Shown here: positions 1 through 43,981 of the stretch, piece after piece | Numbering within the stretch: position 1 is the stretch's first letter | How the letters are laid out: every line of letters begins with the position of its first letter | DNA from: a virus | Lineage: Duplodnaviria > Heunggongvirae > Uroviricota > Caudoviricetes | Length of the DNA stretch: 43,981 bases | Direction: 5' to 3' (one strand) | Virus record (IMG/VR): IMGVR_UViG_3300045988_012512 | Location: 1-43,981 of that record | Notes under the pieces: model-generated | The model's database searches: none | Told to the model about the DNA's origin: nothing | What the model saw: the letters and a program-made list of their open reading frames with translations, nothing else | Position numbers and translations under genes: made by a program

Positions 1-55
1 GAATAATGTTGTTGATGCGCGCACCATCTAGCGCTACCCGCGGCGGCTTGACTAC
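1..55. repeat. 55-bp terminal direct repeat, identical to 43927..43981 (genome junction / assembly overlap)
   Basis: Same 55-nt string at both ends of the window; minus-strand tailspike frame is continuous across the junction. Confidence 0.85.
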
Positions 56-1033
56 CATTGTGCCGACAAACGGCTTATATGACACAGTGGGTGTGGAGCT
101 ATAAGTGTAGTAGTTACGGTATCTCAGAGTGCCGTCGGGGTCGATTTCGTGAACCTCTGTTTTTGTTTTACTTTCGCCAGTGTCGCGTAGCATGACGACA
201 TCTGTAGAATCAAGAATAAGAGACCCCTGTAACCCAGTAACAGGGAAGCTCGTCTGCCCTTTCAGGTAACTTACTGCGGAAAACATCGAAGTTACGTCAG
301 TAGTAGATTGAGGTATATGAAAAAGAGTAGTGTCAAGGGACCACACATCGCCGGATTGATAAGTAGAACATGTGACAGTTGCCCCGCTCATATCCGCAGG
401 CACTTCTATAGATAACGGGTCGCTACTGCTTGCCGTCAAAACATAATCACCATTTGCCAAAAAAGATGAGCCGCGTGATTTAGCTTCCGCCAACGCAGCT
501 TTCCACGCAGCGGTGTGGTCTGTCTCCAGCCCTGTCATAAACATCTCTGGTGTCACGGGGGTAGCGGTCTTAATATGGTCAAGTTCTTCTGCAATTGTAA
601 GACCGGAAGAGTGTCCAACAAGAGCGCTGCCAGAGGTTGATGCTAATTCTTCACGTAAATCAGGGTCAGTCTGAGACTTCCAGTTAGCGTTACCAACGGG
701 GTTAAATGCCGCCGGAACCGTAACAGGCAGTGTGCCGGCATACGAGTACCATGTCTTACTTACAGGGTCGTAAACGACTTTGTCGCGGTCATTAACTGTT
801 AACGTACCGCCGGTGGAAAAGTCCCATGACACTGGAGAAAAACCAGCGTCACGCAACACGGCAGGAAGCGTCTTCTGAGTCTGCCCAGTAACTGCGTTGG
901 TCGCGTAATCAATATCCGCACCCGTAGCCACACCGCCCGCTTTACCCGTGATAACCTCGGCTTCGAAGATCTGGTGTTTCTTGGCGGTTTGTAAATCCGC
1001 CAGGCTTAAAACGTCACCGCATCCGCTTGACAT
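1..1033 (-). CDS. tailspike / depolymerase-like protein, N-terminal part (continues in frame at 43926..42506; about 817 aa in total)
   Basis: ATG at 1033..1031 with AAAGAGGA 8 nt upstream; translation MSSGCGDVLSLADLQTAKKHQIFEAEV...; no stop before position 1; absent from the ORF track only because it runs off the window edge. Confidence 0.6.
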   Translation of the reverse strand, partial: MSSGCGDVLSLADLQTAKKHQIFEAEVITGKAGGVATGADIDYATNAVTGQTQKTLPAVLRDAGFSPVSWDFSTGGTLTVNDRDKVVYDPVSKTWYSYAGTLPVTVPAAFNPVGNANWKSQTDPDLREELASTSGSALVGHSSGLTIAEELDHIKTATPVTPEMFMTGLETDHTAAWKAALAEAKSRGSSFLANGDYVLTASSSDPLSIEVPADMSGATVTCSTYQSGDVWSLDTTLFHIPQSTTDVTSMFSAVSYLKGQTSFPVTGLQGSLILDSTDVVMLRDTGESKTKTEVHEIDPDGTLRYRNYYTYSSTPTVSYKPFVGTMVVKPPRVALDGARINNII

Positions 1034-1045
1034 ATAGAGTCCTCT

Positions 1046-3601
1046 TTAATTAAAACCATTGCTGAATCCGTCGGAGAAACCGCTGCCGTATGGCGCGACG
1101 CCGTCGTATTTATAGAATCCGTCGTCATAGTTGTAGCCCGTAATCTTGACCGTGCGGTCGTCGCCGGGGTCGATTGAAGAAACAACTATCTTCTGAGCAT
1201 TATGCCTTGCTTCGTTGCCGAATGAAAACTCAGTTTTTAGTGCACTATTCCCCGTGTAGATTGCTTCCTCCGGCGCGGAGAGCATAATCACTTCGCGGTC
1301 ATGGCTTCCTTCGATAACGGATATACTCTGCACGGAGCCGTCTCGCTTCTTGAGGATGATGGAGTGGTCATCGCCGGGGGTAAACGTAACAGGTTGCGAT
1401 AGCGTCAGCGTAAGCCCATTAACGGCAACAATGTAGCCATCCTGCGGTGCAATACGGGAGCCTTTAACCACGCTGATTATGCCGCCGGGTGTGGCGAGAG
1501 CACCTTCTTCGGTAGCTTCGAACTCTACGACAACTTTACTTAACGCGTTGCGCTGGTAGCGACGCCACGCCAGCCAATATGCCTGCTGATAGTTACGTAC
1601 GCCCTTCGATTCATATTCCTCGGTGTTTGCTCCGAGTTCTTCCGGGATATAAATCGTTTCCTGTACGTTAGTATCCGGGTCGATGTATGAGAACGACAGG
1701 CTATCGTAGGTTGTAGAATCGTTGAACGTGCGGGTCCATTTCTCCGTACCGGTAGTTTTGCTGCGGTGGGTGAACACCATTTCAGGCCCCGCAACCGGAC
1801 GATCGAATCGCAGCATAATATCCGCACCTTTACGGTACGCAGTACAGAACACGGCTTCCGCTATGGTCTGAACAATGTCCTGCATGGTTGTGTCGTAATC
1901 GTCGAACGTGTAGCAGAACTGACCTGCTAATTCGCTACCGAAATATGACTCAATCTCTTCCTGCACGGCGAGTAACTTGTCCATGTTTGCGGTTGTCAGT
2001 TCCAGATTGCCAACCACCGGGTCGCGCGCCAGTCGGATTAGCGACTGCACAGCCTGGGTATTTGGCGTCATTACTGTATCGAATACGCCGTTGCCTAAGT
2101 ATTTGTAGCACATCTCGGTTGCAATCATGCGCAGTTCCGGGTTGTCGATACTGGCGGCCCGCGGCGTCTGTTTACGGGCGCAATGTACTGTTGTCCTGTT
2201 GCCGTAGTGCGGGGTTGTGTCCAGAGACTGCCCGTACAGGTTGATGAACGTTATCTCGTCGCTTACCGTTCCGTCGTAGTCCTTATCGAAATTCGTTATA
2301 CGGCGCATACGGGCGCGGAAACGCGATGCAGTAGGCAACTGCCCATAAATGGATGTACCGACGTAATCCGTGCTATTACCGGTAATTGTGGCCTGTACCG
2401 TGTAAATACCGCTCAACGGGTTACGCTGAGAGTCAATCATCTGGTACTGGAGTTCTACGGTTACGCTGGTGCGGTTATAGCCGCCATCGTATTTGTAGAG
2501 GCCGTTCTGCCCGGCAACGTTAGCAAGCACACGGTCAACTTCCCCGCGCACCATGTAATACCAGTCGGTCAGGGATACGTCATAGGTGTTGCTCGGGCCA
2601 ATAAACGTATCTGAACGCTCTGTTAGGGTGTACGTCTGCCCGCTGGTCAACGCCGCCCAGTTAGACGCTCCGTTTACCGCTAATCTAACTTCGAAGTCGT
2701 CGACATATAAAACTTCAAACGAGCCGTTCAGGTTAGTGACGTCCGCAACGTCAAAGTTGCTCAGCACCGCTACGTCGCCAACGCTAAGAAACTCAGAAAA
2801 AGCAGAGTCGCCTGACGGGTCATAAATGTAGCCGGTGTTTGAGATACGTTTGGCTGTGCCGTCGGCGCTTGGGTTAGCTCCGATGTCGTTTGGTGCTTTC
2901 AGTACGATACCGTCAACGTCGTCGTTGGAGTATGTCACATAGAGTTTCTGGTCAATGACGTCGCCGATTTGTAGCTGCGGCGATGCGGTGTTGTTCGGGG
3001 AAGTATACGGCGCATACACGGCTACAGAGGAGCCTGTGATGTCGCTTATCAGGGTGTCGCCTTCCGTTACGCCATCAGCCTCAATATGCAGATGCCCGCG
3101 CCCCGCGTCATAATACGAATACTCCAGCAAAGCACCCGTGGAGTTGAACGCTTTATACGTCTGCATCAGGTCGTTAGGGATTGTCTGCACAGTCCCGCAG
3201 ATGTCATAGGAGCGCTCGTAAGGACGAGGCTTGTTGGAGCGATCTGTTAGGCTGTTATTCGGTGACGTTGTCTGATTGTTAGTCGCCGTGTAGTTGGCGT
3301 TTGCGGACATGTTCAGACCAAACAACTTGGCAATTGGCTTAAGGATAAAACCAAACACCTTACTAACCGCACCGAGCGCCCCGCTACCCGCACCCTCAAT
3401 AATGTGGTACACGGCGTCTTCGTCTTTGAGCGCGTCGAAGTCGTCTGTCACATCAGTATCATCGCCAATCTCACCGAGGTAGACGCGCACAGGCACGCCG
3501 TCCGGGATACGGTTAACGACAAACTCCATCGGCATCCCGACGTGTTTTGTACGGTCGAAAGCGCCGTCGGCGTTTCGCGTGTAGTGCAGGATTATCGCCA
3601 A
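1046..3601 (-). CDS. tail tip / host specificity protein (lambda J-like)
   Basis: 851-aa ORF immediately downstream of the lambda-like tip genes; FRARMRRIT motif resembles lambda gpJ. Confidence 0.6.
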   Translation of the reverse strand: MAIILHYTRNADGAFDRTKHVGMPMEFVVNRIPDGVPVRVYLGEIGDDTDVTDDFDALKDEDAVYHIIEGAGSGALGAVSKVFGFILKPIAKLFGLNMSANANYTATNNQTTSPNNSLTDRSNKPRPYERSYDICGTVQTIPNDLMQTYKAFNSTGALLEYSYYDAGRGHLHIEADGVTEGDTLISDITGSSVAVYAPYTSPNNTASPQLQIGDVIDQKLYVTYSNDDVDGIVLKAPNDIGANPSADGTAKRISNTGYIYDPSGDSAFSEFLSVGDVAVLSNFDVADVTNLNGSFEVLYVDDFEVRLAVNGASNWAALTSGQTYTLTERSDTFIGPSNTYDVSLTDWYYMVRGEVDRVLANVAGQNGLYKYDGGYNRTSVTVELQYQMIDSQRNPLSGIYTVQATITGNSTDYVGTSIYGQLPTASRFRARMRRITNFDKDYDGTVSDEITFINLYGQSLDTTPHYGNRTTVHCARKQTPRAASIDNPELRMIATEMCYKYLGNGVFDTVMTPNTQAVQSLIRLARDPVVGNLELTTANMDKLLAVQEEIESYFGSELAGQFCYTFDDYDTTMQDIVQTIAEAVFCTAYRKGADIMLRFDRPVAGPEMVFTHRSKTTGTEKWTRTFNDSTTYDSLSFSYIDPDTNVQETIYIPEELGANTEEYESKGVRNYQQAYWLAWRRYQRNALSKVVVEFEATEEGALATPGGIISVVKGSRIAPQDGYIVAVNGLTLTLSQPVTFTPGDDHSIILKKRDGSVQSISVIEGSHDREVIMLSAPEEAIYTGNSALKTEFSFGNEARHNAQKIVVSSIDPGDDRTVKITGYNYDDGFYKYDGVAPYGSGFSDGFSNGFN

Positions 3602-3957
3602 AATTCAATCTCCGTGTACGTGTCTCTGAGGTCCGCCAGCCTGTCAAGCCGTACCTGACGTGACGCAAGCTCACAATGACTCACCATCCCGTCGAAGTAA
3701 ACTCCCGCATGCCACACGATACGACCACCACGGCGATACCCCATAAGAACCGCGCAGAAGTTTTCAGGCGTATCAATTTTCGTAAGCCCCTTCGTGTCGC
3801 GGTGGCCTTCGTCAAACGCTTCGTTAATTGCCGTAGGGCTTGTAACGTCAAACGCCGGGGTCTCTAACCCGGCATCGGCCCGTACAATGCGTACGTGATG
3901 CCAGCAATTGCGTTTGCGAAAGTCGTAAGGTATGCCCGTGTAGTCGTTAATATTCAT
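3592..3957 (-). CDS. tail tip assembly protein (lambda K-like, Cys/His fold)
   Basis: 121-aa ORF between L-like and J-like genes; CWHH and H-C residues suggest an NlpC/P60-type fold. Confidence 0.4.
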   Translation of the reverse strand: MNINDYTGIPYDFRKRNCWHHVRIVRADAGLETPAFDVTSPTAINEAFDEGHRDTKGLTKIDTPENFCAVLMGYRRGGRIVWHAGVYFDGMVSHCELASRQVRLDRLADLRDTYTEIEFWR

Positions 3958-4469
3958 GTGGTCAACAGGCCGCGTAATAACGGTATCTCTTTAGGTGTCA
4001 TCAGTATACCAGTGCTTCGTTGATTCAGCATAGGTGTACCGACATCTGCGGAGAACTCGCCCTTCTCCTGGTTGATGGCCTGCAACTCGTACACGACCGG
4101 GCCGTCAGCCGGGTAAGACAGGTCGGTGCTGACGTAACGGCGGAAGACGAATTTCGGCAACTCGGTATTGCTCATCGGAATTTTATCCATCTCATCATCC
4201 AGTTGATTGAGAATATCCGGTAAAGTAAACGTCGTCGTCTGGTCCATATCGCTATTATTAGCGGCCCCAGACGCTTCCATAGGGGTGGGTTCGAACGTGA
4301 TTATTTCGCCAGTCTCCAGTGTTGCCGTAAGTTCCTGTAACCCGCGCACAAGATAGTACGTCTTCGACAGCAACGGGTGGCTGATTTGCAACGTGATGTA
4401 ATCCATCTCGCCGTCTGGATTTGAGGCCAGCTTACGGCGATAGGCTGCTTCTACTGATTCCTGGCTCAT
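3954..4469 (-). CDS. minor tail protein (L-like)
   Basis: 171-aa ORF in conserved position between distal tail protein and K-like gene. Confidence 0.45.
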   Translation of the reverse strand: MSQESVEAAYRRKLASNPDGEMDYITLQISHPLLSKTYYLVRGLQELTATLETGEIITFEPTPMEASGAANNSDMDQTTTFTLPDILNQLDDEMDKIPMSNTELPKFVFRRYVSTDLSYPADGPVVYELQAINQEKGEFSADVGTPMLNQRSTGILMTPKEIPLLRGLLTT

Positions 4470-4472
4470 AAG

Positions 4473-5873
4473 TTAACCGTCCACATTAAAATCAATACGG
4501 GTGATATATTTACTACCCCACGCAGAATCGGCCTGAGGGATAGTCGCGTAATCATCTACAGCCTGAACGTTTACCACAGAGCCATCGGAATAGGTTATGT
4601 TGATGCTTGTCGCGCCATTCATGGTTACTTTCGCGGACGCTGTCGAGCGGGTGACAACAACGGCATCGGTTATTACCGGGGATGTTGTATTTTGGTTTAC
4701 CTCTACAGTAGCCGCGGATAATTTAACCCCTGAAACGCCATCCCCCGTAAATGACCCGGTAACTCCGTCTGAATATATCCATGCGTCCATCCGTATGCTC
4801 ATTGTTTTATCTTCTGTTGCGGTAATCGTCTCCGATATTCGGAACCACCCTCCGCCTACGTCGGTTACATCTGTACCGCCTGGGCCGGAATAAATGCTAC
4901 CATCCCGCAAATCAACAACTGCTGAGCCTAATACTGTAGGAAGTTCTCGCACGTACATCCGTATGAAATTGTATCCGTTTGCTTTTGCGAAGAAACTAAA
5001 AGTAACCATGTCGCCAACACCAACGCTAACATCTACAGTCTGGTTTATTAGGTGGTTACCGCTTGTGGCGGTAGCAGTTACGTCGTACGTGCCTGCGGCT
5101 GTTAAAACACCTGTTTCAGATACTGATACACTCACCAAACCTTTGTTCCAGTTTGACGAAGAGAAATTGCTTGAATATAGGAATCTGTTAGTTACTGATG
5201 CCTCCGGTGGCACACGCCCAACTGCCGAGCCATCGATAAACGTAAGTGGCCATTCACCGGCGGCGGACTGCACAAGATTGCCGTTTCGGTTGATGTAATA
5301 AACCTGCGGCCCGTCATACACAATGCGGCTATCAAGAGTCGACGCCAGAAGGTTAATCGGCGGGTATCCTGCAGGCCCTTCATTGCTCCAGATGCGCGGG
5401 AACGTCGTCTCGTAGTTCGCATATATTTTCAGGAAACTACCCAGACAGTCCCCGTAACAACCGTACAAATCCGGAAGATTGTTAATCAGGCACTGGTTCT
5501 CAAGGTCCTGGAACGGCGATTTCTCGGCGGTTGCCGTGAAAGTAATCGTCCAGTTAATGCCATCTTCGGTGGACTCAGCGATGGTGGACGTGATTGTTAC
5601 CTGGTAATCCTCAATACCCATGCCGAAGTCGTGCGCCATCCAGAAACTTGACGCACCGCCGTCTACTTTTTCTAGGAACGACAGAAATGCCTGCCGCCCC
5701 AGCGCCGATGTAATCAAGGTTACGCTCACCGGGAACACGTCGTAATATGTGTCGCGTCCCTGACGCACCCCGCCACCGGCTAAATCTACACTCCAGACGT
5801 TGTTGCGTCTGGTCATTGAGTAGCCTTTCGACACAATAGGCTTAAGGCTACGTGGGAAATATAAGTCGGTCAT
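4473..5873 (-). CDS. minor / distal tail protein with C-terminal Ig- or carbohydrate-binding-like extension
   Basis: 466-aa ORF directly downstream of tape measure; stop/start overlap at 5873. Confidence 0.45.
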   Translation of the reverse strand: MTDLYFPRSLKPIVSKGYSMTRRNNVWSVDLAGGGVRQGRDTYYDVFPVSVTLITSALGRQAFLSFLEKVDGGASSFWMAHDFGMGIEDYQVTITSTIAESTEDGINWTITFTATAEKSPFQDLENQCLINNLPDLYGCYGDCLGSFLKIYANYETTFPRIWSNEGPAGYPPINLLASTLDSRIVYDGPQVYYINRNGNLVQSAAGEWPLTFIDGSAVGRVPPEASVTNRFLYSSNFSSSNWNKGLVSVSVSETGVLTAAGTYDVTATATSGNHLINQTVDVSVGVGDMVTFSFFAKANGYNFIRMYVRELPTVLGSAVVDLRDGSIYSGPGGTDVTDVGGGWFRISETITATEDKTMSIRMDAWIYSDGVTGSFTGDGVSGVKLSAATVEVNQNTTSPVITDAVVVTRSTASAKVTMNGATSINITYSDGSVVNVQAVDDYATIPQADSAWGSKYITRIDFNVDG

Positions 5874-8161
5874 TATTTAAACCCCGGCGCGTTTCTTGTG
5901 GCCTTGCGGGCCTTGCTAATCTTACTGTTGCTGTTCTGCAAAGACGCGGCGACTTGCTCCTCTATGATGATACGCAGACGGCCTTCATCATCTTGTTCTG
6001 TGGATACGTTGCCGATTTGAGAACTTGTGTTGTTTACGATAGTAACATTAGACGGGCCGGAAGAAGACCCGTTTTGCCCCATAATTTCTTTCATCTGCTG
6101 CGCGGTGCGCACGCGTGATGCACCAGCTGGCATGATAACTTCTGGTTTACCACGTTCTGCGATGGTGGAAGCCTGCCCCGCAGATAACTGACCGCCCTGT
6201 TCACGCGCGGACCGGATAGCGGAAACCTGCGCCATACCTGCACCAACGGCAGCGGCAGCGGCTACAGGGGCCAGGAACGGGCCAACTACAGGTATAGCTG
6301 CCGTTGACTTGTACGCCTCAATAGCTGCGGTGTACGTGGCGATAGTGGCCTGTACGATAGCGAATGCCTTGTACGCGCCAGAAGCCTCACCCAACGCAGA
6401 CCCGATGTTTGAGGCCATGTTACCAAAGGCCGTTGCCGTTGCATCGGCACGTTTGGTTGCGTATTGCTCGTTGATGGCGTTAAGAGCGGCCTGATACTGC
6501 TTCTCGCTAATCAAACCCTGCTCGCGGTACTTATCCGCTACCGCCAGTTTCTGCTGTTCCTGGATGTCGAGAAGCTCAAGCTCAGTAGCGTTCTGACCCA
6601 TAATCTGAGCCATGAAGTCGTCACCTTTCTGCTGCTTTTCCTGGGCTTCTTTCTGGCGTTTATCCAGTTCATCTTGTCGTTTTTGCCCGGCTTCGAGGAC
6701 GATAGCTGTTTTAGCTTGTTCATATTCTTTCAGGGACAACGCGCCCTGGCTGTAGAACTCTTTTGCCTTAGCCAGTTTCTGCTGTTCCTGCGCGTCGATA
6801 GCCTTTAACTCGTCGTTGTTCTGACGGGCCAAAGTGTCGAGGTAATCTTGCGCCTGATTCCGCAATTGCTCTGCTTTCTTGGCGGCGGCTTTTGCTGCTT
6901 TATCGTCGGTTGTCCCCACCCCACCAGTTCCGCCCTTTTTATTAACAAGGCTGGCTAAGTCAATTTCTTGCTTCTTACGCTCGTCGTACTGCTTGCGCTG
7001 TTCCTCAATTTCTTTCTTACGCTGTTTCGAGCGGTCAGTTATTGCCTGTGATTCTGCCTCCGCGCGTTTTATGCTAGCGGCGTACGCGGCGTCGGCCTCT
7101 GCGGTCAGGTTTTTAAATGTTAGCGCCGCCGTTTTGCTCGGGTCAAACACGTCGGCAAGGGTCTGCCCTAACGCTACAGCGTAATCGTCGATGCGCTGGA
7201 ACCACGCAATAACCTCGTGAAATGTCTGCTGGATGTCCGGCAACCACTCACGGATAGCATCCGGTATAGTCCCCAGCGAGTCAGACATATCAACGGATTT
7301 GTCCTCGGTATCGAATGCCAGGTCATTCAAGGCGTCGGAAATAAACTTGAATGACTCATTGAACAGCGCCACCCAATCCTGGAGCGTGGCGGCTATCTCA
7401 TTAGACGCGATGGCGTCGGTAAGCGCCGTGATAGCGTCTTCCGCTGTGGCCGCTTGCTCACCTACGGCGTCGCCAAAACCAGACTGCGCCACCGCAAGAA
7501 CAAGACCGTCGAAGGAGTCGGCGAGGCTCGATAACTGGCCGTCTAGCGTCTTAGAGCGCGTCTCCATCGCCCCGGCAAAATCGGTGTTGCCGATATTCAG
7601 GAGGTATTTCTGAATCTCTTCGGAGTTCTTCTTAACCGTGGTCGTTACGCCGCGGAACGTGAACGAAACTGTATCTGCCTGTTGCGACGACTTGATGCCG
7701 AACTCTTTTAAGCGCTCAAATTCAAATGTACTGGCGTCGGCAACTGCCTCAATCATCTGATTAAGGTCTTTACCCATAGCCGCCGCGGTGTTGCCGTAGG
7801 AGATTAACGCCTCTTTGCTGGGGTTCAGACCGAGCGCAACGAGCTTGGTAAACCCCTCTACCGCCTGATTGAGACCATACGGGGTCTCTTTTGCGAACTG
7901 TTGCAGGACGCTGAAAGCCTTAGCCGCGTTCTCGGCGCTCCCGGTCATCGTGATGAGGCCGGAGTTCAGCTTATCGAAGTTTCGCTGGGAATCCACCAGC
8001 GCGCTGAACACCTGCTTAGCGGTTTCCAGACTGACAACGGCGGCGGCGGCGGCCCCCGCCGCCTTGGTAAGCCCGTTCAGTTGTGATGTGGTTTTATCGA
8101 CGCCGGTCGATGATACTCGTACTATCAAGCTAGCGGTATCAGCCATGATTTCTACCTTCAA
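5873..8161 (-). CDS. tail tape measure protein
   Basis: 762 aa, Ala/Gln-rich with long coiled-coil segments; located between chaperones and tip genes. Confidence 0.8.
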   Translation of the reverse strand: MKVEIMADTASLIVRVSSTGVDKTTSQLNGLTKAAGAAAAAVVSLETAKQVFSALVDSQRNFDKLNSGLITMTGSAENAAKAFSVLQQFAKETPYGLNQAVEGFTKLVALGLNPSKEALISYGNTAAAMGKDLNQMIEAVADASTFEFERLKEFGIKSSQQADTVSFTFRGVTTTVKKNSEEIQKYLLNIGNTDFAGAMETRSKTLDGQLSSLADSFDGLVLAVAQSGFGDAVGEQAATAEDAITALTDAIASNEIAATLQDWVALFNESFKFISDALNDLAFDTEDKSVDMSDSLGTIPDAIREWLPDIQQTFHEVIAWFQRIDDYAVALGQTLADVFDPSKTAALTFKNLTAEADAAYAASIKRAEAESQAITDRSKQRKKEIEEQRKQYDERKKQEIDLASLVNKKGGTGGVGTTDDKAAKAAAKKAEQLRNQAQDYLDTLARQNNDELKAIDAQEQQKLAKAKEFYSQGALSLKEYEQAKTAIVLEAGQKRQDELDKRQKEAQEKQQKGDDFMAQIMGQNATELELLDIQEQQKLAVADKYREQGLISEKQYQAALNAINEQYATKRADATATAFGNMASNIGSALGEASGAYKAFAIVQATIATYTAAIEAYKSTAAIPVVGPFLAPVAAAAAVGAGMAQVSAIRSAREQGGQLSAGQASTIAERGKPEVIMPAGASRVRTAQQMKEIMGQNGSSSGPSNVTIVNNTSSQIGNVSTEQDDEGRLRIIIEEQVAASLQNSNSKISKARKATRNAPGFK

Positions 8162-8471
8162 ATATTGCTTCTAAGCCCATGATAATGTCTATCTCGAACA
8201 GGCTAAGCTGTTTTTGCGTAACATCGAGATAGGCTTTCAGGTCTTGCCACGTAACAGATTCTCTTGCAAACAATACTACAGCGTCCTCGCGCACGTGTCG
8301 CGTAAACTTAATGTCGCAATACGTCTCAAAGGTGGATATAAAAAGGGGCGGGCATTCTGGCCCACCCCGTCGCGCTGCACGTTTTTTCTTATCGATTACA
8401 CCCATCGCGATAAGCGCCTGTTCGTGTCCGTCGGCGATAGAATCAAACTCTCTGATTTTATGCTTATCCAC
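8139..8471 (-). CDS. tail assembly chaperone extension (GT-like, possibly made by -1 frameshift from 8504..8920)
   Basis: ORF in the -1 frame relative to the upstream chaperone; frame is open back to about 8522 and overlaps the chaperone stop. Confidence 0.4.
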   Translation of the reverse strand: MDKHKIREFDSIADGHEQALIAMGVIDKKKRAARRGGPECPPLFISTFETYCDIKFTRHVREDAVVLFARESVTWQDLKAYLDVTQKQLSLFEIDIIMGLEAIFEGRNHG

Positions 8472-8503
8472 AAACTCGTAGGTGGCGAACCTGTACAGCG
8501 CGT

Positions 8504-8920
8504 CTACTTTTCCTGTAATGCTTTACGCTCGGCGTTATGGAACGCCGCCACCTGTGTACCTAATGCCTTGAATTGGTCGAGCAATTTGCTAAACGCTTCC
8601 TTAGAGAAAGGCTCGTCAAAGCTCCAGCCGTTTACTACTTCTGCCGCAAGTTGCCGGTTGAGGTCTTCTGCCAGTTCGTTAACCGCCATGTTATATTCAG
8701 TATAATCACCAGAGTCTTTGGCAGCTTTTTCCAGTTCTTCAAAACGTGCCAGCCCGCGGCGGTACGCAATAATGAAAGCACGCCCCGCTTTAACGGCGAC
8801 ATCCGCATCGGGACTTACAACGTTAAGCCATTCACCGGAGTCTTCGCCGTTTGGCAGCAGAATGGGCATCTTCTTGCCTACCAGTGCTTTCTCTTCGAAA
8901 TAAAAATCAGAAAGTTTCAT
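8504..8920 (-). CDS. tail assembly chaperone (G-like)
   Basis: 138-aa acidic ORF just upstream of tape measure; AAGGA RBS. Confidence 0.5.
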   Translation of the reverse strand: MKLSDFYFEEKALVGKKMPILLPNGEDSGEWLNVVSPDADVAVKAGRAFIIAYRRGLARFEELEKAAKDSGDYTEYNMAVNELAEDLNRQLAAEVVNGWSFDEPFSKEAFSKLLDQFKALGTQVAAFHNAERKALQEK

Positions 8921-9028
8921 TCTTTAATCCTTTGGTTAAGAGGTTACAGGTTAACGATAAATGCGCCAGACGGGAACCACCCGCTTTTCGTGTGCGACAC
9001 TAGGCGCAAACTTATTCTATCACATTAC

Positions 9029-9057
9029 TTGCACACCCCAATATAATAGGGTACTAT
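9029..9057 (+). promoter_or_regulatory. sigma70-type promoter (TTGCAC-17-TACTAT) for the plus-strand island
   Basis: Canonical spacing; same promoter architecture recurs at 18527, 29673 and 30772. Confidence 0.55.
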
Positions 9058-9087
9058 TCACTTACACCAACAATGAAGGGGTTTAAA

Positions 9088-9279
9088 ATGTCCAGTTTAC
9101 CAGTTTCCTTAATTCTGTTTGCACTGCTCGCTTATTTCGCGCCTTTCCTGGTTGCGTACTTCCGTAACCATAAAGCGAAGTTAGCGATATTCATGGCTAA
9201 TCTGTTTCTTGGTTGGGTTCTGCTGCCGTGGGTATTTATCTTAATCTGGGCGTGCAACTCGAATGTCAAAGAGAAGTGA
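9088..9279 (+). CDS. superinfection-immunity-like small membrane protein
   Basis: Two hydrophobic helices with AYFRNH...ANLFLGWVLLPWVFILIWA, resembling the Imm superinfection-immunity family; AAGGGG RBS before the ATG at 9088 (ORF track starts at 9073). Confidence 0.55.
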   Translation: MSSLPVSLILFALLAYFAPFLVAYFRNHKAKLAIFMANLFLGWVLLPWVFILIWACNSNVKEK

Positions 9280-9317
9280 GCTAGTATAGGACAAATCCTA
9301 AACACGAGGAAGTAAGC

Positions 9318-10448
9318 ATGGCCCAGAAGAAAATAACCGACGAACAGTTACAGGAAGAATTGAACGCCGGGATGAAGAATGTAGACATCGCCCGTAAATA
9401 CGGCATCTCAGACCGCGTTATTCGTATCCGTAAAGCGAAGCTGGCTAAGAAAGGCGTAGGTCACGGGCGAGACGTTAGTCACCTTGTGCCCGATGGCTAC
9501 AAGATTAAGGGTACATCGTCTCTGGTGGACGAGTTCGGCAACACTAAGTTGCAATGGGTTAAGACCGACACCGATGCCGAACGTCAGGTAGAGTTGATGA
9601 AAGCCGTAATCGAAGGAATGAAATCAGAGATTACGCCAGTCGCCCCTGTTAAAGCGGCACGCGCCAAACGTGACGATAAACTACTCAATCTTTACACTGT
9701 GTCTGATTTTCATCTCGGTATGCTGGCATGGGCCGATGAGAGCGGCGACGACTGGGATATGAAGATTGCAGAAGACCTGTTCTCTCGATGGTTCGACGCG
9801 GCGTTTCAGAAAGCACCGGACGCGGGAACAGGAGTTATTAACCTTCTGGGCGACCTCGCTCACTTCGATAGTCTGGATGCAGTTACACCTGCAAGCGGGC
9901 ATGTTCTTGATGCGGACACGCGCTATCAGAAACTTGTACGCTATATGATTCGGATGGTCCGCCGTGTCATTGATATGGCGCTGGTTAAGCATAAAAATGT
10001 TCGCTTGCTTATCGTGCAAGGGAACCACGACGAAAGCGGAATGATTTGGTTGGCTGAGATGTTCAGTACGCTGTATGACAACGAGCCGCGGGTGTTCGTC
10101 GATACGTCGCCGGATGTTTACAAGATGGTGCAACACGGCAAAACGACGCTGTTCTTTCATCACGGTCACAAAGCACGCTTCGACGCTATCGAACCAGTTA
10201 TGATTGCCAAGTTCCGCAAAGCGTTCGGCGAGAGTATTTACAGCTACGCCCACGTAGGCCATCTGCACCACCAGAAGATTGTAGAAAGCCGTAACATGAT
10301 TGTTGAGCAACACCGCACCTTAGCGGCTAAAGACGCCTACGCCTCTCGCGGCGGATGGATGTCGGGCCGCAGTGCAAATGTAATTACTTATAGCGCCGAA
10401 TATGGCGAGGTCGCACGTTTAACTATTTCACCGGAGATGCTGGGATGA
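9318..10448 (+). CDS. HTH domain fused to calcineurin-like (SbcD/Mre11-type) metallophosphoesterase
   Basis: N-terminal HTH (VDIARKYGISDRVIRIRKAKL); five phosphoesterase motifs SDFHLG, GDLAHFD, GNHDE, HHGH, GHLHH. Confidence 0.75.
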   Translation: MAQKKITDEQLQEELNAGMKNVDIARKYGISDRVIRIRKAKLAKKGVGHGRDVSHLVPDGYKIKGTSSLVDEFGNTKLQWVKTDTDAERQVELMKAVIEGMKSEITPVAPVKAARAKRDDKLLNLYTVSDFHLGMLAWADESGDDWDMKIAEDLFSRWFDAAFQKAPDAGTGVINLLGDLAHFDSLDAVTPASGHVLDADTRYQKLVRYMIRMVRRVIDMALVKHKNVRLLIVQGNHDESGMIWLAEMFSTLYDNEPRVFVDTSPDVYKMVQHGKTTLFFHHGHKARFDAIEPVMIAKFRKAFGESIYSYAHVGHLHHQKIVESRNMIVEQHRTLAAKDAYASRGGWMSGRSANVITYSAEYGEVARLTISPEMLG

Positions 10449-10933
10449 AAGATATTGTAATTTTCGATTTAGACGGGACATTGGCCGACGGTACCCATCG
10501 CTTACACCTGTTACCAAAAGATAACTACGGAGAAACGTGGGCGTGGAAGCCATTTAACATGGCCTGCAAAGATGACGCTCCGATATACGACAATATCCAT
10601 TTGTGTAGCGTACTGTGGCATTCCGGACTTACTATAATTATCCTTACCGGGCGAAGTGATGACGCTGAGGAGGAGACTCGCGAATGGTTACGAGAGAATA
10701 ACGTTAGGTTTGACACGCTAATCATGCGCAGCAAACACGACAACAGAAAAGACATCGTAATTAAAGAAGAGGTGTTGCGTGCTTTCGGACTGGAAAGAAT
10801 CTTGTGTGCGTTCGACGACTCTCCAGCGGTAATAAAGCATTTCCGTGACCTCGGCATAACCGCACACGCAGTTACCGAATACGACTGTAACGGGAACTCT
10901 ACACACTTAAAACCACACGGGAGCGATAAATAA
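10445..10933 (+). CDS. HAD-superfamily phosphatase (T4 polynucleotide kinase 3'-phosphatase-domain-like)
   Basis: FDLDGTLA, IIILTGRSDD, RKDIVIKEEVL and DDSPAV motifs; ATGA overlap with the upstream gene. Confidence 0.7.
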   Translation: MKDIVIFDLDGTLADGTHRLHLLPKDNYGETWAWKPFNMACKDDAPIYDNIHLCSVLWHSGLTIIILTGRSDDAEEETREWLRENNVRFDTLIMRSKHDNRKDIVIKEEVLRAFGLERILCAFDDSPAVIKHFRDLGITAHAVTEYDCNGNSTHLKPHGSDK

Positions 10934-11487
10934 TGGCTAAGGTAATTATTCTTAATGGCCCTGCGGGTTGCGGGAAAGACACGCTTGCTATGGCGCTGGT
11001 AGAAATGGGCTTTGCGAAAGGAACTACCAGTTTCAAGAATCCAATGTTCAATATTGCTTTGGCAGCGTTAGGCCAGGATGCTTACCACGAATTTCTCGAC
11101 GGCTACGACGACCGGGCGCGGAAAGAAAAACCCGAGGGTTTTCTTAATGGGTTGTCCCGCCGCCAGTTAATGATTGCCATTTCTGAGCAATTCATTAAAC
11201 CGGTATTCGGCGATGATTATTTCGGTAAGTATCTTGCTGAAAACTTGCCTGACGGCGACGAAGTTTTTGTAGTGTCCGACGGTGGATTCGCCAGTGAAGT
11301 TGCCCCTATCGTCGCCGCGGGGCATGACGTGCGAATCGTCCGCCTCCATCGTGACGGCTATACGTTCATCGGCGATAGCCGTGGCTATCTGTACGATGTT
11401 AGTGGTGTAAAAGATTACGACACCTACATCATACCGGGTGACGTTAAATCGAACGTTATAGACATTGCTTTAAAATTAGGTTTGTAA
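10933..11487 (+). CDS. deoxynucleoside monophosphate kinase (T4 gene 1-like P-loop kinase)
   Basis: Walker A GPAGCGKDT; further blocks resemble T4 dNMP kinase; TAATG overlap with the HAD gene. Confidence 0.65.
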   Translation: MAKVIILNGPAGCGKDTLAMALVEMGFAKGTTSFKNPMFNIALAALGQDAYHEFLDGYDDRARKEKPEGFLNGLSRRQLMIAISEQFIKPVFGDDYFGKYLAENLPDGDEVFVVSDGGFASEVAPIVAAGHDVRIVRLHRDGYTFIGDSRGYLYDVSGVKDYDTYIIPGDVKSNVIDIALKLGL

Positions 11488-11491
11488 GAAA

Positions 11492-11518
11492 AAGGCCCCG
11501 AAAGGGGCCTTAGTTTTA
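11492..11518. terminator. bidirectional intrinsic terminator (AAGGCCCC-GAAA-GGGGCCTT)
   Basis: 8-bp GC stem flanked by A-run and T-run; lies between convergent genes. Confidence 0.7.
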
Positions 11519-12688
11519 TGCGTAGGTGATACGCTGGATAACAATAGACGACTGGTACTGGTTGCCAGTAGCCTGGCCTTCAATGGACTGAGTGATTGAC
11601 TCGGGTCCGCCAATCTCTGGTGTTACTGCTGTAAGCTCTGCGCGTTTCAAACTGAAAGACATCGCCCCGTTTACCCCAGCCAGAATAGAGTTAATCTCTA
11701 CCTGCTGTTCGTTGATAAACTTCTGGATCATCGCCATGTCGTACAGCTTGCCAGAGATAGAGAATGTGTTAGCTGCGCGTCCACGTTCGACGAACGCCAC
11801 GCTACTGTTACCGAGTTCGAACTGCGCGGAAGCTCCGTTGTCGTTGGTGATGGTGAGAGTATCGCAACGCAACGGCGTGGAGCCATCGAACACCGACACA
11901 TCTACCGACGAGAACGGCTCATCGGTGAACGTAACCTGAGAGAAATCAGAGCCAGACGGCGGCGCGGTAAGAATCTCCTGACTCAGGCCGATGAACGGGA
12001 AGCTGCCGGTGACCATGGCGTTAACCGCCTGCTCTACGGTAAAGCCAGAGATTTCCACACCTTTGGTCAGCATGTACGCGTCCGGGTTACCACACTGGCC
12101 CTTGAACCACGTCAGGATGGAGAACGTCTTACACGCGTTACCGGTTTCCAGCTTGTCGCCAGTTTTTGCGTCAGTGGTTACTGTCTCTGCTGTCAGCGTG
12201 TGCTGAATACCTGCGCCCGTAACTACCAGAGCGGAAACCGCGGTCACGATAAACGGTTTTGCGTTGTCGCCGGTTAAGTCGGTGAACGCAATCAGGTCGC
12301 CAACTTCTACACCGTCAGTAATGAAGCTACCGGCAGCGCGGGTGAATGTTTTACCTGCTGGGGCGACCGTAATTTCGGCGCCAGTAATCTCTACCCCAGC
12401 TTGCCACGTAGAAGTCATCGCTCCCGCAAGGAAATCATCCTGGCTACGAGAGCTAAGTTCGATGGCGTACTCCCCGCTAACCTGTTTGTTACCGGTTCGG
12501 ATGGATGTAGTTTCACGGCTGCCGTCTAGTTCGTTGGAAGTCAGCGCATCGCGGGTTACGGCAGGAACACCGCCAGTGTTACGCAACGGCGACCAGACAG
12601 GGTTAGCCGGTGTTACGCCCGGGGTAGTTTCCGCCACATAGAATTGCGCGGTATTCGCGCCCTTAAAAGGAGTTGTAGCCATATTCAC
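11516..12688 (-). CDS. major tail (tube) protein
   Basis: 390-aa ORF between neck genes and chaperones, followed by a terminator. Confidence 0.6.
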   Translation of the reverse strand: MNMATTPFKGANTAQFYVAETTPGVTPANPVWSPLRNTGGVPAVTRDALTSNELDGSRETTSIRTGNKQVSGEYAIELSSRSQDDFLAGAMTSTWQAGVEITGAEITVAPAGKTFTRAAGSFITDGVEVGDLIAFTDLTGDNAKPFIVTAVSALVVTGAGIQHTLTAETVTTDAKTGDKLETGNACKTFSILTWFKGQCGNPDAYMLTKGVEISGFTVEQAVNAMVTGSFPFIGLSQEILTAPPSGSDFSQVTFTDEPFSSVDVSVFDGSTPLRCDTLTITNDNGASAQFELGNSSVAFVERGRAANTFSISGKLYDMAMIQKFINEQQVEINSILAGVNGAMSFSLKRAELTAVTPEIGGPESITQSIEGQATGNQYQSSIVIQRITYA

Positions 12689-13101
12689 AGCCTCTTGGTG
12701 AATGCAATAAAGTTAATTGACAATGGTCTTTTGGCCCATCCGTTTTCTACAATCAGCGGCCCCAGGCTAACCGATTGAACCTCGGCGCAGATGTCGTTAC
12801 GTGAAAATGACTTACCTGCTTTAAACGCCGTGTTAAGTAAGTCTGCCATTTTATTGATTGGCGCGCTACCTTTCACCGATGCGCAGTTAATGTCTACCTG
12901 ATAAACACCTGAGCGTTGTTCAGTGAAGAACAAGTCTGCCTGTTCCGTATCTGCCAGCAACATGTAACTTGCCAGATACGGCGTATCGGTTGACGTCGGC
13001 GCGTCGATGTTTTCAAGCGCGACCTTGATGCCGTTGGTTGTCCCGAAGGCTACCAGCGGCACGTCGAACGCTTTGGTTAAGTCCTCAAAGTAGCCCATCA
13101 T
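12685..13101 (-). CDS. tail terminator / neck protein
   Basis: 138-aa ORF immediately upstream of the major tail gene, overlapping its neighbours. Confidence 0.4.
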   Translation of the reverse strand: MMGYFEDLTKAFDVPLVAFGTTNGIKVALENIDAPTSTDTPYLASYMLLADTEQADLFFTEQRSGVYQVDINCASVKGSAPINKMADLLNTAFKAGKSFSRNDICAEVQSVSLGPLIVENGWAKRPLSINFIAFTKRL

Positions 13102-13493
13102 TTCACCTTATTGGCTTCTTCATTAATTAGTTGCTGGAAGCGTGACACGTTAGTCCTGACCATGCCTTGCGGGGCCTGTTGCGACCAACCGTACTCAAGA
13201 GGTTGGGCGTACGGCAGGTTATTAGTCAGCGTGAACTCGTGCCAGTCTGCGGCTTTCAGCACAAAACTAGTGGCGTTTCCTATTGCGATGTTACCAGACT
13301 TGTCGGTAGCGTCTGTAGTTCCTGAAGCGGGGGTTCCTCCCGACGCCATCCAGTTCATACGAAAACGCCCTTTGTCTACCGGACTCGCCTTTATAATAGC
13401 GGAAAACAGCTTGATAGACACCTGACGCATCACCGTTTCAGGATTCTTCTTCGCCTTCTCGACGAACTTAGAGACATCAAGCGCGAAACTCAT
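13098..13493 (-). CDS. tail completion / head-tail adaptor protein
   Basis: 131-aa ORF in the neck cluster. Confidence 0.4.
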   Translation of the reverse strand: MSFALDVSKFVEKAKKNPETVMRQVSIKLFSAIIKASPVDKGRFRMNWMASGGTPASGTTDATDKSGNIAIGNATSFVLKAADWHEFTLTNNLPYAQPLEYGWSQQAPQGMVRTNVSRFQQLINEEANKVK

Positions 13494-13849
13494 TTTCTCA
13501 CCTGAATGAAGTAGGCCACAACATCATCGTTAACCATCTTCTTCTCGATGGCTACTACTGACCATTGCTCGCCGCCGAATTGCACCTTGTCTTCCATTTT
13601 CGGAACGACGCTGTAATCGGCTTTAACAATCATGTCTCCGGCCTGAATGGTTGTACCGTTAACTAAACCTGCGTTAACCGGAACAGGCGCGGCTTTCAAC
13701 GGCAGCACTTCATCCGCAGACCAGACGTATTCACCGAGAACCTCATCCCACACTTTCGAGCCAGCGCGAACCAGAGATACCGCGCTGCCGAATTTGGTTA
13801 GCAGGCGTGTACCCACGCCCTGCATACGTTTACTAAAGGCGGTGCTCAT
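13490..13849 (-). CDS. head-tail joining protein
   Basis: Likely start at internal ATG 13849 (overlaps upstream stop); ORF track extends to 13903. Confidence 0.4.
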   Translation of the reverse strand: MSTAFSKRMQGVGTRLLTKFGSAVSLVRAGSKVWDEVLGEYVWSADEVLPLKAAPVPVNAGLVNGTTIQAGDMIVKADYSVVPKMEDKVQFGGEQWSVVAIEKKMVNDDVVAYFIQVRK

Positions 13850-14463
13850 TACGCAGCCTCCAGTCTCGAGATAACCAGTAACGCAGAAGGTGCTGTACCC
13901 CACGCGGTTACGGTCGCGGCCTGTGGGTATACACCGCCGAAGTTCGTCCCGGCACTGTCACGCATAATCTGAACGGCAAATGTTTGCCCGGCGGTTGGAT
14001 TAATCACCACACGGGATTCAATAGGGATGGTGGTTTCCGCGCTAACCAGTTTCGTAGCTGCCGGTGAGCCGTATTGCGTGCCGTTAACCAGAATGCGTGA
14101 CAACAAGATAGACGTACCACTGGCTCCGGTGCGCCCGGCCTGTAACTTGATGCGAACGGCATAGTTACCGGCTGTGTTGAAAGTTACCAGACCTGCGGCG
14201 TTAATCATAACCGGGTCGGAGGCGCTACCTTGCGCGGCACCGAAGGTTAGCTGCAACGCGGTATCGACCGCGGACGGAGCCTGGACGACAGTAGACGCAG
14301 CGCGAAGCACCTCAACCTCTTTCACGCCAGGAGTGGCATAAATAGGCGAGTCAGCCATTTGAGTGAGAACACCGCGTAACTTCTCCGGGGGGATTAACCC
14401 GGTTGTGTTATCTGGCAATTCAGACCCGATTAGCGCAAATATCTCTGTTTTAGTCTTCGCCAT
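13849..14463 (-). CDS. putative virion structural protein
   Basis: 204-aa Ala/Thr-rich ORF in the neck cluster. Confidence 0.35.
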   Translation of the reverse strand: MAKTKTEIFALIGSELPDNTTGLIPPEKLRGVLTQMADSPIYATPGVKEVEVLRAASTVVQAPSAVDTALQLTFGAAQGSASDPVMINAAGLVTFNTAGNYAVRIKLQAGRTGASGTSILLSRILVNGTQYGSPAATKLVSAETTIPIESRVVINPTAGQTFAVQIMRDSAGTNFGGVYPQAATVTAWGTAPSALLVISRLEAA

Positions 14464-14465
14464 TT

Positions 14466-14978
14466 TTAACCCCGGTACACGTTAAACGAGAAGCCATTGT
14501 TAAGGCCGCCGCAAAGAAGCGGGCGCAAGGCATCATCCGCTGCGGTGATTGATGTAGTAGCGCCAGAGCTGCCGTTGTTGAAGTAGGTGACTGTTACCGC
14601 GCCCTCTACGCGCTCGGTCTGTACTGAACGCCCGTCTGAGTTGGCACGTACCTCTGTGCCAGAACCGTATGTTACAGAGGCGATTACCTGAGCAAGAATT
14701 ACCTGCTTAGGAATTACATTATTAGCCACAGGGAAGCCGTTCAGCGTTACCCCGGTTCGCGGGTACGCCAGTGACTGCTCGGCGGACACACGGCGACCAC
14801 ACATCTGCGGTTCAGACAGGCCAACATAAGTAGCGCCGTTGCGCAGGGCCACCTCTGCGGCAGTATCGTCCGCAGGCAACTCCAGACCGTAATTAGCCGC
14901 TAACGCGCGGGCGTCAGCCAGACTAACGTAACTGTCAGCGTCAGGTACTATCGACCCGTCTTCCACGATTAGCGGCAT
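14466..14978 (-). CDS. head-tail connector / head completion protein
   Basis: 170-aa ORF downstream of capsid genes. Confidence 0.4.
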   Translation of the reverse strand: MPLIVEDGSIVPDADSYVSLADARALAANYGLELPADDTAAEVALRNGATYVGLSEPQMCGRRVSAEQSLAYPRTGVTLNGFPVANNVIPKQVILAQVIASVTYGSGTEVRANSDGRSVQTERVEGAVTVTYFNNGSSGATTSITAADDALRPLLCGGLNNGFSFNVYRG

Positions 14979-14981
14979 AAA

Positions 14982-15161
14982 TTATTCCTCTGACTTACGG
15001 CGACGACGCTTGGCACCACCGCCGTTGTTGTGCGCTTCTTCGTTGTCCGGTTGAGCTGCGACCAGTTCATCAGCTTCTACCACACCGCGAACAGGCATCA
15101 CCTGACCGTCAACAACATCAACGTGGGTGTACTTTTCGCGGATTACATAATTATCTGCCAT
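14982..15161 (-). CDS. small protein with basic C-terminal tail (59 aa)
   Basis: ATG at 15161..15159; MADNYVIREKYTHVDV...KRRRRKSEE; below the ORF-track size cutoff. Confidence 0.3.
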   Translation of the reverse strand: MADNYVIREKYTHVDVVDGQVMPVRGVVEADELVAAQPDNEEAHNNGGGAKRRRRKSEE

Positions 15162-15197
15162 GGCCTTTCCTTATTACGGCCCCGAAGGGCCGTTGCA

Positions 15198-15551
15198 TTA
15201 AGATACAGTTACTACGGAGCTACTGGAGATAATATTACCATATACATCCTGAACAACCACTTTATACGTACCGGAATCGGTAGACGCGACGGTGGTTGAT
15301 TTGGTGTACGTAGCTGCTGTAGCGCCTGCGATGGCGTTATTATCCTTGAACCACTGATAGGAATAAGGAGCCAGCCCACCGGTCGCCACAACGGTAAGGG
15401 TTAACGCGTTAGGTGCGGTAACCGCGGTAGTAGCCGCAAGCGGGGTAGAAAAAGATGCTGGTGAGATATTTGCCATGTCGATTTCAACCTGACCGTCGGC
15501 AGGAGAATCATCAGAAACACCGGTAATACGACGCTTGATTACATCAACCAT
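15198..15551 (-). CDS. Ig-like domain protein (capsid decoration candidate)
   Basis: C-terminal Ig-like signature PYSYQWFKDN...GTYKVVVQDVYGN. Confidence 0.5.
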   Translation of the reverse strand: MVDVIKRRITGVSDDSPADGQVEIDMANISPASFSTPLAATTAVTAPNALTLTVVATGGLAPYSYQWFKDNNAIAGATAATYTKSTTVASTDSGTYKVVVQDVYGNIISSSSVVTVS

Positions 15552-15562
15552 TTTTAATCTCC

Positions 15563-15817
15563 TTATGATTCGATTACACCGGCGGCGCGTAGTTGCGCCA
15601 GAAGTGCATTTAGTTTAGTGCCTACGGCGTTAACCGCGGTCTGTGCGGACGTAGCAACCGCGGCGACATCCCCACCAGTAACGGTTTGCGTACCGATGTT
15701 CGCTACCGCAGCACCCTTCTTAACCAGTCCGGCGGTTTCTGCCGTTGCTTCTGGCACAACATTACTGAAATCGGTGTTCTCAAGGCTGCGAGGCAAGCCT
15801 TTTCCGGTCTTAGCCAT
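15563..15817 (-). CDS. small Ala-rich structural protein
   Basis: 84-aa ORF with AAGAGGT RBS, directly downstream of the capsid gene terminator. Confidence 0.35.
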   Translation of the reverse strand: MAKTGKGLPRSLENTDFSNVVPEATAETAGLVKKGAAVANIGTQTVTGGDVAAVATSAQTAVNAVGTKLNALLAQLRAAGVIES

Positions 15818-15837
15818 AATTTACCTCTTAGTAAAAG

Positions 15838-15860
15838 AAAAGGGGACCGAAGTCCCCTTA
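15838..15860 (-). terminator. intrinsic terminator after the major capsid gene
   Basis: Minus strand reads AAGGGGACTTCGGTCCCCTT followed by a T-run. Confidence 0.6.
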
Positions 15861-15875
15861 GATTATACATACAAA

Positions 15876-16925
15876 TTAAGCACCAACACCAGTTACCAGG
15901 AAGGCAATAGGTACATGCTTACGGTCAACAACACGGTTCCAGTTGGAGGCGTTCGCCAGGTCCTGCCAGGAAGCAGAGCGGGCGATAGTCTCGGTCCCGT
16001 TGCCAGTGATTACCGCGCTGGTGAAGCTGTAACCAAACGGATGCAGCAACCAGGTCTTACGGGTCCACAGGGTTTCAACGCCACCACCGTTACCACGAGA
16101 CGCTTCGCGTTCGTATTCCAGCGGGTTAGACGGGTTGCCCTCGCCGTAACCGATAGCACCGTTACCGAAGATGATGGAGATGAACTTACGGCTCGGGCCG
16201 GTGCCGACTACGGTCATGCTGTCGTCAACAATCACGCGGTAGCCCTGGTAAGTAGCAAACATGGTGTTGTTATCGGCGTCGCGGATGAAGTCGATAAGCT
16301 GCTGTTTACGTGCCTGCGCATATACGAAGCTGTGCATCGCGATAGCGCCCAACACTTCACCGCCGTTGCCCATCAGCGCATCACCCATAGTCTGGGTAGC
16401 GTCGATGAACGCGCCCGAGTCGAAGCCCAGGGTGGCGGACACGTCCACTACCATGTCGTTCTGCTCGTGGTATGCGTCGGTAGCGGCTACGTTGTCGTTG
16501 TACAGACCGAGCGCGGTAGCAATCAGACGGCGTTGTGCCTGACGCTGCCAGAAGTTATCCAGACGGGACGCTACGGATTGCAGCGGGTTCTGGCTGGTCA
16601 GTTCAACAGTCAAATCCGCCTGGCCGAAACCTTCGTTCAGATAAGCCACGCGAACATCCATCTCACCGGTTTGCACGTTACGTGGGGTGGCGACATCCTG
16701 ATACACATCGTTCGAGTAGTTCGGTTCGATAGAGGTATCAATCGCTTTCCAGTACGGCAGAACAGCTTTGTTGGACGGGCCGTTTGCGATAGCGGCGGCG
16801 TACGGAGTCGAGGTAAGGATACCGGACTGGAAGAACGCGGTTTTCTCTACCGGGTCCTCTGTCATGTAGGACAGGATTACCGATTCTTTACCAGTTACGA
16901 TATCGCCGATAGTAGTAATTGCCAT
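15876..16925 (-). CDS. major capsid protein
   Basis: 349-aa ORF downstream of scaffold and followed by a terminator. Confidence 0.75.
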   Translation of the reverse strand: MAITTIGDIVTGKESVILSYMTEDPVEKTAFFQSGILTSTPYAAAIANGPSNKAVLPYWKAIDTSIEPNYSNDVYQDVATPRNVQTGEMDVRVAYLNEGFGQADLTVELTSQNPLQSVASRLDNFWQRQAQRRLIATALGLYNDNVAATDAYHEQNDMVVDVSATLGFDSGAFIDATQTMGDALMGNGGEVLGAIAMHSFVYAQARKQQLIDFIRDADNNTMFATYQGYRVIVDDSMTVVGTGPSRKFISIIFGNGAIGYGEGNPSNPLEYEREASRGNGGGVETLWTRKTWLLHPFGYSFTSAVITGNGTETIARSASWQDLANASNWNRVVDRKHVPIAFLVTGVGA

Positions 16926-17683
16926 TATTTTTTCCTCAGGGCTTTAAGTTGCCGTTCAAATTCGGCAGGGTTCGATTCGTACAGAGCGATACGCTCCGCT
17001 TCACTCATGTCTTTAAACGCTGGTGCGGCCCCGCCGCCTTTGCTACCGGAAGCCCCGCCGCCGGAAGCTGCATTTGCTTTAATCAAATGCGAAAACGCTT
17101 TGTGTTCGCGCAGGTATTTGCGGAACTGTTCCGGGTCAGTCGTGATTACGTTGCCATCTGCACCGACAAACTTAGTAACCACGTCATCACCCTCGAACTC
17201 AGTCTTAACGAACGGAGCAAGAATGTCTACTGCTTCCGGGGTAATAAAATCACCTGCGAAAGAGCCTAACACCGCTTTACGTTCGCTGCCGAGGATGCGC
17301 TCTGCCATTTTGGAGATGCGACCATCTTTCTCGGCTAACACCGGGTCATACTGGCTACGAATCGTCTTTTCGAACTCGTCCATCTTACCGGCGGCTTTTA
17401 GCGCCTCCTGGTGCGCGCGCTGACGTTCCTCTTCGGCCTCTTTTGCTTTACGGGCGGCTTCTTTCTTCTCCGCCAGCAATGCTTCCTGATTGGCCTTAAG
17501 TCCGGCAACTTCTTTCTCAATCATCGCCTGAACTTCTTCAGCGGTGAACATTTTTGGAGCGTCGCCACCGCCAGATTTATCTTCTGCCCCAGCTTCTTCC
17601 TGGAACGGATAGTGTAAAAAACGATTCATAGTCAGTATGTCCCCTGGACGTTGGAATCCGGGCCTCCCGGATTTACATGTCAA
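16925..17683 (-). CDS. scaffolding protein
   Basis: Charged, helical, coiled-coil-rich ORF directly upstream of the capsid gene; real start may be the ATG at 17629. Confidence 0.55.
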   Translation of the reverse strand: MTCKSGRPGFQRPGDILTMNRFLHYPFQEEAGAEDKSGGGDAPKMFTAEEVQAMIEKEVAGLKANQEALLAEKKEAARKAKEAEEERQRAHQEALKAAGKMDEFEKTIRSQYDPVLAEKDGRISKMAERILGSERKAVLGSFAGDFITPEAVDILAPFVKTEFEGDDVVTKFVGADGNVITTDPEQFRKYLREHKAFSHLIKANAASGGGASGSKGGGAAPAFKDMSEAERIALYESNPAEFERQLKALRKK

Positions 17684-17711
17684 GAATAAATTATTCCAAC
17701 ATACAAGGCAA

Positions 17712-17975
17712 CTATTCCAGAATATTCCTCACGTAATCCTGCAACATGAACACTTTCAGTCTCAGTTGCCGTGTGCATTCGGCGTTCTGAACGTCGATGG
17801 CTAAATCCTCGTCAGCGTCGCTACTTGGCGGTGCCAGTTTGCACGGTGGTTGCATCATCGTCGTATCCGGGGATGGAATTGGCGTTTGCAACGGCGCGGG
17901 ACTTGAGCAGGACGCGAGCATCATCGAAAGTGCACACGCTGCGACCAGGCGTTTTAATGTACTTAACGACTTCAC
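17712..17975 (-). CDS. o-spanin (Rz1-like outer-membrane lipoprotein)
   Basis: Signal peptide with lipobox LAS-C, Pro-rich mature part; start embedded in the i-spanin gene. Confidence 0.7.
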   Translation of the reverse strand: MKSLSTLKRLVAACALSMMLASCSSPAPLQTPIPSPDTTMMQPPCKLAPPSSDADEDLAIDVQNAECTRQLRLKVFMLQDYVRNILE

Positions 17976-18207
17976 GTGTAATTACCTCTGATTTCGTCTT
18001 ACCTTCGTTGTCAGCGGCTGCGGCCTTTGATTCATCCTGCTGCTGCCGTTGTGTTTTCTTCGCTAGCTCAGCCTGTGCTTTCTGCTGTTGCTGCGAAACG
18101 AGATTAGCACGGCCTTCACCCCAGCCGCTGCGGTATTGATAGATGCCGTGTGCGTAGGCCAGGACGACGAAACATGCTCCGGCTACGACAGTTGCTTTAA
18201 GATTCAT
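17821..18207 (-). CDS. i-spanin (Rz-like)
   Basis: N-terminal transmembrane helix then Gln/Ala-rich coiled coil; overlapped architecture with the o-spanin. Confidence 0.65.
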   Translation of the reverse strand: MNLKATVVAGACFVVLAYAHGIYQYRSGWGEGRANLVSQQQQKAQAELAKKTQRQQQDESKAAAADNEGKTKSEVITREVVKYIKTPGRSVCTFDDARVLLKSRAVANANSIPGYDDDATTVQTGTAK

Positions 18208-18231
18208 GTTTCCCCTTTCTCGATAAGTAAA

Positions 18232-18258
18232 GCCCCGCCTTAAAGCGGGGCGCTAGTC
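18232..18258 (-). repeat. 27-nt conserved hairpin element (AGCGCCCCGCTTTAAGGCGGGGCTTTA), copy 1
   Basis: Near-identical to the plus-strand element at 31042..31068 (one mismatch, in the loop). Confidence 0.6.
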
Positions 18259-18526
18259 CTTATCATTTAAACATAGAAACGGCGTAATCTCAGTAAACCA
18301 GTTACTTTTTACACAAGCAATAGAGTATGGCCCTTCCGAACGCGTCAGCGTAACTACACTCAGGACTTACGTCCCGCTCCGTTACCTGCCCGCGCCGCGG
18401 TCGCTTGTTCATACTTCACAAGCTCAGGTGGAGCTTATCATATTTTCAGTGAAAAGTCAACTATTCGAATAGTTTATTCCAACGTTTACAATTGAGTGGA
18501 ATAACTGGAATACGTAAATAAATAGT

Positions 18527-18555
18527 TTGCGCACACCAACATAATAGGGTACTAT
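18527..18555 (+). promoter_or_regulatory. sigma70-type promoter (TTGCGC-17-TACTAT) for the DnaN-like gene
   Basis: Spacer and -10 region nearly identical to the promoter at 9029. Confidence 0.55.
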
Positions 18556-18582
18556 TCAGTTAACTTAAACAGGAGATGAGAA

Positions 18583-19104
18583 ATGGTTACTACAGTAATT
18601 ACTTTCCCTGCGTATGTAGGGGCAAAAATCTGCAGGGCTAAAAATGATGTGCGCTACTATTTGAACGCTTTTTACATAGACCCTGAAGGATTGATAGTGT
18701 CTACGGACGGTCATAGATTGTTCTGCGACAATGTGAAGACCAATGTTGAGAAAGGGACTCTCATAGACATCAAAGGGAGAGAGCCTTCTAAATTTAACTA
18801 CGCAGAGGTAAACCACGACAACGGCAGTGTAACTTTCTATGACGATAATCGTGCGCTTATATGCACGCTTCCGGTAGATGTTGTAGAAGGAAACTTTCCT
18901 GACTGGAGACGCGTGGCGAACATCACACCGGGTGTTGTCGATAGTATAGGGTTCACTCTGCGCTATTTGGCAGACGCGTACAAGATTTCTAAGGCATACA
19001 AAAATGAAATTGCTCGTTTCGATTTCCAGGACCAAACCAGAGGATGTAAAATACTATTTTCAAACACGGCCTTTATGGTGTTAATGCCTGCGCGATTTAA
19101 ATAA
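18583..19104 (+). CDS. truncated DNA polymerase III beta sliding-clamp (DnaN) homologue
   Basis: DVRYYLN, STDGHRL, FPDWRRV and C-terminal VLMPARFK match E. coli DnaN motifs DVRYYLNG, TDGHRL, FPDYRRV, VMPMRL; AGGAG RBS, own promoter and terminator. Confidence 0.7.
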   Translation: MVTTVITFPAYVGAKICRAKNDVRYYLNAFYIDPEGLIVSTDGHRLFCDNVKTNVEKGTLIDIKGREPSKFNYAEVNHDNGSVTFYDDNRALICTLPVDVVEGNFPDWRRVANITPGVVDSIGFTLRYLADAYKISKAYKNEIARFDFQDQTRGCKILFSNTAFMVLMPARFK

Positions 19105-19108
19105 AACT

Positions 19109-19131
19109 AAGGCCCCATAATGGGGCCTTTT
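19109..19131. terminator. bidirectional intrinsic terminator (AAGGCCCC-ATAAT-GGGGCCTT)
   Basis: GC stem with T-run; lies between convergent genes. Confidence 0.7.
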
Positions 19132-19132
19132 A

Positions 19133-19591
19133 TCATTCTGTCTTAGAGACCTTCGCCGCTTTGCTTACGGCCTCTGCACCATCGGCATCAGTAACTTTAA
19201 CGAAGTATTCACCAGCCGCATTAACAGTCAGAGACAGAGCCTCTTCCGGGGCGTTCACCACTTCCTTCCCGTCTTTGTACCAGGTCAGTACATACGGCGC
19301 TTTACCCGCCTTAACTTCGACGGTGATGGTGGCGCTACCGTCGACCAGCTCGGTGTCTTTCGGTTGCACAGAGAAATACACATCACCAGCATCTGCCAGA
19401 TACGGAATCTCATAAAGCATACCAGCAGCAGAGAGTGCGATACCGGTCTTGTCCGCATACGGCATCTCGTCTACAGGTGTACCTAGTACACTTTCATCTT
19501 CAACGTAGGTTACGTTCTCACCAGAACCGGATACACGGGCGTACTGGACTACGCGACGCGACGGCACATCAGTTACTTTAAAAAAGCCCAT
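19133..19591 (-). CDS. Ig-like domain protein
   Basis: C-terminal Ig-like signature PYVLTWYKDGKEV...GEYFVKVTDADG. Confidence 0.5.
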   Translation of the reverse strand: MGFFKVTDVPSRRVVQYARVSGSGENVTYVEDESVLGTPVDEMPYADKTGIALSAAGMLYEIPYLADAGDVYFSVQPKDTELVDGSATITVEVKAGKAPYVLTWYKDGKEVVNAPEEALSLTVNAAGEYFVKVTDADGAEAVSKAAKVSKTE

Positions 19592-19594
19592 AAA

Positions 19595-20218
19595 CTAAAC
19601 CTCTTTCATTGAGTTAATCTTACGTAAGACGCCTTCGAAAAGGCGTGGGTCTATGCTATCGCAAAGACCTTTGTATTCATATGCTAATTCAATTTTTCTA
19701 TGAAACCATGCTACGTGTGCCTCTTGAGCGGTTTCGTAAGCGCCTATTTGTTCAGATACGCCATCCACGGATACTTGAGCGATGAATCTTTTCTTTTGTT
19801 TATGGAAATGTACGCCGAGTGGGTGTTCGCCTCGAAGAGCGTCGTGGGCTGTTAGGAAAGTATTGAGGGATTTAGGGATGAAAACACAGTTAGAAGCATC
19901 GTAAACCTTATTTCCCGGGTTAAGTAAATCCTTATCTATCTGCCACCCAGGTACATAAAAATCATCAAACCAGACCTTGAAATTACTGAACACCAACCAA
20001 TCGTCCGACACGCGGCAACCTATATAAGTTCTGTTTCTTTGCTGCCATTTCTTGTCGTAGCACCTCTTTAACATGTTCTTCCATACGGCGTAGGACGCTA
20101 TATGCACCCCTCCGCAACTTATTGGTGAAACATCGTTAATACCCACACCAAAAACAATTCCCATATTAAACCCTATAAGAAAACCCCATGAAGATTGGTC
20201 GATGCCAGAGATAGGCAT
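19595..20218 (-). CDS. free-standing homing-endonuclease-like protein (HNH-type N-terminal region plus AP2-like DNA-binding domain)
   Basis: WKNMLKRC...YIGCRVSDDW...IDKDLLNPGNKVYDASNC then AP2-like GAYETAQEAHVAW; AT-rich with rare codons. Confidence 0.5.
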   Translation of the reverse strand: MPISGIDQSSWGFLIGFNMGIVFGVGINDVSPISCGGVHIASYAVWKNMLKRCYDKKWQQRNRTYIGCRVSDDWLVFSNFKVWFDDFYVPGWQIDKDLLNPGNKVYDASNCVFIPKSLNTFLTAHDALRGEHPLGVHFHKQKKRFIAQVSVDGVSEQIGAYETAQEAHVAWFHRKIELAYEYKGLCDSIDPRLFEGVLRKINSMKEV

Positions 20219-20288
20219 ACCTTCATGGGGTTATATTCTTTCTCTATTTTTAGTAGTTCACCGACCAAAGCTAGCTACTAGATATACT

Positions 20289-21365
20289 TTATACCGACCT
20301 AAGATATTCAGCAACCCTGTTATCTAACGCCGCCATCTCCTTCAAGGTTAAAGGTCTACCAAAAGCGTCGACGGATATTACCCGGAATTCCTCTGGGGAT
20401 ATCCCACTATTCCTGAATATAGCACCGCGGGTAGGTCCGAGTGCTTCATCCACGAACCATGCCGGTTGCTGTTTCAGGAACTCGTAATAGGTGGTGTCTG
20501 CGCTTACCTGCATACCGCCGTCCGCACCCTTAGCCGCGCGTTTTGCACCTTTATCTAGGAAGTCGAACTCCGAACTGATTACCGGTGCAGTGGTACTTCG
20601 ACATCCAAAATGGGCGGGGGGCATCGGACCTTTACCGATTTCCCACGTCATCCCGTCTCTGGCCCTGCAAATCGTACTGGTACGACTGTCCAGCGTTGAC
20701 ACCCATTCGTATTTCTCGATGATGTCGTCGTTCTGGCGGTATGTCTCGTTGCGGGCTTCGTTGGATACGTGAGACAGCGCGGTGCGGATTACCGTAGCCG
20801 CGTTGCGTTCAGAGATGTCCGCCAGCCCACCAGCGCCTACGACATTTTTAACAATCTGCCGTGTGGTTTGGCCCTGAACAAACCCCATCTTAACGCCGGT
20901 TACGAGGCGCGCGGCCTCCGTTTCACCCCAGCCTGCCATCAGCTTAGTGAAATCGACGGGCTTGTCGCTTAATGATAAGGGTTGAAACTCGGCAGCGGAC
21001 CACACCTGTTCGGCGGTAGGCGTAACAAATTCCGCGTCAACGTTGGCGGTCAGTGTTTTTACGTTCCACTCAGCCTCATATGCGGCCAGTTCCTTAAGGT
21101 CTTCTGCCAGTTTTGTTTGCCAGTCACCTGTAAGCCCGGTTAATGCTTCTTCGAGGTCGCGTAACAGTTTATTCAGTCGCGCAGTGCTTCGCCCGTCATC
21201 GCCGAAAAGCAGCACCTGCCGTTTGATTTCGTCCCGCATCTCCTGAATAAACGGTGCGAGGTCTTTCACTTCGCCGGATGCGGCGCGTTGCAGCCATATC
21301 TGGTGGCTGATTAGAGATGTAAGTAAGCTCATAGATAAACCCTGTGGCGCTAAAGTTAATAGCAT
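20289..21365 (-). CDS. minor head morphogenesis protein (Mu F-like)
   Basis: WVSTLDSRTSTICRARDGM...HFGCRST motif; directly downstream of portal. Confidence 0.6.
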   Translation of the reverse strand: MLLTLAPQGLSMSLLTSLISHQIWLQRAASGEVKDLAPFIQEMRDEIKRQVLLFGDDGRSTARLNKLLRDLEEALTGLTGDWQTKLAEDLKELAAYEAEWNVKTLTANVDAEFVTPTAEQVWSAAEFQPLSLSDKPVDFTKLMAGWGETEAARLVTGVKMGFVQGQTTRQIVKNVVGAGGLADISERNAATVIRTALSHVSNEARNETYRQNDDIIEKYEWVSTLDSRTSTICRARDGMTWEIGKGPMPPAHFGCRSTTAPVISSEFDFLDKGAKRAAKGADGGMQVSADTTYYEFLKQQPAWFVDEALGPTRGAIFRNSGISPEEFRVISVDAFGRPLTLKEMAALDNRVAEYLRSV

Positions 21366-21401
21366 ACTATAAGAAAGCCCCTTTCGGGGCTATATGTGAA
21401 C

Positions 21402-22883
21402 TTACTGCTGAGTGACATCTTGTTGCTGCGCCGACTGCGGAATCTCTCCTGCCACCTGAGTAACAGCACCTAACGGCAGAGGTGCGTCCTCAATAGCGTT
21501 CTGAATATCCTCGTCGGTCCAGTCAGTCACCCCTGCTTTACGCAACGCGGCGTAGTATGCGGTCGCTGGCAGCAGACCGGCATTAATGTCCGCCATCCAC
21601 TGAGCGCGGTCCTGAGCGGTCATCGGTTGCAGGAAGAACTCCATATTCAGCTTGAACTCAATCTCAGTACCGTCACTAAGCCCGAGCATCGTGGCTACCC
21701 AGCGCAACGCATCGGTATACGCCATGCTTACGTTACGTGCGATTGTCGCCATAACGGACGTGTCAGCACCACGTTGCAGGCGGGCCGATTCAGCGGTGAT
21801 TTGCTGCGTCGGGGTAATAAGCTGTGCGCCAATCTGGATGGCCTGATTCTCTTTATCCAGCATATTCTGTTTAGCCAGGTTATTCTCTCCTGCCTGAACA
21901 AGAAACGCGTTGCCGCCGTAACCGATGTTATGGCCCGAACGTGAACCCATTCGCACGCCGTGGGGGTTGACCTCTTTCCACTGCTCCATGCTCATGTTCT
22001 CGCCCGGGGCGATGAACAAAGTTGGCTGGCCTACTACGAAGCTGGATTCCTCATTGTCCGCGCTGTTGCGGAAATGCCCGATATTAAGTTCAGCCAACGG
22101 CAGCAAAGGTGCGTCATCAACCGTCGCGTCGTTATTACTCGCACCAATAAACGTGAATGGGATTTTTCCGCGCAACTGTTCGCCCAGTTCCGGGAAGATT
22201 TCTTTTACATCACCCTGCGCACCACCTTCGGCATCGAAACGGTATATGCGCTGGCGATAGCGGCTGTCAATCAGGTCAAGGACACGGTATTGCTCACCGA
22301 ACTTGGTTTCAAACTCTGCGCCAGGTTCTGAGTATTCCCACACCTCACGCAGCACGACCATTGTCACACGGTTAACCGAACCGATGCGGGTCAGTCGCCA
22401 GTTGATGATGTTCTCTGCGGTATAGAAAGCGATGACCGGGTTTAATAATCCAGCGTTCTGCTCTGCTGCCGTTGCGGCGGCGGTCTCCGGGGCGTCCACC
22501 AGCAACCCGCCACGACCCACCGAGTCAATCTCCATTAGCGTATCCTGGGCGTGCTGCCACAGCCCTACACCTGAGCCATCCGCGTTGCGTAGCAGGTACT
22601 CTAGTTCAGGAGGGATAATCTGCTCCGGGTCTTTGCGCATGACACTGCCAACCATCCCCGCCAGAGTGCGCTTGGTGAAGTTGTAGCAGATAGCGCCGTT
22701 CTCATATTCTTCCTGGCGCTGTGCTGCGTAGGCCGGATCCGGTTCGTTCTTCCCTACGTTGCGCAGATAGCGAATAAGGTCACCTTCCAGAGCGTGGCGC
22801 ACCTTCTGCCATTTATCGAAGTGATGCAGCCATTCCCGGTGTTTTGTCTTAACACCCTGATTCTGACCGTTCATAGTTAACAT
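21402..22883 (-). CDS. portal protein
   Basis: 493-aa ORF immediately downstream of terminase large subunit. Confidence 0.6.
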   Translation of the reverse strand: MLTMNGQNQGVKTKHREWLHHFDKWQKVRHALEGDLIRYLRNVGKNEPDPAYAAQRQEEYENGAICYNFTKRTLAGMVGSVMRKDPEQIIPPELEYLLRNADGSGVGLWQHAQDTLMEIDSVGRGGLLVDAPETAAATAAEQNAGLLNPVIAFYTAENIINWRLTRIGSVNRVTMVVLREVWEYSEPGAEFETKFGEQYRVLDLIDSRYRQRIYRFDAEGGAQGDVKEIFPELGEQLRGKIPFTFIGASNNDATVDDAPLLPLAELNIGHFRNSADNEESSFVVGQPTLFIAPGENMSMEQWKEVNPHGVRMGSRSGHNIGYGGNAFLVQAGENNLAKQNMLDKENQAIQIGAQLITPTQQITAESARLQRGADTSVMATIARNVSMAYTDALRWVATMLGLSDGTEIEFKLNMEFFLQPMTAQDRAQWMADINAGLLPATAYYAALRKAGVTDWTDEDIQNAIEDAPLPLGAVTQVAGEIPQSAQQQDVTQQ

Positions 22884-22895
22884 TGAATAATCCTC

Positions 22896-24146
22896 TTAAA
22901 GTGCGAAAGTCACCGGGATGTTGATTACTGGTTTAACCACCGGCATCTCGTAAACTACAGGATAGCCGAGAGCATCCGCCATATGGTCAATGATGCCGTC
23001 TTTAGCTGGCTCTCCGTTATCGTCGTATGCCTGCTGCTCCAGCGTCTTTGCTATCTCAGGGCATAAGTGGTCGTTAACCCACAGCTTACCTTTTTCCAGC
23101 GCGGTATTCACGGCTAAAACACGGTCTTTAACCGGTGGGTTGGCGGATTTAGCGCGGACATCAAAACCGGCCTGCTGTAGTAAGGCAATATCGGAGATTG
23201 ATGCCGAGTTGGTTTTGCGGTTCTTGCCGCTGGCGTCGGGGTAAACGACGATGCGGTGGCCTTGTGACTTCCACTTCTCAGTAATTACGCGCACGGTGTC
23301 TGGTGTATCGAACAAGCCTTTCAGTTCTGCTACCGCGTGCCAGCCGTCTTTACGTTGCACATACACGGCGCTGGCGTTTTTCGTAACGTTGAAGTCCTGC
23401 CCGATGTACAGTGTGTCGCCTGGCTGAATCGTCTCTTTGCTGCGGTGCTTGCGACGGTCATACGCGTAATACACGCTGCCGGATGTCAGGTTGACGAACT
23501 CACCGTTCAGATACGCGTTAATCAACTGTGCTGGGTAAGTCTCTGTCAGCGAGCTGATGTAATCCGGTGGCAGGAAACGCGCGTTCTCGTGTGTTGAAGC
23601 CTGCACCATCGAGTAACTCGGTGTCGGATTCTCTTTGAACTTGGCGTAGACGAACTTGAACCCTTCCGGCGTCGTGGTTACGGAGATGTGGTTAATTACA
23701 CCCGGGATAACCAGACGCATACGGGCTACAATTTTGTTCCACGCCAGTTCCGCCTTCTCGCGGCTCAATACGTCCAGTTCATCCACGACCGCAGCAGCGA
23801 TTTTGAAACCTACGATAGAGCCAGGGTTATCCATCGAACGGCAGATAACCGTCCCGAGAACCGTCTTACCGCGAGTAACCACGACTTCTTTGTCACCGGA
23901 TTTAACCAGCACATCAAGGCCGAGCAGGTTAGCCGCTTCCTCGAATGTCGGGTAGAAGATGTCGCGGATAGCTGGATATGTGGGGCCGAAGTAACCCAGG
24001 CGCGTACCTGGATGCTTGAGCATAAACGTAAGCAGGTCAAGGCAGCCAACAAATGTCTTTCCGCTGCCGAAGCCTCCGACGTAGGCCTTGTACTTGTTAT
24101 CGCAATTCAGGAACAGCGCCTGAGGGGCGGATAGCTGAATACTCAT
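22896..24146 (-). CDS. terminase large subunit
   Basis: Walker A GGFGSGKTFVG near the N-terminus; ATGA overlap with the upstream small subunit. Confidence 0.8.
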   Translation of the reverse strand: MSIQLSAPQALFLNCDNKYKAYVGGFGSGKTFVGCLDLLTFMLKHPGTRLGYFGPTYPAIRDIFYPTFEEAANLLGLDVLVKSGDKEVVVTRGKTVLGTVICRSMDNPGSIVGFKIAAAVVDELDVLSREKAELAWNKIVARMRLVIPGVINHISVTTTPEGFKFVYAKFKENPTPSYSMVQASTHENARFLPPDYISSLTETYPAQLINAYLNGEFVNLTSGSVYYAYDRRKHRSKETIQPGDTLYIGQDFNVTKNASAVYVQRKDGWHAVAELKGLFDTPDTVRVITEKWKSQGHRIVVYPDASGKNRKTNSASISDIALLQQAGFDVRAKSANPPVKDRVLAVNTALEKGKLWVNDHLCPEIAKTLEQQAYDDNGEPAKDGIIDHMADALGYPVVYEMPVVKPVINIPVTFAL

Positions 24147-24688
24147 TCCTCTACCTCGCCCATGTTTGTGGTAACTATTTTGCCTACGGGCTCCGCAACA
24201 CTGAAAATAATCTCAGTCGGTGCCGTTTCTTCGGTGGATTCGACCGGTTTCTCTTTGCTAAGGCCTAGCTTCGCGGCAGCAAATGTAGCCGAGATGCCCG
24301 CGGCCCCGGTCTCGGTGAAGTATGCCTCTTCCAGTGCCTGTGCAGTTTCATAGGCTTCTGCAAATGCGGGAATCTCGCGCAGCCATAGCTTAATAATCGG
24401 GATAGTGACGCCGATGTGTAAGGCGAAGCGGGCCAGTGACGGTGGTTTATCCTGAATCAGCGGGCGTTCGTCACCCTTGGACGTAGGTACAAGTTCCCAC
24501 GACGTGCGGTCGAAGAACTCGATTAACGCGTCGCAATAGTCCGGGTCCCACAACGCGGCGGAATTACGGGACGATTGATAAAGGCTCTGTTTCCCACGCG
24601 GTCGCCTACGGCGGCGGTTTGCACTAACAGCTTCTTCATGTGCAGCTTGCACCACCTCTGGCGATGGCTGCTTGAGTTTCAGCTTCAT
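24143..24688 (-). CDS. terminase small subunit
   Basis: Arg-rich basic N-terminus; AAGGGG RBS before the ATG at 24688 (ORF track extends to 24727). Confidence 0.5.
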   Translation of the reverse strand: MKLKLKQPSPEVVQAAHEEAVSANRRRRRPRGKQSLYQSSRNSAALWDPDYCDALIEFFDRTSWELVPTSKGDERPLIQDKPPSLARFALHIGVTIPIIKLWLREIPAFAEAYETAQALEEAYFTETGAAGISATFAAAKLGLSKEKPVESTEETAPTEIIFSVAEPVGKIVTTNMGEVEE

Positions 24689-24780
24689 AGAATCCCCTTG
24701 CATATGCGTCTGACCATCAGAGCGCACCAGACGCGCCCTACGCGTCTAAAGGGATTATATAAGGGGATTGGGCGGGATGT

Positions 24781-24806
24781 ACAGAAAAGCCCTCCGTAGA
24801 GGGCTT
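24781..24806 (-). terminator. intrinsic terminator between early operon and terminase genes
   Basis: Minus strand reads AAGCCCTCTACGGAGGGCTT followed by a T-run. Confidence 0.55.
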
Positions 24807-24898
24807 GTATCAGTTATATAGGCCGTGTCGTGGTGCTCTCTTACCGTCGCCGTCGTAATGGTCATTAGCTACGGCGATAGCCCAGGCGTTAGGGATGA

Positions 24899-25141
24899 TT
24901 AGTAACCGCATTCGTTCTCCTCTTTAGCAATACGTTGTTCAGTTTTAGTGATGCCACGGCGCGTGAATAACACCGGGCTTGTCTTAACGTGCGTCATCAG
25001 ACGGTTGTTATAGATTACGTGGCGCTCACATTTCACGTCTTTGCTGTACTTCGCGATCGTCATTTCGTTGAGGCCAGTTTGTCGGCATGTCTCCGCCATC
25101 GTGCCGAATTCTTTAATCAGGTTAGGAATGCTGGTAATCAT
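24899..25141 (-). CDS. small putative DNA-binding protein
   Basis: HTH-like ETCRQTGLNEMTIAKYSKD; ATGA overlap with the upstream ORF. Confidence 0.35.
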   Translation of the reverse strand: MITSIPNLIKEFGTMAETCRQTGLNEMTIAKYSKDVKCERHVIYNNRLMTHVKTSPVLFTRRGITKTEQRIAKEENECGY

Positions 25142-25332
25142 CCTAAGAAATTCCTCGTTGTCCACATCGCATTCGGATATTTGTTATCGCGGTCCTGCAC
25201 TACGGCAATCACGTTACCACGTTGCACCAGGCAGAAGTGCCGTTGTTGCTCACCGTTGTAGCGACGCCAGATTGCTTCTTCGATTGCCGCATTAATGTCA
25301 CTGAACACTGTCTCTACCCCACATAAACCCAA
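25138..25332 (-). CDS. hypothetical early protein
   Basis: ORF-track ORF without an ATG start (TTG or GTG only). Confidence 0.25.
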   Translation of the reverse strand: MGLCGVETVFSDINAAIEEAIWRRYNGEQQRHFCLVQRGNVIAVVQDRDNKYPNAMWTTRNFLG

Positions 25333-25501
25333 TCAATACGCCGATAAAATAACCTGCTGCGACAAGGCCAATAACCACCTCAAGACTCATACTCAACCCT
25401 CCATACTTAATAGCACGTATCCAGGCAGTTCCGCCAGCTTGATTCCTGCCATAACAGGCTCAAAATGCTCAGGTAATATCTTTAGTTCGTGAAACATACT
25501 C

Positions 25502-25684
25502 TCACCCAACTATCTCATCACCAAGCCACGCCGTTTCTCGTATATCATCGACCACACAGGCGGCGTGCTCACGGCTAATTGCAAAAATGTAGAAACTAAA
25601 CTTCTTCCCGTCGGCGTCGATATGGTTAACCGAGTAGGGTTTCCACAGGACACCATCAATTACTACTGGTTTAGGCGACTTCAT
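25502..25684 (-). CDS. hypothetical early protein
   Basis: 60-aa ORF in the coupled early operon. Confidence 0.3.
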   Translation of the reverse strand: MKSPKPVVIDGVLWKPYSVNHIDADGKKFSFYIFAISREHAACVVDDIRETAWLGDEIVG

Positions 25685-25919
25685 ACGCTTTACCGCATTT
25701 TAAGCATGTGACTCGATGCACCCCATCAACTAAATGCAGGCGGTAATCATGCTCGCAGGCGTTCATCTTTTCCCCTTCTCCTCTCAACAACATGAGAAGA
25801 ACCTTAAATGCGGCTAACTGGTACTCACCGTTAATCGACAGTTGCCCGCCTAGCGTCTGTTTCTCCGACTCAAGCACCAGAATACGGCGCTCGAGCGATG
25901 CGATTGTGATTTTAGGCAT
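25671..25919 (-). CDS. coiled-coil plus zinc-ribbon small protein
   Basis: C-terminal CEHDYRLH...CLKCGKAY; same Cys motif occurs twice in the 28964..29512 protein. Confidence 0.4.
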   Translation of the reverse strand: MPKITIASLERRILVLESEKQTLGGQLSINGEYQLAAFKVLLMLLRGEGEKMNACEHDYRLHLVDGVHRVTCLKCGKAYEVA

Positions 25920-26143
25920 TATTCTGCTCCCTCATAAAAATAACCATCGAAACTGTCGTTAGTAGGGGAAGGTTTGTTCAGGTTAAAGCGGTTAATCAGT
26001 TCGCGGCGTTGCTCCATCAGACGGTCTACCTTATTTGCGTAGTACTGAATCATAGTATCCAGGCAAGCAATCTCTGATTCGCCGTTGTCGGCAGGGCGGA
26101 GCGCAGCTTCTACACACGCTTTCTCATATTCACGGTCAGTCAT
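25919..26143 (-). CDS. hypothetical early protein
   Basis: 74-aa ORF; start overlaps upstream stop. Confidence 0.35.
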   Translation of the reverse strand: MTDREYEKACVEAALRPADNGESEIACLDTMIQYYANKVDRLMEQRRELINRFNLNKPSPTNDSFDGYFYEGAE

Positions 26144-26297
26144 TTTTACGCTCTCCCCACATGCGATTGAGATACTTGTTCTTGTCCGGCCCAGGGAAAC
26201 TGTTACGTTTCATCAGTTCCTCACGTGTCGGGAACGGTGTGTGACTGACTTTACGGCCTACTCGTAATGGTTGGCTTACTTGACCTTGTTCGCTCAT
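26136..26297 (-). CDS. hypothetical small protein (53 aa)
   Basis: ATG at 26297; TGATG coupling to the upstream gene. Confidence 0.3.
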   Translation of the reverse strand: MSEQGQVSQPLRVGRKVSHTPFPTREELMKRNSFPGPDKNKYLNRMWGERKND

Positions 26298-26461
26298 CAC
26301 TTAACCTCAACATAATCGGTAGTAAGGAATACAATTTCGCCGTTAACAATCAAAAGCGGTGTATCTTCGATGACGCTTTTAACCTCTACAAAATACCCAC
26401 CGTAACTGTCGTCTATAAACAGAACGTCTCCAGGTACTAAATCTGCGGCTAACTTGCTCAT
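26297..26461 (-). CDS. hypothetical small protein (54 aa)
   Basis: ATG at 26461 in an ATGA overlap with the upstream ORF. Confidence 0.3.
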   Translation of the reverse strand: MSKLAADLVPGDVLFIDDSYGGYFVEVKSVIEDTPLLIVNGEIVFLTTDYVEVK

Positions 26462-26607
26462 TTCTTCTCTCCTGCATAAGCTGCTTTCAGTGTCTGCATC
26501 GCGGCGAACCAGAACGCGTCCGCGGGAATGCTGTTGCTCAGGTTACTAACGGCGATTCGTGCCATCAGTTGTGCGTCTTTGAATGCTTCGATGTCTGTGA
26601 TTTTCAT
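26458..26607 (-). CDS. hypothetical small protein (49 aa)
   Basis: First gene after the promoter at 26642..26670; ATG at 26607. Confidence 0.3.
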   Translation of the reverse strand: MKITDIEAFKDAQLMARIAVSNLSNSIPADAFWFAAMQTLKAAYAGEKK

Positions 26608-26641
26608 TTCTCTCTACTCCGTTCTCGTTGTCGATGGAGTA

Positions 26642-26670
26642 AATATAATAGGGTCGAGGGTAATAGTCAA
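26642..26670 (-). promoter_or_regulatory. sigma70-type promoter (TTGACT-17-TATATT)
   Basis: Read on the minus strand, immediately after a strong terminator. Confidence 0.5.
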
Positions 26671-26692
26671 CTAGTCATTGCAGAAAATAGAT

Positions 26693-26723
26693 AAAAAAAA
26701 TCCCGGCTAGGTCAGGGCCGGGA
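26693..26723 (-). terminator. strong intrinsic terminator (7-bp GC stem followed by eight T)
   Basis: Minus strand reads TCCCGGCCCTGACCTAGCCGGGA then TTTTTTTT. Confidence 0.75.
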
Positions 26724-26760
26724 GAAACAGAGAGCAGAGGGATGATACAGGAGGTTGGTG
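26693..26760 (-). ncRNA. candidate small RNA (about 65 nt, CU-rich) between tandem terminators
   Basis: Promoter-like TTGACA-17-CATACT at 26794..26766 on the minus strand, then a pyrimidine-rich segment, then the terminator at 26723..26693. Confidence 0.25.
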
Positions 26761-26906
26761 AAACCAGTATGAAGCTGCCGTTGTTGGGTGTCAACAGAGA
26801 TTTCCGGCTCGCGTTACCGCACATCGGCCTGACCTTGTCACAGGTCCGCGCGGGGGATGATACCCGGAATGCCCGCAATGTTGTTTATCTTCTGTTGACG
26901 AAATAA

Positions 26907-26929
26907 AACCCGGATTCGCGGTCCGGGTT
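26907..26929 (-). terminator. intrinsic terminator downstream of the endolysin gene
   Basis: 8-bp stem AACCCGGA / TCCGGGTT followed on the minus strand by TTTATTTC. Confidence 0.5.
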
Positions 26930-26968
26930 TCGGGGTGGGGCAAGCACAAACAGCGCAGGGTGATTATA

Positions 26969-27457
26969 TCAGCCTTTCACCGCACGTCCAATAGCAACCG
27001 CCTCTTGCCACGGTTTACCGTCGAACAGTGCCAGACGTCCAGCGGTACGGCGGCGCAAGCCAAGTAATGGTTTGCCGTTCTGGTTGATGAACAGCGCCAG
27101 CTTGGCCCGCAGTGTCGCAACGTCGCCTGAGCGCAGTGCCTTACCGGTACCGGTAGTAGCTGCGATAACGCCAGCACCCGCGTTAAATACCAGGTCGCAC
27201 ACTGCATCGAACTGCGCCTGTGTCAGCGAATGGTGTGCGGCGGCGTCAACCGCAGCTACGGCCTTAGCCATGTCGCGATTCAGTAACAGGAGGCCTTGGC
27301 CTGGTGTGATGGTCTGCCCGGCCTTAACATGTGGGCCATAGCTTCCGTACCCAATAGTAAGGTACTTCTCATTTGGCGTAGCACGATACGCAGTCCCGCG
27401 GAACCCCTCGAACGCGGCGGTGAAATGCAGTCCATTATCTGAAATATTTCGAGACAC
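26969..27457 (-). CDS. endolysin (GH24 lysozyme / T4 lysozyme-like)
   Basis: LHFTAAFEGFRGTAYRATPNEKYLTIGYG catalytic motif; GGAGG RBS before GTG at 27457 (ORF track extends to 27508). Confidence 0.75.
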   Translation of the reverse strand: MSRNISDNGLHFTAAFEGFRGTAYRATPNEKYLTIGYGSYGPHVKAGQTITPGQGLLLLNRDMAKAVAAVDAAAHHSLTQAQFDAVCDLVFNAGAGVIAATTGTGKALRSGDVATLRAKLALFINQNGKPLLGLRRRTAGRLALFDGKPWQEAVAIGRAVKG

Positions 27458-27707
27458 GCTTATGTCCTCCGTATGACAGCCACGCCTGACGAATCTGGCG
27501 CAGCGCAACTAATGTGATTAATGTCTCAGGCAGCGTTGGTGACACGCTGCCCTGTAACAGGTGGATACATCCGGCGGCGCAGACGATAGCAGTCAGGATA
27601 TAGAGCACCCGGCCGAACAGCCCGTCATCAACGCTGGGATGGTACACATTAAACAGCGATGTACCCCCGATTGCCAGCATACCGCCGAACCAGAATAACT
27701 CATTCAT
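27435..27707 (-). CDS. holin-like membrane protein
   Basis: About 90 aa from ATG 27707 (MNELFWFGGMLAIGG...) with 2-3 hydrophobic helices, immediately upstream of the endolysin. Confidence 0.55.
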   Translation of the reverse strand: MNELFWFGGMLAIGGTSLFNVYHPSVDDGLFGRVLYILTAIVCAAGCIHLLQGSVSPTLPETLITLVALRQIRQAWLSYGGHKRVSKYFR

Positions 27708-28008
27708 CCGGGCCTCCTCGACGTGAGATGTATTCCCCGGCGACGATACCGGAGAGGCGGGAATAGATAGGCATCCAGAGAATAGCGATGATGAAACCCA
27801 GACCAGCGATTTCACGCTCCCCGGTAATGCCGAACCATTGGGCAGCGAGAGGCGCACCGAATACGGCGCAAGCGAAGCCGGTTACAATAAAGAATAAGCC
27901 GTCGATGGGTCCAGAAATAACGGACTTATGTTGTCGTAGTCCGATGACCCCTCCGGCGAGTGCGGCAGCGAGAAGCCAGCCTGTCACTGTTTCAGTAAAT
28001 TTATCCAA
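27700..28008 (-). CDS. holin / antiholin-like membrane protein (three predicted transmembrane helices)
   Basis: 102 aa with three hydrophobic segments; adjacent to the second holin-like gene. Confidence 0.55.
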   Translation of the reverse strand: MDKFTETVTGWLLAAALAGGVIGLRQHKSVISGPIDGLFFIVTGFACAVFGAPLAAQWFGITGEREIAGLGFIIAILWMPIYSRLSGIVAGEYISRRGGPDE

Positions 28009-28083
28009 GATGAATCCTCCAGGTGCGTATTAAGTATGCAGTAACTGGAGGATAGCACGGTTAGGAATTATCTTAATAACGGT

Positions 28084-28377
28084 TTATTTATGACGCCAGA
28101 TGTATTGTCGTCTCTGCGGTTTCGTCGGAATATCATCGTATCCGAGCGATTTCCAGTAATTAAATAACCGATTAGCGATTGCAGCGCGTTCCTGCGTTTT
28201 AAACTCACCGAGATTCACGGCCTTCCAGTTCTGGAATCCACAGGCGCGGACAGCTTTGCGTCGGGCCTGAATCTCAGGGTACAGCGCGTTACCCCGACGC
28301 TTGCATATCTGTGTTTTAGCTCTCGGTGACAGCGGCGAGAGGCCGCTTCGTTTCAGGATGTCAGTTGCAAGGCTCAT
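28084..28377 (-). CDS. hypothetical basic protein
   Basis: Likely start at ATG 28377 (ATGA overlap); ORF track extends to 28422. Confidence 0.35.
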   Translation of the reverse strand: MSLATDILKRSGLSPLSPRAKTQICKRRGNALYPEIQARRKAVRACGFQNWKAVNLGEFKTQERAAIANRLFNYWKSLGYDDIPTKPQRRQYIWRHK

Positions 28378-28565
28378 ATACCGAGAATCCCGCTGGCCAT
28401 TTCTTCGGTAGCTTTCGAACACGGCTCATACATTACCTGTTCAGCGAAGTTACGCAGCTTATGCTCAAGCGCCGCGTAATCATCGTATGTCACATAGTCG
28501 CCGTAGTCCCATTTAGCCATCTCAGGCTCTTCCCATCTGGTAGATAATTCGTATCTCTGTACCAT
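28374..28565 (-). CDS. small protein, paralogue B (MVQRYEL...)
   Basis: Begins with the same ATGGT-CAGAGATA nucleotide string as the adjacent paralogue. Confidence 0.35.
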   Translation of the reverse strand: MVQRYELSTRWEEPEMAKWDYGDYVTYDDYAALEHKLRNFAEQVMYEPCSKATEEMASGILGI

Positions 28566-28763
28566 CACTCCACCCCTTCCACATGTGTAACTGACCCACA
28601 GTTCGCGCACTCGACGTAATCCGGGAACTGGTCTTTGTATTTCTGCAACTCGGCTTTTAGTTTCGCATAGTCCCTGTAGCCAACCCATTCACCGTCTGCG
28701 TCTTTCTCTAAATCGATATGCCCGGTAACCCAGTCTTCTTTTAAATCATATCTCTGCACCATG
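28565..28763 (-). CDS. small protein, paralogue A (MVQRYDL..., C-terminal CANCG)
   Basis: AGGAG RBS before ATG 28763; tandem paralogue of 28374..28565. Confidence 0.4.
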
Positions 28764-28967
28764 TTATCTCTCCTGTTTACCAAGTCGCTTAGGTGAGCAG
28801 ATAGCGCGTACCTCTGAATCGTTTGGCTTGTCACCCTGAAACAGGAAGTGCGCGTTCTCTGCGGCGCGTGCCGCTGACTGGCACGCCTCCATCGAATAAA
28901 ACGTTTCTGATGCAGCGAGTTGCATCTGGCCTGCGGACAATACCCAGATAAATAAGATGCTGGTCAT
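28764..28967 (-). CDS. small protein with N-terminal hydrophobic signal or anchor
   Basis: MTSILFIWVLSAGQMQLAAS hydrophobic N-terminus, two Cys; ATGA coupling. Confidence 0.4.
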   Translation of the reverse strand: MTSILFIWVLSAGQMQLAASETFYSMEACQSAARAAENAHFLFQGDKPNDSEVRAICSPKRLGKQER

Positions 28968-29512
28968 GTCGTCTCTCCACATCTGCGGCACACAAAATAA
29001 TCCTCGTCGGCATCAAGAACCCAATCATGATCACATTCCTGAGTATCGTTTTTCGGTTTATATTCCTTGTCGTCCCACTCACGTTCACCACATTTAGAGC
29101 AAAGCTCGCTACCAGGAACGTTGTTCGGATTGCCTTCGCTGAGAAACAACCCAGGCATAATAATCCAAGAGTGCTCGCATTCCTGGGTATCTTCTTTACG
29201 GCAACCAGATTGCTCCGGCGGTACAGGCGTCTGGGTGCACCGACAATTTACCGTTGGCCCGGGCGCATGTTCGCCAACCACGTAGCTCTGGCCCCTAGAA
29301 ATGTACCCACCCTTACGCACAAGTTTGTAAGCCTCTACATCCCCGGTGGCGGTAGCCAGCGCCATATGTAACTCCTTAATCTGCACCGAAGCATCACGTA
29401 ACTGATTCTTAAGTGACTGCACCTCATGAGCCAGGTCTTCGCTCCGGCTGTTATTTACCTGCTGCCGTAGCTGGTCGATCAGGTACTCGAATATTTCGTT
29501 TTTGTTACTCAT
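28964..29512 (-). CDS. coiled-coil protein with two zinc-ribbon-like repeats
   Basis: QECEHSWII...CSKCGERE and QECDHDWVL...CRRCGET; start at ATG 29512 (ORF track 29533). Confidence 0.45.
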   Translation of the reverse strand: MSNKNEIFEYLIDQLRQQVNNSRSEDLAHEVQSLKNQLRDASVQIKELHMALATATGDVEAYKLVRKGGYISRGQSYVVGEHAPGPTVNCRCTQTPVPPEQSGCRKEDTQECEHSWIIMPGLFLSEGNPNNVPGSELCSKCGEREWDDKEYKPKNDTQECDHDWVLDADEDYFVCRRCGETT

Positions 29513-29642
29513 CAGCTTCACCCCTTTTCTCATCCACCCCGACTAGCAGCGATTTAGTGTCGCCGTCACACACCGAAGTGCTACTAATTATTTCGTAAGC
29601 GTCTACCAGTTCGCCTAAAGTCCAGCTACCGTACCAGCCCAT
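29505..29642 (-). CDS. hypothetical small protein (45 aa)
   Basis: GAGAGGAG RBS before ATG 29642; first gene after the promoter at 29673. Confidence 0.3.
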   Translation of the reverse strand: MGWYGSWTLGELVDAYEIISSTSVCDGDTKSLLVGVDEKRGEADE

Positions 29643-29672
29643 CTCTGTCTCTCCTCTCGCTTGTGTAAATGA

Positions 29673-29701
29673 ATAGTAGCCTATTCTATCTTAGCGTGCA
29701 A
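29673..29701 (-). promoter_or_regulatory. sigma70-type promoter (TTGCAC-17-TACTAT)
   Basis: Same architecture as the promoters at 9029 and 30772. Confidence 0.5.
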
Positions 29702-29858
29702 GTAAATTTTATTGGTGTTTGTATTGTTGTATCTCCCGCAATAGTCGCTTCGATTGTGGCGTTTGGTGAAAGTGTCGCTTTTTGACGACACTAAGTTAAA
29801 GTTGTACGCTGCTGTGTAGCAGCGTAAGTCACTCAGTAAAATCCCAAACTATTGAACA

Positions 29859-30062
29859 TCACACTTCTGGCGGCTCAGGTAACGGCATCCAGTGAGAAAA
29901 CACTTCCTGCGCATGTTCCCCGTAGTCCGCCCGGAAATCACACCAAGTTACCCCATCCCACTCGTACACATTGTTCTGGACAACACCGCCCATACTACTG
30001 ACGACCAAAACTGGTTGACCTAGCCCCGGCATCCGCGCACTACACTTAACCCACTCGCCCAT
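29859..30062 (-). CDS. DUF551-family phage protein
   Basis: C-terminal HWMPLPEPP signature. Confidence 0.6.
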   Translation of the reverse strand: MGEWVKCSARMPGLGQPVLVVSSMGGVVQNNVYEWDGVTWCDFRADYGEHAQEVFSHWMPLPEPPEV

Positions 30063-30065
30063 AAA

Positions 30066-30209
30066 TCACCCCTTATTCATCGCAGTTTGCACACCAGCTT
30101 TCCACGCCCGCCACGCGAGACGCGTCTTAACGTTCAGGTACTCTTTCTTTGAACCCTTGTTAACCGGCAGACCCTCGACCACAGCCCACCGTTCAAATGC
30201 TTCTCTCAT
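30066..30209 (-). CDS. hypothetical small protein (47 aa)
   Basis: ATGA-coupled to the upstream ORF. Confidence 0.3.
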   Translation of the reverse strand: MREAFERWAVVEGLPVNKGSKKEYLNVKTRLAWRAWKAGVQTAMNKG

Positions 30210-30361
30210 ACCAGAACCTCACATTCATCCCGATACACGAACAATAACGACCCTTTGTACTCAATCATAAAACCATAATGGTTGCTGCTGAACGCCAGAA
30301 AAACATCACCTACCGAGATACCGAAATCTATAAGCCTGCGGTCAGTTATACGGATTCGCAT
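30206..30361 (-). CDS. hypothetical small protein (51 aa)
   Basis: TAATG coupling to the upstream ORF. Confidence 0.3.
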   Translation of the reverse strand: MRIRITDRRLIDFGISVGDVFLAFSSNHYGFMIEYKGSLLFVYRDECEVLV

Positions 30362-30549
30362 TAACGGCAACCTCCCTCAGAGTCTTCGGCACGAGCATCA
30401 TGATTCGATGCCGTTCTCTCCCGCACTTCTACCATCCTTCCTACCACTGCGGCGTAATGCACATACAGCTTTATTGCGTAATCTTTATTACTTGTCGTCT
30501 CTGTTATGACTCCGTCGACGTATACGTCGTAAATTAATTCTTCCATCAC
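30361..30549 (-). CDS. hypothetical early protein
   Basis: 62-aa ORF, ATGA-coupled. Confidence 0.35.
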   Translation of the reverse strand: MMEELIYDVYVDGVITETTSNKDYAIKLYVHYAAVVGRMVEVRERTASNHDARAEDSEGGCR

Positions 30550-30737
30550 TTCGCCCCTTTGAATTTAAAATTGTTGCCGATTAGCTTTAAATTCTCTTCC
30601 GCTACGTATACCACCGAATTTACTCCTCTCACCTTTTGCACAGTAACTCCGTACTCTCCCGGAAATAAAGCGGATTTTAATTCAATCACACCGTATTTAC
30701 CGTCGGCGCATTTAACCAACTGACCCTTCTTAAACAT
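30546..30737 (-). CDS. hypothetical early protein
   Basis: GAGGAG RBS before ATG 30737; first gene after the promoter at 30772. Confidence 0.4.
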   Translation of the reverse strand: MFKKGQLVKCADGKYGVIELKSALFPGEYGVTVQKVRGVNSVVYVAEENLKLIGNNFKFKGAK

Positions 30738-30771
30738 AACCACCACTCCTCTGTCTCGTTTCGATAAGTGA

Positions 30772-30800
30772 ATAGTATCCTATTATATTGGGGTGTGCAA
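30772..30800 (-). promoter_or_regulatory. sigma70-type early promoter (TTGCAC-17-TACTAT)
   Basis: -35, spacer and -10 nearly identical to the promoter at 9029..9057. Confidence 0.55.
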
Positions 30801-31152
30801 GAGAATAGTTACGTTGCCGTTGTGATTCTTTCGTTTCTTTAAAGAGTACGCAACGCAGTGGGTGGGCGATAGCCCACCCCAGCGGAGTGAAGTACTCTCT
30901 ACCTTGCTTACGGCAACTAAAGAAACTTTTAATTATCAAGTACTTATGAATGGAGGTAAAATTTAAATAGACGGGGTCTTTCTTGTCACTTGCTGTTACT
31001 TTTAGGAAACTTAGATACTAACGTTACCAAGAGTACTGTTTAGCGCCCCGCTTTAGGGCGGGGCTTTAAGTACCCGAGACTTAAGAATAATGTTTCTAAG
31101 TAATTCTGAACTAAGGCCCTTCGATACGTTGATTTTACAGCTACATTTTATT
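30801..31152. promoter_or_regulatory. divergent control region with nested palindromes, AGTAC repeats and a conserved hairpin
   Basis: About 350 bp without credible ORFs between divergent operons; inverted repeat AGAGTAC/GTACTCT around an 8-bp GC hairpin; hairpin element at 31042..31068. Confidence 0.5.
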
Positions 31153-31192
31153 TTGTCAATAGGTTGTGTTTAGTTATTATAGGTGTTATAGT
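31153..31192 (+). promoter_or_regulatory. tandem sigma70-type promoters (TTGTCA-16-TATTAT and TTGTGT-17-TATAGT) for the plus-strand operon
   Basis: Hexamers with canonical spacing upstream of the gene at 31222. Confidence 0.45.
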
Positions 31193-31221
31193 TGTTTAAC
31201 TTGATAAAGAGGGCGTGTAAA

Positions 31222-31401
31222 ATGACACAGAAAGAAGTAGCAGACTTAATCGGAGTTTCCACTATGACTCTTAATCGCTGGCTTCGGTCCGGTAAGTTCC
31301 CGGAGTGTTGCCGTGTTATTAACGGCTACCGGCAGCCAGGTACGTTTGACCGCGCTACCGTGGAGGCGTGGATTAAGGAGAACGTGAAAGATGCTAACTA
31401 A
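31222..31401 (+). CDS. small HTH DNA-binding protein (AlpA/excisionase-like)
   Basis: MTQKEVADLIGVSTMTLNRWLRSGKFP; AGAGGG RBS (ORF track starts at 31192 with a non-ATG codon). Confidence 0.5.
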   Translation: MTQKEVADLIGVSTMTLNRWLRSGKFPECCRVINGYRQPGTFDRATVEAWIKENVKDAN

Positions 31402-31666
31402 ATTCCAGAAACACATATTAATGTGTGCGCGCAGACTTACCGAGGCGAACGGTGCTTTTACGGTAGATGGGCTTCGTAGATACCGGTTAGATAATTACGG
31501 TGTAAATCCGATTAAACATGCTTTAAATGTTCTTGAGCAACACGGAGAGGTTCTTAATAAAGGAAAGTTTTATCGGGCAACAAGAGCAACGCCGATTACA
31601 GAGAAAGCGAGAAGTATTGGAAAAGTGTTGGTCCCCGAGGGTAATATCTCCCGCGACCTGGAATAA
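31391..31666 (+). CDS. hypothetical protein
   Basis: 91-aa ORF overlapping the upstream stop. Confidence 0.4.
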   Translation: MLTKFQKHILMCARRLTEANGAFTVDGLRRYRLDNYGVNPIKHALNVLEQHGEVLNKGKFYRATRATPITEKARSIGKVLVPEGNISRDLE

Positions 31667-31724
31667 AAGAAAGCCCCGACGCGGTGAACGCCGAGGCCAA
31701 ATTACTTACTGAAGGAAATACAAC

Positions 31725-33992
31725 ATGTCCGATGTAATTTTATCCTACTCGTGGTCTCGTCGCAACGCGCGGGCAGAGAAAAAGGATATAAACGTCAGAA
31801 CCACACACACGGCAACACTGGACGACCTGAAAGAGTTAATCCAGCCGCTTGATGCTGTCCGTGACGGAATTAACCCGAAGACAGCGCCCGGTTATATCAC
31901 CGCCGCGTGCGACTCAACGCACAGCACCGTAAAAGACCCGGAAACCGGTGACTTTAAGCGAGCGCGTAAAGGCTTCTTCTATCGCTGTGACGCGTCTGTA
32001 AGCAAATCATCGCTGGCGTATCTGGACTTTGACAGCGCAACGCCGGAAGAGTATCAGGAAGCGGTGCGCCTGGTTAAGCGTAGCCGCCAGGCTATGTGTC
32101 TCTACACCACGGCATCCCATACCGATGAGTCACCGCGCTTTCGCGTCGTCATGCCGCTGGGCCGCCCGGTCGAAGGGGGCGACATCATCCGCATACGTCA
32201 TGGATTGCTGGAGCACTTCTTCAAAGGCATGGGCGCTGACCGTAGCGGGTTCACTTTGTCTCAGCCCATGTACCTTCCTCCGGTAGGCTCTCAGGTTATC
32301 TGGTCGCGCCGTAACGACCTTATTGACCCGGAAGAGTTACTGGAAGGCATCCCCGCCGTTGACGTTAGCAGCGCATCTGACTACCAGATACCGGAAGAAC
32401 TGCGCACTGCATTTACTGATGCGTTCGAGGCACTGGCGTTCGAATACGGCGGCATCATGACGCCGCGTGGCCTTAAGATGCCCGCCACACCGGAACACGC
32501 AGAAAACTACAGCGACCCGACCCCGCGCCCGGACGACTTCCTGCTGTGCTTCCCGCGCGAGGGATATGAAGCGCCGAACGTAACGATGATTCACGACACC
32601 GACATCACGGCAACCGAAGGCATGTCGCCGAAAGAGGTGTGGAAGTATGCGTGTGATGCGACCGGACTGCCGTTCAGTGAAGTCGCAGAGGCCATCGGAT
32701 GGGGCGCGCGTGAAGCCGTCTCATGCAGCCTGGATGACCTTGAAGACGACGAGGACTCAGAGGAGGACGAGTTACCGGAACCGGTAAAGGCTGATTTCGT
32801 CGTTGAGGGGTACATGCCGTCGGATTGTATCTGGGATATTGTTGGGGAGTCTGGCACGTATAAATCATTCTATACGCTGGGGATGATGTACCTGAGCGCC
32901 GCCGGATACCGGTTTGCCGGGGCAGATACCCAGCGTTGCCACCATTTCTATATCGACGGTGAGGGCGGTGCCACTACACGCACCCGTATTGATGCACTCG
33001 CGGCTAAATATGGCGAGGAAGGTAAAGATTATGTACATGTTATCGATATGGGTGAAGTCGGAAAACTGAAAAGCCTGATTAAGTTAATGCGCGAAACTGC
33101 GGGTGATGAACCCATCGGCATGGTCGCGTTCGACACCCTTAACCAGACGCTGGCCCTGACGATTGATAAGTTCGACGAGAACAGTTCATCAACGGCAATC
33201 GGCATGGGTAAAGTTATCGCCATCCTGAAAGAAGTACGCGACGCAACTAAAGCCGCGGCAGGCGTTGTACACCATACGCCGAAGGGTGGAAAGAAAGCCC
33301 GTGGCAGTGGAGCATTGTATGCTGGTGTCGACGTGGAACTGACAATCGAACGTGCTACCGACCGTCAGATAAACGTATACCACTCTAAATTTAAGCACGG
33401 GCCTCAACAGAAGACGGTTGGCATGGTACTGGAGTCGGTACAGTTTCGTGAAGCACCGCCGCCGAAAGAGTACCGCGCGGTTGAGTTCCTCGGTAGCACA
33501 GAGGAATACGGCACAATAGTAAACCTCGACCTGCCTGAGCCGCACAAGGCGCTTGTGCTGATGCCGTGGGGCTTCGAGCCGTTCAAGACTGATGAGGAGA
33601 AAGAGCGGGAAGAAGGGTTAACTAACGAAGGTAAACAAAATGTACGTAAAACCGTAGAGAACGCCGTCAACAGTTCCGAGTCCACTATACTCGCGGCGTT
33701 TGAACTGGCGGAGGGGACCTACAACGGCAACGAAGGTATCACGGTATCCGCGGCGAATAAGCTCGCACAGTCTGACCCCAACGCAAAGGCGTTTAACTCC
33801 AAAGAAGCCATAGAACGCGGGAAGATTAAGAAAATGGTTGAGGCTGGGTATCTTGTTCCGGGTACTGACGAAAACAATCAGATAATCCCAGGCCGTTACA
33901 GACTTAACACCCGGATAACGGATAACAAGATTCCGAAGACAATATACGAACCCAATGAGATGCTGACAGTGACAGAGGAGGATTTGGAATGA
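31725..33992 (+). CDS. replication protein: primase-like N-terminal domain plus RecA-like ATPase/helicase domain
   Basis: N-terminal LAYLDFD and SHTDESPRFRV (primase-polymerase-like); central GESGTYKS P-loop and MVAFDTL Walker-B-like segment. Confidence 0.55.
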   Translation: MSDVILSYSWSRRNARAEKKDINVRTTHTATLDDLKELIQPLDAVRDGINPKTAPGYITAACDSTHSTVKDPETGDFKRARKGFFYRCDASVSKSSLAYLDFDSATPEEYQEAVRLVKRSRQAMCLYTTASHTDESPRFRVVMPLGRPVEGGDIIRIRHGLLEHFFKGMGADRSGFTLSQPMYLPPVGSQVIWSRRNDLIDPEELLEGIPAVDVSSASDYQIPEELRTAFTDAFEALAFEYGGIMTPRGLKMPATPEHAENYSDPTPRPDDFLLCFPREGYEAPNVTMIHDTDITATEGMSPKEVWKYACDATGLPFSEVAEAIGWGAREAVSCSLDDLEDDEDSEEDELPEPVKADFVVEGYMPSDCIWDIVGESGTYKSFYTLGMMYLSAAGYRFAGADTQRCHHFYIDGEGGATTRTRIDALAAKYGEEGKDYVHVIDMGEVGKLKSLIKLMRETAGDEPIGMVAFDTLNQTLALTIDKFDENSSSTAIGMGKVIAILKEVRDATKAAAGVVHHTPKGGKKARGSGALYAGVDVELTIERATDRQINVYHSKFKHGPQQKTVGMVLESVQFREAPPPKEYRAVEFLGSTEEYGTIVNLDLPEPHKALVLMPWGFEPFKTDEEKEREEGLTNEGKQNVRKTVENAVNSSESTILAAFELAEGTYNGNEGITVSAANKLAQSDPNAKAFNSKEAIERGKIKKMVEAGYLVPGTDENNQIIPGRYRLNTRITDNKIPKTIYEPNEMLTVTEEDLE

Positions 33993-34186
33993 GCGGTAAA
34001 TTTAAAGAAGTAAGCGACGAACTGAAAGGCAATAAATACACCAACCACAGAGGCGAAGTAGTTGAAGTTCTTAACGTAGTTCCTTATGGGCGCGGGTATC
34101 ATGTTGTGTACAGTTACACAGAGGCTTACAGCGTGTACTGCGGGTTAGGTAAGTTTCGCAAAAGATACCCGATAAAGGTGCAATAA
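33989..34186 (+). CDS. hypothetical protein
   Basis: 65-aa ORF, ATGA-coupled to the primase/helicase gene. Confidence 0.35.
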   Translation: MSGKFKEVSDELKGNKYTNHRGEVVEVLNVVPYGRGYHVVYSYTEAYSVYCGLGKFRKRYPIKVQ

Positions 34187-34191
34187 AAAGA

Positions 34192-34210
34192 AAGGGGCAT
34201 TAAGCCCCTT
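34192..34210. terminator. bidirectional intrinsic terminator (AAGGGGC-ATTAA-GCCCCTT)
   Basis: Hairpin between convergent genes, T-runs on both sides. Confidence 0.6.
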
Positions 34211-34415
34211 CACCTAACGCCAGCCACTTGGCGTCTACTTCCAGCACTTCCGCCAGTTTAAACAGCGTTGCCGGGCGGACGTCCTGAGTTACACCGAGAG
34301 CCAGCTGGTTAATCGCACCCTGGGAAACGCCAGTCAGGACAGCCAGCCGGCGCTGGGAGATGCCGAGTTCTTTACGGCGTTGCTCTACACGGATTCCTAG
34401 TTCAGATGGTTGCAT
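34200..34415 (-). CDS. XRE-family (Cro/CI-type) HTH transcriptional regulator
   Basis: LGISQRRLAVLTGVSQGAINQL HTH; AAGGAG RBS; divergent from the promoter at 34480. Confidence 0.65.
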   Translation of the reverse strand: MQPSELGIRVEQRRKELGISQRRLAVLTGVSQGAINQLALGVTQDVRPATLFKLAEVLEVDAKWLALGEGA

Positions 34416-34479
34416 GTCAATTACTCCTTAGTCAGTTGATATGTGAATAGTACCATATTAATTATTTTAGAAAAGCCCA

Positions 34480-34508
34480 TTGACATGTGAATAGTTCGCT
34501 ATTATAGT
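34480..34508 (+). promoter_or_regulatory. consensus sigma70 promoter (TTGACA-17-TATAGT)
   Basis: Perfect -35; overlaps the second copy of the ATGTGAATAGT direct repeat. Confidence 0.6.
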
Positions 34509-34538
34509 TAGCCCATACCAAACGAGAGGAGAGACAAA

Positions 34539-34700
34539 ATGAAGTTCAGAGTAGACATGCAACCAACAGAAGAAATGTTAAAAGCCGGCATAGACCAACT
34601 GATATACTACATCCCTGGCATCGAGGATGAAGTCGATGAAGAGCAACTATCAGACGCCGTTTATTTTATCTGGCAAGCAATGATTCAAGCGTCAAAATAA
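34539..34700 (+). CDS. hypothetical small protein (53 aa)
   Basis: GAGAGGAGAG RBS before ATG 34539. Confidence 0.35.
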   Translation: MKFRVDMQPTEEMLKAGIDQLIYYIPGIEDEVDEEQLSDAVYFIWQAMIQASK

Positions 34701-34715
34701 ACAGGAGAACAAATA

Positions 34716-35237
34716 ATGTTAGAGAAATTCTTAGTATTACTGGAACGTTTCGTAGTTGCACATGAACTGATTGCTGCGAACAGTGTGAAACAACCGACTA
34801 ATAAATCTGTAGGTGAATTGACTGTTGACGTCGCGGTAACTGGGGTGGAGACAGTTAAAAAAGAACTGGCTAAAGCACTTGAAGAAGTCGAGAAGGCGAA
34901 AGAACTCCCAGTCGAAGGTGAAGACCTCGTTGACACTAAACCGGCGGAAGAAGAGAAGCCGAAACGCAAGCCGCGTAAAGCTAAAGTAGAGGAGCAGACG
35001 CCAGAACCGGAAGAAGAGAAGGAAGAAGTCAATTATCAGTCTCTGCGCGACCAGATTCAGGCTATCGACGATGCGATTAACGAAGGTCCGAGTGACACCG
35101 CGTGTGATGATTCCGATGAACTGCTGGAAGAGTTCACTGGTAAGAAGATGAAGATTGCTGCTATTAAAGACGAAGACCTCGCCGAGTACCTGGAACGCCT
35201 GACAGCAATCAAGAACAAGTATTTCGAAGAAGAATAA
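34716..35237 (+). CDS. highly acidic Glu/Asp-rich protein
   Basis: AGGAG RBS; long Glu/Asp/Lys-rich segments. Confidence 0.45.
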   Translation: MLEKFLVLLERFVVAHELIAANSVKQPTNKSVGELTVDVAVTGVETVKKELAKALEEVEKAKELPVEGEDLVDTKPAEEEKPKRKPRKAKVEEQTPEPEEEKEEVNYQSLRDQIQAIDDAINEGPSDTACDDSDELLEEFTGKKMKIAAIKDEDLAEYLERLTAIKNKYFEEE

Positions 35238-35243
35238 TCATCT

Positions 35244-35264
35244 GGCGGCCTTCGGGCCGCTTTA
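35244..35264 (+). terminator. intrinsic terminator
   Basis: GCGGCC-TTCG-GGCCGC followed by TTTAACT. Confidence 0.45.
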
Positions 35265-35280
35265 ACTGAGGGTCGGAATT

Positions 35281-35559
35281 ATGATTTACCAACTCTACCG
35301 CGCCTTTGACAGGCGGGATAACACGGAGGCGTTGTGGTTATTGCGTGCGCCGTCCGGTGCACACCAGATGGAAGAGATGGCGTACTTAGGAAAAGTGCCA
35401 CGGCCTAAAGATATAGGCCGCCACGTGTCGCAGATTAAGCGCACGACTTTCGCCAAACCTGACTTTTACGTCTTCGAGTCGATGTATGGCTGGGCCATGC
35501 ATTGCGACCATAAGACAAGACATTTAATTGACCAGTGGGAGAACAGGGTATGTTTGTAA
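35281..35559 (+). CDS. hypothetical protein
   Basis: 92-aa ORF. Confidence 0.4.
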   Translation: MIYQLYRAFDRRDNTEALWLLRAPSGAHQMEEMAYLGKVPRPKDIGRHVSQIKRTTFAKPDFYVFESMYGWAMHCDHKTRHLIDQWENRVCL

Positions 35560-35690
35560 TTATGTATTCAATCGGTGAGGAAGAGTACGAACACAGTAGA
35601 TACCTTACATCCGCAGAGGCTGAGAATATAATACACGAACTTGACGCTGACAGTTTTGACTACGCATGGATTGAGGAGATTACGGAATGA
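35550..35690 (+). CDS. hypothetical small acidic protein (46 aa)
   Basis: ATG 35550 with GGAGAACAGGG upstream; ATGA-coupled to the exonuclease gene. Confidence 0.3.
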   Translation: MFVIMYSIGEEEYEHSRYLTSAEAENIIHELDADSFDYAWIEEITE

Positions 35691-36928
35691 TTCTTAAAGA
35701 ACGTGGTGGCAATAACGATGTGCACGCAATACTGTCGCCGTCTGGCGCTAAAAAGTGGTTAAGTTGCGCGGCATCACTGGCATGTGAAAAAGATATTCCT
35801 AACACGTCCGGTAAAGACGCCGTATTAGGCACGGCTATGCACACGATAGCGGAGATGCACCTTAACCAGTACATCAAAGGCACTGCGCTGCCGTTAGAGC
35901 GTGAAGTCGGCGCTTACGTGATGGATGAGGGTAAAGGTCAGATTAAGGCGCTAATCAGTCCGATGAAAGGCGCGGTGCTTATTACGGCGGACATGATTGA
36001 GCAGGTGCGCAAGTACACCGACTACTGCAAAGCGATTATCGATGTAGCTACTTACGCCAAACTCGAGATGCGCGTCAATCTTACTGAGGTATTGCACCCC
36101 GGTTACGAAGGCGTTGAGACATTCGGAACCGCTGACCTTGTTGCCGTCCAGGAACTGGCGAACATCGACGAGCACATGCTTATCATCGGCGACCTGAAAA
36201 CTGGACGGCATCGTGTCGAAGCGAAAGAAAACAAGCAGCTTATGCTATACGCTCTCGGTGTTTATCGCCGACTAAAGAGACGTTATAACATCACAGTTGT
36301 TCGTCTGGTCATCTTCCAGCCGTACGCGGGTGGCGCGTCGGAGTGGGACATCTCGGTCGAAGGTCTGGAACTGTTCGCCAAGTTCGCACAGAAACGCGCA
36401 CTGTTGGCTCTTGATGCATATTTCCGCGGTAAGAAGAACCTGAAAGCGTCTGACTTCAAGCCGTCGGTCGATGGTTGTCAGTGGTGTCGGTTCTCTGAAC
36501 AATGCGCCGCGCGTACAAAGACGGTCAATTCTGTACTGGCGGAAGAACTGGAAGACGACTTTGCACTGGAACTGACGCCAGAGCAACTCGTAGCTGAGTA
36601 TGAGAAGCTGCCGTTGTTGCGCCAGCACATCGACAAGGTTGAGAAAGCTATGGTCGCCGCGTTGCATTCTGGTAAGAAAGTGCCGGGGTACAAATTGGTT
36701 GAGGGTCGTCCAGGTAATCGTGCGTGGAAAGATGCCGATGCGGTATTCGAGAAGTACGGTACTATGCTGCAAAAGGTAGTTCTGATGACACCAACCGAAG
36801 CGGTTAAAGTAATACCAGAAGAAGAACTGAAAGACTTCATTACCCGTAAGCCAGGAGCGCCATGCGTCGCAACGGCGGATGACAAGCGTCCTGAGTGGAA
36901 TCAGGTAACAGAGGAGGATTTGGAATGA
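35687..36928 (+). CDS. Cas4/RecB-like PD-(D/E)xK exonuclease with Cys cluster
   Basis: N-terminal LSPSGAKKWLSC, IGDLKTGRH core, C-terminal CQWCRFSEQC. Confidence 0.65.
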   Translation: MILKERGGNNDVHAILSPSGAKKWLSCAASLACEKDIPNTSGKDAVLGTAMHTIAEMHLNQYIKGTALPLEREVGAYVMDEGKGQIKALISPMKGAVLITADMIEQVRKYTDYCKAIIDVATYAKLEMRVNLTEVLHPGYEGVETFGTADLVAVQELANIDEHMLIIGDLKTGRHRVEAKENKQLMLYALGVYRRLKRRYNITVVRLVIFQPYAGGASEWDISVEGLELFAKFAQKRALLALDAYFRGKKNLKASDFKPSVDGCQWCRFSEQCAARTKTVNSVLAEELEDDFALELTPEQLVAEYEKLPLLRQHIDKVEKAMVAALHSGKKVPGYKLVEGRPGNRAWKDADAVFEKYGTMLQKVVLMTPTEAVKVIPEEELKDFITRKPGAPCVATADDKRPEWNQVTEEDLE

Positions 36929-37098
36929 TGGTTTATATTCTCACGCGGTATCACCGCCGATACTCTATTCAAGAACTTGATATTGTTTCTGTCCACGCTA
37001 AACGCGCCGACGCCGACAAAATTGCAGAAGAGAAGAACTCGAAGCATGAGGCGGTGCAGCCATATATTTATAAGGTGGTTCCGAAGAAACTTAAATAA
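36925..37098 (+). CDS. hypothetical small protein
   Basis: GGAGGA RBS before ATG 36925 (ORF track starts at 36895). Confidence 0.35.
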   Translation: MMVYILTRYHRRYSIQELDIVSVHAKRADADKIAEEKNSKHEAVQPYIYKVVPKKLK

Positions 37099-37102
37099 AG
37101 TG

Positions 37103-37131
37103 TTGACACCTGAATAGCAAGCTATTATAGT
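37103..37131 (+). promoter_or_regulatory. consensus sigma70 promoter (TTGACA-17-TATAGT) for SSB and polymerase genes
   Basis: Perfect -35 with canonical spacing. Confidence 0.6.
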
Positions 37132-37190
37132 TCTAATCACTGGCCGGGCAGCTTCCCGGAGTAAACGAAACTGAAAAGCGAGAAATCACG

Positions 37191-37823
37191 ATGGGTATTA
37201 AACTGAATCTGCGTAAAGTAAACACTGCTTGGGTTAACGTATTCGAACGCGAAAAAGACCGTGAAAACGATGATGGCTCAATCACTAAAGGCCAGTACAG
37301 CGCGACTATCATCCTTCCGTCTGACCATGCTCAAATCGACGCGCTCTACGACACCGTTTACGCTGTAGTTGAAGAAGCGTTAGGTGCAGCCGCCGCCGAG
37401 AAGTGGATGAAGTCCAACTACGGCGAAGGTAAGCACATGGATAAATGTGCGATTAAAGATATCGCTGAGCGCGACAATCCGTTTGAAGACTTCCCGGAAG
37501 GCTTCTACTTCAAAGCGAAGGCACAAAAACAGCCGCTGATTGTAACCTCTAAAAAAGGTGAGACTCAGGTAGAGCAGGACTTCAACGTAGACGGCGAACA
37601 GATTGAAGGTGAACAGGTTTACAGCGGCTGCGTAGCTAACGTAAGCGTTGAAATCTGGTTCAGCCAGAAATACAAAGTTCTCGGTGTTAACCTGCTGGCG
37701 ATTAAATACGTCGGCGAAGGTAAGGCGTTCGGTGGTTCTAAAGTCGCCGCAAGCGTCGACGACCTGGAAGACGACCTTGAGGATGATGGGCCAGCACCAC
37801 GCCGCGAACGTCGTCGCCGCTAA
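37191..37823 (+). CDS. single-stranded DNA-binding protein (T7 gp2.5-like)
   Basis: Block similarity to T7 gp2.5; acidic C-terminal DDLEDDLEDD. Confidence 0.55.
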   Translation: MGIKLNLRKVNTAWVNVFEREKDRENDDGSITKGQYSATIILPSDHAQIDALYDTVYAVVEEALGAAAAEKWMKSNYGEGKHMDKCAIKDIAERDNPFEDFPEGFYFKAKAQKQPLIVTSKKGETQVEQDFNVDGEQIEGEQVYSGCVANVSVEIWFSQKYKVLGVNLLAIKYVGEGKAFGGSKVAASVDDLEDDLEDDGPAPRRERRRR

Positions 37824-37842
37824 TATCTGAATAAATTTAACT

Positions 37843-37866
37843 AAGGCCCTTCATTGGGCCTTTTTA
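37843..37866 (+). terminator. intrinsic terminator (AGGCCC-TTCATT-GGGCCT then five T)
   Basis: Between SSB and DNA polymerase genes. Confidence 0.55.
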
Positions 37867-37882
37867 CTAAGGGTCGAAAATA

Positions 37883-40132
37883 ATGAGTTACCTGTTCTTA
37901 GACTTTGAAACATTCTCCGAAGCCGATTTGAAGAAAGTCGGCTCCTATGCTTACGCTGAGCACCCAACTACCGAAGTGCTTATCTGCACATACGCTTTTG
38001 ACAACGAGCCAGTGCAGATATGGGATTGCACCGACGGCAGCGACATGCCTGGCGATTTGCACCGCGCACTACGCCGCCTGGTTAAACCAAACAGTCGCAT
38101 TAAGATGGTGTGGCATAACGGTGGACTTTTCGACAGGCTCATCATGAAAAACTGCTGGGACTTTGATATTCCGGTAAGCAACACCATTGATACTATGATT
38201 TGGGCGTTTCGCCACGCGCTGCCGGGTTCGCTAGATGCGCTGTGCGAAGTGCTTGGCGTGTCCGCCGACAACGCGAAAGACAAACGCGGCAAGGCGCTTA
38301 TTCAGCGTTTCTCTAAACCGACACCGAAGAACTACAAAATCCGCCGATACACCGCCGAAACGCACCCGGATGAGTGGGCGCTGTTCATCAAGTACGCCGT
38401 GAGCGACATCACTGCGATGCGTGAAGTCTTCCATAAGCTGCCGCGTTGGGGTAACTCAGAGTTCGAAGACCGTGTACTGGAACTGGACCAGTTAATCAAT
38501 GACCGCGGGTTTAAGGTCGACGTTGCACTGGCGGAAGCCGCGATTGAAGCCGTGGAGAAGCACAAGGCGCAGTTACAGGAAGAAGCCCAACGTAAATACG
38601 GCGGGTCGCTTACCGGTAAAGACTTTCTGCCTATTCTGCGTGAACTCGCTCCTGCGCACAGAATCCACAACGCGCAGAAGTCGACGCTGAATGACCTGCT
38701 GGCTGATGATGATTTACCGGACGACGCTCGCGCGATTATCGAAATGCGCCTCGGGGCGGCGTCCACTGCGTCAACGAAATATAACCCGCTGCTGCTAGGA
38801 CGCTCGTCGGACGACCGCCGTCGTGGTTGTATCCAGTACGGAGGCGCTAAGCGTACATTACGGTTTGCGGGTAAAGGCTTCCAGCCACAGAACCTCGCAC
38901 GCGGGTACTATCACGACGACCCGAAGAATAAAAAGAAGAAAGTACGTTATGACTGGATGTCAGAGAAGGACTGGTGGAGAGTAACGCACCCATTGTCCTA
39001 CGGAATTGACCTGCTGTTTAAAGGCCGTGCGCATCGCCGTTTTGATGTGGCAAAACTGACAGCATCTACGGTGCGTAGCTGCATCATACCGGAAGCCGGG
39101 CATAAGTTTGTCGTAGCTGATTACTCTAACGTTGAAGGTCGCGGGTTGGCATGGCTGGCAGGAGAAGAAACCGCTCTCGATACCTTCCGTGCGGGATTGG
39201 ATATTTACTGTGTAACCGCGGGTAAGATGTTCGGCATGGACCCTGATTACATTCTCGAAAGCCGTAGTGACCTACGCCAGATAGGTAAAGCATGTGAATT
39301 GGGCCTTGGCTATGCTGGTGGTGTCGGTGCTTTCGTTCAGTTTGCTAAGAACCTCGGCTTAAACCTGGTCGATATGGCTAAAACAATGGACGGGACTTTC
39401 CCCGACCATATATGGGCCGCTACTGCACGCGGATACGAGTGGGCGCGTATTCAGGAAGCCAAGCGACCGCCACGCCCCGGTGAAAAAGATGACCGGCCAT
39501 CATATATTCTCGATAAGAAAGTGTGGCGCACATGTGATGCAATCAAGCGTATGTGGCGCGAGTCTCACCCTGAAACAGTAGCATTCTGGCGTGATATTGA
39601 AGACGCAGCTATGGCGGCTATCCGCAACCCAGGTAAAGAGTTCACTGCAGGTCCGCGGGGAGTTAAGTTTTCGCGTAACGTAGAAACAGATAACAACGGC
39701 AACAAAGTCGCTGGTTGGTGGTTGCGGATGACGTTGCCGTCGGGTCGCGTTATGTCATACCCCGGCGTCGGGTTAAGTGTATCGAAAGAGACAGACGAAG
39801 ACGGAAAGGTGTCTACTAACGTGCGCATCAAGTACCAGGGGGAAAACCAGTTAACCCGTCAGTGGGGCTTCCAGTACACCTACTCCGGTAAACTGGTGGA
39901 AAACTGCACTCAGGCGCTGTGCCGTGATTTGCTGGCTAACGCCCTGCTGAATGTAGAAGCAAACGGATATCCAATTGTGCTTCATGTTCACGATGAGATT
40001 ATCTGCGAGACCCCAGATTTACCAGAATACAATGTCGCAGAGCTTGGGCGGTTGATGTGCGAATTACCGGAATGGGCCGAAGGGTTCCCTCTTGTAGCGG
40101 AAGGTGCGGAGATGATGCGTTATGCCAAGTAA
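37883..40132 (+). CDS. family A DNA polymerase with 3'-5' exonuclease domain
   Basis: 749 aa; N-terminal exonuclease motif FLDFETFS; C-terminal VLHVHDEI polymerase motif. Confidence 0.85.
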   Translation: MSYLFLDFETFSEADLKKVGSYAYAEHPTTEVLICTYAFDNEPVQIWDCTDGSDMPGDLHRALRRLVKPNSRIKMVWHNGGLFDRLIMKNCWDFDIPVSNTIDTMIWAFRHALPGSLDALCEVLGVSADNAKDKRGKALIQRFSKPTPKNYKIRRYTAETHPDEWALFIKYAVSDITAMREVFHKLPRWGNSEFEDRVLELDQLINDRGFKVDVALAEAAIEAVEKHKAQLQEEAQRKYGGSLTGKDFLPILRELAPAHRIHNAQKSTLNDLLADDDLPDDARAIIEMRLGAASTASTKYNPLLLGRSSDDRRRGCIQYGGAKRTLRFAGKGFQPQNLARGYYHDDPKNKKKKVRYDWMSEKDWWRVTHPLSYGIDLLFKGRAHRRFDVAKLTASTVRSCIIPEAGHKFVVADYSNVEGRGLAWLAGEETALDTFRAGLDIYCVTAGKMFGMDPDYILESRSDLRQIGKACELGLGYAGGVGAFVQFAKNLGLNLVDMAKTMDGTFPDHIWAATARGYEWARIQEAKRPPRPGEKDDRPSYILDKKVWRTCDAIKRMWRESHPETVAFWRDIEDAAMAAIRNPGKEFTAGPRGVKFSRNVETDNNGNKVAGWWLRMTLPSGRVMSYPGVGLSVSKETDEDGKVSTNVRIKYQGENQLTRQWGFQYTYSGKLVENCTQALCRDLLANALLNVEANGYPIVLHVHDEIICETPDLPEYNVAELGRLMCELPEWAEGFPLVAEGAEMMRYAK

Positions 40133-40253
40133 ACTTATTATCGCGGTACTGGCGGGATTCGCCGCCGGTGTCTACTGTCACGAGGGCCAATACGGCATGA
40201 TGGTTGCCGTGTTGGGCATGTTCATCGCAATTTATCTGTGGGTGCTGGAATGA
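40122..40253 (+). CDS. micro-ORF encoding a two-helix membrane peptide (43 aa)
   Basis: MPSKLIIAVLAGFAAGVY...VAVLGMFIAIYLWVLE; overlaps the polymerase stop. Confidence 0.3.
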   Translation: MPSKLIIAVLAGFAAGVYCHEGQYGMMVAVLGMFIAIYLWVLE

Positions 40254-40339
40254 AAATTTACTGGTTCTACGAAGAAGACTGTCGAATCTGTCCGCGCTGC
40301 GGGATTGAACATACGAAACGTGAGGGGTGTGTATTATGA
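40250..40339 (+). CDS. micro-ORF encoding a Cys-rich peptide (29 aa)
   Basis: MKIYWFYEEDCRICPRCGIEH...; ATGA-coupled. Confidence 0.25.
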   Translation: MKIYWFYEEDCRICPRCGIEHTKREGCVL

Positions 40340-40413
40340 CAATGCTTACCACTATTATGATAATCGTAGCCGTGTTTTTAGGTGTTGCCGTTTTGAGTAA
40401 GGTAACGGACTGA
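40336..40413 (+). CDS. micro-ORF encoding a single-helix membrane peptide (25 aa)
   Basis: MTMLTTIMIIVAVFLGVAVLSKVTD; coupled on both sides. Confidence 0.25.
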   Translation: MTMLTTIMIIVAVFLGVAVLSKVTD

Positions 40414-40697
40414 TGACCCCGGAAGGCAAAATACAGAAATACGCGAAAGAGCGATTCGAGGCCCTCGGCGGCCTCGTTCGTAAACTTTCCTATGAGGGGC
40501 GCTCCGGCGCTCCCGACCTGCTGGTGATTCTCCCCGGCGGCATCGTCTGGTTCGTCGAGGTTAAGAAAGACGAAAACACGGAACCAGACCCACACCAGTT
40601 ACGAGAGCATGAGCGGATGCGTAAACGTGGCGCGAATGTTTTTGTCGTCGGATCGTTTAAACAGGTTGACGACCTAATAGCGAACTATTATAGTTAG
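40413..40697 (+). CDS. VRR-NUC domain nuclease
   Basis: GAPDLLVILPGG...VWFVEVKK PD-(D/E)xK core. Confidence 0.65.
   Translation: MTPEGKIQKYAKERFEALGGLVRKLSYEGRSGAPDLLVILPGGIVWFVEVKKDENTEPDPHQLREHERMRKRGANVFVVGSFKQVDDLIANYYS
40666..40694 (+). promoter_or_regulatory. sigma70-type promoter (TTGACG-17-TATAGT) inside the 3' end of the VRR-NUC gene
   Basis: Canonical spacing; -10 identical to the promoters at 34480 and 37103. Confidence 0.45.
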
Positions 40698-40727
40698 CCC
40701 TACACCAACAATATAAGGAATTGAGAA

Positions 40728-40919
40728 ATGAAACACGAATATGACCGCAAACCAGCACGTGACATCGTACCTGGTGACATGATTTTCAACGTTAAGACCC
40801 GTCGCCCTGTTGCCGTTGATACGGTGTTCGTCGAGTCGAATGGTAAACTGGTTATTGAAGACGTAACCGGTAACGTTACGGCGTTCGGGCGTAAAGAGTT
40901 AGTTCTGGTGGCAAAATGA
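40728..40919 (+). CDS. hypothetical protein
   Basis: 63-aa ORF; stop overlaps the helicase start. Confidence 0.4.
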   Translation: MKHEYDRKPARDIVPGDMIFNVKTRRPVAVDTVFVESNGKLVIEDVTGNVTAFGRKELVLVAK

Positions 40920-42340
40920 GTAAGTTTCAAAGGCGCGAATACCAGAAGCTCATGACTTCGTTCATGCTGCAACACCCGCGCTGTAATATCTGGTGCGGCA
41001 TGGGAGGAGGTAAAACCTCCTCCACTATGTGGGTGCTAAACCGCCTGTTCCGCAACGGGCAGCTTACCGAAGAGGACCGCGTGTTAATCCTCGCCCCGTT
41101 GCGCGTTGCGTCCGGTACGTGGCCTGCAGAACAAGAGAAATGGAACTTTCCTTGTCTGCGTGTCGTAGATGCGACCGGTTCAGAGAAGCGCCGCATCGCG
41201 GCGCTGGAGTCTGATGCTAACGTGGTGTGCACGAACTACGAAGTTATCGAATGGCTGATTGACTACTACGGCAAAGACGACTGGCCTTTTACGGTTATCG
41301 TTGCCGATGAAAGCACGAAGCTTAAATCATTCCGCAGCCGTTCGGGTGGTAGCAAGCGGGCAAAGGCGCTTAGTAAAGTGGCGTTCGGTAAGGTTAGGCG
41401 TTTCATCAACCTGACTGGTACGCCGTCACCAAACGGCCTTAAAGACTTGTGGGGTCAGAACTGGTTTATCGACGCGGGCGAGCGCCTTGGCTCATCATAC
41501 ACGGCATTCACCGACCGCTGGTTTAACTCGGTACAGAAAGGAAAATCTGCGATGGCTCGTGAATATCACGCACGACCGGGTGCGGATAATGAGATTCACC
41601 AGAAGATGAAAGACATCAGCTTGACCATCGACCCCGCCGAGTGGTTTGGTTGCGAAGCTCCTGTTATCGTACCGGTCGAAATAGACCTGCCGAAGAAAGC
41701 GCGTCAGGCGTACATAGACATGGAGGAGAAGCTATTCGCGGAACTGGAGAGCGGGGAGGTTGAAGCGGCTAACGCCGCGGCGAAGACGTCGAAGTGTTTG
41801 CAGATTGCATCCGGTGCCGTATATGTGTCGGGGTCAGACGGCGAAGCAACCAAAGAATGGGAGAAAGTGCACGACACGAAACTGGATGCGCTGGAGTCAA
41901 TTGTTGAGGAGTTACAGGGTGCACCGTTACTGGTGGCCTATCAGTTTAAGCACGAACTGGAGCGCATCCTTAAGCGATTCCCGCAGGCGCAGGCGTTTGC
42001 CAAAGGTGCGAAGGGTAATAAGCAGATGGAAGCGTGGAACCGAGGTGAAATCGAAATCATGTGCGTGCATCCTGCGTCAGCCGGGCATGGTTTGAATTTA
42101 CAGGACGGCGGGCATCATCTTGCGTTCATCTCACAAGGATGGAACCTTGAGCACTATTTGCAGGTCGTTGAGCGCATAGGCCCGGTACGCCAGAAGCAGG
42201 CAGGCCACGAGCGCCCGGTGTTCCTTTATCACATAGTCGCTAAAGACACGCTGGATGAGGTTGTTGCCGCGCGTACAGACGATAAGAAATCGGTACAGGA
42301 AGAATTGCTCAATTACATGAAGAGACGAGGTACGAAATGA
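40916..42340 (+). CDS. SNF2-family (DEAD-like) helicase/ATPase
   Basis: GMGGGKTS (motif I), LILAPLRV, VADEST (motif II), NLTGTPSPNG (motif III). Confidence 0.7.
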   Translation: MSKFQRREYQKLMTSFMLQHPRCNIWCGMGGGKTSSTMWVLNRLFRNGQLTEEDRVLILAPLRVASGTWPAEQEKWNFPCLRVVDATGSEKRRIAALESDANVVCTNYEVIEWLIDYYGKDDWPFTVIVADESTKLKSFRSRSGGSKRAKALSKVAFGKVRRFINLTGTPSPNGLKDLWGQNWFIDAGERLGSSYTAFTDRWFNSVQKGKSAMAREYHARPGADNEIHQKMKDISLTIDPAEWFGCEAPVIVPVEIDLPKKARQAYIDMEEKLFAELESGEVEAANAAAKTSKCLQIASGAVYVSGSDGEATKEWEKVHDTKLDALESIVEELQGAPLLVAYQFKHELERILKRFPQAQAFAKGAKGNKQMEAWNRGEIEIMCVHPASAGHGLNLQDGGHHLAFISQGWNLEHYLQVVERIGPVRQKQAGHERPVFLYHIVAKDTLDEVVAARTDDKKSVQEELLNYMKRRGTK

Positions 42341-42474
42341 ACATCATAGCCCCGATTCCGGCGTTGCAAAAACGTATCAAGGAACTCGAAGAAGAGGTTC
42401 TACGACTACGGCAGCAAAGGGACGCCGCTAATGCGCAACTGGCGTTTGTACTGGAGAAGTTGTCAGAAGAGTAG
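42337..42474 (+). CDS. small coiled-coil protein (45 aa)
   Basis: ATGA-coupled to the helicase gene. Confidence 0.3.
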   Translation: MNIIAPIPALQKRIKELEEEVLRLRQQRDAANAQLAFVLEKLSEE

Positions 42475-42478
42475 AGAA

Positions 42479-42498
42479 AAGGCCCCGTTTGGGGCCTT
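42479..42498. terminator. intrinsic terminator ending the late minus-strand operon (AAGGCCCC-GTTT-GGGGCCTT)
   Basis: GC stem; T-run on the minus-strand side, right after the tailspike stop. Confidence 0.7.
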
Positions 42499-42505
42499 AA
42501 GGCTA

Positions 42506-43926
42506 TTACACCTGATATACACCACTGTTTACATAGTTAGCCTGAATTCGTGTACGGAACGTAGAATCAGCAAGCTGATATGAATTTAACTGGACCAGAA
42601 TCGCGCATCCGGAATATTTACCTGTGGCACTATTCGCGGACTCGTTAGCCCCAAAAAGCAGGCCTATTGTTGAGTTAGATGTTTCAGTTACTCCAGTTAT
42701 GGCTGAAATCCATCCAAACACGCAACTGGTAAAATCAAATATCCCGGTCCTGTACCCCCCGCTACTGGACCAACCTAACCCATAGATTCGACAGTTGTTA
42801 AAGAAAATTCTGTTGTATGAAGCGGAAGTGCGAGCGACCGCGCCGTCGATGTAACCCATTGCCATATCCTGGTCAGACACTCTTATTAACATATCATTCC
42901 AGGCCCCTACATAAGGCACACAGTTAAAGCTATCAGATATAGAAATATCTTGCGGCACACCGTATGTGGTGAATTTAAAAGTTTGCACGTTATATCGCGG
43001 GTTGCTTGATGATACGGTGTTACCTAATCTTGCCAAATCGACGTTCTTAACGGTTAGTTTGTATTTACCGCGACCAACAATCGTTGATAGTTGGGATGCT
43101 GTCAGGCTTGAGTAATTCCGCCGGTTAGAAACCACGTTAGCCGAAAGTGAAGCGCCGTATGACCGTGTCCCTACAACCTTCACATTTTCAATATAATGAC
43201 TGTTAGGGAGAATCATATATTGTTCGTAGTTGCTTCCTGGGGACACCCCGAGGTCAAGAATACGCAAGTCGACAAGGCCAGATGCGTTAGTAAGGTCAAG
43301 AGATACATCCTTTATGACTACATCCGGGCTTGTAGCTATAAAATTACCGTTATATTTAGGTTCCAGGCTGCTGACGACAAAGTATCCTGTACATGTGGAC
43401 GGCAGCACCACGCGCAAACCCTCTACGCGCACCTCACCGTCCCACGACGACATATAATCTCGTTTAACAGAAAAGAACTCCATTACATCTTTGCCGTACA
43501 GGCCGAGGTGCTTGCAGTTAGTGGCAACCCACTCCCCCCATCCTTGCGCCGTGCAATGGTAGCGTACAGTTGTCTCATTCACGTAAATGTCGGAGTTACT
43601 GAAATGCCCACCTACCCCCGCCAGGTCGCAACGGTTTATGTGCACATTACGCGTCATATTCCCGTCATACCCACCCCACCCATTGATGTTTGCGCAATCC
43701 TCTACCACTACATCAGAACATTTCTCAGCAAGAATAAAATACGCGGCCTCATCCCTTCCCGCTGGTAACGATGGCGCTGTTCCACTAAGGTAGCCAACCG
43801 GTGACATATAGATTTTTGACGCCTTAACGCGCGAACACCCCTGTAAATTAATAGCCTGTCGTGCGCTCCCATTGTTACTGATAATTACGGTCATACCTTC
43901 AATTACGGTATTATTTCTCTCGCATA
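42506..43926 (-). CDS. tailspike / depolymerase-like protein, C-terminal part (in frame with 1033..1)
   Basis: Frame open from 43926 to stop at 42506; Ser/Thr/Asn/Gly-rich repetitive sequence; AT-richer than the N-terminal part. Confidence 0.65.
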
Positions 43927-43981
43927 GAATAATGTTGTTGATGCGCGCACCATCTAGCGCTACCCGCGGCGGCTTGACTAC
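43927..43981. repeat. second copy of the 55-bp terminal direct repeat
   Basis: Identical to positions 1..55. Confidence 0.85.

What the first reader, a model, noticed from the sequence alone, without database searches (positions are those of the whole stretch)
25671..29512. Recurrent coiled-coil plus zinc-ribbon motif in two early proteins
The 82-aa protein at 25671..25919 ends in CEHDYRLH...CLKCGKAY, and the 182-aa protein at 28964..29512 has two copies of the same pattern (QECEHSWII...CSKCGERE and QECDHDWVL...CRRCGET) after an N-terminal coiled coil. A shared Cys-Glu/Asp-His-x-aromatic ... Cys-x-x-Cys-Gly unit suggests a small zinc-binding module reused within the early region.
Basis: seen in the sequence. 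Interest (0 to 1): 0.45.

Follow-up and report, generated by a model that had tools for sequence, protein, structure and literature searches.

The report
Shuffled zinc mini-domains on small phage proteins
Two small uncharacterised proteins of this Kagunavirus-type phage end in the same tiny Cys-His-Cys-Cys (probably zinc-binding) hairpin module, which related phages swap, stack (0-4 copies) and move between at least six small helical proteins; the repeat is real, but what it does is unknown.

Summary
The 82-aa ORF (25671..25919, -) carries one C-x-H-x-[YWF]...C-x-x-C-G unit and the 182-aa ORF (28964..29512, -) carries two. These are the only three such matches in all six frames of the window. 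A profile built only from modules of the 182-aa family finds the 82-aa protein's module at E=3e-6.

The window is a Kagunavirus (Guernseyvirinae) siphophage, about 91% identical to phages G AB-2017 and K1H.

New here: the module is a mobile cassette.
- Homologs of the 182-aa protein keep a conserved heptad-repeat N-terminus but carry 0-4 modules of more than 20 subtypes, in many different orders. Nucleotide identity breaks sharply at module borders.
- Homologs of the 82-aa protein keep the helical hairpin but end in either the module or an acidic tail.
- The same module caps at least four further small-protein families in relatives.

AlphaFold gives a helical stalk plus a zinc-ribbon-like beta-hairpin. 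No Pfam or NCBIfam family matches at threshold, and both PHROG families are of unknown function.

Best reading: interchangeable zinc-stabilised binding heads on oligomerising stalks, acting as accessory host-interaction proteins. Both modules of the 182-aa protein are acidic (pI about 4.2), which argues against nucleic-acid binding. Zinc binding, "early" timing of the 82-aa gene and the function are all inferred, not shown.

The parts
28964..29512 (-). P2 gene, 182 aa (phrog_6094, unknown function): helical stalk, disordered linker and two CHCC modules
   Evidence: phrog_6094, E=1.5e-62. 1319 homologs. Annotated as a hypothetical protein in phages G AB-2017 and K1H.
29315..29512 (-). P2 aa 1-66: conserved heptad-repeat helical N-terminal domain, a putative oligomerising stalk
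   Evidence: AF2 helices 3-21, 24-56 and 59-66, pLDDT 66-86. The conserved residues are the a/d hydrophobic positions. Only coiled-coil-type Pfam noise matches.
29180..29314 (-). P2 aa 67-111: variable, predicted-disordered linker ending in the conserved peptide PEQSGCRKEDTQE (29180..29218) with invariant Cys104
   Evidence: pLDDT below 50 over residues 68-111. C104 is invariant in A1. The peptide is conserved at protein level while third codon positions vary.
29087..29179 (-). P2 module A, aa 112-142: CEHSWIIMPGLFLSEGNPNNVPGSELCSKCG, the long-hairpin CHCC module
   Evidence: The HMM for short modules matches both of its ends, with an insertion between them. It is the commonest subtype in the family (81 occurrences). 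The surrounding segment, aa 107-153, has pI 4.3.
28976..29035 (-). P2 module B, aa 160-180: CDHDWVLDADEDYFVCRRCG, the short CHCC module
   Evidence: HMM 45 bits, E=3e-13. AF2 hairpin strands 164-166 and 173-175, pLDDT about 77. The segment aa 154-182 has pI 4.1.
29159..29197 (.). DNA direct-repeat copy 1, encoding K-E-DTQEC-E-H-S-W-I-I (linker plus start of module A)
   Evidence: 74% identity over 39 nt to 29015-29053, spacing 144 nt.
29015..29053 (.). DNA direct-repeat copy 2, encoding K-N-DTQEC-D-H-D-W-V-L (linker plus start of module B)
25671..25919 (-). P1 gene, 82 aa (phrog_9023, unknown function): helical hairpin plus one CHCC module
   Evidence: E=2.7e-46. 280 homologs. AF2 mean pLDDT 81.
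25764..25919 (-). P1 aa 1-52: conserved helical hairpin scaffold (alone it corresponds to phrog_10200)
25692..25757 (-). P1 module, aa 55-76: CEHDYRLHLVDGVHRVTCLKCG
   Evidence: E=3.3e-6 against the P2-family module HMM. AF2 strands 59-64, 67-72 and 78-80. C72, C75 and G76 are invariant; C55 and H57 are at least 90% conserved.
25919..26143 (-). 74-aa helical protein (phrog_1402), translationally coupled to P1 through a TAATG overlap. Here it ends in an acidic/aromatic tail; in the closest relative it ends in a CHCC module.
   Evidence: the G AB-2017 homolog is shared up to ...RRELINRFNLNK and then has CEHEFDYNPKDMYGQCIKCG. See also (L001, L011; fusion P0132).
28374..28762 (-). Two tandem MVQRY-family paralogs (28565..28762 and 28374..28565). 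They have no module here, but the family carries the CHCC module at its C-terminus in relatives.
   Evidence: for the paralogy (score 73, shuffle maximum 53). Searches (L036 10590-10898; P0268, P0302, P0310).
31132..31159 (-). Leftward sigma70-like promoter (TTGACA-16-TAAAAT, 11 of 12) at the divergent control region. P2 lies about 1.6 kb downstream in a run of small ORFs.
   Evidence: consensus match only. The GC-skew switch near 32 kb and the gene order in relatives agree.

Best explanation
P1 and P2 are accessory proteins built from two parts.

The first part is a conserved helical N-terminal scaffold: a heptad-repeat stalk in P2 and a helical hairpin in P1. It most likely mediates self-association.

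The second part is one or more copies of a 20-30-residue CHCC mini-domain. Cys-x-His and Cys-x-x-Cys-Gly flank a beta-hairpin, giving a zinc-ribbon-like knuckle that most likely holds one Zn2+ ion.

The mini-domain behaves as an interchangeable cassette. Within Guernseyvirinae it is duplicated in tandem, exchanged for other subtypes, replaced by acidic tails, and transplanted onto other small helical proteins, all by recombination at module borders.

The most likely mode of action is that each module subtype is a small, rigid, metal-stabilised binding head for a particular host or phage protein. The stalk presents several heads at once. On this view the proteins act as host-takeover or counter-defence adaptors or inhibitors, not as enzymes or DNA-binding regulators.

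Shown here: the repeat, its conservation pattern, its modular shuffling, and the predicted helix-plus-hairpin fold.

Inferred: zinc binding, oligomerisation, protein targets, and expression timing.
For: Repeat and ligand conservation.

Cassette behaviour:
- Among 120 P2 homologs the module count is 0 (5 proteins), 1 (28), 2 (52), 3 (32) or 4 (3). There are 27 sequence clusters of modules in many orders.
- Individual subtypes are well conserved. CEHSWIIMPGLFLSEGNPNNVPGSELCSKC occurs 81 times.
- Mosaic breakpoints are sharp. The L008 gene is 98-100% identical to the window for the first 120 nt and then 45-81%. L006 is 78-96% identical up to the linker and then 0-36% at the module.
- In the P1 family a conserved N-terminus carries alternative C-termini: the CHCC module, the acidic tail ...LLLSPEFDYGVDDESA, or others.
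- The subtype CEHVWNRYIVHPHRKICLVC occurs on three different scaffolds.
- A census of 43 loci (772 kb) finds modules on the P2, P1, 74-aa, MVQRY, DUF551-like, L041 'MVNRRNNM...' and 51-aa polymerase-adjacent families.

Fold:
- AF2 models: P1 pLDDT 81, helical hairpin plus three strands. P2 has helices 3-66, a disordered linker, and a hairpin in module B at pLDDT about 77.
- Sub-threshold Pfam hits are all zinc ribbons (DUF5817, A2L_zn_ribbon, TFIIB).
- A PDB profile search matches only the CxxCG knuckles of zinc ribbons (S27e, L32, RPB9).

Protein rather than nucleic-acid binding:
- P2 has pI 4.84 and net charge -12. Its module segments have pI 4.1-4.3. The mean hairpin charge across the family is -0.9.
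- Alternative heads on the same scaffolds are acidic/aromatic tails.

Accessory, variable location: a run of small ORFs downstream of the divergent promoter in a region covered only 66-83% by close relatives.
Against: - No metal, oligomer or partner was measured, and AF2 does not model zinc.
- A recurrent subtype has lost C-x-H (W-P-Y in P0022, P0041, P0081, P0101 and P0034). The metal is therefore not obligatory for every copy.
- Some subtypes are basic (hairpin charge +4) and could bind nucleic acid.
- The first 'knuckle', C-x-H, is non-canonical, and no curated zinc-ribbon family reaches threshold.
- The P2 model is poor overall (pLDDT 58, module A below 55).
- Kagunavirus isolates are reported as highly sensitive to RM systems (PMC11990801), so a broad anti-restriction role is unlikely. 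No known anti-defence or defence profile matches (PADLOC).
- Mosaicism of small ORFs is common in phages and could be partly neutral.
Confidence: 0.5

Rival explanations
1. The modules are nucleic-acid-binding zinc ribbons, and P1 and P2 are small transcription or translation regulators of the phage programme. This would be analogous to TFIIB/TFIIS ribbons, ribosomal zinc ribbons, Mu Com or the primase CHC2 fingers.
For: The only profile similarities, all sub-threshold, are to nucleic-acid-associated zinc ribbons. Some family modules are basic, such as CQHTNTVGLRKGFAPGFTKKCLDC with hairpin charge up to +4. P2 lies close to the divergent early control region.
Against: Both P2 modules and the whole protein are strongly acidic (pI 4.1-4.8, net -12). 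The hairpin of module B is DADEDY. There is no HTH or other DNA-binding domain. Combinatorial gain, loss and replacement by acidic tails is hard to reconcile with a conserved regulatory site in otherwise collinear genomes.
Confidence: 0.17
2. The module has no target of its own. It is a compact C-terminal 'cap' that stabilises or protects very small proteins from proteolysis, and the diversity is neutral mosaicism of dispensable ORFs.
For: The module is nearly always C-terminal or arrayed at the C-terminus of diverse short scaffolds. It can be replaced by unrelated tails or lose its ligands. Similar C-x-H-x-W...C-x-x-C-G repeats act as spacer-like repeats in huge secreted proteins with lectin, LRR and fn3 domains.
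Against: Individual subtypes are conserved across many phages, including the hairpin residues that a mere cap would not constrain. Arrays of up to four different subtypes are maintained. The linker peptide PEQSGCRKEDTQEC is conserved at protein level despite synonymous change.
Confidence: 0.2
3. The resemblance is a chance Cys/His pattern, or a cysteine motif that does not bind metal (for example disulfide or redox), with no common origin between P1 and P2.
For: The unit is short, and the P1-versus-P2 similarity rests mostly on C, H, an aromatic residue, C, C and G (22.5 bits). Ligand-less variants exist.
Against: Shuffle controls. The three sites are the only ones in the window. The linker plus module moves intact between families. 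These are cytoplasmic phage proteins, where structural disulfides are unlikely (general knowledge).
Confidence: 0.05

Closest known systems
Classical zinc ribbons (Pfam clan Zn_Beta_Ribbon: TFIIB Zn_Ribbon_TF, TFIIS, A2L_zn_ribbon, DUF5817; ribosomal S27e and L32)
   Same: A 2+2 ligand arrangement around a beta-hairpin. The second knuckle is the canonical x-x-C-x-x-C-G followed by a third strand.
   Different: The first knuckle is C-x-H followed by a conserved Trp/Tyr/Phe instead of C-P-x-C-G. No family reaches its gathering score (best E 0.0045-0.02 on isolated modules). The module occurs in shuffled tandem arrays on helical scaffolds.
DnaG/primase-type CHC2 zinc ribbon (Pfam zf-CHC2, PF01807); T4 gp32 CHCC zinc site
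   Same: A Cys-His-Cys-Cys ligand set in a ribbon-like hairpin (my own knowledge of these families, not tested beyond Pfam).
   Different: The spacing is C-x2-H-x17-C-x2-C in primases versus C-x-H-x(12-25)-C-x2-C here. There is no primase or ssDNA-binding domain, and no Pfam hit.
Coiled-coil plus C-terminal zinc-finger proteins: DksA/TraR (PF01258) and CT398/HP0958 (CT398_CC plus zf-RING_7)
   Same: The overall architecture: a helical hairpin or coiled coil followed by a small C-terminal zinc domain.
   Different: Those zinc sites are C4, with fixed single copies and conserved partners (the RNAP secondary channel; RpoN/FliH). The window proteins give no profile match. The only trace is E=0.009 to CT398_CC in one homolog, P0054.
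Lar-like restriction alleviation proteins (PF14354, phrog_3592) and other small phage zinc proteins (Pfam Phage_zn_bind_* series)
   Same: Small phage-encoded Cys-rich proteins in accessory regions.
   Different: P1 and P2 do not match them. Only the neighbouring 89-aa ORF gives a weak Lar hit (E=0.0098-0.14). Kagunaviruses are reported as RM-sensitive (PMC11990801).
PHROG families phrog_6094, phrog_9023 and phrog_10200 (unknown function)
   Same: P2 and P1 are clear members (E=1.5e-62, 2.7e-46 and 5.3e-19).
   Different: These are unannotated clusters. They do not describe the module or its shuffling.
Tandem C2H2 zinc-finger arrays (analogy only)
   Same: Arrays of small zinc-stabilised units whose number and order vary between paralogs or alleles.
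   Different: A different fold and ligand pattern, a eukaryotic DNA-binding context, and no homology. The C2H2 proteins are knuckle-only false positives.

Membership tests
Zinc ribbon (structural class) | Four conserved Cys/His ligands supplied as two pairs | tested here: met
   In P1-family alignment A3, chosen by family and not by motif, C72, C75 and G76 are invariant and C55 and H57 are at least 90% conserved. In P2-family alignment A1, C112 is invariant and H114, C138 and C141 are at least 90% conserved. The invariance seen in A2 is partly circular, because those modules were collected by regex.
Zinc ribbon (structural class) | A beta-hairpin between the ligand pairs, with a further strand after the second knuckle | tested here: met
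   AF2 P1 strands 59-64, 67-72 and 78-80, pLDDT 71-80. P2 module B strands 164-166 and 173-175, pLDDT about 77. Coordinates could not be inspected, so ligand geometry was not checked.
Zinc ribbon (structural class) | Canonical C-(P)-x-C-(G) first knuckle | tested here: not met
   The first pair is C-x-H in all three window copies and in the family.
Zinc ribbon (curated Pfam/NCBIfam families) | Profile match at the family's gathering score | tested here: not met
   Best hits on isolated modules are DUF5817 at 17.4 bits (cut-off 31), A2L_zn_ribbon at 16.1 (22.9) and TFIIB at 14.9 (29). NCBIfam YgiT_finger scores 17.6 (20.2), knuckle only.
Zinc ribbon (structural class) | Stoichiometric Zn2+ binding | not testable with these tools
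   Needs ICP-MS or a PAR assay, or a structure. Ligand-less W-P-Y variants exist.
DnaG-type CHC2 zinc finger (PF01807) | C-x2-H-x17-C-x2-C spacing, N-terminal to a primase domain, with a Pfam match | tested here: not met
   The spacing here is C-x-H. There is no zf-CHC2 hit at E up to 10 and no primase domain in these ORFs. The phage's helicase-primase is a separate gene at 31725..33992.
DksA/TraR (PF01258) | C4 zinc finger after a coiled coil, with a Pfam match | tested here: not met
   No hit at E up to 1 for P1 or P2.
CT398/HP0958 (PF24481 plus PF02591) | Coiled-coil hairpin plus a single C-terminal C4 ribbon, with Pfam matches | tested here: not met
   No hit for the window proteins. Only E=0.009, below cut-off, for the coiled coil of homolog P0054.
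Lar-like restriction alleviation (PF14354, phrog_3592) | Profile match; CPFCG...C-x2-C pattern | tested here: not met
   No hit for P1 or P2. Kagunaviruses are RM-sensitive in BASEL phenotyping.
PHROG phrog_6094 (P2) and phrog_9023 (P1) | Significant full-length profile match | tested here: met
   E=1.5e-62 (aa 8-188 of the 189-aa ORF against profile positions 1-137 of 142) and E=2.7e-46 (aa 1-80 against 2-81 of 81). Both are annotated 'unknown function'.
Known anti-phage defence proteins (PADLOC) | Profile match | tested here: not met
   No hit at E up to 1 for P1, P2 or the 74-aa protein. No library of anti-defence proteins was available to scan.

The most novel reading that the evidence does not exclude
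The CHCC mini-domains form a combinatorial repertoire of protein binders. Each conserved subtype would neutralise or hijack a different host factor, for example components of different defence systems. Guernseyvirinae phages would then tune their host compatibility by shuffling cassettes onto multivalent helical stalks. That would be a zinc-knuckle 'modular inhibitor array', a way of diversifying counter-defence or host takeover that has not been described for phages.
Probability: 0.2. Interest if true: 0.75.

Novelty: new variant of a known kind. Interest (0 to 1): 0.45.

Why it matters
If the modules are target-specific binding heads, these arrays would be a compact, naturally diversified library of about 25-residue metal-stabilised binders. 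The swap points are already mapped, which makes them easy to test and to engineer in a 41-44 kb phage group that is already used for synthetic biology.

It would also give a function to a large block of 'hypothetical' small ORFs. The P2 family alone has more than 1300 clusters at 90% identity in public data.

If the modules are only stabilising caps, the result still explains the recurrent Cys/His pattern and provides an HMM-definable domain for annotation.

Tried and rejected
- **Curated libraries.** Pfam, NCBIfam and PADLOC scans of the whole proteins, of isolated modules, and (Pfam and NCBIfam only) of distant module-bearing proteins gave nothing at threshold.
- **PDB profile search with the module alignment.** Only CxxCG knuckles of ribosomal and RNAP zinc ribbons matched, with no full-module hit.
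- **Foldseek against BFVD.** Only uncharacterised homologs, plus weak 27-30-residue matches to proteins labelled zinc ribbon or rubredoxin, E of about 0.14 to 0.6.
- **P2 model.** Too poor (pLDDT 58) for a fold search, so none was run. Model coordinates are not exposed, so Cys/His geometry could not be measured.
- **Idea that the conserved linker is a DNA-level recombination signal.** Rejected: third codon positions vary (major-base frequency 0.70 against 0.90-0.93 at positions 1 and 2), so the conservation is at the peptide level.
- **Link to the cryptic-prophage sensitivity of Bas74-76.** Rejected: the BASEL paper attributes it to O-antigen glycosylation and tailspike clades.
- **Literature searches** (Kagunavirus, Jerseyvirus or Guernseyvirinae with zinc, hypervariable, anti-defense or RNA-seq; zinc ribbon with phage terms). 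No description of this module was found.
- **Rfam and tRNA scans of the window.** Empty.
- **Fusions to domains of known function.** The only ones found were large secreted lectin/LRR/fn3 proteins, which may be convergent.

Full report
**What the window is.** The 5.5-kb region around the finding is 87-93% identical at the DNA level to Escherichia phages G AB-2017, K1H, fTaEco01 and many other Kagunavirus (Guernseyvirinae) siphophages. Coverage in even the closest relatives is only 66-83%, so this is a mosaic accessory region. Gene order follows those phages. A divergent control region lies near 31.1-31.2 kb, with a strong leftward sigma70-like promoter at 31159..31132. To its left comes a run of small minus-strand ORFs that includes P2, then holins and endolysin (28008..26969), then more small ORFs including P1, then NinH, terminase and structural genes.

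**Checking the observation.** Both ORFs translate exactly as quoted. P2's likely start is the ATG at 29512, preceded by AAGGGGTG; relatives annotate the same 182-aa product. Shuffles give 0.8 loose matches per window and none of the strict form. Shuffling the residues of P1 or P2 almost never recreates the pattern: 16 of 20000 for P1 and 0 of 20000 for two copies in P2.

I built an HMM from 121 short modules taken from P2 homologs only. It hits P1's C-terminus at 22.5 bits, E=3.3e-6, in a database of all 985 six-frame ORFs of the window. The next hit outside the P2 locus is at E=0.16. The two P2 copies are also a detectable DNA direct repeat of 39 nt at 74% identity, 144 nt apart. The observation therefore stands.

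**What the homologs show.** P2 belongs to a large family: 1319 clusters at E of 1e-3 or better, assigned to phrog_6094. The N-terminal roughly 66 residues are conserved, and the conserved residues are the a/d positions of a heptad repeat (L27, V31, L34, L38, A41, I45, L48, L52). Next comes a variable linker that always ends in PEQSGCRKEDTQEC.

Beyond that point the proteins differ radically. Among the top 120 the module count is 0 (5 proteins), 1 (28), 2 (52), 3 (32) or 4 (3). The modules fall into 27 sequence clusters arranged in many orders. Individual subtypes are well conserved, so the diversity comes from cassette gain, loss and exchange rather than from hypermutation.

At the DNA level the exchange points are abrupt. 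One relative (L008) is 98-100% identical to the window gene for 120 nt and then 45-81%. Another (L006) stays at 78-96% up to the linker and then collapses to 0-36% at the module. The linker is conserved as a peptide, not as DNA.

P1 belongs to phrog_9023 and has 280 homologs. It shows the same logic in miniature. The first roughly 44 residues are nearly invariant, and the C-terminus is either the CHCC module, an acidic tail (...LLLSPEFDYGVDDESA), or other tails ending in DESA.

The gene immediately upstream of P1 encodes a 74-aa protein and overlaps P1 through TAATG. In this window it ends in an acidic/aromatic tail. In the closest relative, G AB-2017, the same scaffold ends in CEHEFDYNPKDMYGQCIKCG.

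I took a census of 43 related loci (772 kb, 7852 ORFs). It finds the module on P2, P1, the 74-aa family, the MVQRY family (two tandem paralogs in this window, without the module), a DUF551-like protein, a family starting MVNRRNNM (L041) and a 51-61-aa protein next to the DNA polymerase. There were only about four spurious matches. One subtype, CEHVWNRYIVHPHRKICLVC, sits on three different scaffolds.

**Distribution beyond this phage group.** A profile of 42 non-redundant modules was searched against 1.84 billion representative proteins. It returned 98 hits at E of 1e-3 or better. They fall into four groups:
- Guernseyvirinae proteins.
- Unrelated small proteins of 36-270 aa with one to five tandem modules, for example P0250, P0267, P0284, P0293, P0303 and P0333.
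- Very large secreted proteins with lectin, LRR_5 or fn3 domains that contain similar repeats.
- Knuckle-only false positives from eukaryotic C2H2 proteins.

The unit is therefore widespread but unclassified.

**Fold.** With family alignments, AlphaFold2 models P1 at mean pLDDT 81 as a helical hairpin (6-22 and 29-52, pLDDT 95-97) followed by three short strands around the ligand positions. P2 is modelled at pLDDT 58: helices 3-66, a disordered stretch at 68-111, a poorly defined long module A, and a hairpin for module B at pLDDT about 77.

Fold searches returned only generic helical hairpins from the PDB. In BFVD they returned uncharacterised homologs plus weak local matches to proteins labelled zinc ribbon or rubredoxin.

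Sequence profiles agree. The only similarities, all below threshold, are to zinc ribbons. Structurally the module is best described as a zinc-ribbon-like hairpin with a non-canonical C-x-H first ligand pair and a conserved aromatic residue two positions after the His. I could not inspect coordinates, and no tool tests metal binding. A recurrent natural variant replaces C-x-H by W-P-Y, so some copies have probably become metal-independent.

**How it most likely works.** The anatomy is a conserved self-associating helical stalk, a flexible linker and one to four small rigid heads. The heads are conserved within a subtype, freely exchanged between proteins and phages, and interchangeable with acidic/aromatic tails. 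That fits multivalent presentation of protein-binding modules.

P2 is strongly acidic (pI 4.84, net charge -12). Its two module segments have pI 4.1-4.3 and module B has a DADEDY hairpin. This argues against nucleic-acid binding for this protein, although some subtypes elsewhere are basic.

The genes lie in the variable small-ORF regions typical of host-takeover or counter-defence functions, and P2 is shortly downstream of the leftward promoter. I therefore favour accessory host-interaction adaptors or inhibitors. My confidence is about 0.85 for the structural and evolutionary part and about 0.4 for the functional part, roughly 0.5 overall.

A broad anti-restriction role is unlikely, because BASEL Kagunavirus isolates are reported as highly RM-sensitive (PMC11990801).

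The rivals are nucleic-acid-binding regulators (0.17), neutral stabilising caps (0.20), and a chance or non-metal motif (0.05).

**Timing.** "Early" is an inference from position for P2. It is not supported for P1, which follows the lysis cassette. The only Kagunavirus time-course transcriptome I found classifies 4 of 57 genes as early, places lysozyme and NinH in the middle class, and does not resolve these genes (PMC12645636).

**Comparison with known families.** P1 and P2 are members of PHROG families of unknown function. They are not members of any curated zinc-ribbon family, nor of the primase CHC2, DksA/TraR, CT398/HP0958 or Lar families (see the membership table). The resemblance to those is architectural only. 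I found no description of this module or of its shuffling in the searchable literature.

**Verdict.** This is a real, statistically supported repeat. Zinc binding, early timing for P1, and function all remain untested. I rate it a new variant of a known kind: a zinc-ribbon-like mini-domain with a C-x-H first pair, deployed as a shuffled cassette array. Interest is moderate (0.45).

Noticed in passing
window 28374..28762 (-): Two tandem paralogous small genes start with MVQRY[DE]L (28565..28762, 65 aa; 28374..28565, 63 aa). Stop and start overlap in GTGATG. Local alignment score is 73, against a shuffle mean of 24 and maximum of 53. The listed 89-aa and 104-aa ORFs are probably over-extended at their 5' ends. 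In relatives this family carries the CHCC module at its C-terminus (L036, P0268, P0302, P0310).
   Followed up: partly
window 25919..26143 (-) and L001 3722..3967: The 74-aa helical protein is translationally coupled to P1 through TAATG. Its ortholog in phage G AB-2017 swaps the acidic/aromatic tail PSPTNDSFDGYFYEGAE for a CHCC module. Fused 74-aa-plus-P1 ORFs exist in metagenomes (P0125, P0132, P0135).
   Followed up: partly
P2 homologs P0022, P0041, P0081, P0101, P0034: One module subtype occurs in two forms: with ligands (ECKHSFYYVITDGSAPFGTKVCKTCG) and without the first pair (EWPYRFYYVVTDGSAPFGTKVCKTCG). This looks like a natural loss of the C-x-H ligands, possibly a metal-independent version.
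   Followed up: no
window 29180..29218 (-), P2 aa 99-111: The linker peptide PEQSGCRKEDTQE, with invariant Cys104, precedes the first module in essentially all homologs. It travels with the module onto other scaffolds (P0268, P0278). It is conserved at protein level but not at DNA level. The role of this extra Cys is unexplained.
   Followed up: partly
L003 31164..31349; L006 1147..1302; L007, L024, L026: A 51-61-aa ORF (MFFCKHVYRYMKPLPWYADEYRAGYRHVWICRDC) carrying a related C-x-H...C-x-x-C pattern sits next to the DNA polymerase gene in several relatives. It is absent from this window.
   Followed up: no
P0249, P0258, P0263, P0270, P0281, P0294, P0304 (representative search): Similar C-x-H-x-W...C-x-x-C-G repeats occur in very large secreted or lipoprotein-like proteins, together with ricin/C-type lectin, BspA-type LRR and fn3 domains. 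They may be a related extracellular repeat or a case of convergence.
   Followed up: partly
window 26608..26968: A gap of about 360 nt without a convincing ORF lies between the small-ORF cluster and the endolysin. It contains minus-strand promoter-like sites at 26794..26766 and 26670..26642 (10 of 12 each). There is no Rfam hit. The same gap exists in G AB-2017.
   Followed up: no
window 28565..28834 (-), C-terminus of the first MVQRY protein: The protein ends in ...DYVECANCGSVTHVEGVE, a lone C-x-x-C-G-x3-H half-site with weak Lar-like hits (phrog_3592 E=0.0098; PF14354 E=0.14). In P0302 the same sequence is followed directly by a CHCC module.
   Followed up: no

What the first reader, a model, noticed from the sequence alone, without database searches (positions are those of the whole stretch)
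26693..26906. Possible small RNA or micro-ORF between two tandem terminators after the lysis cassette
Two minus-strand intrinsic terminators (26929..26907 and 26723..26693) follow the endolysin gene about 175 bp apart. Between them the minus strand carries a promoter-like TTGACA-17-CATACT and then a pyrimidine-rich segment (CCTCCTGTATCATCCCTCTGCTCTCTG) ending in the strong terminator, which would give an RNA of about 65 nt with anti-Shine-Dalgarno character. The opposite strand instead offers a 45-aa ORF (26769..26906) with a purine-rich leader. The ORF-track ORF 26675..26878 crosses the terminator and is unlikely to be real.
Basis: inference. Interest (0 to 1): 0.55.

Follow-up and report, generated by a model that had tools for sequence, protein, structure and literature searches.

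The report
Conserved small RNA gene after phage endolysin
Just after the lysis genes of this E. coli phage lies a probable gene for a roughly 66-base non-coding RNA with its own promoter and terminator; it is kept in about 440 related phage genomes, nobody has annotated it as an RNA, and its target is still unknown.

Summary
The window is a Kagunavirus-like (Guernseyvirinae) coliphage. On the minus strand, a promoter (TTGACA-17-CATACT, 26794..26766) is followed by a pyrimidine-rich stretch predicted to be unpaired, then a 7-bp hairpin and U8 (26723..26693). This predicts an RNA of about 66 nt (26759..26693).

One sequence alone is not significant, but comparison is. Across 37 distinct copies all 17 promoter-spacer positions vary and only 2 of 12 hexamer positions do (p=3e-6). 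Three unrelated spacers keep the 17-nt spacing. The hairpin pairs in 22 of 22 sequences, with compensatory changes in 3 of 7 pairs. The boxes CUCCUG and CAUCCCUCU are the same in the copies I read from E. coli Kagunaviruses (119 records) and Salmonella Jerseyviruses (328 records).

The upstream terminator and the 110-nt stretch behind it are variable inserts. In most relatives the endolysin stop codon lies inside or just before the -35. The plus-strand 45/54-aa ORF is not conserved and is rejected.

Best reading: an unannotated, Hfq-type, base-pairing small RNA with Shine-Dalgarno-complementary seeds, built like a 3'UTR-derived sRNA. No target was found in the phage, and host targets could not be screened. 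No Rfam family or paper describes it. It is a new member of a known kind, of moderate interest.

The parts
26789..26794 (-). P1 -35 hexamer, TTGACA
   Evidence: It varies at only one position, in one sequence (TTGACG in L003), across 37 distinct copies. It is also kept in the five Jerseyvirus loci I read, one of which (phage Jersey) has TTGACG.
26766..26771 (-). P1 -10 hexamer, CATACT (GATACT in the majority allele)
   Evidence: Only the first base varies. The 17-nt spacing holds over three unrelated spacer sequences.
26693..26759 (-). Predicted non-coding RNA of about 66 nt. The start is inferred as 7 nt downstream of the -10; the end is in the U8 tract.
   Evidence: The start is an inference. 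The fold has a 36-nt unpaired 5' part, a hairpin and U8. The covariance model scores it at 84 bits. By inspection the RNA contains no AUG, GUG or UUG.
26748..26753 (-). Seed box 1, CUCCUG, complementary to the Shine-Dalgarno core AGGAG
   Evidence: Present in nearly all Kagunavirus and Jerseyvirus copies I read. The RP180-type has CUCCUU.
26736..26745 (-). Seed box 2, UCAUCCCUCU
   Evidence: CAUCCCUCU is nearly invariant, with 3 variant sequences among 37. It is identical in the Jerseyvirus copies I read.
26724..26735 (-). Pyrimidine-rich and U-rich linker, GCUCUCUGUUUC, ahead of the hairpin
   Evidence: A UUU run directly before the hairpin is present in all versions.
26701..26723 (-). T2 terminator hairpin, with a 7-bp stem and a 9-nt loop
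   Evidence: -13 kcal/mol. It is paired in all 22 distinct sequences, and 3 of the 7 pairs show compensatory changes.
26693..26700 (-). U8 tail of T2
   Evidence: Relatives have 7 to 14 T here.
26642..26670 (-). P2, TTGACT-17-TATATT, the promoter of the next operon of small ORFs. It is context, not part of the RNA.
   Evidence: Searches show conserved hexamers and a variable spacer. It shares the CCTATTATATT motif with three other sites in the window.
26795..26899 (-). Variable insert of about 105 nt between T1 and P1. It is not part of the conserved unit.
   Evidence: It is absent from most relatives. It contains two hairpins with modest covariation in 6 sequences. A homologous stretch lies in the non-coding region after the endolysin in L070.
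26906..26930 (-). T1 hairpin with a UUUUAUUU tail; a variable module
   Evidence: It is present in only some arrangements.
26963..26990 (-). P0, TGGACG-16-TATAAT, with TG upstream (TGATATAAT). The endolysin stop codon TGA (26971..26969) directly abuts the -10. With T1 it would give a second short RNA of about 55 nt.
   Evidence: The same promoter occurs in L003 (TTGACG-17-TATAAT), and TTGAC(A/G)-18-AATAAT occurs in L001 and L059.

Best explanation
The interval holds a small, self-contained transcription unit on the minus strand.

**The unit**
- A sigma-70 promoter, P1: TTGACA-17-CATACT.
- A non-coding RNA of about 66 nt.
- A strong intrinsic terminator, T2: a 7-bp GC-rich hairpin followed by U8.

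**The RNA**
- Its first 36 nt or so are predicted unpaired and are 78% pyrimidine.
- That stretch carries two boxes, CUCCUG and UCAUCCCUCU. Both are complementary to purine-rich ribosome-binding sequences.
- A U-rich run sits just before the hairpin.

**Proposed mechanism (inferred)**
- Host RNA polymerase transcribes the RNA from the start of infection.
- The U-rich run and the U tail bind Hfq.
- The 5' boxes pair with the Shine-Dalgarno or start region of one or more mRNAs and repress translation.
- The targets are most likely host genes shared by E. coli and Salmonella.
- In most relatives the -35 overlaps or abuts the endolysin stop codon, and T2 is also the terminator of the lysis operon. 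The same sequence is therefore also the 3'UTR of the lysis mRNA. That is the layout of promoter-bearing 3'UTR-derived sRNAs.

**Shown**: the anatomy, the conservation signature, the hairpin covariation and the lack of coding potential.

**Inferred**: the start site, expression, Hfq binding and the target class.
For: **The promoter behaves like a real promoter**
- Across 37 distinct copies all 17 spacer positions are polymorphic, against 2 of 12 hexamer positions (Fisher p=3.3e-6).
- Three unrelated spacers (majority allele, window, L003) keep the 17-nt spacing.
- The adjacent promoter P2 shows the same signature.

**The unit stays intact whatever lies upstream**
- Upstream there may be nothing, a 30-aa ORF, the T1 module or the 105-nt insert.

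**The fold fits an sRNA**
- An unpaired 5' region is followed by a hairpin and U8 (z -2.1 and -2.4).
- The hairpin is paired in all 22 sequences, with 3 covarying pairs.

**Distribution**
- 119 phage records carry the Kagunavirus version.
- 328 records carry the Jerseyvirus version.
- CUCCUG, CAUCCCUCU and the UUU run are identical in the copies I read from both.
- A shorter homolog sits at the same position in TS6/FSL SP-031-like (Cornellvirus-type) and phiEap-2-like phages.

**Other points**
- The pyrimidine content is in the top 0.14% of windows.
- The RNA has no start codon (by inspection).
- Neither overlapping ORF has a PHROG family.
- The plus-strand ORF is not conserved.
- No plus-strand gene of 100 aa or more lies between 11.5 and 31.7 kb, so a cis-antisense role is unlikely.
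Against: - No transcript data exist for this locus. The one Guernseyvirinae time-course RNA-seq paper does not look at non-coding RNA.
- No target was found. The best pairings to phage translation-initiation regions are no better than those of shuffled seeds, in this phage and in Sciku.
- The terL start region was tested and rejected.
- Host mRNAs could not be screened. The E. coli search could, by my estimate, only have seen about 19-20 contiguous matches or more.
- Kagunaviruses are about 90% identical overall, so part of the sequence conservation is shared ancestry rather than selection.
- The -10 (CATACT/GATACT) matches the consensus at only 4 of 6 positions.
- T2 would be needed as the lysis-operon terminator even if no RNA gene existed.
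Confidence: 0.5

Rival explanations
1. The conserved sequence is only the terminator and 3'UTR of the lysis operon, together with upstream sequence that helps P2. On this view P1 is inactive or incidental, and no separate RNA has a function.
For: In most relatives T2 is the only terminator after the endolysin, so it is needed regardless. The T-rich tract from T2 to P2 lies where an UP-like element of P2 would be (my inference). Several GenBank records annotate just a 'terminator' here. Overall identity among these phages is high.
Against: This view does not explain invariant -35 and -10 hexamers at a fixed 17-nt distance across three unrelated spacers. It does not explain why CUCCUG and CAUCCCUCU are the same in the copies read from two genera while the first 6-12 transcribed bases differ. 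In the window a separate terminator (T1) already follows the endolysin, yet P1 and the RNA are retained.
Confidence: 0.2
2. P1-RNA-T2 is a leader or attenuator, or a lambda pR'-6S-tR'-like unit. A phage factor would let polymerase that started at P1 read through T2 into the small-ORF operon and on towards the terminase genes.
For: A promoter, a short terminated transcript and then downstream genes match the lambda late-promoter layout (established knowledge). The two alleles differ in exactly the promoter spacer and the first transcribed bases, which is where allele-specific factor-binding sites would sit.
Against: A conserved promoter (P2) lies directly after T2, so read-through is not needed. 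The initial transcribed region has no -10-like pause element (by inspection). No Q-like or other antiterminator domain was found in 10 flanking ORFs. The conserved part is the body of the RNA, not the promoter spacer. A further terminator separates the small-ORF operon from terS in Sciku.
Confidence: 0.1
3. The RNA is made but acts as a protein decoy rather than by base pairing. It could soak up Hfq, or Rho (C-rich, G-poor, unstructured RNA resembles a rut site), or ribosomal protein S1.
For: The RNA has an unpaired, G-poor stretch with many YC dinucleotides, a U-rich run and a U8 tail. No base-pairing target was found. Broad loss of Hfq-mediated RNA pairs during T2 infection has been reported (abstract read), which shows that phages do disturb this network.
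Against: Specific boxes, rather than just composition, are conserved between genera. A 36-nt single-stranded region is short for a full Rho-binding site (established knowledge). Nothing here tests binding.
Confidence: 0.1
4. The plus strand encodes a small protein: the 45-aa ORF 26769..26906 or the 54-aa ORF 26742..26906, with a purine-rich leader.
For: The ORF exists, and AGGAGG lies upstream of the ATG at 26769.
Against: The AGGAGG is 14 nt from the ATG. In the majority allele the frame is MEQEVI-stop. The ORF body is missing from most relatives. There are frame-shifting indels and 8 codons changed non-synonymously against 1 synonymously versus L001. It has no PHROG family. All neighbouring genes are on the other strand.
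Confidence: 0.02

Closest known systems
Promoter-bearing (type I) 3'UTR-derived Hfq sRNAs of enterobacteria, such as DapZ and MicL (from my own knowledge, not tested against their sequences)
   Same: The promoter sits in or at the end of the upstream coding sequence: in most relatives the endolysin stop codon is inside or 2 nt before the -35. The sRNA shares its terminator with the upstream mRNA. It has a short unstructured seed, then a U-rich run, a hairpin and a U tail.
   Different: This one is encoded by virulent phages, downstream of a lysis cassette. In this window the promoter is about 175 nt past the stop codon and sits behind an extra terminator. No sequence similarity, no known target, and no Hfq data.
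Pyrimidine-rich, anti-Shine-Dalgarno sRNAs: Burkholderia ncS16 (RF02866), anti-hemB (RF02837), Betaproteobacteria toxic sRNA (RF02278). CyaR of E. coli is recalled from memory.
   Same: A CU-rich single-stranded region containing CCUCC/CUCC, followed by a GC-rich terminator and a U tail. These were the best sub-threshold Rfam matches.
   Different: Scores of 18-23 bits fall far below the gathering thresholds of 48-50. The aligned parts are mostly the terminator. The host range and origin are unrelated. This is resemblance in design, not homology.
Lambda oop RNA and the lambda pR'-6S RNA-tR' unit (established knowledge)
   Same: Short phage transcripts, each with its own sigma-70 promoter and an intrinsic terminator, placed between operons.
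   Different: oop is antisense to cII, whereas here there is no convergent gene. The 6S unit exists to be read through by Q, whereas here a separate promoter follows the terminator and no Q-like gene was found.
Described phage and prophage sRNAs of E. coli: AgvB/AsxR, StxS, svsR and the lambda sRNA that acts on host replication (papers listed; AgvB is RF02702)
   Same: Phage-encoded, Hfq-type small RNAs that act on host RNAs.
   Different: Those listed are described there as prophage- or lambda-encoded. The AgvB model scores 16.9 bits against a threshold of 56. This RNA is absent from 5,426 complete E. coli genomes, and no paper found links Kagunavirus or Guernseyvirinae with an sRNA.

Membership tests
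Hfq-type trans-acting base-pairing sRNA (enterobacterial) | Own promoter giving a discrete short primary transcript | tested here: inconclusive
   The comparative promoter signature is strong, but there are no transcript data. The start site is inferred.
Hfq-type trans-acting base-pairing sRNA (enterobacterial) | Rho-independent terminator with a long U tail (about 6-7 U or more) | tested here: met
   A 7-bp GC-rich hairpin plus U8. Relatives have 7-14 U. Stem covariation is shown.
Hfq-type trans-acting base-pairing sRNA (enterobacterial) | U-rich stretch immediately upstream of the terminator hairpin | tested here: met
   UGUUUCU in the window, AGUUUUAU in the majority allele, CCUUUAU in Jerseyvirus and GCUUUG in TS6.
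Hfq-type trans-acting base-pairing sRNA (enterobacterial) | Conserved, unstructured seed region | tested here: met
   The 36-nt 5' region is unpaired in the predicted fold. CUCCUG and CAUCCCUCU are the same in the copies read from two genera.
Hfq-type trans-acting base-pairing sRNA (enterobacterial) | A target mRNA with conserved complementarity | tested here: inconclusive
   Phage translation-initiation regions pair no better than with shuffled seeds, and terL was rejected. Host mRNAs could not be screened with these tools. No complementarity long enough for the search to detect (by my estimate about 19-20 nt or more) exists in E. coli genomes.
Hfq-type trans-acting base-pairing sRNA (enterobacterial) | Binding to and dependence on Hfq | not testable with these tools
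   Needs co-immunoprecipitation, RIL-seq or an hfq mutant host.
Type I 3'UTR-derived sRNA (promoter within the end of the upstream gene, shared terminator) | Promoter overlaps the 3' end of the upstream coding sequence | tested here: inconclusive
   Met in the commonest Kagunavirus arrangement (stop TGA inside TTGACA) and in Jerseyvirus (TAG-GG-TTGACA). Not met in this window, where P1 lies about 175 nt past the stop codon.
Type I 3'UTR-derived sRNA (promoter within the end of the upstream gene, shared terminator) | sRNA and upstream mRNA end at the same terminator | tested here: inconclusive
   True by anatomy where T1 is absent. In the window T1 precedes P1, so sharing depends on read-through of T1, which was not measured.
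Lambda-type late promoter with short terminated RNA and Q antitermination | A Q-family antiterminator gene in the phage | tested here: inconclusive
   No such Pfam domain in 10 flanking ORFs, and none annotated in the related Sciku genome. Not every ORF of the window was scanned.
Lambda-type late promoter with short terminated RNA and Q antitermination | -10-like pause element in the first transcribed bases, and no separate promoter for the downstream genes | tested here: not met
   The initial transcribed sequences GGTTTCACC and TAAATCACC lack a -10-like hexamer. The conserved promoter P2 follows T2 directly.
Any Rfam 15 family | Score at or above the family's gathering threshold | tested here: not met
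   No hit in the window or in six related loci. The best sub-threshold hit was 23.3 bits against a threshold of 48.
Cis-antisense RNA (oop-like) | Overlaps a gene or transcript on the opposite strand | tested here: not met
   No conserved plus-strand ORF here. No plus-strand ORF of 100 aa or more lies between 11.5 and 31.7 kb.

The most novel reading that the evidence does not exclude
The RNA is a mimic of the 3' tail of 16S rRNA. The majority allele begins with AUCACCUCCU, identical to 10 bases of the E. coli 16S 3' end as I recall it, and all alleles keep CUCCU. It would be made in bulk early in infection by a whole subfamily of virulent phages. It would either mask strong Shine-Dalgarno sites across many host mRNAs, which is a form of RNA-based host shut-off, or act as a decoy for a host factor or defence nuclease that recognises the anti-Shine-Dalgarno tail. 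Around a conserved 3' scaffold the 5' modules are swapped between phages, and in this phage a second short RNA unit (P0-T1) sits in tandem.
Probability: 0.1. Interest if true: 0.8.

Novelty: new member of a known kind. Interest (0 to 1): 0.5.

Why it matters
Few small RNAs are described from strictly virulent phages. Those in the papers I found are prophage- or lambda-encoded.

- This candidate is present in roughly 440 sequenced Guernseyvirinae genomes that infect E. coli and Salmonella. Many of those phages are being developed for therapy or biocontrol.
- It is not annotated as an RNA in any record I looked at. Some records place a hypothetical protein over it.
- Members of the group are in the BASEL collection (Bas70-76) and grow on E. 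coli K-12 derivatives, so the prediction can be tested directly.
- If it does repress host translation through Shine-Dalgarno pairing, it would be an RNA-level takeover tool.
- It would also be a clean example of a phage gene built like a 3'UTR-derived sRNA.
- At minimum, genome annotations of these phages should carry an ncRNA feature here rather than a spurious ORF.

Tried and rejected
1. **Rfam.** Nothing at gathering thresholds in the window or in related loci. The sub-threshold hits (ncS16, anti-hemB, toxic sRNA, AgvB) are driven mostly by the terminator.
2. **Plus-strand micro-ORF and minus-strand ORF 26675..26878.** Neither is conserved and neither has a PHROG family.
3. **Targets within the phage.** I scored duplex energies of the 5' region against 254 candidate start regions in the window and a comparable heuristic set in Sciku. 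The best real hits were -33.7 and -30.1. Shuffled seeds gave bests of -27 to -35.
4. **terL start region.** AGAGGAATGA at 24143-24152 is the only other near-match to the complement of box 2. Its pairing is not better than shuffles (73/300 and 33/300 as good or better) and is absent in Jerseyvirus wksl3.
5. **Homolog or long antisense target in E. coli.** No match in 5,426 complete genomes at E<=10.
6. **Resemblance to the CU-rich 3' region of GcvB.** Not significant: 99 and 80 of 500 shuffles score as well.
7. **Lambda Q-type antitermination.** No Q-like domain in the flanking ORFs, no pause element, and P2 follows the terminator.
8. **Structure in the 105-nt insert.** RNAalifold found no compensatory pairs. 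A hand-drawn pair of hairpins has modest support in six sequences.
9. **The 104-nt insertion in L018/L045.** It is not a widespread mobile element; it occurs in only one GenBank phage.
10. **Literature.** There are no papers on small RNAs in Kagunavirus or Guernseyvirinae. One badly framed search gave nothing useful.

Full report
**Setting.** The window is close to a complete genome of a Kagunavirus-like siphophage of E. coli (subfamily Guernseyvirinae). Parts of the flagged interval match K1G, K1ind1, Golestan and about 100 other phage records at 82-94% identity. Around the finding all genes run on the minus strand, in this order:
- two holins;
- the endolysin (26969..27508);
- the flagged interval;
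- an operon of small ORFs of unknown function that do belong to PHROG families;
- in the related phage Sciku, a terminator;
- terS and terL.

**The observation.**
- T1 is a hairpin at 26930..26906 with a UUUUAUUU tail.
- T2 is a 7-bp GC-rich hairpin at 26723..26701 with a 9-nt loop, followed by U8.
- TTGACA-17-CATACT lies at 26794..26766.
- The stretch between the -10 and T2 has 29 of 37 pyrimidines, in the top 0.14% of all windows of that length on either strand.
- The simple terminator scan missed both hairpins. My reading of why is loop length for T2 and a G-U stem extension for T1. Both form in the minimum-energy fold of the interval.
- Taken alone, the promoter match is not significant: 24 of 100 shuffles give such a match somewhere in the window.

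**Comparative evidence for a transcription unit.** I collected the homologous region from GenBank phages and IMG/VR contigs.
- In every Kagunavirus copy recovered with sequence downstream of the endolysin, the same module is present: TTGACA, 17 nt, (G/C)ATACT, about 36 nt of pyrimidine-rich sequence, the hairpin and a T run.
- Across 37 distinct copies all 17 spacer positions are polymorphic, but only 2 of 12 hexamer positions are (Fisher p=3.3e-6).
- Three lineages (the majority allele, the window and L003) have unrelated spacers, yet keep both hexamers exactly 17 nt apart.
- The next promoter downstream, P2 (TTGACT-17-TATATT, 26670..26642), drives the small-ORF operon and shows the same signature of conserved hexamers and a variable spacer.
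- The RNA predicted from P1 starts near 26759 (inferred as 7 nt after the -10) and ends in the U tract at 26700..26693, about 66 nt.
- It folds as a 36-nt unpaired 5' region plus the terminator hairpin.
- The hairpin is paired in 22 of 22 distinct sequences, and 3 of 7 pairs show compensatory changes.
- The RNA contains no AUG, GUG or UUG.

**What lies upstream is variable.** Between the endolysin and P1 the phages differ.
- In the commonest arrangement there is nothing. The endolysin stop codon TGA sits inside the -35 (GGTTGACA).
- Others have a 30-aa hydrophobic ORF, an 8-codon ORF, the T1 module, a roughly 105-nt insert, or combinations of these.
- The window has T1 plus the insert (26795..26899).
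- So 'two tandem terminators' describes this phage, not the conserved element. Where T1 is absent, T2 is the only terminator after the endolysin and so presumably also ends the lysis-operon transcript.

**How far the family reaches.**
- A covariance model of the RNA scores the window at 84 bits and a divergent copy, L053, at 60 bits. It gives weak hits (15-25 bits) at the same position in more distant endolysin relatives.
- I then read the corresponding region of true Jerseyviruses (wksl3, Jersey, SE479, SF5, Ent1). It runs: stop codon TAG, GG, TTGAC(A/G), 17 nt, GATACT, six variable bases, then GCUCCUG..AUUCAUCCCUCUAGCUCCUUUAUCCCGGUAA-loop-UUACCGGGA and 8-10 U.
- That version occurs in 328 phage records, almost all from Salmonella. 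The Kagunavirus version occurs in 119.
- In the copies I read from both genera the boxes CUCCUG and CAUCCCUCU, the UUU run before the hairpin, and the hairpin itself are kept. The hairpin has a C-G to U-A change.
- TS6/FSL SP-031-like (Cornellvirus-type) and phiEap-2-like phages have a shorter relative. TS6 has TTGGAC-17-TATACT overlapping the end of the endolysin gene, then AUUCCACCCAGCCAGCUUUG, a hairpin and U9.
- None of the records I inspected annotates an RNA here. Some mark a terminator, the Jersey record marks only P2, and some call a hypothetical protein across it.

**The coding alternatives fail.**
- The plus-strand ORF (26742 or 26769 to 26906) is cut to MEQEVI-stop in the majority allele, and its body is absent from most relatives.
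- Where the body is present it has frame-shifting indels, and 8 codons changed non-synonymously against 1 synonymously.
- Neither it nor the minus-strand ORF 26675..26878 matches a PHROG family.

**What it most likely does.** The anatomy is that of an enterobacterial Hfq-type base-pairing sRNA: a short unstructured conserved 5' seed, a U-rich run, a GC-rich hairpin and a long U tail. Both conserved boxes are complementary to purine-rich ribosome-binding sequences (AGGAG and AGAGGGAUG).

I therefore favour a trans-acting RNA, made by host polymerase from early infection, that masks the Shine-Dalgarno or start region of target mRNAs. The boxes are shared by phages of E. coli and Salmonella, so the targets would be core enterobacterial genes or conserved phage genes.

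I could not find a phage target:
- pairing to candidate start regions in the window and in Sciku is within the range given by shuffled seeds;
- the one attractive site, the terL start, is not significant and is not conserved in wksl3.

Host mRNAs could not be screened with the tools available. The module has no match in 5,426 complete E. coli genomes. That rules out a prophage or host copy and any long antisense target, but not ordinary short seed pairing.

**Rivals.**
- *'Only a terminator and 3'UTR.'* This does not explain the promoter signature, or the box conservation next to variable first bases.
- *A lambda pR'-6S-tR'-like read-through unit.* This is disfavoured. P2 follows T2 directly, there is no pause element, no Q-like domain was found in ten flanking ORFs, and the conserved part is the RNA body rather than the promoter spacer.
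- *A protein-decoy role (Hfq, Rho, S1).* This cannot be excluded.

**Comparison with what is known.**
- No Rfam family reaches threshold.
- A suspected resemblance to GcvB is not significant.
- No paper in the searchable library links Kagunavirus or Guernseyvirinae with small RNAs. The one transcriptome paper on a member of the subfamily does not analyse non-coding RNA.
- In design the closest things are promoter-bearing 3'UTR-derived sRNAs such as DapZ and MicL, and pyrimidine-rich anti-Shine-Dalgarno sRNAs. In biology the closest are the prophage sRNAs of E. coli listed.

**Verdict.** It is a new, unannotated member of a known kind, a phage-encoded Hfq-type sRNA. It is conserved across a large phage subfamily and readily testable, but it has no expression data and no identified target. 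Interest 0.5.

Noticed in passing
window 26899-26990, minus strand: A second possible short RNA unit lies directly upstream. Promoter P0 (TGGACG-16-TATAAT, with TG upstream to give TGATATAAT) has the endolysin stop codon directly abutting its -10. It is followed by about 55 nt (GCGCUGUUUGUGCUUGCCCCACCCCG plus the T1 hairpin and UUUUAUUU). L003 has TTGACG-17-TATAAT at the same place, and L001 and L059 have TTGAC(A/G)-18-AATAAT.
   Followed up: partly
window 26795-26899, minus strand; L070 about 2070-2150: The roughly 105-nt insert between T1 and P1 is present in only some Kagunaviruses (L001, L002, L017, L019, L059). It has a homolog inside the non-coding stretch after the endolysin of a distant relative (L070). 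Two hairpins are kept, with C-G, A-U and U-A variants at one pair, but only six sequences were available. It also contains GUAUCAUCCCC, which resembles box 2 of the RNA.
   Followed up: partly
L018/L045 (IMG/VR contig 3300015181_000003); GenBank PQ571288.1 39876-39979: In one lineage a roughly 100-nt sequence with 17-bp terminal inverted repeats (TTAGTTAGGCGAGTAGT...ACTACTCGCCTAAC) is inserted between the P1 -10 and the pyrimidine-rich region. That would lengthen the RNA to about 165 nt. It was found in only one GenBank phage, EC3-1.
   Followed up: partly
window 9040-9050 (-), 18538-18548 (-), 26642-26652 (-), 30779-30789 (+): The motif CCTATTATATT occurs four times against 0.5 expected. Two of the copies are preceded by GTGAATAGTA(C/T). 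This matches the repeated consensus tgAATAGTa-ccTATTat-T that a paper on the phage fBC-Eco01 assigned to a phage RNA polymerase. At P2 here it overlaps an ordinary sigma-70-like -10.
   Followed up: partly
L003 1763-1855; L011, L021 (same position): Some relatives carry a 30-aa hydrophobic ORF (MTEIDFILL.IG.GAVVGAFWG..DAFRKG) that overlaps the end of the endolysin gene and ends in the P1 -35. It may be a small membrane protein of the lysis cassette. The window does not have it.
   Followed up: no
window 26969-27508, minus strand: The mechanical ORF for the endolysin starts at a TTG and is 179 aa, whereas annotated relatives are 162-167 aa. The true start is probably the GTG about 36 nt downstream, behind GGAGGA.
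   Followed up: no
L067, L069 (IMG/VR), about 250-300 nt after the endolysin: Two more distant relatives have a much longer non-coding stretch between a -10-like TATAGT at the endolysin stop and the terminator. It contains AGGAGGUGGUCCCUAUCUCCCGCUGC, which carries both Shine-Dalgarno-like and anti-Shine-Dalgarno-like runs. There is no Rfam match.
   Followed up: no

What the first reader, a model, noticed from the sequence alone, without database searches (positions are those of the whole stretch)
28374..28763. Tandem paralogous small genes in the early operon
Two adjacent ORFs start with nearly the same nucleotide string (ATGGTGCAGAGATATGA and ATGGTACAGAGATACGA) and the same peptide start MVQRY(D/E)L, then diverge; the first ends in CANCG. 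The stop and start overlap (TGATG). Recent duplication and divergence of small early proteins is typical of host-interaction or anti-defence loci.
Basis: seen in the sequence. Interest (0 to 1): 0.4.

Follow-up and report, generated by a model that had tools for sequence, protein, structure and literature searches.

The report
Old paralogous small phage gene pair
Two neighbouring 63-65 residue genes of a Kagunavirus phage are old, diverged copies that share an uncharacterised 45-residue front half but carry unrelated tails; they sit in a slot where phages swap such halves freely, and their function is still unknown.

Summary
The window is a Kagunavirus (Guernseyvirinae) siphophage genome.

A and B share an N-terminal domain of about 45 residues: MVQRY, a variable stretch, then G-[DE]-[WY]-V-x-Y-x-D-Y-A-x-L-E, which begins a helix with 3-4 hydrophobic spacing. 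Their last ~20 residues are unrelated. A ends in a single-CxxC tail ("alpha"); B ends in a helical tail ("beta").

The duplication is not recent:
- Outside the first five codons the DNA has diverged.
- Two of the four synonymous sites in those five codons already differ.
- The A+B pair recurs in many Kagunavirus genomes.

Among 246 relatives, 62 N-module types combine freely with many C-modules, so recombination occurs at the conserved junction. The flanking genes are ~90% conserved, against ~50% for the slot.

The N-domain has no Pfam family, no solved structure and no usable model. It occurs in other uncultured phages fused to coiled coils, zinc ribbons and DUF551.

Function is unknown. My best guess is small acidic accessory proteins that bind host factors. 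A Lar-like anti-restriction role is not supported. The finding is ordinary to moderately interesting.

The parts
28565..28762 (-). Gene A: 65 aa plus stop, pI 4.6. N-domain plus 'alpha' tail with a single CxxC.
   Evidence: Translation. PHROG 29624 at E 7e-28. Family HMM 121 bits. No identical protein in 5.8 billion sequences. The closest full-length relatives are 74% identical; a 154-aa fusion protein, P0240, is 92% identical over A.
28374..28565 (-). Gene B: 63 aa plus stop, pI 4.4. N-domain plus 'beta' helical tail.
   Evidence: Translation. PHROG 37174 at E 2e-6. Family HMM 96.6 bits. Closest relative P0121 is 97% identical.
28628..28762 (-). N-domain of A (residues 1-45): MVQRY strand, variable segment, GEWVGY strand, then the DYAKLKAELQKYKDQ helix.
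   Evidence: Profile hits. The AF2 model gives strands 5-9 and 16-20 and helix 29-45, but at low confidence (pLDDT 61).
28568..28627 (-). 'Alpha' C-module of A (FPDYVECANCGSVTHVEGVE), with one CxxC knuckle.
   Evidence: Nearly invariant in relatives. pN/pS is 0.10 over 23 distinct alleles. Matches the Pfam Lar family only below threshold: 13.6 bits against a cut-off of 28.6.
28437..28565 (-). N-domain of B (residues 1-43).
   Evidence: The AF2 model gives helix 27-46 at low confidence.
28377..28436 (-). 'Beta' C-module of B (VMYEPCSKATEEMASGILGI), predicted as a second helix.
   Evidence: pN/pS is 0.31 over 10 alleles.
28742..28762 (-). 21-nt 5' block of A (ATGGTGCAGAGATATGATTTA).
28545..28565 (-). 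21-nt 5' block of B (ATGGTACAGAGATACGAATTA), 18 of 21 identical to A's block.
28764..28967 (-). Conserved upstream neighbour 'g72' (PHROG 3766, function unknown). Its stop lies 1 nt before A's ATG.
   Evidence: It is 92-99% identical to the window's copy in related loci, with a median pairwise identity of 90%.
28084..28377 (-). Conserved downstream neighbour 'g97' (PHROG 9632, function unknown). Its ATG overlaps B's stop (ATGA).
   Evidence: It is 90-96% identical to the window's copy in most loci, with a median pairwise identity of 86%.
28964..29533 (-). Variable 189-aa coiled-coil protein with two C-x-H...CxxC zinc modules ('g189Zn', PHROG 6094). Its modules are exchanged with the A/B family.
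   Evidence: 39-nt internal repeat. P0240, P0057 and P0239 join an A/B-type N-domain to g189Zn-type segments.
31132..31159 (-). Best sigma-70-like promoter match (TTGACA-16-TAAAAT, 11 of 12) at the head of the leftward small-gene cluster.
   Evidence: This is a consensus match only. No terminator-like site on the minus strand between here and the lysis genes.

Best explanation
A and B are two old paralogues of a modular family of small acidic phage accessory proteins (PHROG 29624 and 37174).

Each protein has two parts. The first is a shared N-terminal domain of about 45 residues: a conserved M-V-Q-R-Y strand, a hypervariable segment of 8-25 residues, a conserved G-[DE]-[WY]-V-x-Y strand, and a helix with 3-4 hydrophobic spacing that begins D-Y-A-K-L-E-A-E-L. 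The second is one of many interchangeable C-terminal modules. In this window A carries the 'alpha' tail, with a single CxxC, and B carries the 'beta' helical tail.

The pair arose by tandem duplication long before the sampled Kagunavirus genomes diverged. Since then the slot has been remodelled by homologous recombination within the conserved junction and at the conserved 5' block. This shuffles N-modules against C-modules and adds or removes copies (one or two per genome).

The two genes are translated as part of a tightly coupled chain of five genes, upstream of the lysis cassette.

Inferred, not shown:
- The junction helix is a coiled-coil stalk that oligomerises the proteins, so A and B could form homo- or hetero-oligomers.
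- The variable hairpin and the C-modules are the specificity-determining surfaces.
- The proteins are dispensable host-interaction factors that bind host proteins, possibly including defence proteins.
For: SHOWN
- The window is a Kagunavirus genome, and the genes lie between a variable zinc-module protein and the holins.
- A and B share the N-domain, while their tails are unrelated.
- In 29 loci the slot holds one copy (16 loci) or two copies (13 loci), always between g72 and g97.
- A-type genes are in 103 phage records and B-type genes in 35, and they are adjacent where both occur.
- 246 family sequences fall into 62 N-module clusters, and at least 19 clusters occur with two or more C-module types. 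The window's A-type N-module occurs with alpha, coiled-coil+alpha, alpha+Zn, beta, 'AVIALL' and other tails. The B-type N-module occurs with beta (14), alpha (4), coiled-coil+alpha (7) and others (examples).
- Median pairwise identity is 86-93% for g72, g97 and holin II, against 49% for A and 59% for B.
- The modules are under purifying selection: pN/pS is 0.10 for alpha and 0.31 for beta.
- An exhaustive profile search finds 113 cluster representatives. Most match only profile positions 1-44, and they carry many different C-termini. Some hold two N-domains in one chain (P0155, P0156, P0160).
- Distant members lie among small genes next to replication and recombination genes of unrelated phages.

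SUPPORTING THE INFERENCES
- The hydrophobic spacing is 3-4-3-4 in both helices: A has Y32, L35, L39, Y42, F46; B has Y30, L33, L37, F40, V44 (read from the sequences).
- The 90-103-aa variants insert 25-38 helical residues exactly in this helix.
- Long variants hit only coiled-coil Pfam families, and the PDB near-hits are coiled coils.
- Both proteins are acidic, with net charge about -7.
Against: - No functional homology at all was found: nothing reaches threshold in Pfam, NCBIfam or PADLOC, and the PHROG matches are to families of unknown function.
- No solved relatives exist.
- The AF2 models are poor (pLDDT 61), and Foldseek gave nothing at E <= 0.001. The fold and the oligomeric state are therefore unproven.
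- Hypervariability is not special to this slot. Most small genes of the cluster are equally variable (g63, g61, g51, DUF551, g45, g189Zn). This fits relaxed, dispensable cargo as well as an arms race.
- Expression timing is unknown.
- The relatives used were found with a profile that contained A and B, so that test is not fully independent.
Confidence: 0.55

Rival explanations
1. One reading: a recent tandem duplication that is now diverging quickly under an arms race, in an anti-defence locus.
For: - Near-identical 17-21 nt at both starts.
- Hypervariable slot between conserved neighbours.
- Small acidic products.
Against: - DNA identity is confined to five conserved codons, in which 2 of 4 synonymous sites differ; the rest is diverged.
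- The same 5' block heads most family copies in all relatives.
- The A+B pair, with the same alpha and beta tails, is present in many genomes.
- The tails are unrelated modules, not diverged copies.
- No anti-defence homology was found.
Confidence: 0.05
2. A is a Lar-like restriction-alleviation protein. Its CxxC tail is a zinc ribbon that modulates type I restriction enzymes, and B is a helper.
For: - A has a weak Pfam PF14354 match (E 0.08, 13.6 bits) and a weak match to phrog_3592, 'Lar-like' (E 0.005).
- Relatives with alpha plus a zinc extension score higher: P0119 at E 7.7e-5 and 23.3 bits, P0078 at E 0.0024.
- 8 of 45 distant relatives hit phrog_3592.
Against: - All Pfam scores are below the gathering cut-off of 28.6 bits.
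- The phrog_3592 hits fall on its N-terminal positions (about 4-64), which is the shared N-domain and not a zinc ribbon.
- A has one CxxC only, so it cannot form a four-ligand ribbon by itself.
- B has no such motif.
- Kagunavirus isolates Bas70-75, which carry family members, are described as highly sensitive to RM systems (PMC11990801).
Confidence: 0.07
3. The proteins serve the phage's own late functions, for example regulating the adjacent holin/endolysin cassette, rather than acting on the host.
For: - Same strand as the lysis genes, and separated from them only by g97 and a 75-nt gap (27700-28008 is the first holin).
- No terminator-like site in between.
- In EcoPhCCP1 the A-type gene sits directly upstream of the holin.
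Against: - No membrane segments, and no similarity to antiholins or spanins.
- Copy number and module content vary freely while the holins and endolysin stay about 90% conserved.
- Distant relatives sit in replication/early regions far from lysis genes.
Confidence: 0.1
4. The resemblance is a chance or convergent N-terminal peptide (MVQRY), and the two genes are unrelated.
For: BLASTP finds no alignment once the first 7 residues are removed.
Against: - Both match the same profile without those residues, at 41.5 and 44.9 bits against a shuffle maximum of 13.3.
- Natural hybrids join B-type N-modules to alpha tails (P0088, P0057) and A-type N-modules to beta tails (L021, P0244) at the same junction.
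Confidence: 0.03

Closest known systems
PHROG families 29624 and 37174 (viral protein clusters, function unknown)
   Same: A matches 29624 over its whole length (E 7e-28). B matches 37174 (E 2e-6) and, weakly, 29624 (E 0.018). 26 of 45 distant relatives also hit 29624.
   Different: These are unannotated clusters. They do not record that the two families share a domain, or that the proteins are built from interchangeable halves.
Lar restriction-alleviation protein family (Pfam PF14354; phrog_3592 'Lar-like')
   Same: Small phage or prophage proteins with a CxxC motif. There are sub-threshold matches for A and for alpha+Zn relatives. The N-terminal part of phrog_3592 resembles the N-domain.
   Different: The score is below the curated cut-off. 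A has one CxxC instead of a complete zinc ribbon, and B has none. There is no phenotype evidence, and the host phages are reported as RM-sensitive.
Mosaic small-ORF accessory regions of tailed phages, such as the lambdoid nin/ea regions and the polymorphic internal-protein locus of T4-like phages (from my own knowledge, not tested here)
   Same: Tandem small genes of unknown function sit between conserved genes, vary in number and are exchanged by recombination at short conserved sequences. In the T4 internal-protein locus, variable proteins share a short conserved N-terminus.
   Different: Here the exchange points lie inside the genes, so half-proteins are shuffled. The conserved part is a 45-residue domain rather than a short targeting peptide. 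There is no evidence for capsid targeting.
DUF551 (PF04448) and zinc-module proteins of the same gene cluster
   Same: They belong to the same shuffling network. The N-domain is found fused to a DUF551-like domain (P0171) and to the zinc modules of the 189-aa neighbour (P0240, P0057, P0239).
   Different: A and B themselves contain neither DUF551 nor a complete zinc module.

Membership tests
Unnamed N-domain family (PHROG 29624/37174 core) | Significant match to the family profile over roughly residues 1-45, including G-x-[WY]-V-x-Y-x-D-Y-A-x-L. | tested here: met
   A scores 121 bits and B 96.6 bits against the family HMM. Without the first 7 residues they score 41.5 and 44.9 bits against an HMM of 78 distant relatives, and 0 of 1000 shuffles came close.
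Unnamed N-domain family (PHROG 29624/37174 core) | Shared three-dimensional fold of the N-domain. | tested here: inconclusive
   The AF2 models have pLDDT 61 and 61.6. A shows a hairpin plus helix; B shows a helix only.
Lar restriction alleviation (PF14354) | Score at or above Pfam's gathering cut-off (28.6 bits). | tested here: not met
   A scores 13.6 bits (E 0.08) and B has no hit. The best relative, P0119, scores 23.3 bits.
Lar restriction alleviation (PF14354) | Complete zinc ribbon with two cysteine knuckles. | tested here: not met
   A has a single CxxC (C52, C55). B has one cysteine.
Lar restriction alleviation (PF14354) | Alleviates type I restriction in vivo. | not testable with these tools
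   Only indirect evidence exists: Kagunavirus isolates are reported as highly RM-sensitive (PMC11990801).
Recent tandem duplicate | High nucleotide identity along the genes, including synonymous sites. | tested here: not met
   Identity is limited to the first ~21 nt. Two of the 4 synonymous sites in the shared codons differ, and the rest is diverged.
Known anti-phage-defence or counter-defence proteins | Homology to a described defence or anti-defence family. | tested here: not met
   The only PADLOC hit is a spurious 15-bit match to a methyltransferase model. Pfam, NCBIfam and PHROGs give nothing relevant. The putative Acr candidates proposed for Kagunavirus EcoPhCCP1 are other proteins. No dedicated anti-defence library was available.
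Early-transcribed gene | Transcript peaks early in infection. | not testable with these tools
   Only promoter and terminator consensus scans are available. The one Kagunavirus transcriptome paper found (PMC12645636) could not be mapped to these genes.

The most novel reading that the evidence does not exclude
The 45-residue N-domain is a general-purpose adaptor. Many unrelated phages would use it to bring interchangeable C-terminal effector modules (CxxC tails, zinc ribbons, DUF551, the 'WTVW...IIAYRVV' domain, coiled coils) to one common host or phage target. The hypervariable hairpin would be under diversifying selection, for example to escape recognition by a host defence sensor. This would be a polymorphic-effector system in miniature. 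The A+B tandem would provide two effectors on one scaffold, possibly as a heterodimer through the shared coiled-coil helix.
Probability: 0.12. Interest if true: 0.6.

Novelty: new member of a known kind. Interest (0 to 1): 0.3.

Why it matters
The finding mainly corrects a tempting inference: identical gene starts here mark a conserved domain and a recombination-prone family, not a young duplication.

Its positive value is modest but concrete:
- It defines an uncharacterised 45-residue domain, absent from Pfam, that links two PHROG families and occurs in other phage groups.
- It documents half-gene shuffling (62 N-modules against many tails) within a slot of about 200-400 bp.

Slots like this are where counter-defence and host-takeover genes are often found. 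Kagunavirus isolates with one or two copies are now in a public phage collection (BASEL), so deletion and swap experiments are straightforward.

Tried and rejected
- **Library scans of A and B.** Pfam, NCBIfam and PADLOC gave nothing above threshold.
- **PDB sequence searches.** Searches with two family profiles and with the fusion relative P0240 gave only weak coiled-coil or chance hits.
- **Structure prediction.** AF2 with 17-18-sequence alignments gave pLDDT 61 for both proteins. Foldseek against BFVD found no match at E <= 0.001. I did not run further fold searches because the models are too poor. In hindsight the two structure jobs should have waited for the deeper alignment (246 sequences).
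- **RNA explanation.** An Rfam scan of 27500-31800 gave no hit.
- **Lead: does the B copy explain growth on K-12?** B-type genes are in Bas70-72 but not in Bas74 or Bas75. I rejected this lead because the BASEL paper traces the difference to O-antigen glucosylation by GtrABS and to tailspike variants.
- **Lead: transcript timing from the K1B4 transcriptome paper.** Gene numbers could not be mapped, and the held supplement lists host genes only.
- **Lead: machine-learning Acr candidates in Kagunavirus EcoPhCCP1.** Their sequences are unrelated to A and B.
- **Lead: a third, decayed copy.** An in-frame 'TIQRYAL' lies 60 nt upstream of A, inside g72. It has 4 mismatches to the 17-mer, so it cannot be told from chance.
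- **tblastn of distant members against cultured phages.** Almost nothing was found outside Kagunavirus, so no annotated relatives were gained.

Full report
**What is there.** The window is a complete or near-complete Kagunavirus (Guernseyvirinae) siphophage genome. The 1.6 kb around the finding matches Escherichia phages fTaEco01, G AB-2017, K1H and about 300 other records at 85-96% identity. The annotated relatives have the same gene order.

The two ORFs are on the minus strand. A is 28565..28762 (65 aa) and B is 28374..28565 (63 aa). They lie in a chain of five genes joined by overlapping or abutting stops and starts:
- a 189-aa coiled-coil/zinc-module protein (29533..28964);
- a conserved 67-72-aa protein, g72 (28967..28764, ATGA overlap);
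- A (1-nt spacer after g72);
- B (TGATG overlap);
- a conserved 97-aa protein, g97 (28377..28084, ATGA overlap).

A 75-nt gap follows, and then come two holins and the endolysin. The cluster starts near a divergent promoter-like region at about 31.15 kb. No terminator-like site is predicted on that strand before the lysis genes.

**Check of the observation.** The repeat finder reports them as a 21-nt repeat, 86% identical. The stop/start overlap is correct. CANCG is not the very end of A; ten residues follow it.

**Is it paralogy?**
- Full-length BLASTP gives 38% identity over 45 residues, E 2e-7.
- That score rests largely on MVQRY(D/E)L. With seven residues removed, BLASTP finds nothing.
- Profiles settle the matter. 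Both proteins carry the motif [DE]-G-[DE]-[WY]-V-x-Y-x-D-Y-A-x-L-x-x-x-L.
- An HMM from 78 distant relatives, built without their first seven residues and without A or B, scores the truncated A and B at 41.5 and 44.9 bits. The best of 1000 shuffles reached 13.3 bits. One caveat applies: those relatives were originally retrieved with a profile containing A and B.
- Natural hybrids give independent support. P0088 and P0057 join a B-type front to A's tail. L021 and P0244 join an A-type front to B's tail, at the same junction.
- The last ~20 residues of A and B are unrelated. A has a CxxC tail ('alpha'); B has a second helix ('beta').

**Not a recent duplication.**
- Outside the first ~21 nt the genes are diverged at the DNA level.
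- Within the five shared codons, two of the four synonymous positions differ.
- The block ATGGTNCAGAGATA heads most of 38 family copies in 29 loci. Arg is AGA in 30 of 38 and Gln is CAG in 31 of 38. It is a family trait.
- A-type genes occur in 103 phage records and B-type genes in 35. Where both occur they are adjacent, in the same order.
- Of 29 loci analysed (the window, two GenBank phages and 26 IMG/VR contigs), 13 have two copies and 16 have one.
- B has a 97% identical relative. A as a whole is unique in 5.8 billion proteins. Its closest full-length matches are 74% identical, and a 154-aa fusion protein is 92% identical over A.

**A shuffling slot.** Among 246 family sequences the segment between MVQRY and the G-x-W-V motif falls into 62 clusters. 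At least 19 of these clusters occur with two or more kinds of C-terminus.
- The window's A-type N-module is found with alpha, coiled-coil+alpha, alpha+zinc module, beta and at least five other tails.
- The B-type N-module is found with beta (14), coiled-coil+alpha (7), alpha (4) and others.

The 90-103-residue variants carry 25-38 extra helical residues inserted in the junction helix. Segments of the neighbouring 189-aa protein (its coiled coil and its C-x-H...CxxC modules) also appear fused behind A/B-type N-domains (P0239, P0240, P0057).

The flanks are conserved. Median pairwise identity is 90% for g72, 86% for g97 and 93% for holin II. The slot is not: 49% for A and 59% for B. Most other small genes of the cluster are equally variable. 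The alpha and beta tails are under purifying selection (pN/pS 0.10 and 0.31), so these are real coding sequences.

**Breadth of the domain.** An exhaustive profile search of 1.84 billion cluster representatives gave 113 hits at E <= 0.001. Most align only to profile positions 1-44. They carry different C-termini:
- coiled coils;
- cysteine-rich segments;
- a DUF551-like domain;
- a recurrent 'WTVW...IIAYRVV' domain;
- in three cases, two N-domains in one chain.

Two distant members lie among small genes beside ERF recombinase/methyltransferase genes and DNA polymerase/primase genes of unrelated ~43-46 kb phage contigs. In cultured phages the family is essentially confined to Kagunavirus and some Salmonella relatives.

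**What it is not.**
- No Pfam, NCBIfam or PADLOC family reaches threshold for A, B or 45 diverse relatives.
- No solved structure is related by sequence.
- AF2 models are unreliable (pLDDT 61), and Foldseek gave nothing.
- There is no Rfam hit.
- The only named lead is 'Lar-like restriction alleviation'. A scores 13.6 bits on PF14354 against a cut-off of 28.6. Relatives with an added zinc module reach 23.3 bits. The phrog_3592 hits fall on that profile's N-terminal part, which is simply the shared N-domain. A has one CxxC and B has none.
- Kagunavirus isolates that carry family members are reported as highly sensitive to RM systems (PMC11990801).
- A and B are therefore not filed as Lar family members.

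**How it most likely works.**
- Shown: two proteins with a common front half and different tails, produced from a translationally coupled gene chain, in a slot remodelled by intragenic recombination.
- Inferred: the junction helix has 3-4 hydrophobic spacing in both proteins. It tolerates long helical insertions, and it resembles only coiled coils in Pfam and the PDB. I therefore read it as an oligomerising stalk with the variable hairpin at one end and the exchangeable tail at the other.
- Both proteins are small and acidic (pI 4.4-4.6, net charge about -7). This is common among phage proteins that bind and inhibit host proteins (my own knowledge).
- I put about 0.35 on a host-interaction or counter-defence role, about 0.1 on a lysis-related role and about 0.07 on Lar-like anti-restriction. 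The remainder is dispensable cargo or something not yet imagined.

**Verdict.** This is a new member of a familiar kind of thing, the mosaic accessory small genes of tailed phages. It comes with a tidy and previously undescribed domain and half-gene shuffling pattern. Interest is 0.3.

Noticed in passing
window 28964-29533 (-); repeats at 29015-29053 and 29159-29197: The 189-aa upstream protein has an N-terminal coiled coil and two tandem zinc-type modules (TQECEHSW...CSKCGE and TQECDHDW...CRRCGE), seen as a 39-nt direct repeat at 74% identity. It is as variable as A and B (33-99% identity to relatives), and its segments are found fused to A/B-type N-domains in other phages (P0240, P0057, P0239).
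   Followed up: partly
window 28084-29533 (-): Five consecutive genes are linked by ATGA or TGATG overlaps or a 1-nt spacer (at 28964-28967, 28762-28764, 28565 and 28374-28377). This suggests translational coupling along the whole chain.
   Followed up: partly
P0155, P0156, P0160 (metagenomic proteins): In other phages two copies of the N-domain occur in one polypeptide, and the second begins with an internal 'MVKRY'. These look like fused tandem genes, so tandem duplication of this domain is recurrent.
   Followed up: no
P0153, P0156, P0158, P0160, P0207, P0229, P0242, P0258, P0269: A recurrent C-terminal domain of about 60 residues ('AWTVW.GGENPVP...VDVK.RDG...DIIAYRVV') is attached to the N-domain or to the alpha tail. 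No Pfam family matched it in the scan of alignment A3.
   Followed up: no
loci L002, L005, L006, L009, L011, L019, L024, L025, L026 versus window 28009-28083: Many relatives carry about 420 bp of extra DNA between g97 and the first holin, where the window has only a 75-nt gap. This is another variable slot.
   Followed up: no
loci L006 (about 5470-6024) and L022 (about 5264-5817): About 0.5 kb of extra DNA (an ORF of 188 aa in L006) sits between the holin genes and the endolysin core in these relatives. It is absent from the window.
   Followed up: no
window 29859-30062 (-): A DUF551 gene (E 6e-13) is only 30-46% identical to its counterparts in most relatives. A DUF551-like domain also occurs fused to the N-domain (P0171).
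   Followed up: no
window 28802-28822 (-): An in-frame 'TIQRYAL' lies 60 nt upstream of A's start, inside the 3' end of g72. It resembles the family's MVQRY(D/E)L start but has 4 mismatches to the 17-mer. It is probably chance, though it could be a relic of an older junction.
   Followed up: partly
window 31132-31223, both strands: Back-to-back sigma-70-like promoter matches occur on both strands (minus 31159-31132, 11 of 12; plus 31153-31180 and 31196-31223). They lie between the leftward small-gene cluster and the rightward HTH/helicase-primase genes, which looks like a divergent control region.
   Followed up: no

What the first reader, a model, noticed from the sequence alone, without database searches (positions are those of the whole stretch)
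28764..28967. Small protein with an N-terminal hydrophobic signal or anchor, just upstream of the lysis genes
The 67-aa product begins MTSILFIWVLSAGQMQLAAS followed by a polar domain with two Cys. It has no positive N-region, so it may be a membrane anchor rather than a cleaved signal. A periplasm-facing early protein could act in lysis timing or superinfection exclusion.
Basis: inference. Interest (0 to 1): 0.35.

Follow-up and report, generated by a model that had tools for sequence, protein, structure and literature searches.

The report
Conserved small phage protein, function unknown
This is a real 67-residue gene found in hundreds of Kagunavirus and Jerseyvirus phages, but its greasy N-terminus behaves like a conserved working part of the protein rather than a membrane anchor or ordinary export signal, and nothing but position links it to lysis.

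Summary
The ORF is real. It lies on the minus strand, 28967..28764, with a GGAGA ribosome-binding site and an ATGA overlap with the upstream gene. It matches phrog_3766 (function unknown) over its full length, occurs in 475 sequenced Guernseyvirinae genomes, and has dN/dS 0.19. The window is a Kagunavirus.

The membrane-anchor reading fails: the uncharged N-terminal stretch is only 13-21 residues across the family, with a summed Hessa insertion score of about +5 kcal/mol. A cleavable Sec signal is possible but atypical:
- None of 62 members has a basic residue in the first 12 positions, whereas this phage's own spanins do.
- The position of any permissive cleavage site is not conserved.
- Residues 2-13 are the most constrained part of the protein (dN/dS 0.09). 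The TM anchor of the same phages' i-spanin evolves about 3x faster than its own periplasmic domain.

AlphaFold, at low to moderate confidence, models the N-terminus as a beta-hairpin rather than a signal-type helix. The two invariant cysteines are the best argument for export.

My best reading, at modest confidence, is a small alpha/beta accessory protein whose hydrophobic N-terminus is part of the fold. The lysis link is positional only; two holins, the endolysin and both spanins are all present without it. Ordinary orphan gene, low interest.

The parts
28764..28967 (-). g67 coding sequence (67 codons plus TAA stop); member of phrog_3766
   Evidence: ORF and translation; phrog_3766 full length, E 3.8e-36; 475 phage genomes; dN/dS 0.19
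28974..28978 (-). Shine-Dalgarno-like GGAGA, 6 nt upstream of the ATG. It lies inside the 3' end of the upstream 189-aa gene, whose TGA stop overlaps the start as ATGA.
   Evidence: Read directly from the sequence; purine-rich motifs at the same place in relatives
28929..28964 (-). Codons 2-13, TSILFIWVLSAG: uncharged hydrophobic N-terminal segment ending in the near-invariant Gly13. This is the most constrained part of the protein.
   Evidence: dN/dS 0.09 with dS 1.46; no K/R/D/E in the first 12 residues of any of 62 members; Gly at position 13 in 58 of 61; modelled as a beta-strand by AlphaFold
28908..28928 (-). Codons 14-20, QMQLAAS: variable linker. It contains the candidate signal-peptidase site AAS|E.
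   Evidence: dN/dS 0.38, the highest in the protein. Relatives have QLHLEGT, VLAPPTT, VLERPVT or VLQKPVV here, with length changes and a 5-residue deletion spanning positions 11-15 in L064
28782..28907 (-). Codons 21-62: conserved polar domain. It consists of ETFY, an Ala-rich amphipathic helix (about 26-43, with conserved R34/E37/N38), a variable loop and the strand-like EVRAICSPKRL.
   Evidence: Conservation; helix predicted in both AlphaFold runs, C-terminal strand only in the first; dN/dS 0.15-0.23
28881..28883 (-). Cys29 codon (TGC), invariant
   Evidence: Invariant in alignments A1-A4, down to 34-44% identity
28797..28799 (-). Cys57 codon, invariant in all intact members
   Evidence: The only exception in A4 is P0119, whose C-terminus is frameshifted.

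Best explanation
g67 is a near-core accessory gene of Guernseyvirinae siphophages. It encodes a small alpha/beta protein whose hydrophobic N-terminus (MTS[IV]LFIW[VI][LM]..G) is an integral, sequence-specific part of the folded protein, not a disposable export signal or a bilayer-spanning anchor.

The most likely arrangement is a beta-strand or hairpin packed against the Ala-rich helix. It probably needs self-association to bury the second face of the sheet.

I infer that it is made from the long leftward operon of small genes that starts at a sigma-70-like promoter near 31150. I also infer that it stays in the cytoplasm or at the inner face of the membrane, and that it acts by binding a host or phage partner through the conserved polar face (R34, E37, N38) and the basic C-terminal PKRLxK tail.

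Shown: the gene is real and under purifying selection; the N-terminus is the most constrained segment; the segment is too short and too polar to span a membrane; there is no basic n-region anywhere in the family.

Inferred: the fold, the compartment, oligomerisation, binding as the mode of action, and early expression. The target is unknown.
For: - Selection: residues 2-13 have dN/dS 0.09, against 0.38 for the linker and 0.15-0.23 for the rest, with high dS (1.46), so the constraint is on the protein and not the DNA.
- Internal control: in the same phage lineage the i-spanin TM anchor has dN/dS 0.53 against 0.17 for its periplasmic domain. A generic membrane-targeting segment there evolves faster than the functional domain, the opposite of g67.
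- None of 62 diverse members has K or R in the first 12 residues. This phage's own exported proteins start MNLK... and MKSLSTLKR....
- Both AlphaFold runs model residues about 4-23 as a beta-hairpin rather than a detached helix. Those residues are among the best-scoring blocks (78-80 in run 1, 64-69 in run 2).
- BFVD models of two family members, predicted independently, superpose on model 1 with TM about 0.7. Dozens of other uncharacterised 50-70-aa phage proteins share the beta-beta-alpha-beta shape.
- Position 15 is always hydrophobic and position 17 mostly so. This i, i+2 pattern fits a strand pairing with strand 1 (by inspection).
- The gene sits in a nin-like block of small, mostly zinc-ribbon or DUF551/DUF2737/NinH-type cytoplasmic proteins.
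- The CPT annotation of phage Shelanagig gives a TMHMM note for the holin but none for this gene. This is weak evidence, and they used a longer start.
Against: - Eight to ten consecutive strongly hydrophobic residues at the extreme N-terminus, followed by Gly/Pro and a polar domain, is the classic export-signal layout and is uncommon in soluble proteins.
- Exactly two Cys are invariant down to about 35% identity, with no other metal ligands conserved. This is most simply explained by a periplasmic disulfide.
- The structure models are weak. Run 1 gave one model at pLDDT 73 and four at 47-55. Run 2, with the deeper alignment, gave pLDDT 56-61 and pTM 0.32 and lost the C-terminal strand.
- Strand 2 of the model coincides with the least conserved, Pro-rich, length-variable linker.
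- Permissive -3/-1 sites exist in 60 of 61 members.
- No dedicated signal-peptide or topology predictor could be run.
Confidence: 0.42

Rival explanations
1. Exported mini-protein. Residues 1-13 or 1-20 act as an unusual charge-less Sec signal that signal peptidase I removes, at SAG|Q or AAS|E. This releases a 47-54-residue periplasmic helix-plus-strand domain stapled by a Cys29-Cys57 disulfide. That domain would bind an envelope target, for example to block a receptor or injection (superinfection exclusion) or to modulate peptidoglycan or holin function.
For: - There is an h-region-like stretch: Kyte-Doolittle 3.24 over ILFIWVL and 2.05 over 11 residues.
- Helix-breaking Gly13 or prolines follow it.
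- Permissive small-residue -3/-1 sites occur after residue 13 in 44 of 61 members and at position 16 or later in 49 of 61. Only 1 of 61 has none.
- Exactly two invariant Cys lie in the would-be mature part.
- The 'mature' part is polar and near neutral.
- In one distant phage (L072) the homolog is 13 nt upstream of an Rz/Rz1 spanin pair and near an Imm_superinfect membrane protein.
Against: - No basic residue occurs in the n-region in any of 62 members. Nearly all E. coli Sec signals have one (established knowledge), and this phage's own spanins do.
- The putative signal is the most conserved segment (dN/dS 0.09). Disposable targeting segments drift, as in the i-spanin TM control at 0.53.
- The position of the cleavage site is not conserved, and 12 of 61 members have no site at position 16 or later. 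They would need a 13-residue signal, which is unusually short.
- The -3 residue of the Gly13 site is N, Q or M in 17 of 61 members.
- AlphaFold does not model a signal-type helix.
- A 47-residue helix-plus-one-strand domain would leave a broad Ala/Phe/Leu face uncovered (inference).
Confidence: 0.22
2. Uncleaved, membrane-associated small protein. The conserved hydrophobic N-terminus stays attached and embeds in or against the inner membrane, either as a monotopic anchor or as a weak, releasable SAR-like anchor. It would place the polar domain next to a specific membrane partner, for instance as an antiholin-like regulator of one of the two holins, as with T4 RI.
For: - Sequence-specific conservation of the hydrophobic segment is expected if it contacts a defined membrane partner.
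- The second half of the segment (SAGQMQLAAS) is Gly/Ala/Ser-rich, like SAR domains (by inspection).
- Synteny with the holin-endolysin cassette is conserved across Guernseyvirinae.
- The phage has two holin-like genes and no identified antiholin.
Against: - The segment is too short and too polar to span the bilayer. The first charge falls at position 14-18 in 20 of 61 members, the Hessa 19-mer sum has a median of +5.0 kcal/mol, and the KD 19-mer median is 1.28.
- There is no basic cytoplasmic flank.
- Three unrelated small genes separate it from the holin, and that spacing varies.
- In L069 and L070 the homolog is not adjacent to any lysis gene.
- There is no sequence or fold similarity to RI or to any known antiholin.
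Confidence: 0.24
3. Not a functional gene: a chance or decaying ORF in a mosaic region.
For: - Some contigs carry truncated or chimeric versions that fuse the upstream gene to the C-terminal half (P0040, P0052, P0063, L067) or are frameshifted (P0119, P0038).
Against: - 474 of 475 phage records carry it at 80% coverage or more.
- dN/dS is 0.19 with saturating synonymous change.
- The start, ribosome-binding site and length are conserved.
- About 95% of Salmonella Jersey-like genomes with this terminase type have it: 351 against 368.
Confidence: 0.01

Closest known systems
PHROG family phrog_3766 (unknown function): 'hypothetical protein' genes of Kagunavirus, Jerseyvirus and Cornellvirus, e.g. 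fBC-Eco01 gp64, fTaEco01 TE1_057, Shelanagig gp52
   Same: Full-length match, E 3.8e-36. Same length and same place in the genome. Identity is 55-99%.
   Different: Nothing. This is the same gene. No member has a tested function, and every public source calls it hypothetical.
Sec-type (signal peptidase I) signal peptides of Gram-negative exported proteins
   Same: There is a hydrophobic stretch of about 10 residues at the N-terminus, followed by Gly/Pro and by small residues that could serve as -3/-1.
   Different: There is no basic n-region in any member. The segment is more conserved than the rest of the protein. The cleavage-site position is not conserved.
T4 RI antiholin (SAR-anchored periplasmic regulator of holin T), recalled from the literature
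   Same: It is a small protein with an N-terminal weakly hydrophobic segment and a polar domain containing two Cys. It is encoded by a phage with holin genes nearby.
   Different: No sequence or fold similarity was found. The hydrophobic segment is shorter than a SAR domain and lacks the basic flank. It is not adjacent to the holin.
Receptor-blocking or superinfection-exclusion envelope proteins (T5 Llp, phi80/N15 Cor lipoproteins, T4 Imm and Sp), recalled from the literature
   Same: These are small phage proteins with a hydrophobic N-terminus, expressed outside the structural module.
   Different: There is no lipobox: the first Cys is residue 29. There are no TM helices and no family match. 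The gene is not next to the receptor-binding genes.
Small cytoplasmic alpha/beta phage inhibitors such as T7 Gp2 (PDB 4lk0_M) and T4 Dmd (PDB 5hy3_B)
   Same: Similar size and a similar sheet-plus-one-helix topology to model 1. They are encoded among early small genes.
   Different: The Foldseek matches are not significant: E 1.1 and 2.9, TM 0.40-0.42, probability 0.18-0.25. There is no sequence similarity. These proteins do not have an all-hydrophobic first strand.

Membership tests
phrog_3766 (orphan phage protein family) | Significant full-length match to the family profile | tested here: met
   E 3.8e-36, residues 1-66 of the protein against profile positions 1-66 of 66. The distant homolog in L072 also matches, E 1.6e-21.
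Sec/SPase I cleavable signal peptide | Positively charged n-region (at least one K/R before the hydrophobic core) | tested here: not met
   No K/R in the first 12 residues in 62 of 62 members. M1 was confirmed as the start, so no upstream charged extension exists.
Sec/SPase I cleavable signal peptide | Hydrophobic h-region of about 7-15 residues | tested here: met
   ILFIWVL has KD 3.24; SILFIWVLSAG has KD 2.05. The feature is conserved in all members.
Sec/SPase I cleavable signal peptide | c-region with small uncharged residues at -3 and -1, at a consistent distance after the h-region | tested here: inconclusive
   A permissive rule finds a site after residue 13 in 44 of 61 members and at position 16 or later in 49 of 61; 1 of 61 has none. 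The position is not conserved, and the rule is loose enough to be met often by chance. No trained predictor was available.
Signal-anchor / SAR domain (as in T4 RI and SAR endolysins) | Uncharged segment long enough to span the bilayer (about 18-20 residues), with a basic cytoplasmic flank | tested here: not met
   The first charged residue falls at position 14-22 (at 18 or earlier in 20 of 61). The Hessa 19-mer sum is +4.6 here and has a family median of +5.0 kcal/mol. The KD 19-mer value is 1.37 here, median 1.28. There is no basic flank.
Bacterial/phage lipoprotein (Cor, Llp, o-spanin type) | Lipobox [LVI][ASTVI][GAS]C at the end of the signal | tested here: not met
   There is no Cys before residue 29 in the window protein or in 60 of 61 other aligned members; P0023 has Cys13 in place of Gly13, preceded by TLTA, which is not a lipobox. 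The window's real o-spanin has LASC.
Spanin (i-, o- or u-spanin) | N-terminal TM plus coiled-coil periplasmic domain, or a lipoprotein; one set per phage | tested here: not met
   The i-spanin (17821-18207) and embedded o-spanin (17712-17975) are present elsewhere in the window. The literature places Kagunavirus spanins there too (PMC9825357 and PMC7203180). g67 has neither architecture.
Holin / antiholin | At least one TM domain, or demonstrated binding to a holin | tested here: not met
   No TM-grade segment. The holins are phrog_2359 and phrog_2508 at 27435-28008. Binding cannot be tested with these tools.
Periplasmic disulfide-bonded protein | Cys29-Cys57 disulfide formed in vivo, DsbA-dependent | not testable with these tools
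   Only the invariance of the two Cys and a compatible register in a moderate-confidence model (inference) are available.

The most novel reading that the evidence does not exclude
g67 is exported despite having no basic n-region, through a short, sequence-specific, charge-less N-terminal export or insertion motif (MTS[IV]LFIW..G) conserved across about 500 phages. It then acts in the envelope as a disulfide-stapled mini-protein that tunes holin triggering or excludes superinfecting phage. That would be both a new small lysis or exclusion regulator of Guernseyvirinae and an unusual targeting signal.
Probability: 0.1. Interest if true: 0.55.

Novelty: already known. Interest (0 to 1): 0.18.

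Why it matters
Jerseyvirus and Kagunavirus phages are widely isolated for Salmonella and E. coli biocontrol and therapy, and this gene is in nearly all of them with no known role. Knowing whether it is cytoplasmic (a host-takeover or anti-defence binder) or exported (exclusion or lysis control) would help in annotating and engineering these phages. As it stands, though, it is one of many conserved orphan small genes. This window shows nothing that the hundreds of existing 'hypothetical protein' annotations do not already hold. The useful outcome here is negative: the membrane-anchor and lysis reading should not be carried into annotation on the strength of the hydrophobic N-terminus alone.

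Tried and rejected
- **Family and sequence searches:** Pfam, NCBIfam and a PDB sequence search with the 62-sequence profile gave no match.
- **Foldseek against the PDB with model 1:** nothing significant, best E 0.42. The T7 Gp2 and T4 Dmd resemblances are generic and were rejected as evidence.
- **Exhaustive HMM search of 1.84 billion representatives:** it returned only the family itself, fragments, chimeras and low-complexity long proteins. There was no link to a characterised family.
- **Second AlphaFold run with a deeper alignment (62 sequences):** I hoped it would settle whether the N-terminus packs into the fold. Confidence fell instead (pLDDT 61, pTM 0.32), so the fold is not established.
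- **Spanin or disruptin hypothesis:** rejected, because a canonical i-/o-spanin pair is present at 17712-18207 (PMC9825357).
- **Lipoprotein hypothesis:** rejected, no lipobox.
- **Upstream GTG start** (75 aa, MPQMWRDD..., which would add an Arg): rejected, because relatives have in-frame stops just upstream of M1.
- **A beta-clamp-binding-like QLxL motif in the linker:** considered by eye and dropped, because the linker is the least conserved segment.
- **Terminase as a denominator for 'core gene' status:** not clean, because Kagunavirus and Jerseyvirus TerL are only about 54% identical. Only a rough 351/368 for Salmonella phages can be quoted.
- **Literature searches** (Kagunavirus + spanin; Guernseyvirinae + signal peptide): nothing on this gene.
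- **Source names for five clusters:** all 'hypothetical protein'.
- **Link to lysis genes in distant phages:** adjacent to Rz/Rz1 in L072 but not in L069 or L070. With three related contigs this is not evidence.

Full report
**1. What is there**

The finding's coordinates hold a 67-codon ORF on the minus strand: ATG at 28967-28965 and TAA at 28766-28764. It encodes MTSILFIWVLSAGQMQLAASETFYSMEACQSAARAAENAHFLFQGDKPNDSEVRAICSPKRLGKQER. A GGAGA motif lies 6 nt upstream. The ATG overlaps the TGA of the upstream 189-aa gene as ATGA, and the next gene's ATG follows 1 nt after the stop. This is the tight packing typical of a phage operon.

The window is a Kagunavirus (Guernseyvirinae). Its closest annotated relatives are Escherichia phages K1H, G AB-2017, fTaEco01 and fBC-Eco01, where the same 204-nt gene is annotated 'hypothetical protein'.

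**2. It is a real gene**

- The protein matches phrog_3766 (unknown function) end to end, E 3.8e-36. It has no Pfam or NCBIfam match.
- tblastn finds it in 475 phage records, 474 of them near full length: Salmonella 351, Escherichia 100, and a few Klebsiella, Raoultella, Enterobacter and Proteus.
- Over 64 distinct DNA versions from 65 IMG/VR loci and two GenBank relatives, dN/dS is 0.19 at dS about 0.9.
- M1 is the true start. In many relatives an in-frame stop lies 0-5 codons upstream with no other start codon. The longer 72-86-aa calls in some databases are therefore over-extensions.

**3. Family anatomy**

A profile search of 5.8 billion proteins and an exhaustive HMM search of 1.84 billion representatives found only this family. 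Its most divergent members are about 35-45% identical. A 62-sequence alignment (A4) shows five features:

1. An uncharged N-terminus, MT[ST][IVL]LFIW[VIT][LM], with no K, R, D or E in the first 12 residues of any member.
2. A near-invariant Gly13, present in 58 of 61.
3. A linker (residues 14-20) that varies in sequence and length and often carries prolines or charges. Examples are QMQLAAS, QLHLEGT, VLAPPTT, VLERPVT and VLQKPVV, and one contig has a 5-residue deletion spanning positions 11-15.
4. A conserved ETFY-x-LEAC-x-AAR-x-AEN helix, then a variable loop, then a (Q/E)VRA(Y/I/F)C(S/N)(P/T)KRL segment.
5. Exactly two cysteines, Cys29 and Cys57, invariant in every intact member.

**4. Is the N-terminus a membrane anchor?**

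No. The strongly hydrophobic run is about 10 residues. The best 19-residue window has Kyte-Doolittle 1.37, and the position-independent Hessa sum is +4.6 kcal/mol. Across the family the first charged residue falls at position 14-22, and at 18 or earlier in 20 of 61 members. The median Hessa sum is +5.0 and the median KD value is 1.28.

**5. Is it a cleavable signal peptide?**

Possible, but atypical.

For it:
- There is an h-region-like stretch followed by Gly/Pro.
- Under a permissive -3/-1 rule, a site exists after residue 13 in 44 of 61 members and at position 16 or later in 49 of 61. Only one member has none.
- The two invariant Cys fit a periplasmic disulfide.

Against it:
- The basic n-region is absent across the whole family. 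The phage's own exported proteins begin MNLKATVV... (i-spanin) and MKSLSTLKR... (o-spanin).
- The position of the putative cleavage site is not conserved.
- Selection runs the wrong way for a disposable signal. Residues 2-13 are the most constrained part of the protein (dN/dS 0.09, dS 1.46), the linker is the least (0.38), and the rest is 0.15-0.23.

As an internal control I measured the i-spanin in the same phage lineage over 44 distinct sequences. Its TM anchor has dN/dS 0.53 against 0.17 for the non-overlapped periplasmic domain. Generic targeting segments in these genomes therefore drift about three times faster than the functional domain. g67 shows the reverse.

These are pairwise Nei-Gojobori estimates on related sequences. 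They are descriptive, not a formal test.

**6. Structure**

AlphaFold with 16 close homologs gave one model at pLDDT 73 (the other four were 47-55). Its topology was strand 4-12, strand 15-23, helix 26-43, strand 51-59. With 62 diverse sequences, all five models were weak (pLDDT 56-61, pTM 0.32). They still had an N-terminal hairpin and the helix, but no C-terminal strand.

In neither run is the N-terminus a detached helix, the way signal peptides are usually drawn, and it scores among the best blocks. However, strand 2 of the model coincides with the variable, Pro-rich linker, which weakens the model.

Foldseek found nothing significant in the PDB: best E 0.42, with T7 Gp2 and T4 Dmd at TM about 0.4. 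In BFVD, two family members predicted independently superpose at TM about 0.7. Many uncharacterised 50-70-aa phage proteins share the shape at about 20% identity, and none has a known function. The structure evidence leans towards 'part of the fold' but does not settle it.

**7. Context and the lysis idea**

In the 65 IMG/VR loci and the two GenBank relatives the order is g67, then 0-3 variable small genes (including the MVQRY paralogs), then a basic 97-aa protein (phrog_9632), then holin(s), then endolysin. This holds even where g67 is only 55% identical; the 97-aa protein was detected in all but one short contig, L065. In the window, three genes and about 0.76 kb separate g67 from the class II holin at 28008.

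An 11/12 sigma-70-like promoter lies at 31159-31132 on the same strand. The simple scan finds no terminator between it and the endolysin. The gene may therefore be co-transcribed with everything downstream, but timing is unknown.

The lysis set is complete without g67: two holins, an endolysin and an i-/o-spanin pair at 17712-18207. This agrees with published Kagunavirus annotations (PMC9825357 and PMC7203180).

In three distant phages of about 50-54 kb with a different capsid module, the results are mixed. In L072 the homolog lies 13 nt upstream of an Rz/Rz1 pair and near an Imm_superinfect protein. In L069 and L070 it is the first or second gene of an operon next to capsid genes. The lysis association is thus positional, holds only within one subfamily, and is not evidence of function.

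**8. Verdict**

| Reading | Confidence |
|---|---|
| Small alpha/beta accessory protein with the hydrophobic N-terminus as an integral, sequence-specific element; probably cytoplasmic and self-associating; acts by binding a partner through the conserved R34/E37/N38 face and basic tail | about 0.4 |
| Charge-less cleavable signal giving a disulfide-stapled periplasmic mini-protein | about 0.2 |
| Uncleaved, membrane-associated protein, possibly an antiholin-like regulator | about 0.25 |

The gene family is already catalogued (phrog_3766, hundreds of GenBank 'hypothetical protein' entries) and this window adds nothing unusual to it. Interest is low. PhoA/LacZ fusions, mass of the mature protein, a DsbA-dependent alkylation shift and a deletion phenotype would settle it quickly.

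Noticed in passing
window 28374-28762 (-): Two tandem paralogous small genes (MVQRYDLKEDW..., 65 aa, ending in CANCG; and MVQRYELSTRW..., about 63 aa) lie directly downstream of g67. The first has a weak hit to Lar-like restriction alleviation protein (phrog_3592, E 0.0098). Copy number varies from 0 to 3 among relatives.
   Followed up: partly
window 28084-28377 (-): A very basic 97-aa protein (phrog_9632, unknown function) is detected between g67 and the holin in 64 of the 65 IMG/VR loci and both GenBank relatives; the short contig L065 has no hit. A 75-nt gap with no predicted terminator follows it. Its position resembles that of a late-gene regulator in front of a lysis cassette. This was not tested.
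   Followed up: partly
window 28964-29533 (-); proteins P0040, P0052, P0063; locus L067: The upstream 189-aa gene (coiled-coil N-terminus, three CxxC-type zinc-ribbon-like repeats) is highly variable among relatives (25-99% identity). In several contigs its N-terminal part is fused in frame to the C-terminal half of g67, which suggests a recombination or deletion hot spot at this junction.
   Followed up: partly
window 17712-18207 (-): The spanin pair (i-spanin of 128 aa, with an embedded o-spanin of 87 aa carrying the lipobox LASC) lies about 9 kb from the holin-endolysin cassette, among structural genes. The i-spanin TM anchor evolves about 3x faster than its periplasmic domain (dN/dS 0.53 vs 0.17).
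   Followed up: yes
window 31132-31180 (both strands): Back-to-back sigma-70-like promoters (11/12 on the minus strand, 10/12 on the plus strand) lie in the gap between the leftward small-gene/lysis/structural genes and the rightward HTH-helicase-replication genes. This is the likely divergent early control region.
   Followed up: no
window 27435-28008 (-): There are two consecutive holin-like genes (phrog_2359, TTG start at 28008; phrog_2508, starting about 27707), overlapping each other by 8 nt; the endolysin ORF, whose true start is ambiguous, overlaps the second holin's 3' end.
   Followed up: no
L072 4244-5751; L069 and L070: Distant g67 homologs occur in phages of about 50-54 kb with a PF09950 capsid, a ParE-like gene and queuosine-related genes. 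In L072 the gene sits in a run of envelope-type genes: an Imm_superinfect protein, a 67-aa protein with an N-terminal TM, a zinc-ribbon protein, the g67 homolog, then Rz with an embedded Rz1.
   Followed up: partly
protein cluster of P0104 (member P0184): One family member is recorded on a 1.03-Mb Salmonella Montevideo contig, and many others on about 43-kb contigs inside Salmonella isolate assemblies. This could reflect carried or pseudolysogenic phage, or assembly joins.
   Followed up: no

What the first reader, a model, noticed from the sequence alone, without database searches (positions are those of the whole stretch)
30801..31200. Divergent control region with nested palindromes and five AGTAC-core repeats (origin or operator candidate)
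About 400 bp between the divergent early operons has no credible ORF. It contains an outer inverted repeat AGAGTAC ... GTACTCT enclosing a perfect 8-bp hairpin (GGGTGGGC-GATA-GCCCACCC), five copies of an (A/G)AGTAC motif, the conserved hairpin element and tandem promoters. Clustered iterons plus palindromes are typical of replication origins or multi-operator switches. The ORF-track ORF 30730..30939 lies over the promoter and is probably not real.
Basis: seen in the sequence. Interest (0 to 1): 0.5.

Follow-up and report, generated by a model that had tools for sequence, protein, structure and literature searches.

The report
Phage control spacer: hairpins, not iterons
The non-coding stretch between two divergent operons of this Kagunavirus phage is most likely an ordinary, modular transcription-control spacer (edge promoters, two terminator-type hairpins, a conserved host IHF site), and its "AGTAC repeats" are mostly hairpin stem arms, not origin or operator repeats.

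Summary
The iteron/operator reading does not survive comparison with relatives.

The window is a Kagunavirus, about 94% identical to phage K1H. The spacer 30738-31221 holds no ORF shared with relatives.

Four of the five (A/G)AGTAC copies are the outer-stem arms of two composite GC hairpins:
- hairpin 1: arms 30843-49 / 30892-98 around 30860-79;
- hairpin 2: arms 31031-37 / 31069-75 around 31045-64.

In two relatives the hairpin 2 arms read GTGAC/GTCAC, with compensatory changes. A second copy of that hairpin at 18232-51 has GATAAG/CTTATC arms. The fifth AGTAC copy lies in the free NNNN of an IHF consensus, and no relative carries it there. Of 45 homologous spacers, 25 have no AGTAC copy.

What is conserved:
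- the left promoter block, built on the genus-wide promoter motif;
- the 13-bp IHF core, exact in 38 of 45 spacers;
- the layout: promoters at both edges, exchangeable hairpin cassettes between them, T-tails pointing outward.

Best model (inferred, no transcript data): inward-facing promoters give convergent non-coding transcripts, each stopped by the far hairpin. An origin cannot be excluded, but nothing specific supports one.

The parts
30761..30800 (.). Left-edge promoter block on the genus-wide motif GTGAATAGTATCCTATTATAT. The gene-side promoter P_L2 is on the minus strand: -35 TTGCAC at 30800-30795, 17-nt spacer, -10 TACTAT at 30777-30772. An inward-facing promoter-like site is on the plus strand: -35 TCGATA at 30761-66, 17-nt spacer, -10 TATATT at 30784-89.
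   Evidence: The palindrome GAATAGTnnnCTATT gives 23 hits against 3.2 expected, at about 10 intergenic sites. The block is kept in all 45 relatives. PMC9825357 lists the motif as a predicted phage promoter consensus.
30801..30832 (.). Conserved block AGAGAATAGTTACGTTGCCGTTGTGATTCTT. This is the best conserved stretch of the spacer across Kagunavirus and Jerseyvirus. It contains the 5' arm GTTGCCGT (30813-20) of the closing inverted repeat. Its function is unassigned.
   Evidence: query positions 5-91 are the only part found in nearly all 190 matching phage records..
30833..30909 (.). Exchangeable cassette B1 carrying composite hairpin 1. Outer stem AGAGTAC 30843-49 / GTACTCT 30892-98; inner stem GGGTGGGC 30860-67 / GCCCACCC 30872-79. 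The T-rich tail is on the minus strand (GTACTCTTTAAAG). Reading: leftward terminator or insulator.
   Evidence: Relatives carry one of three unrelated cassettes here, each with a GC hairpin. The B2 and B3 hairpins are called terminators on the leftward strand. A compensatory change is seen in the B2 stem.
30910..30917 (.). 3' arm ACGGCAAC of the closing inverted repeat. It is a conserved island next to all three cassettes.
   Evidence: Both arms are present in 39 of 45 spacers. Two relatives lost this arm in a 16-nt deletion.
30934..30946 (+). TATCAAGTACTTA, a match to the IHF core consensus WATCARNNNNTTR. The third AGTAC copy lies in its NNNN.
   Evidence: Only 5 matches in the window. The core is exact at the same position in 38 of 45 relatives and has one mismatch in the other 7. 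The consensus is as used in PMC9820253.
30966..30987 (.). Conserved island AATAGAC followed by a weak hairpin (30970-87). In relatives, the island is the T-rich tail (TCTATT) of a leftward terminator-like hairpin.
31031..31075 (+). Composite hairpin 2. Outer stem GAGTACT 31031-37 / AGTACCC 31069-75; inner stem GCCCCGC 31045-51 / GCGGGGC 31058-64; tail TTTAAGT on the plus strand. Reading: rightward terminator.
   Evidence: It is 96% identical over 28 nt to 18228-18255, inverted, and that copy is called a terminator. The outer stem covaries in L144/L151.
31132..31159 (-). Inward-facing leftward sigma-70 promoter P_L1, TTGACA-16-TAAAAT (11 of 12 consensus positions).
   Evidence: It is invariant in all 7 right halves of the same type. 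The other right-half types carry a leftward site with a good -35 box here (TTGACT or TTGACA, 17-nt spacer) but a weak -10 box (TAAGCT, TAAGGT); one type has TTGAAA-18-TATAAT.
31153..31192 (+). Rightward overlapping promoters P_R for the HTH/replication operon: TTGTCA-16-TATTAT (31153-80) and TTGTGT-17-TATAGT (31164-92). The -35 box is shared back-to-back with P_L1.
   Evidence: It aligns with TTGCTT-17-TATACT in relatives. The HTH gene is one of four early genes in Kagunavirus K1B4 (PMC12645636).
31222..31401 (+). First rightward gene, a 59-aa HTH_17 (excisionase/MerR-like) DNA-binding protein. It is a candidate regulator of the region.
   Evidence: Pfam PF12728, E = 1.3e-08. phrog_66.

Best explanation
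The spacer 30738-31221 is a modular transcription-control region of a lytic Kagunavirus that uses host RNA polymerase.

Each edge carries a back-to-back promoter pair. At the left edge, the genus-wide promoter motif faces away from its gene. The gene-side promoter reads TTGCAC-17-TACTAT, and the motif's own face points into the spacer. At the right edge, the rightward promoters of the early HTH/replication operon share their -35 box with a strong leftward promoter, TTGACA-16-TAAAAT.

The interior has two composite GC hairpins around a conserved IHF site and an AT-rich core. The T-rich tail of hairpin 1 is on the leftward strand. The tail of hairpin 2 is on the rightward strand.

Inferred model: the two inward promoters produce convergent, largely overlapping non-coding transcripts of roughly 250-290 nt. 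Each passes the near hairpin and is stopped by the far one. This keeps it from running antisense into the opposite operon. IHF bends the centre of the spacer.

The AGTAC word is the sequence this particular phage uses for the outer helices of both hairpins, plus one chance copy.

Shown here: the sequence features, their conservation or exchange among relatives, the covariation, and the paralogy with a second control region. Inferred: promoter use, termination, IHF binding.
For: Identity and context. The window is about 94% identical to Kagunavirus K1H. None of the ten largest ORFs has an RNA polymerase domain. The spacer has no shared ORF, no Rfam family and no tRNA.

AGTAC copies are stem arms. 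Folding puts GUACU/AGUAC and AGAGUAC/GUACUCU as the outer helices. L144 and L151 keep the hairpin 2 architecture with GUGAC/GUCAC: two pairs are changed on both sides and one T-A becomes T.G. The paralogous copy at 18232-51 uses GAUAAG/CUUAUC. The number of AGTAC copies per spacer is 0 in 25, 2 in 15, 4 in 4, and 5 only in this window.

Modularity. There are 45 unique homologous spacers, 41 of them 452-504 bp long; four longer values include an extra small gene. Only three unrelated left cassettes occur, each with a GC hairpin at the same place. A compensatory change is seen in the B2 stem, GGGCAGGC/GCCTGCCC versus GGGCAGGT/ACCTGCCC.

Terminator orientation. In relatives, the scan tool calls hairpin 1 equivalents on the leftward strand and hairpin 2 equivalents on the rightward strand. 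Hairpin 2 is 96% identical to a hairpin that is called a terminator at 18251-18232.

Promoters. Eight promoter-like sites against 1.7 expected. P_L1 matches 11 of 12 positions and P_R 10 of 12. The motif forms TTGACA-17-TATAGT promoters ahead of genes at 34489, 37112 and 40675. At 9045 it faces genes in both directions. The right-half module of other phages' spacers is homologous (78-87% over 145 nt) to 18318-18460 of this window. There it holds a promoter-like site, TTGACT-17-TAAGCT, that faces the Rz/scaffold/major-head operon.

IHF. The core is at 30934-46, one of 5 in the window. It is exact in 38 of 45 relatives at a conserved position.
Against: No transcript data exist for this region, so every promoter and terminator is a consensus match.

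In the window itself neither hairpin meets the scan tool's T-tract threshold. The tails have only 4 T in 8 nt.

The inward plus-strand promoter is weak (TCGATA/TATATT, 9 of 12). In several right-half types the leftward promoter has a poor -10 box (TAAGCT, TAAGGT).

In all 22 unique sequences the 30813-30917 domain folds 1-17 kcal/mol better as plus-strand RNA. Three substitutions give G.U pairs only on the plus strand. This fits a structured plus-strand RNA better than a leftward terminator.

The distance from the IHF site to the promoters varies by about 30 bp, so a phased DNA loop is not supported.

The strongly conserved block 30801-30832 is not explained by this model.
Confidence: 0.6

Rival explanations
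1. The spacer is the phage replication origin. Transcription from the inward promoters into the AT-rich, IHF-bent core opens the DNA or primes it, as at the T7 primary origin, the T4 ori(uvsY) R-loop, or transcriptional activation of lambda ori. The helicase-primase encoded just downstream then loads there.
For: The spacer lies directly upstream of the HTH / helicase-primase / DNA polymerase A operon. The core 30897-31030 is 65-72% AT, in a genome of about 49% AT. A conserved IHF core sits in the centre. Strong promoters point into non-coding DNA. The cumulative GC skew has its minimum near 31000. The octamer GTTGCCGT is locally dense: 5 copies in 30364-31809.
Against: The GC-skew minimum coincides with the switch in gene strand. 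Skew also follows gene orientation at 9-12 kb, so it adds no independent support. There are no DnaA boxes and no conserved iterons. The same modules (hairpin 2, and the right-half module of relatives) also occur in a second control region, at 18.2-18.6 kb ahead of late genes. That argues for general transcription elements. No origin has been mapped in this subfamily in the searched literature.
Confidence: 0.15
2. The region encodes one or two functional structured non-coding RNAs. For example, a roughly 275-nt plus-strand RNA could run from about 30796 to 31070. Its 5' domain would be closed by GUUGCCGU/ACGGCAAC. It could act as a regulator or as an antisense partner of the leftward leader, rather than being mere insulation.
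For: The spacer folds better than shuffled sequence on both strands (z = -3.8 and -4.0). The domain 30813-30917 is closed by the same helix in all three cassettes. It always folds more stably on the plus strand. Substitutions in relatives give G.U on the plus strand only (L003, L015, L001/L017, L144). Conservation extends from the plus-face promoter about 45 nt downstream. A plus-strand terminator copy sits at the 3' end.
Against: No Rfam family matches. The interior of the domain is replaced by unrelated cassettes. Two relatives lack the 3' arm of the closing helix. Single changes at the helix ends are not compensated. The plus-face promoter is weak. There are effectively only three independent cassettes, so the strand asymmetry has little statistical weight.
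Confidence: 0.15
3. One reading: the five AGTAC-core repeats are protein-binding iterons or operators, for the adjacent HTH protein or for the replication initiator.
For: The local cluster is statistically unusual in this genome. AGTACT is palindromic. An HTH_17 gene is adjacent.
Against: 25 of 45 homologous spacers have no copy, and only this window has five. Four copies are paired stem arms that covary or are replaced by other sequences. The fifth is absent from all six other right halves of the same type. The copies do not overlap promoter hexamers; the nearest gap is 44 bp. The B1 arms occur with at least four HTH variants.
Confidence: 0.04

Closest known systems
Phage Mu early control region (divergent Pe/Pc promoters with an IHF site in the spacer); from established knowledge, not tested here
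   Same: Divergent phage promoters separated by non-coding DNA. An IHF consensus site lies between them. A small DNA-binding regulator gene is adjacent.
   Different: No repeated operator set was identified here. The spacer is much longer (484 bp) and contains terminator-type hairpins. The phage is strictly lytic. The IHF-to-promoter distance is not fixed among relatives.
Lambda PR'-6S RNA-tR' late leader (a promoter, a short non-coding transcript, and a terminator ahead of genes)
   Same: A strong sigma-70-type promoter is followed by a few hundred nt of non-coding leader. The leader ends in a GC hairpin just before the genes. The window's own late-operon leader (18208-18460) has this layout. 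It shares modules with the spacers studied here.
   Different: No Q- or N-type antiterminator was found among about 48 ORFs scanned with PHROGs. No qut or nut elements are known for this group. In this window hairpin 2 is inverted relative to leftward transcription. The left operon also has its own promoter downstream of hairpin 1.
Bidirectional or convergent intrinsic terminators and promoter-terminator coupling in bacteria
   Same: GC hairpins have A-rich 5' and T-rich 3' flanks that pair into an extended stem. They are placed next to promoters facing the other way. In the R2-type module the -10 box (TAAGCT) lies inside the hairpin.
   Different: The T-tracts in this window are short (4 of 8). 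Termination is untested.
Iteron origins (plasmid type, lambda ori, P4 ori/crr) and transcription-activated origins (T7, T4)
   Same: The location beside replication genes, an AT-rich core, an IHF site, and promoters that read into it.
   Different: There are no conserved direct repeats, no DnaA boxes and no initiator-matched repeat. The claimed repeats are hairpin arms.

Membership tests
Iteron-type replication origin | Three or more copies of an initiator-binding repeat, conserved in related replicons | tested here: not met
   The number of RAGTAC copies per homologous spacer is 0 in 25, 2 in 15, 4 in 4 and 5 in 1. No other repeat is shared by all variants.
Iteron-type replication origin | The repeats are independent binding units, not parts of another element | tested here: not met
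   Four of the five copies are outer-stem arms of hairpins. They are replaced by GTGAC/GTCAC or GATAAG/CTTATC in homologous hairpins.
Iteron-type replication origin | An adjacent AT-rich unwinding element and host-factor sites (DnaA, IHF) | tested here: inconclusive
   The core 30897-31030 is 65-72% AT, and an IHF core is present. There is no DnaA box with one mismatch or fewer apart from promoter hexamers.
Iteron-type replication origin | Replication initiates there | not testable with these tools
   The GC-skew minimum at about 31000 coincides with the gene-strand switch, and skew tracks gene orientation elsewhere.
Multi-operator genetic switch (lambda OR/OL type) | Repeated operators that overlap the promoter hexamers | tested here: not met
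   The nearest AGTAC copy is 44 bp from the P_L2 -35 box and 59 bp from the P_L1 -10 box. The palindrome GAATAGTATCCTATT does overlap P_L2, but it is a genome-wide promoter motif.
Multi-operator genetic switch (lambda OR/OL type) | The operator sequence varies together with the cognate regulator | tested here: not met
   The B1 cassette arms occur with at least four HTH_17 variants.
IHF binding site | A match to the 13-bp core WATCARNNNNTTR | tested here: met
   TATCAAGTACTTA at 30934-46. The window has 5 matches against 2.4 expected. The consensus is as in PMC9820253.
IHF binding site | Conservation of the specified positions while NNNN and the flanks vary | tested here: met
   The core is exact in 38 of 45 spacers and has one mismatch in 7. 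It holds the same position across all cassette and right-half types.
IHF binding site | IHF binds and bends the DNA | not testable with these tools
   No paper links IHF to Kagunavirus or Jerseyvirus.
Intrinsic (Rho-independent) terminator | A GC-rich stem-loop | tested here: met
   Hairpin 1 has an 8-bp all-G/C inner stem. Hairpin 2 has a 7-8-bp stem.
Intrinsic (Rho-independent) terminator | A T-tract directly after the stem | tested here: inconclusive
   The window's hairpins fall below the scan threshold. The equivalents in relatives and the paralog at 18251-18232 pass it, with consistent orientation.
Known RNA family (Rfam 15) | A covariance-model match | tested here: not met
   The best match is RsmY at 14.1 bits against a gathering score of 57, E = 1.6. 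It is driven by the terminal hairpin only.

The most novel reading that the evidence does not exclude
The IHF-centred, AT-rich core, transcribed from both sides by inward-facing promoters and bracketed by outward-pointing terminators, is the transcription-activated bidirectional replication origin of Guernseyvirinae phages. It lies immediately upstream of the helicase-primase operon. The convergent non-coding transcripts would open or prime it.
Probability: 0.15. Interest if true: 0.55.

Novelty: new member of a known kind. Interest (0 to 1): 0.3.

Why it matters
Kagunaviruses are being developed as therapeutic and synthetic-biology phages (BASEL extension). Their early control region has not been dissected in any paper found in the searches made here.

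This analysis replaces an origin/iteron guess with a concrete, testable map:
- two edge promoter pairs;
- two oriented terminator hairpins;
- an IHF core conserved across Kagunavirus and Jerseyvirus;
- three swappable hairpin cassettes.

The map gives defined break-points for engineering. It also makes a clear prediction for transcript-end mapping. The finding itself is ordinary phage gene-control architecture.

Tried and rejected
- Rfam at E up to 10 over 30000-32000 found nothing meaningful. There are no tRNA or tmRNA genes.
- Protein coding: the 69-aa ORF and all other spacer ORFs are not shared with relatives and match no family.
- DnaA boxes: none.
- GC skew as an origin marker was rejected. 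It tracks gene orientation.
- A pac/cos site was considered because P1 pac has hexamer repeats around an IHF site. Three points argue against it. The repeats are not conserved. The terminase genes lie about 7 kb away. PhageTerm found no termini in fBC-Eco01.
- GTTGCCGT as an sRNA seed with targets in phage mRNAs was rejected. Its orientation relative to mRNA sense is 11:9.
- The octamer as a codon-usage artefact was rejected. Codon-order shuffles give 2.2 copies against 20 observed in genes.
- A 14-mer scan of viral contigs returned only random hits.
- A fixed-window hairpin finder missed the GC hairpins and was not used.
- The count of structure pairs was not run on hairpin 2. MAFFT offset the 3' arm of L144/L151 by one column. 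The covariation was instead read from the sequences and from per-sequence folds.
- IHF-mediated phased looping was rejected. The site-to-promoter distance varies by about 30 bp.
- The conserved island ATCAGnnACTTA was tested as a sigma-70 promoter on either strand. The hexamers are not consistent across variants.

Full report
**Identity and setting.** The window is a Kagunavirus (Guernseyvirinae). Positions 30001-32000 match phages K1H, K1G and K1ind2/3 at about 93-94% identity over 92-93% of the query.

The spacer runs from the first leftward gene to a rightward gene. By my reading the leftward gene starts at ATG 30737, with GAGGAG at 30747-52; the ORF listing starts the ORF at GTG 30746. The rightward gene starts at ATG 31222 and encodes a 59-aa HTH_17 protein.

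Rightward follow a phrog_5169 ORF, the helicase-primase (AAA_25), a Gp2.5-like SSB, DNA polymerase A and an SNF2 helicase. Leftward follow small unknown genes, then holins and endolysin, then terminase and portal. The left arm is therefore not purely "early".

None of the ten largest ORFs has an RNA polymerase domain. Transcription must therefore rely on the host enzyme. In Kagunavirus K1B4 the HTH gene is one of only four early genes (PMC12645636).

The 8-bp perfect hairpin, the AGAGTAC/GTACTCT arms and two more nested inverted repeats are at the stated places. RAGTAC gives 7 strand-hits (5 loci) in 30844-31073, where about 0.18 would be expected from the window-wide density. Three of the window's four AGTACT sites lie there. 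The spacer folds better than shuffled sequence on both strands (z = -3.8 and -4.0). Promoter-like sites are enriched, 8 against 1.7 expected. There is no Rfam family and no tRNA. ORF 30730-30939(-) has no family match and is missing from K1H. No ORF is common to the homologous spacers.

**What the AGTAC copies are.** Folding places copies 1 and 2 as the outer helix of composite hairpin 1. Copies 4 and 5 form the outer helix of composite hairpin 2.

I collected 45 distinct homologous spacers from viral and metagenome contigs. AGTAC is absent from 25 of them. It is present twice in 15, where the two copies are the arms of hairpin 1. It is present four times in 4, and five times only in this window.

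Among seven right halves of the window's type, L144 and L151 keep the fold of hairpin 2 but read AGTGACT...GGTCACC instead of GAGTACT...AGTACCC. Two pairs are changed on both sides (T-A to G-C and G-C to T-A), and one T-A becomes T.G.

A 96%-identical copy of the inner hairpin lies inverted at 18228-18255. Its outer helix is GATAAG/CTTATC. Pairing is therefore what is kept, not the word.

Copy 3 (30938) lies in the NNNN of an IHF consensus. The other six right halves of this type have different bases there.

The copies do not overlap promoter hexamers. The hairpin 1 arms occur with at least four variants of the HTH protein. The iteron/operator reading is not supported.

**What is conserved.**
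1. The left block 30744-30832 is the only part found in nearly all 190 matching phage records, including Salmonella jerseyviruses.
   - It contains the genus-wide motif GTGAATAGTATCCTATTATAT. The palindrome gives 23 hits against 3.2 expected, at about 10 intergenic sites. PMC9825357 lists it as a predicted phage promoter.
   - Ahead of rightward genes the motif forms TTGACA-17-TATAGT promoters. At 30770 it faces the other way. There the gene-side promoter reads TTGCAC-17-TACTAT, and the motif's own face points into the spacer (TCGATA-17-TATATT).
   - At 9045 there are genes on both sides.
2. The 13-bp core TATCAAGTACTTA at 30934-46 matches the IHF consensus WATCARNNNNTTR (PMC9820253). It is one of five matches in the window. 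It is exact in 38 of 45 spacers and one mismatch off in the rest. It stays 185-215 nt from the left gene and 284-306 nt from the HTH start, whatever lies around it.
3. The layout is kept, with spacer lengths of 452-504 bp in 41 of 45. Four longer values include an extra small gene.

**What is exchanged.** Between 30833 and 30909, relatives carry one of three unrelated cassettes: B1 in 20, B2 in 16 and B3 in 9.
- Each cassette has a GC hairpin at the same place.
- In 39 of 45 spacers each is closed by GTTGCCGT/ACGGCA. Two relatives lost the 3' arm in a 16-nt deletion yet keep the IHF core.
- The B2 stem shows a compensatory change.
- The right half occurs in at least four types.

The R2 type found in other phages is homologous (78-87% over about 145 nt) to 18318-18460 of this window. 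That stretch lies in a second divergent control region, between the Rz/Rz1-scaffold-major head operon and a RusA-like gene. The elements of the spacer are therefore general transcription modules that are reused and shuffled.

**Orientation of the hairpins.** In relatives the scan tool calls the hairpin 1 equivalents of B2 and B3 as terminators on the leftward strand. It calls the hairpin 2 equivalents as terminators on the rightward strand. It also calls a middle leftward hairpin whose tail is the conserved AATAGA island.

The paralog of hairpin 2 at 18251-18232 is called a terminator. In the window, the tails are GTACTCTTTAAAG on the minus strand (hairpin 1) and GGGGCTTTAAGT on the plus strand (hairpin 2). 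Both fall just under the tool's threshold.

**Model.** Two promoters point into the spacer: P_L1 (TTGACA-16-TAAAAT, 31159-31132, 11 of 12) and the plus face of the motif. Together with the hairpin orientations, this gives convergent, overlapping non-coding transcripts. Each would be stopped by the far hairpin before it reaches the opposite promoter pair. IHF would bind in the centre. The model is inferred. No transcript ends are available.

**Points that do not fit neatly.**
- The domain 30813-30917 always folds better as plus-strand RNA.
- Several substitutions give G.U pairs only on that strand.
- The block 30801-30832 is more conserved than a terminator tail or an upstream promoter region needs to be.

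A functional plus-strand RNA, or a protein site in that block, remains possible.

**Origin.** There are no DnaA boxes. The GC-skew minimum at about 31000 coincides with the gene-strand switch, and skew follows gene orientation at 9-12 kb as well. No origin has been mapped for this subfamily in the searched literature. A transcription-activated origin in the AT-rich, IHF-centred core is not excluded. I give it about 0.15.

**Verdict.** The divergent control region is supported, and the iterons, operators and origin are not. This is a new, well-resolved example of a known kind of phage control region, and its interest is modest.

Noticed in passing
whole window; copies at 1422, 2198, 4321, 5530, 6432, 7790, 16948, 17765, 29198, 30364, 30813, 30910, 31307, 31809, 32607, 33724, 36140, 39696, 39733, 40203, 40384, 40809: GTTGCCGT/ACGGCAAC is the most frequent octamer of the window. 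It has 22 copies, against 2.1 in dinucleotide shuffles. Codon-order shuffles give 2.2 copies against 20 observed in genes. It occurs in all frames, with an orientation of 11:9 relative to mRNA sense, and has no extended consensus. Its density is 0.58 per kb in 305 kb of related loci, 0.10 per kb in unrelated viral contigs and 0.12 per kb in 50 kb of E. coli K-12. No paper holds the word. It remains unexplained.
   Followed up: partly
window 18208-18582: A second divergent control region. A leftward TTGACT-17-TAAGCT promoter-like site (18460-18432) is followed by a leader of about 180-200 nt. Next comes a predicted terminator, GCCCCGC-TTTAAG-GCGGGGC plus TTTACTTATC (18251-18232). It ends only about 20 nt before the Rz/Rz1-scaffold-major head genes. 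All transcription into that late operon must pass this terminator. The layout resembles lambda PR'-6S-tR', but no Q-like protein was found among the PHROG-scanned ORFs.
   Followed up: partly
window 9045, 18452, 18543, 26662, 29671, 30770, 34445, 34489, 37112, 40675: The 23-nt motif GTGAATAGTnnnCTATTATA(G/T)T marks about 10 intergenic sites. It is used in both orientations relative to the downstream gene. At 9045 genes lie on both sides, so it looks like a bidirectional promoter core or a promoter with a built-in palindromic operator. PMC9825357 attributes it to a phage RNA polymerase. None of the ten largest ORFs of this window has an RNA polymerase domain.
   Followed up: partly
L008, and B3 cassettes in L015, L018, L023, L027, L030, L144, L151, L152: The B3 cassette carries a (GAGT)n microsatellite 3' of its hairpin. 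There are 3 units in most phages and 6 in L008.
   Followed up: no
L144 and L151 (spacer positions about 165-175): A natural 16-nt deletion removes the 3' arm (TACGGCA) of the closing inverted repeat but leaves the IHF core intact. These are the shortest spacers, 456-460 nt as extracted.
   Followed up: yes
L170, L171, L172 (after CAAGAG, equivalent to window 30802): A 10-nt insertion, ATTCATTGAA, lies between the -35 box of the leftward promoter and the conserved block. It shifts the block by about one helical turn.
   Followed up: no
window 31132-31139 and 31216-31223: A perfect 8-nt inverted repeat, ATTTTACA / TGTAAAAT, brackets the rightward promoters. One arm overlaps the -10 box of the leftward promoter and the other overlaps the HTH start codon (repeat I20). 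It is a candidate autoregulatory site for the HTH_17 protein.
   Followed up: no
L171 and three other spacers (length about 640): Some relatives have an extra small ORF (MVTLTEEQLEKLL...) inserted between the rightward promoter and the HTH gene.
   Followed up: no
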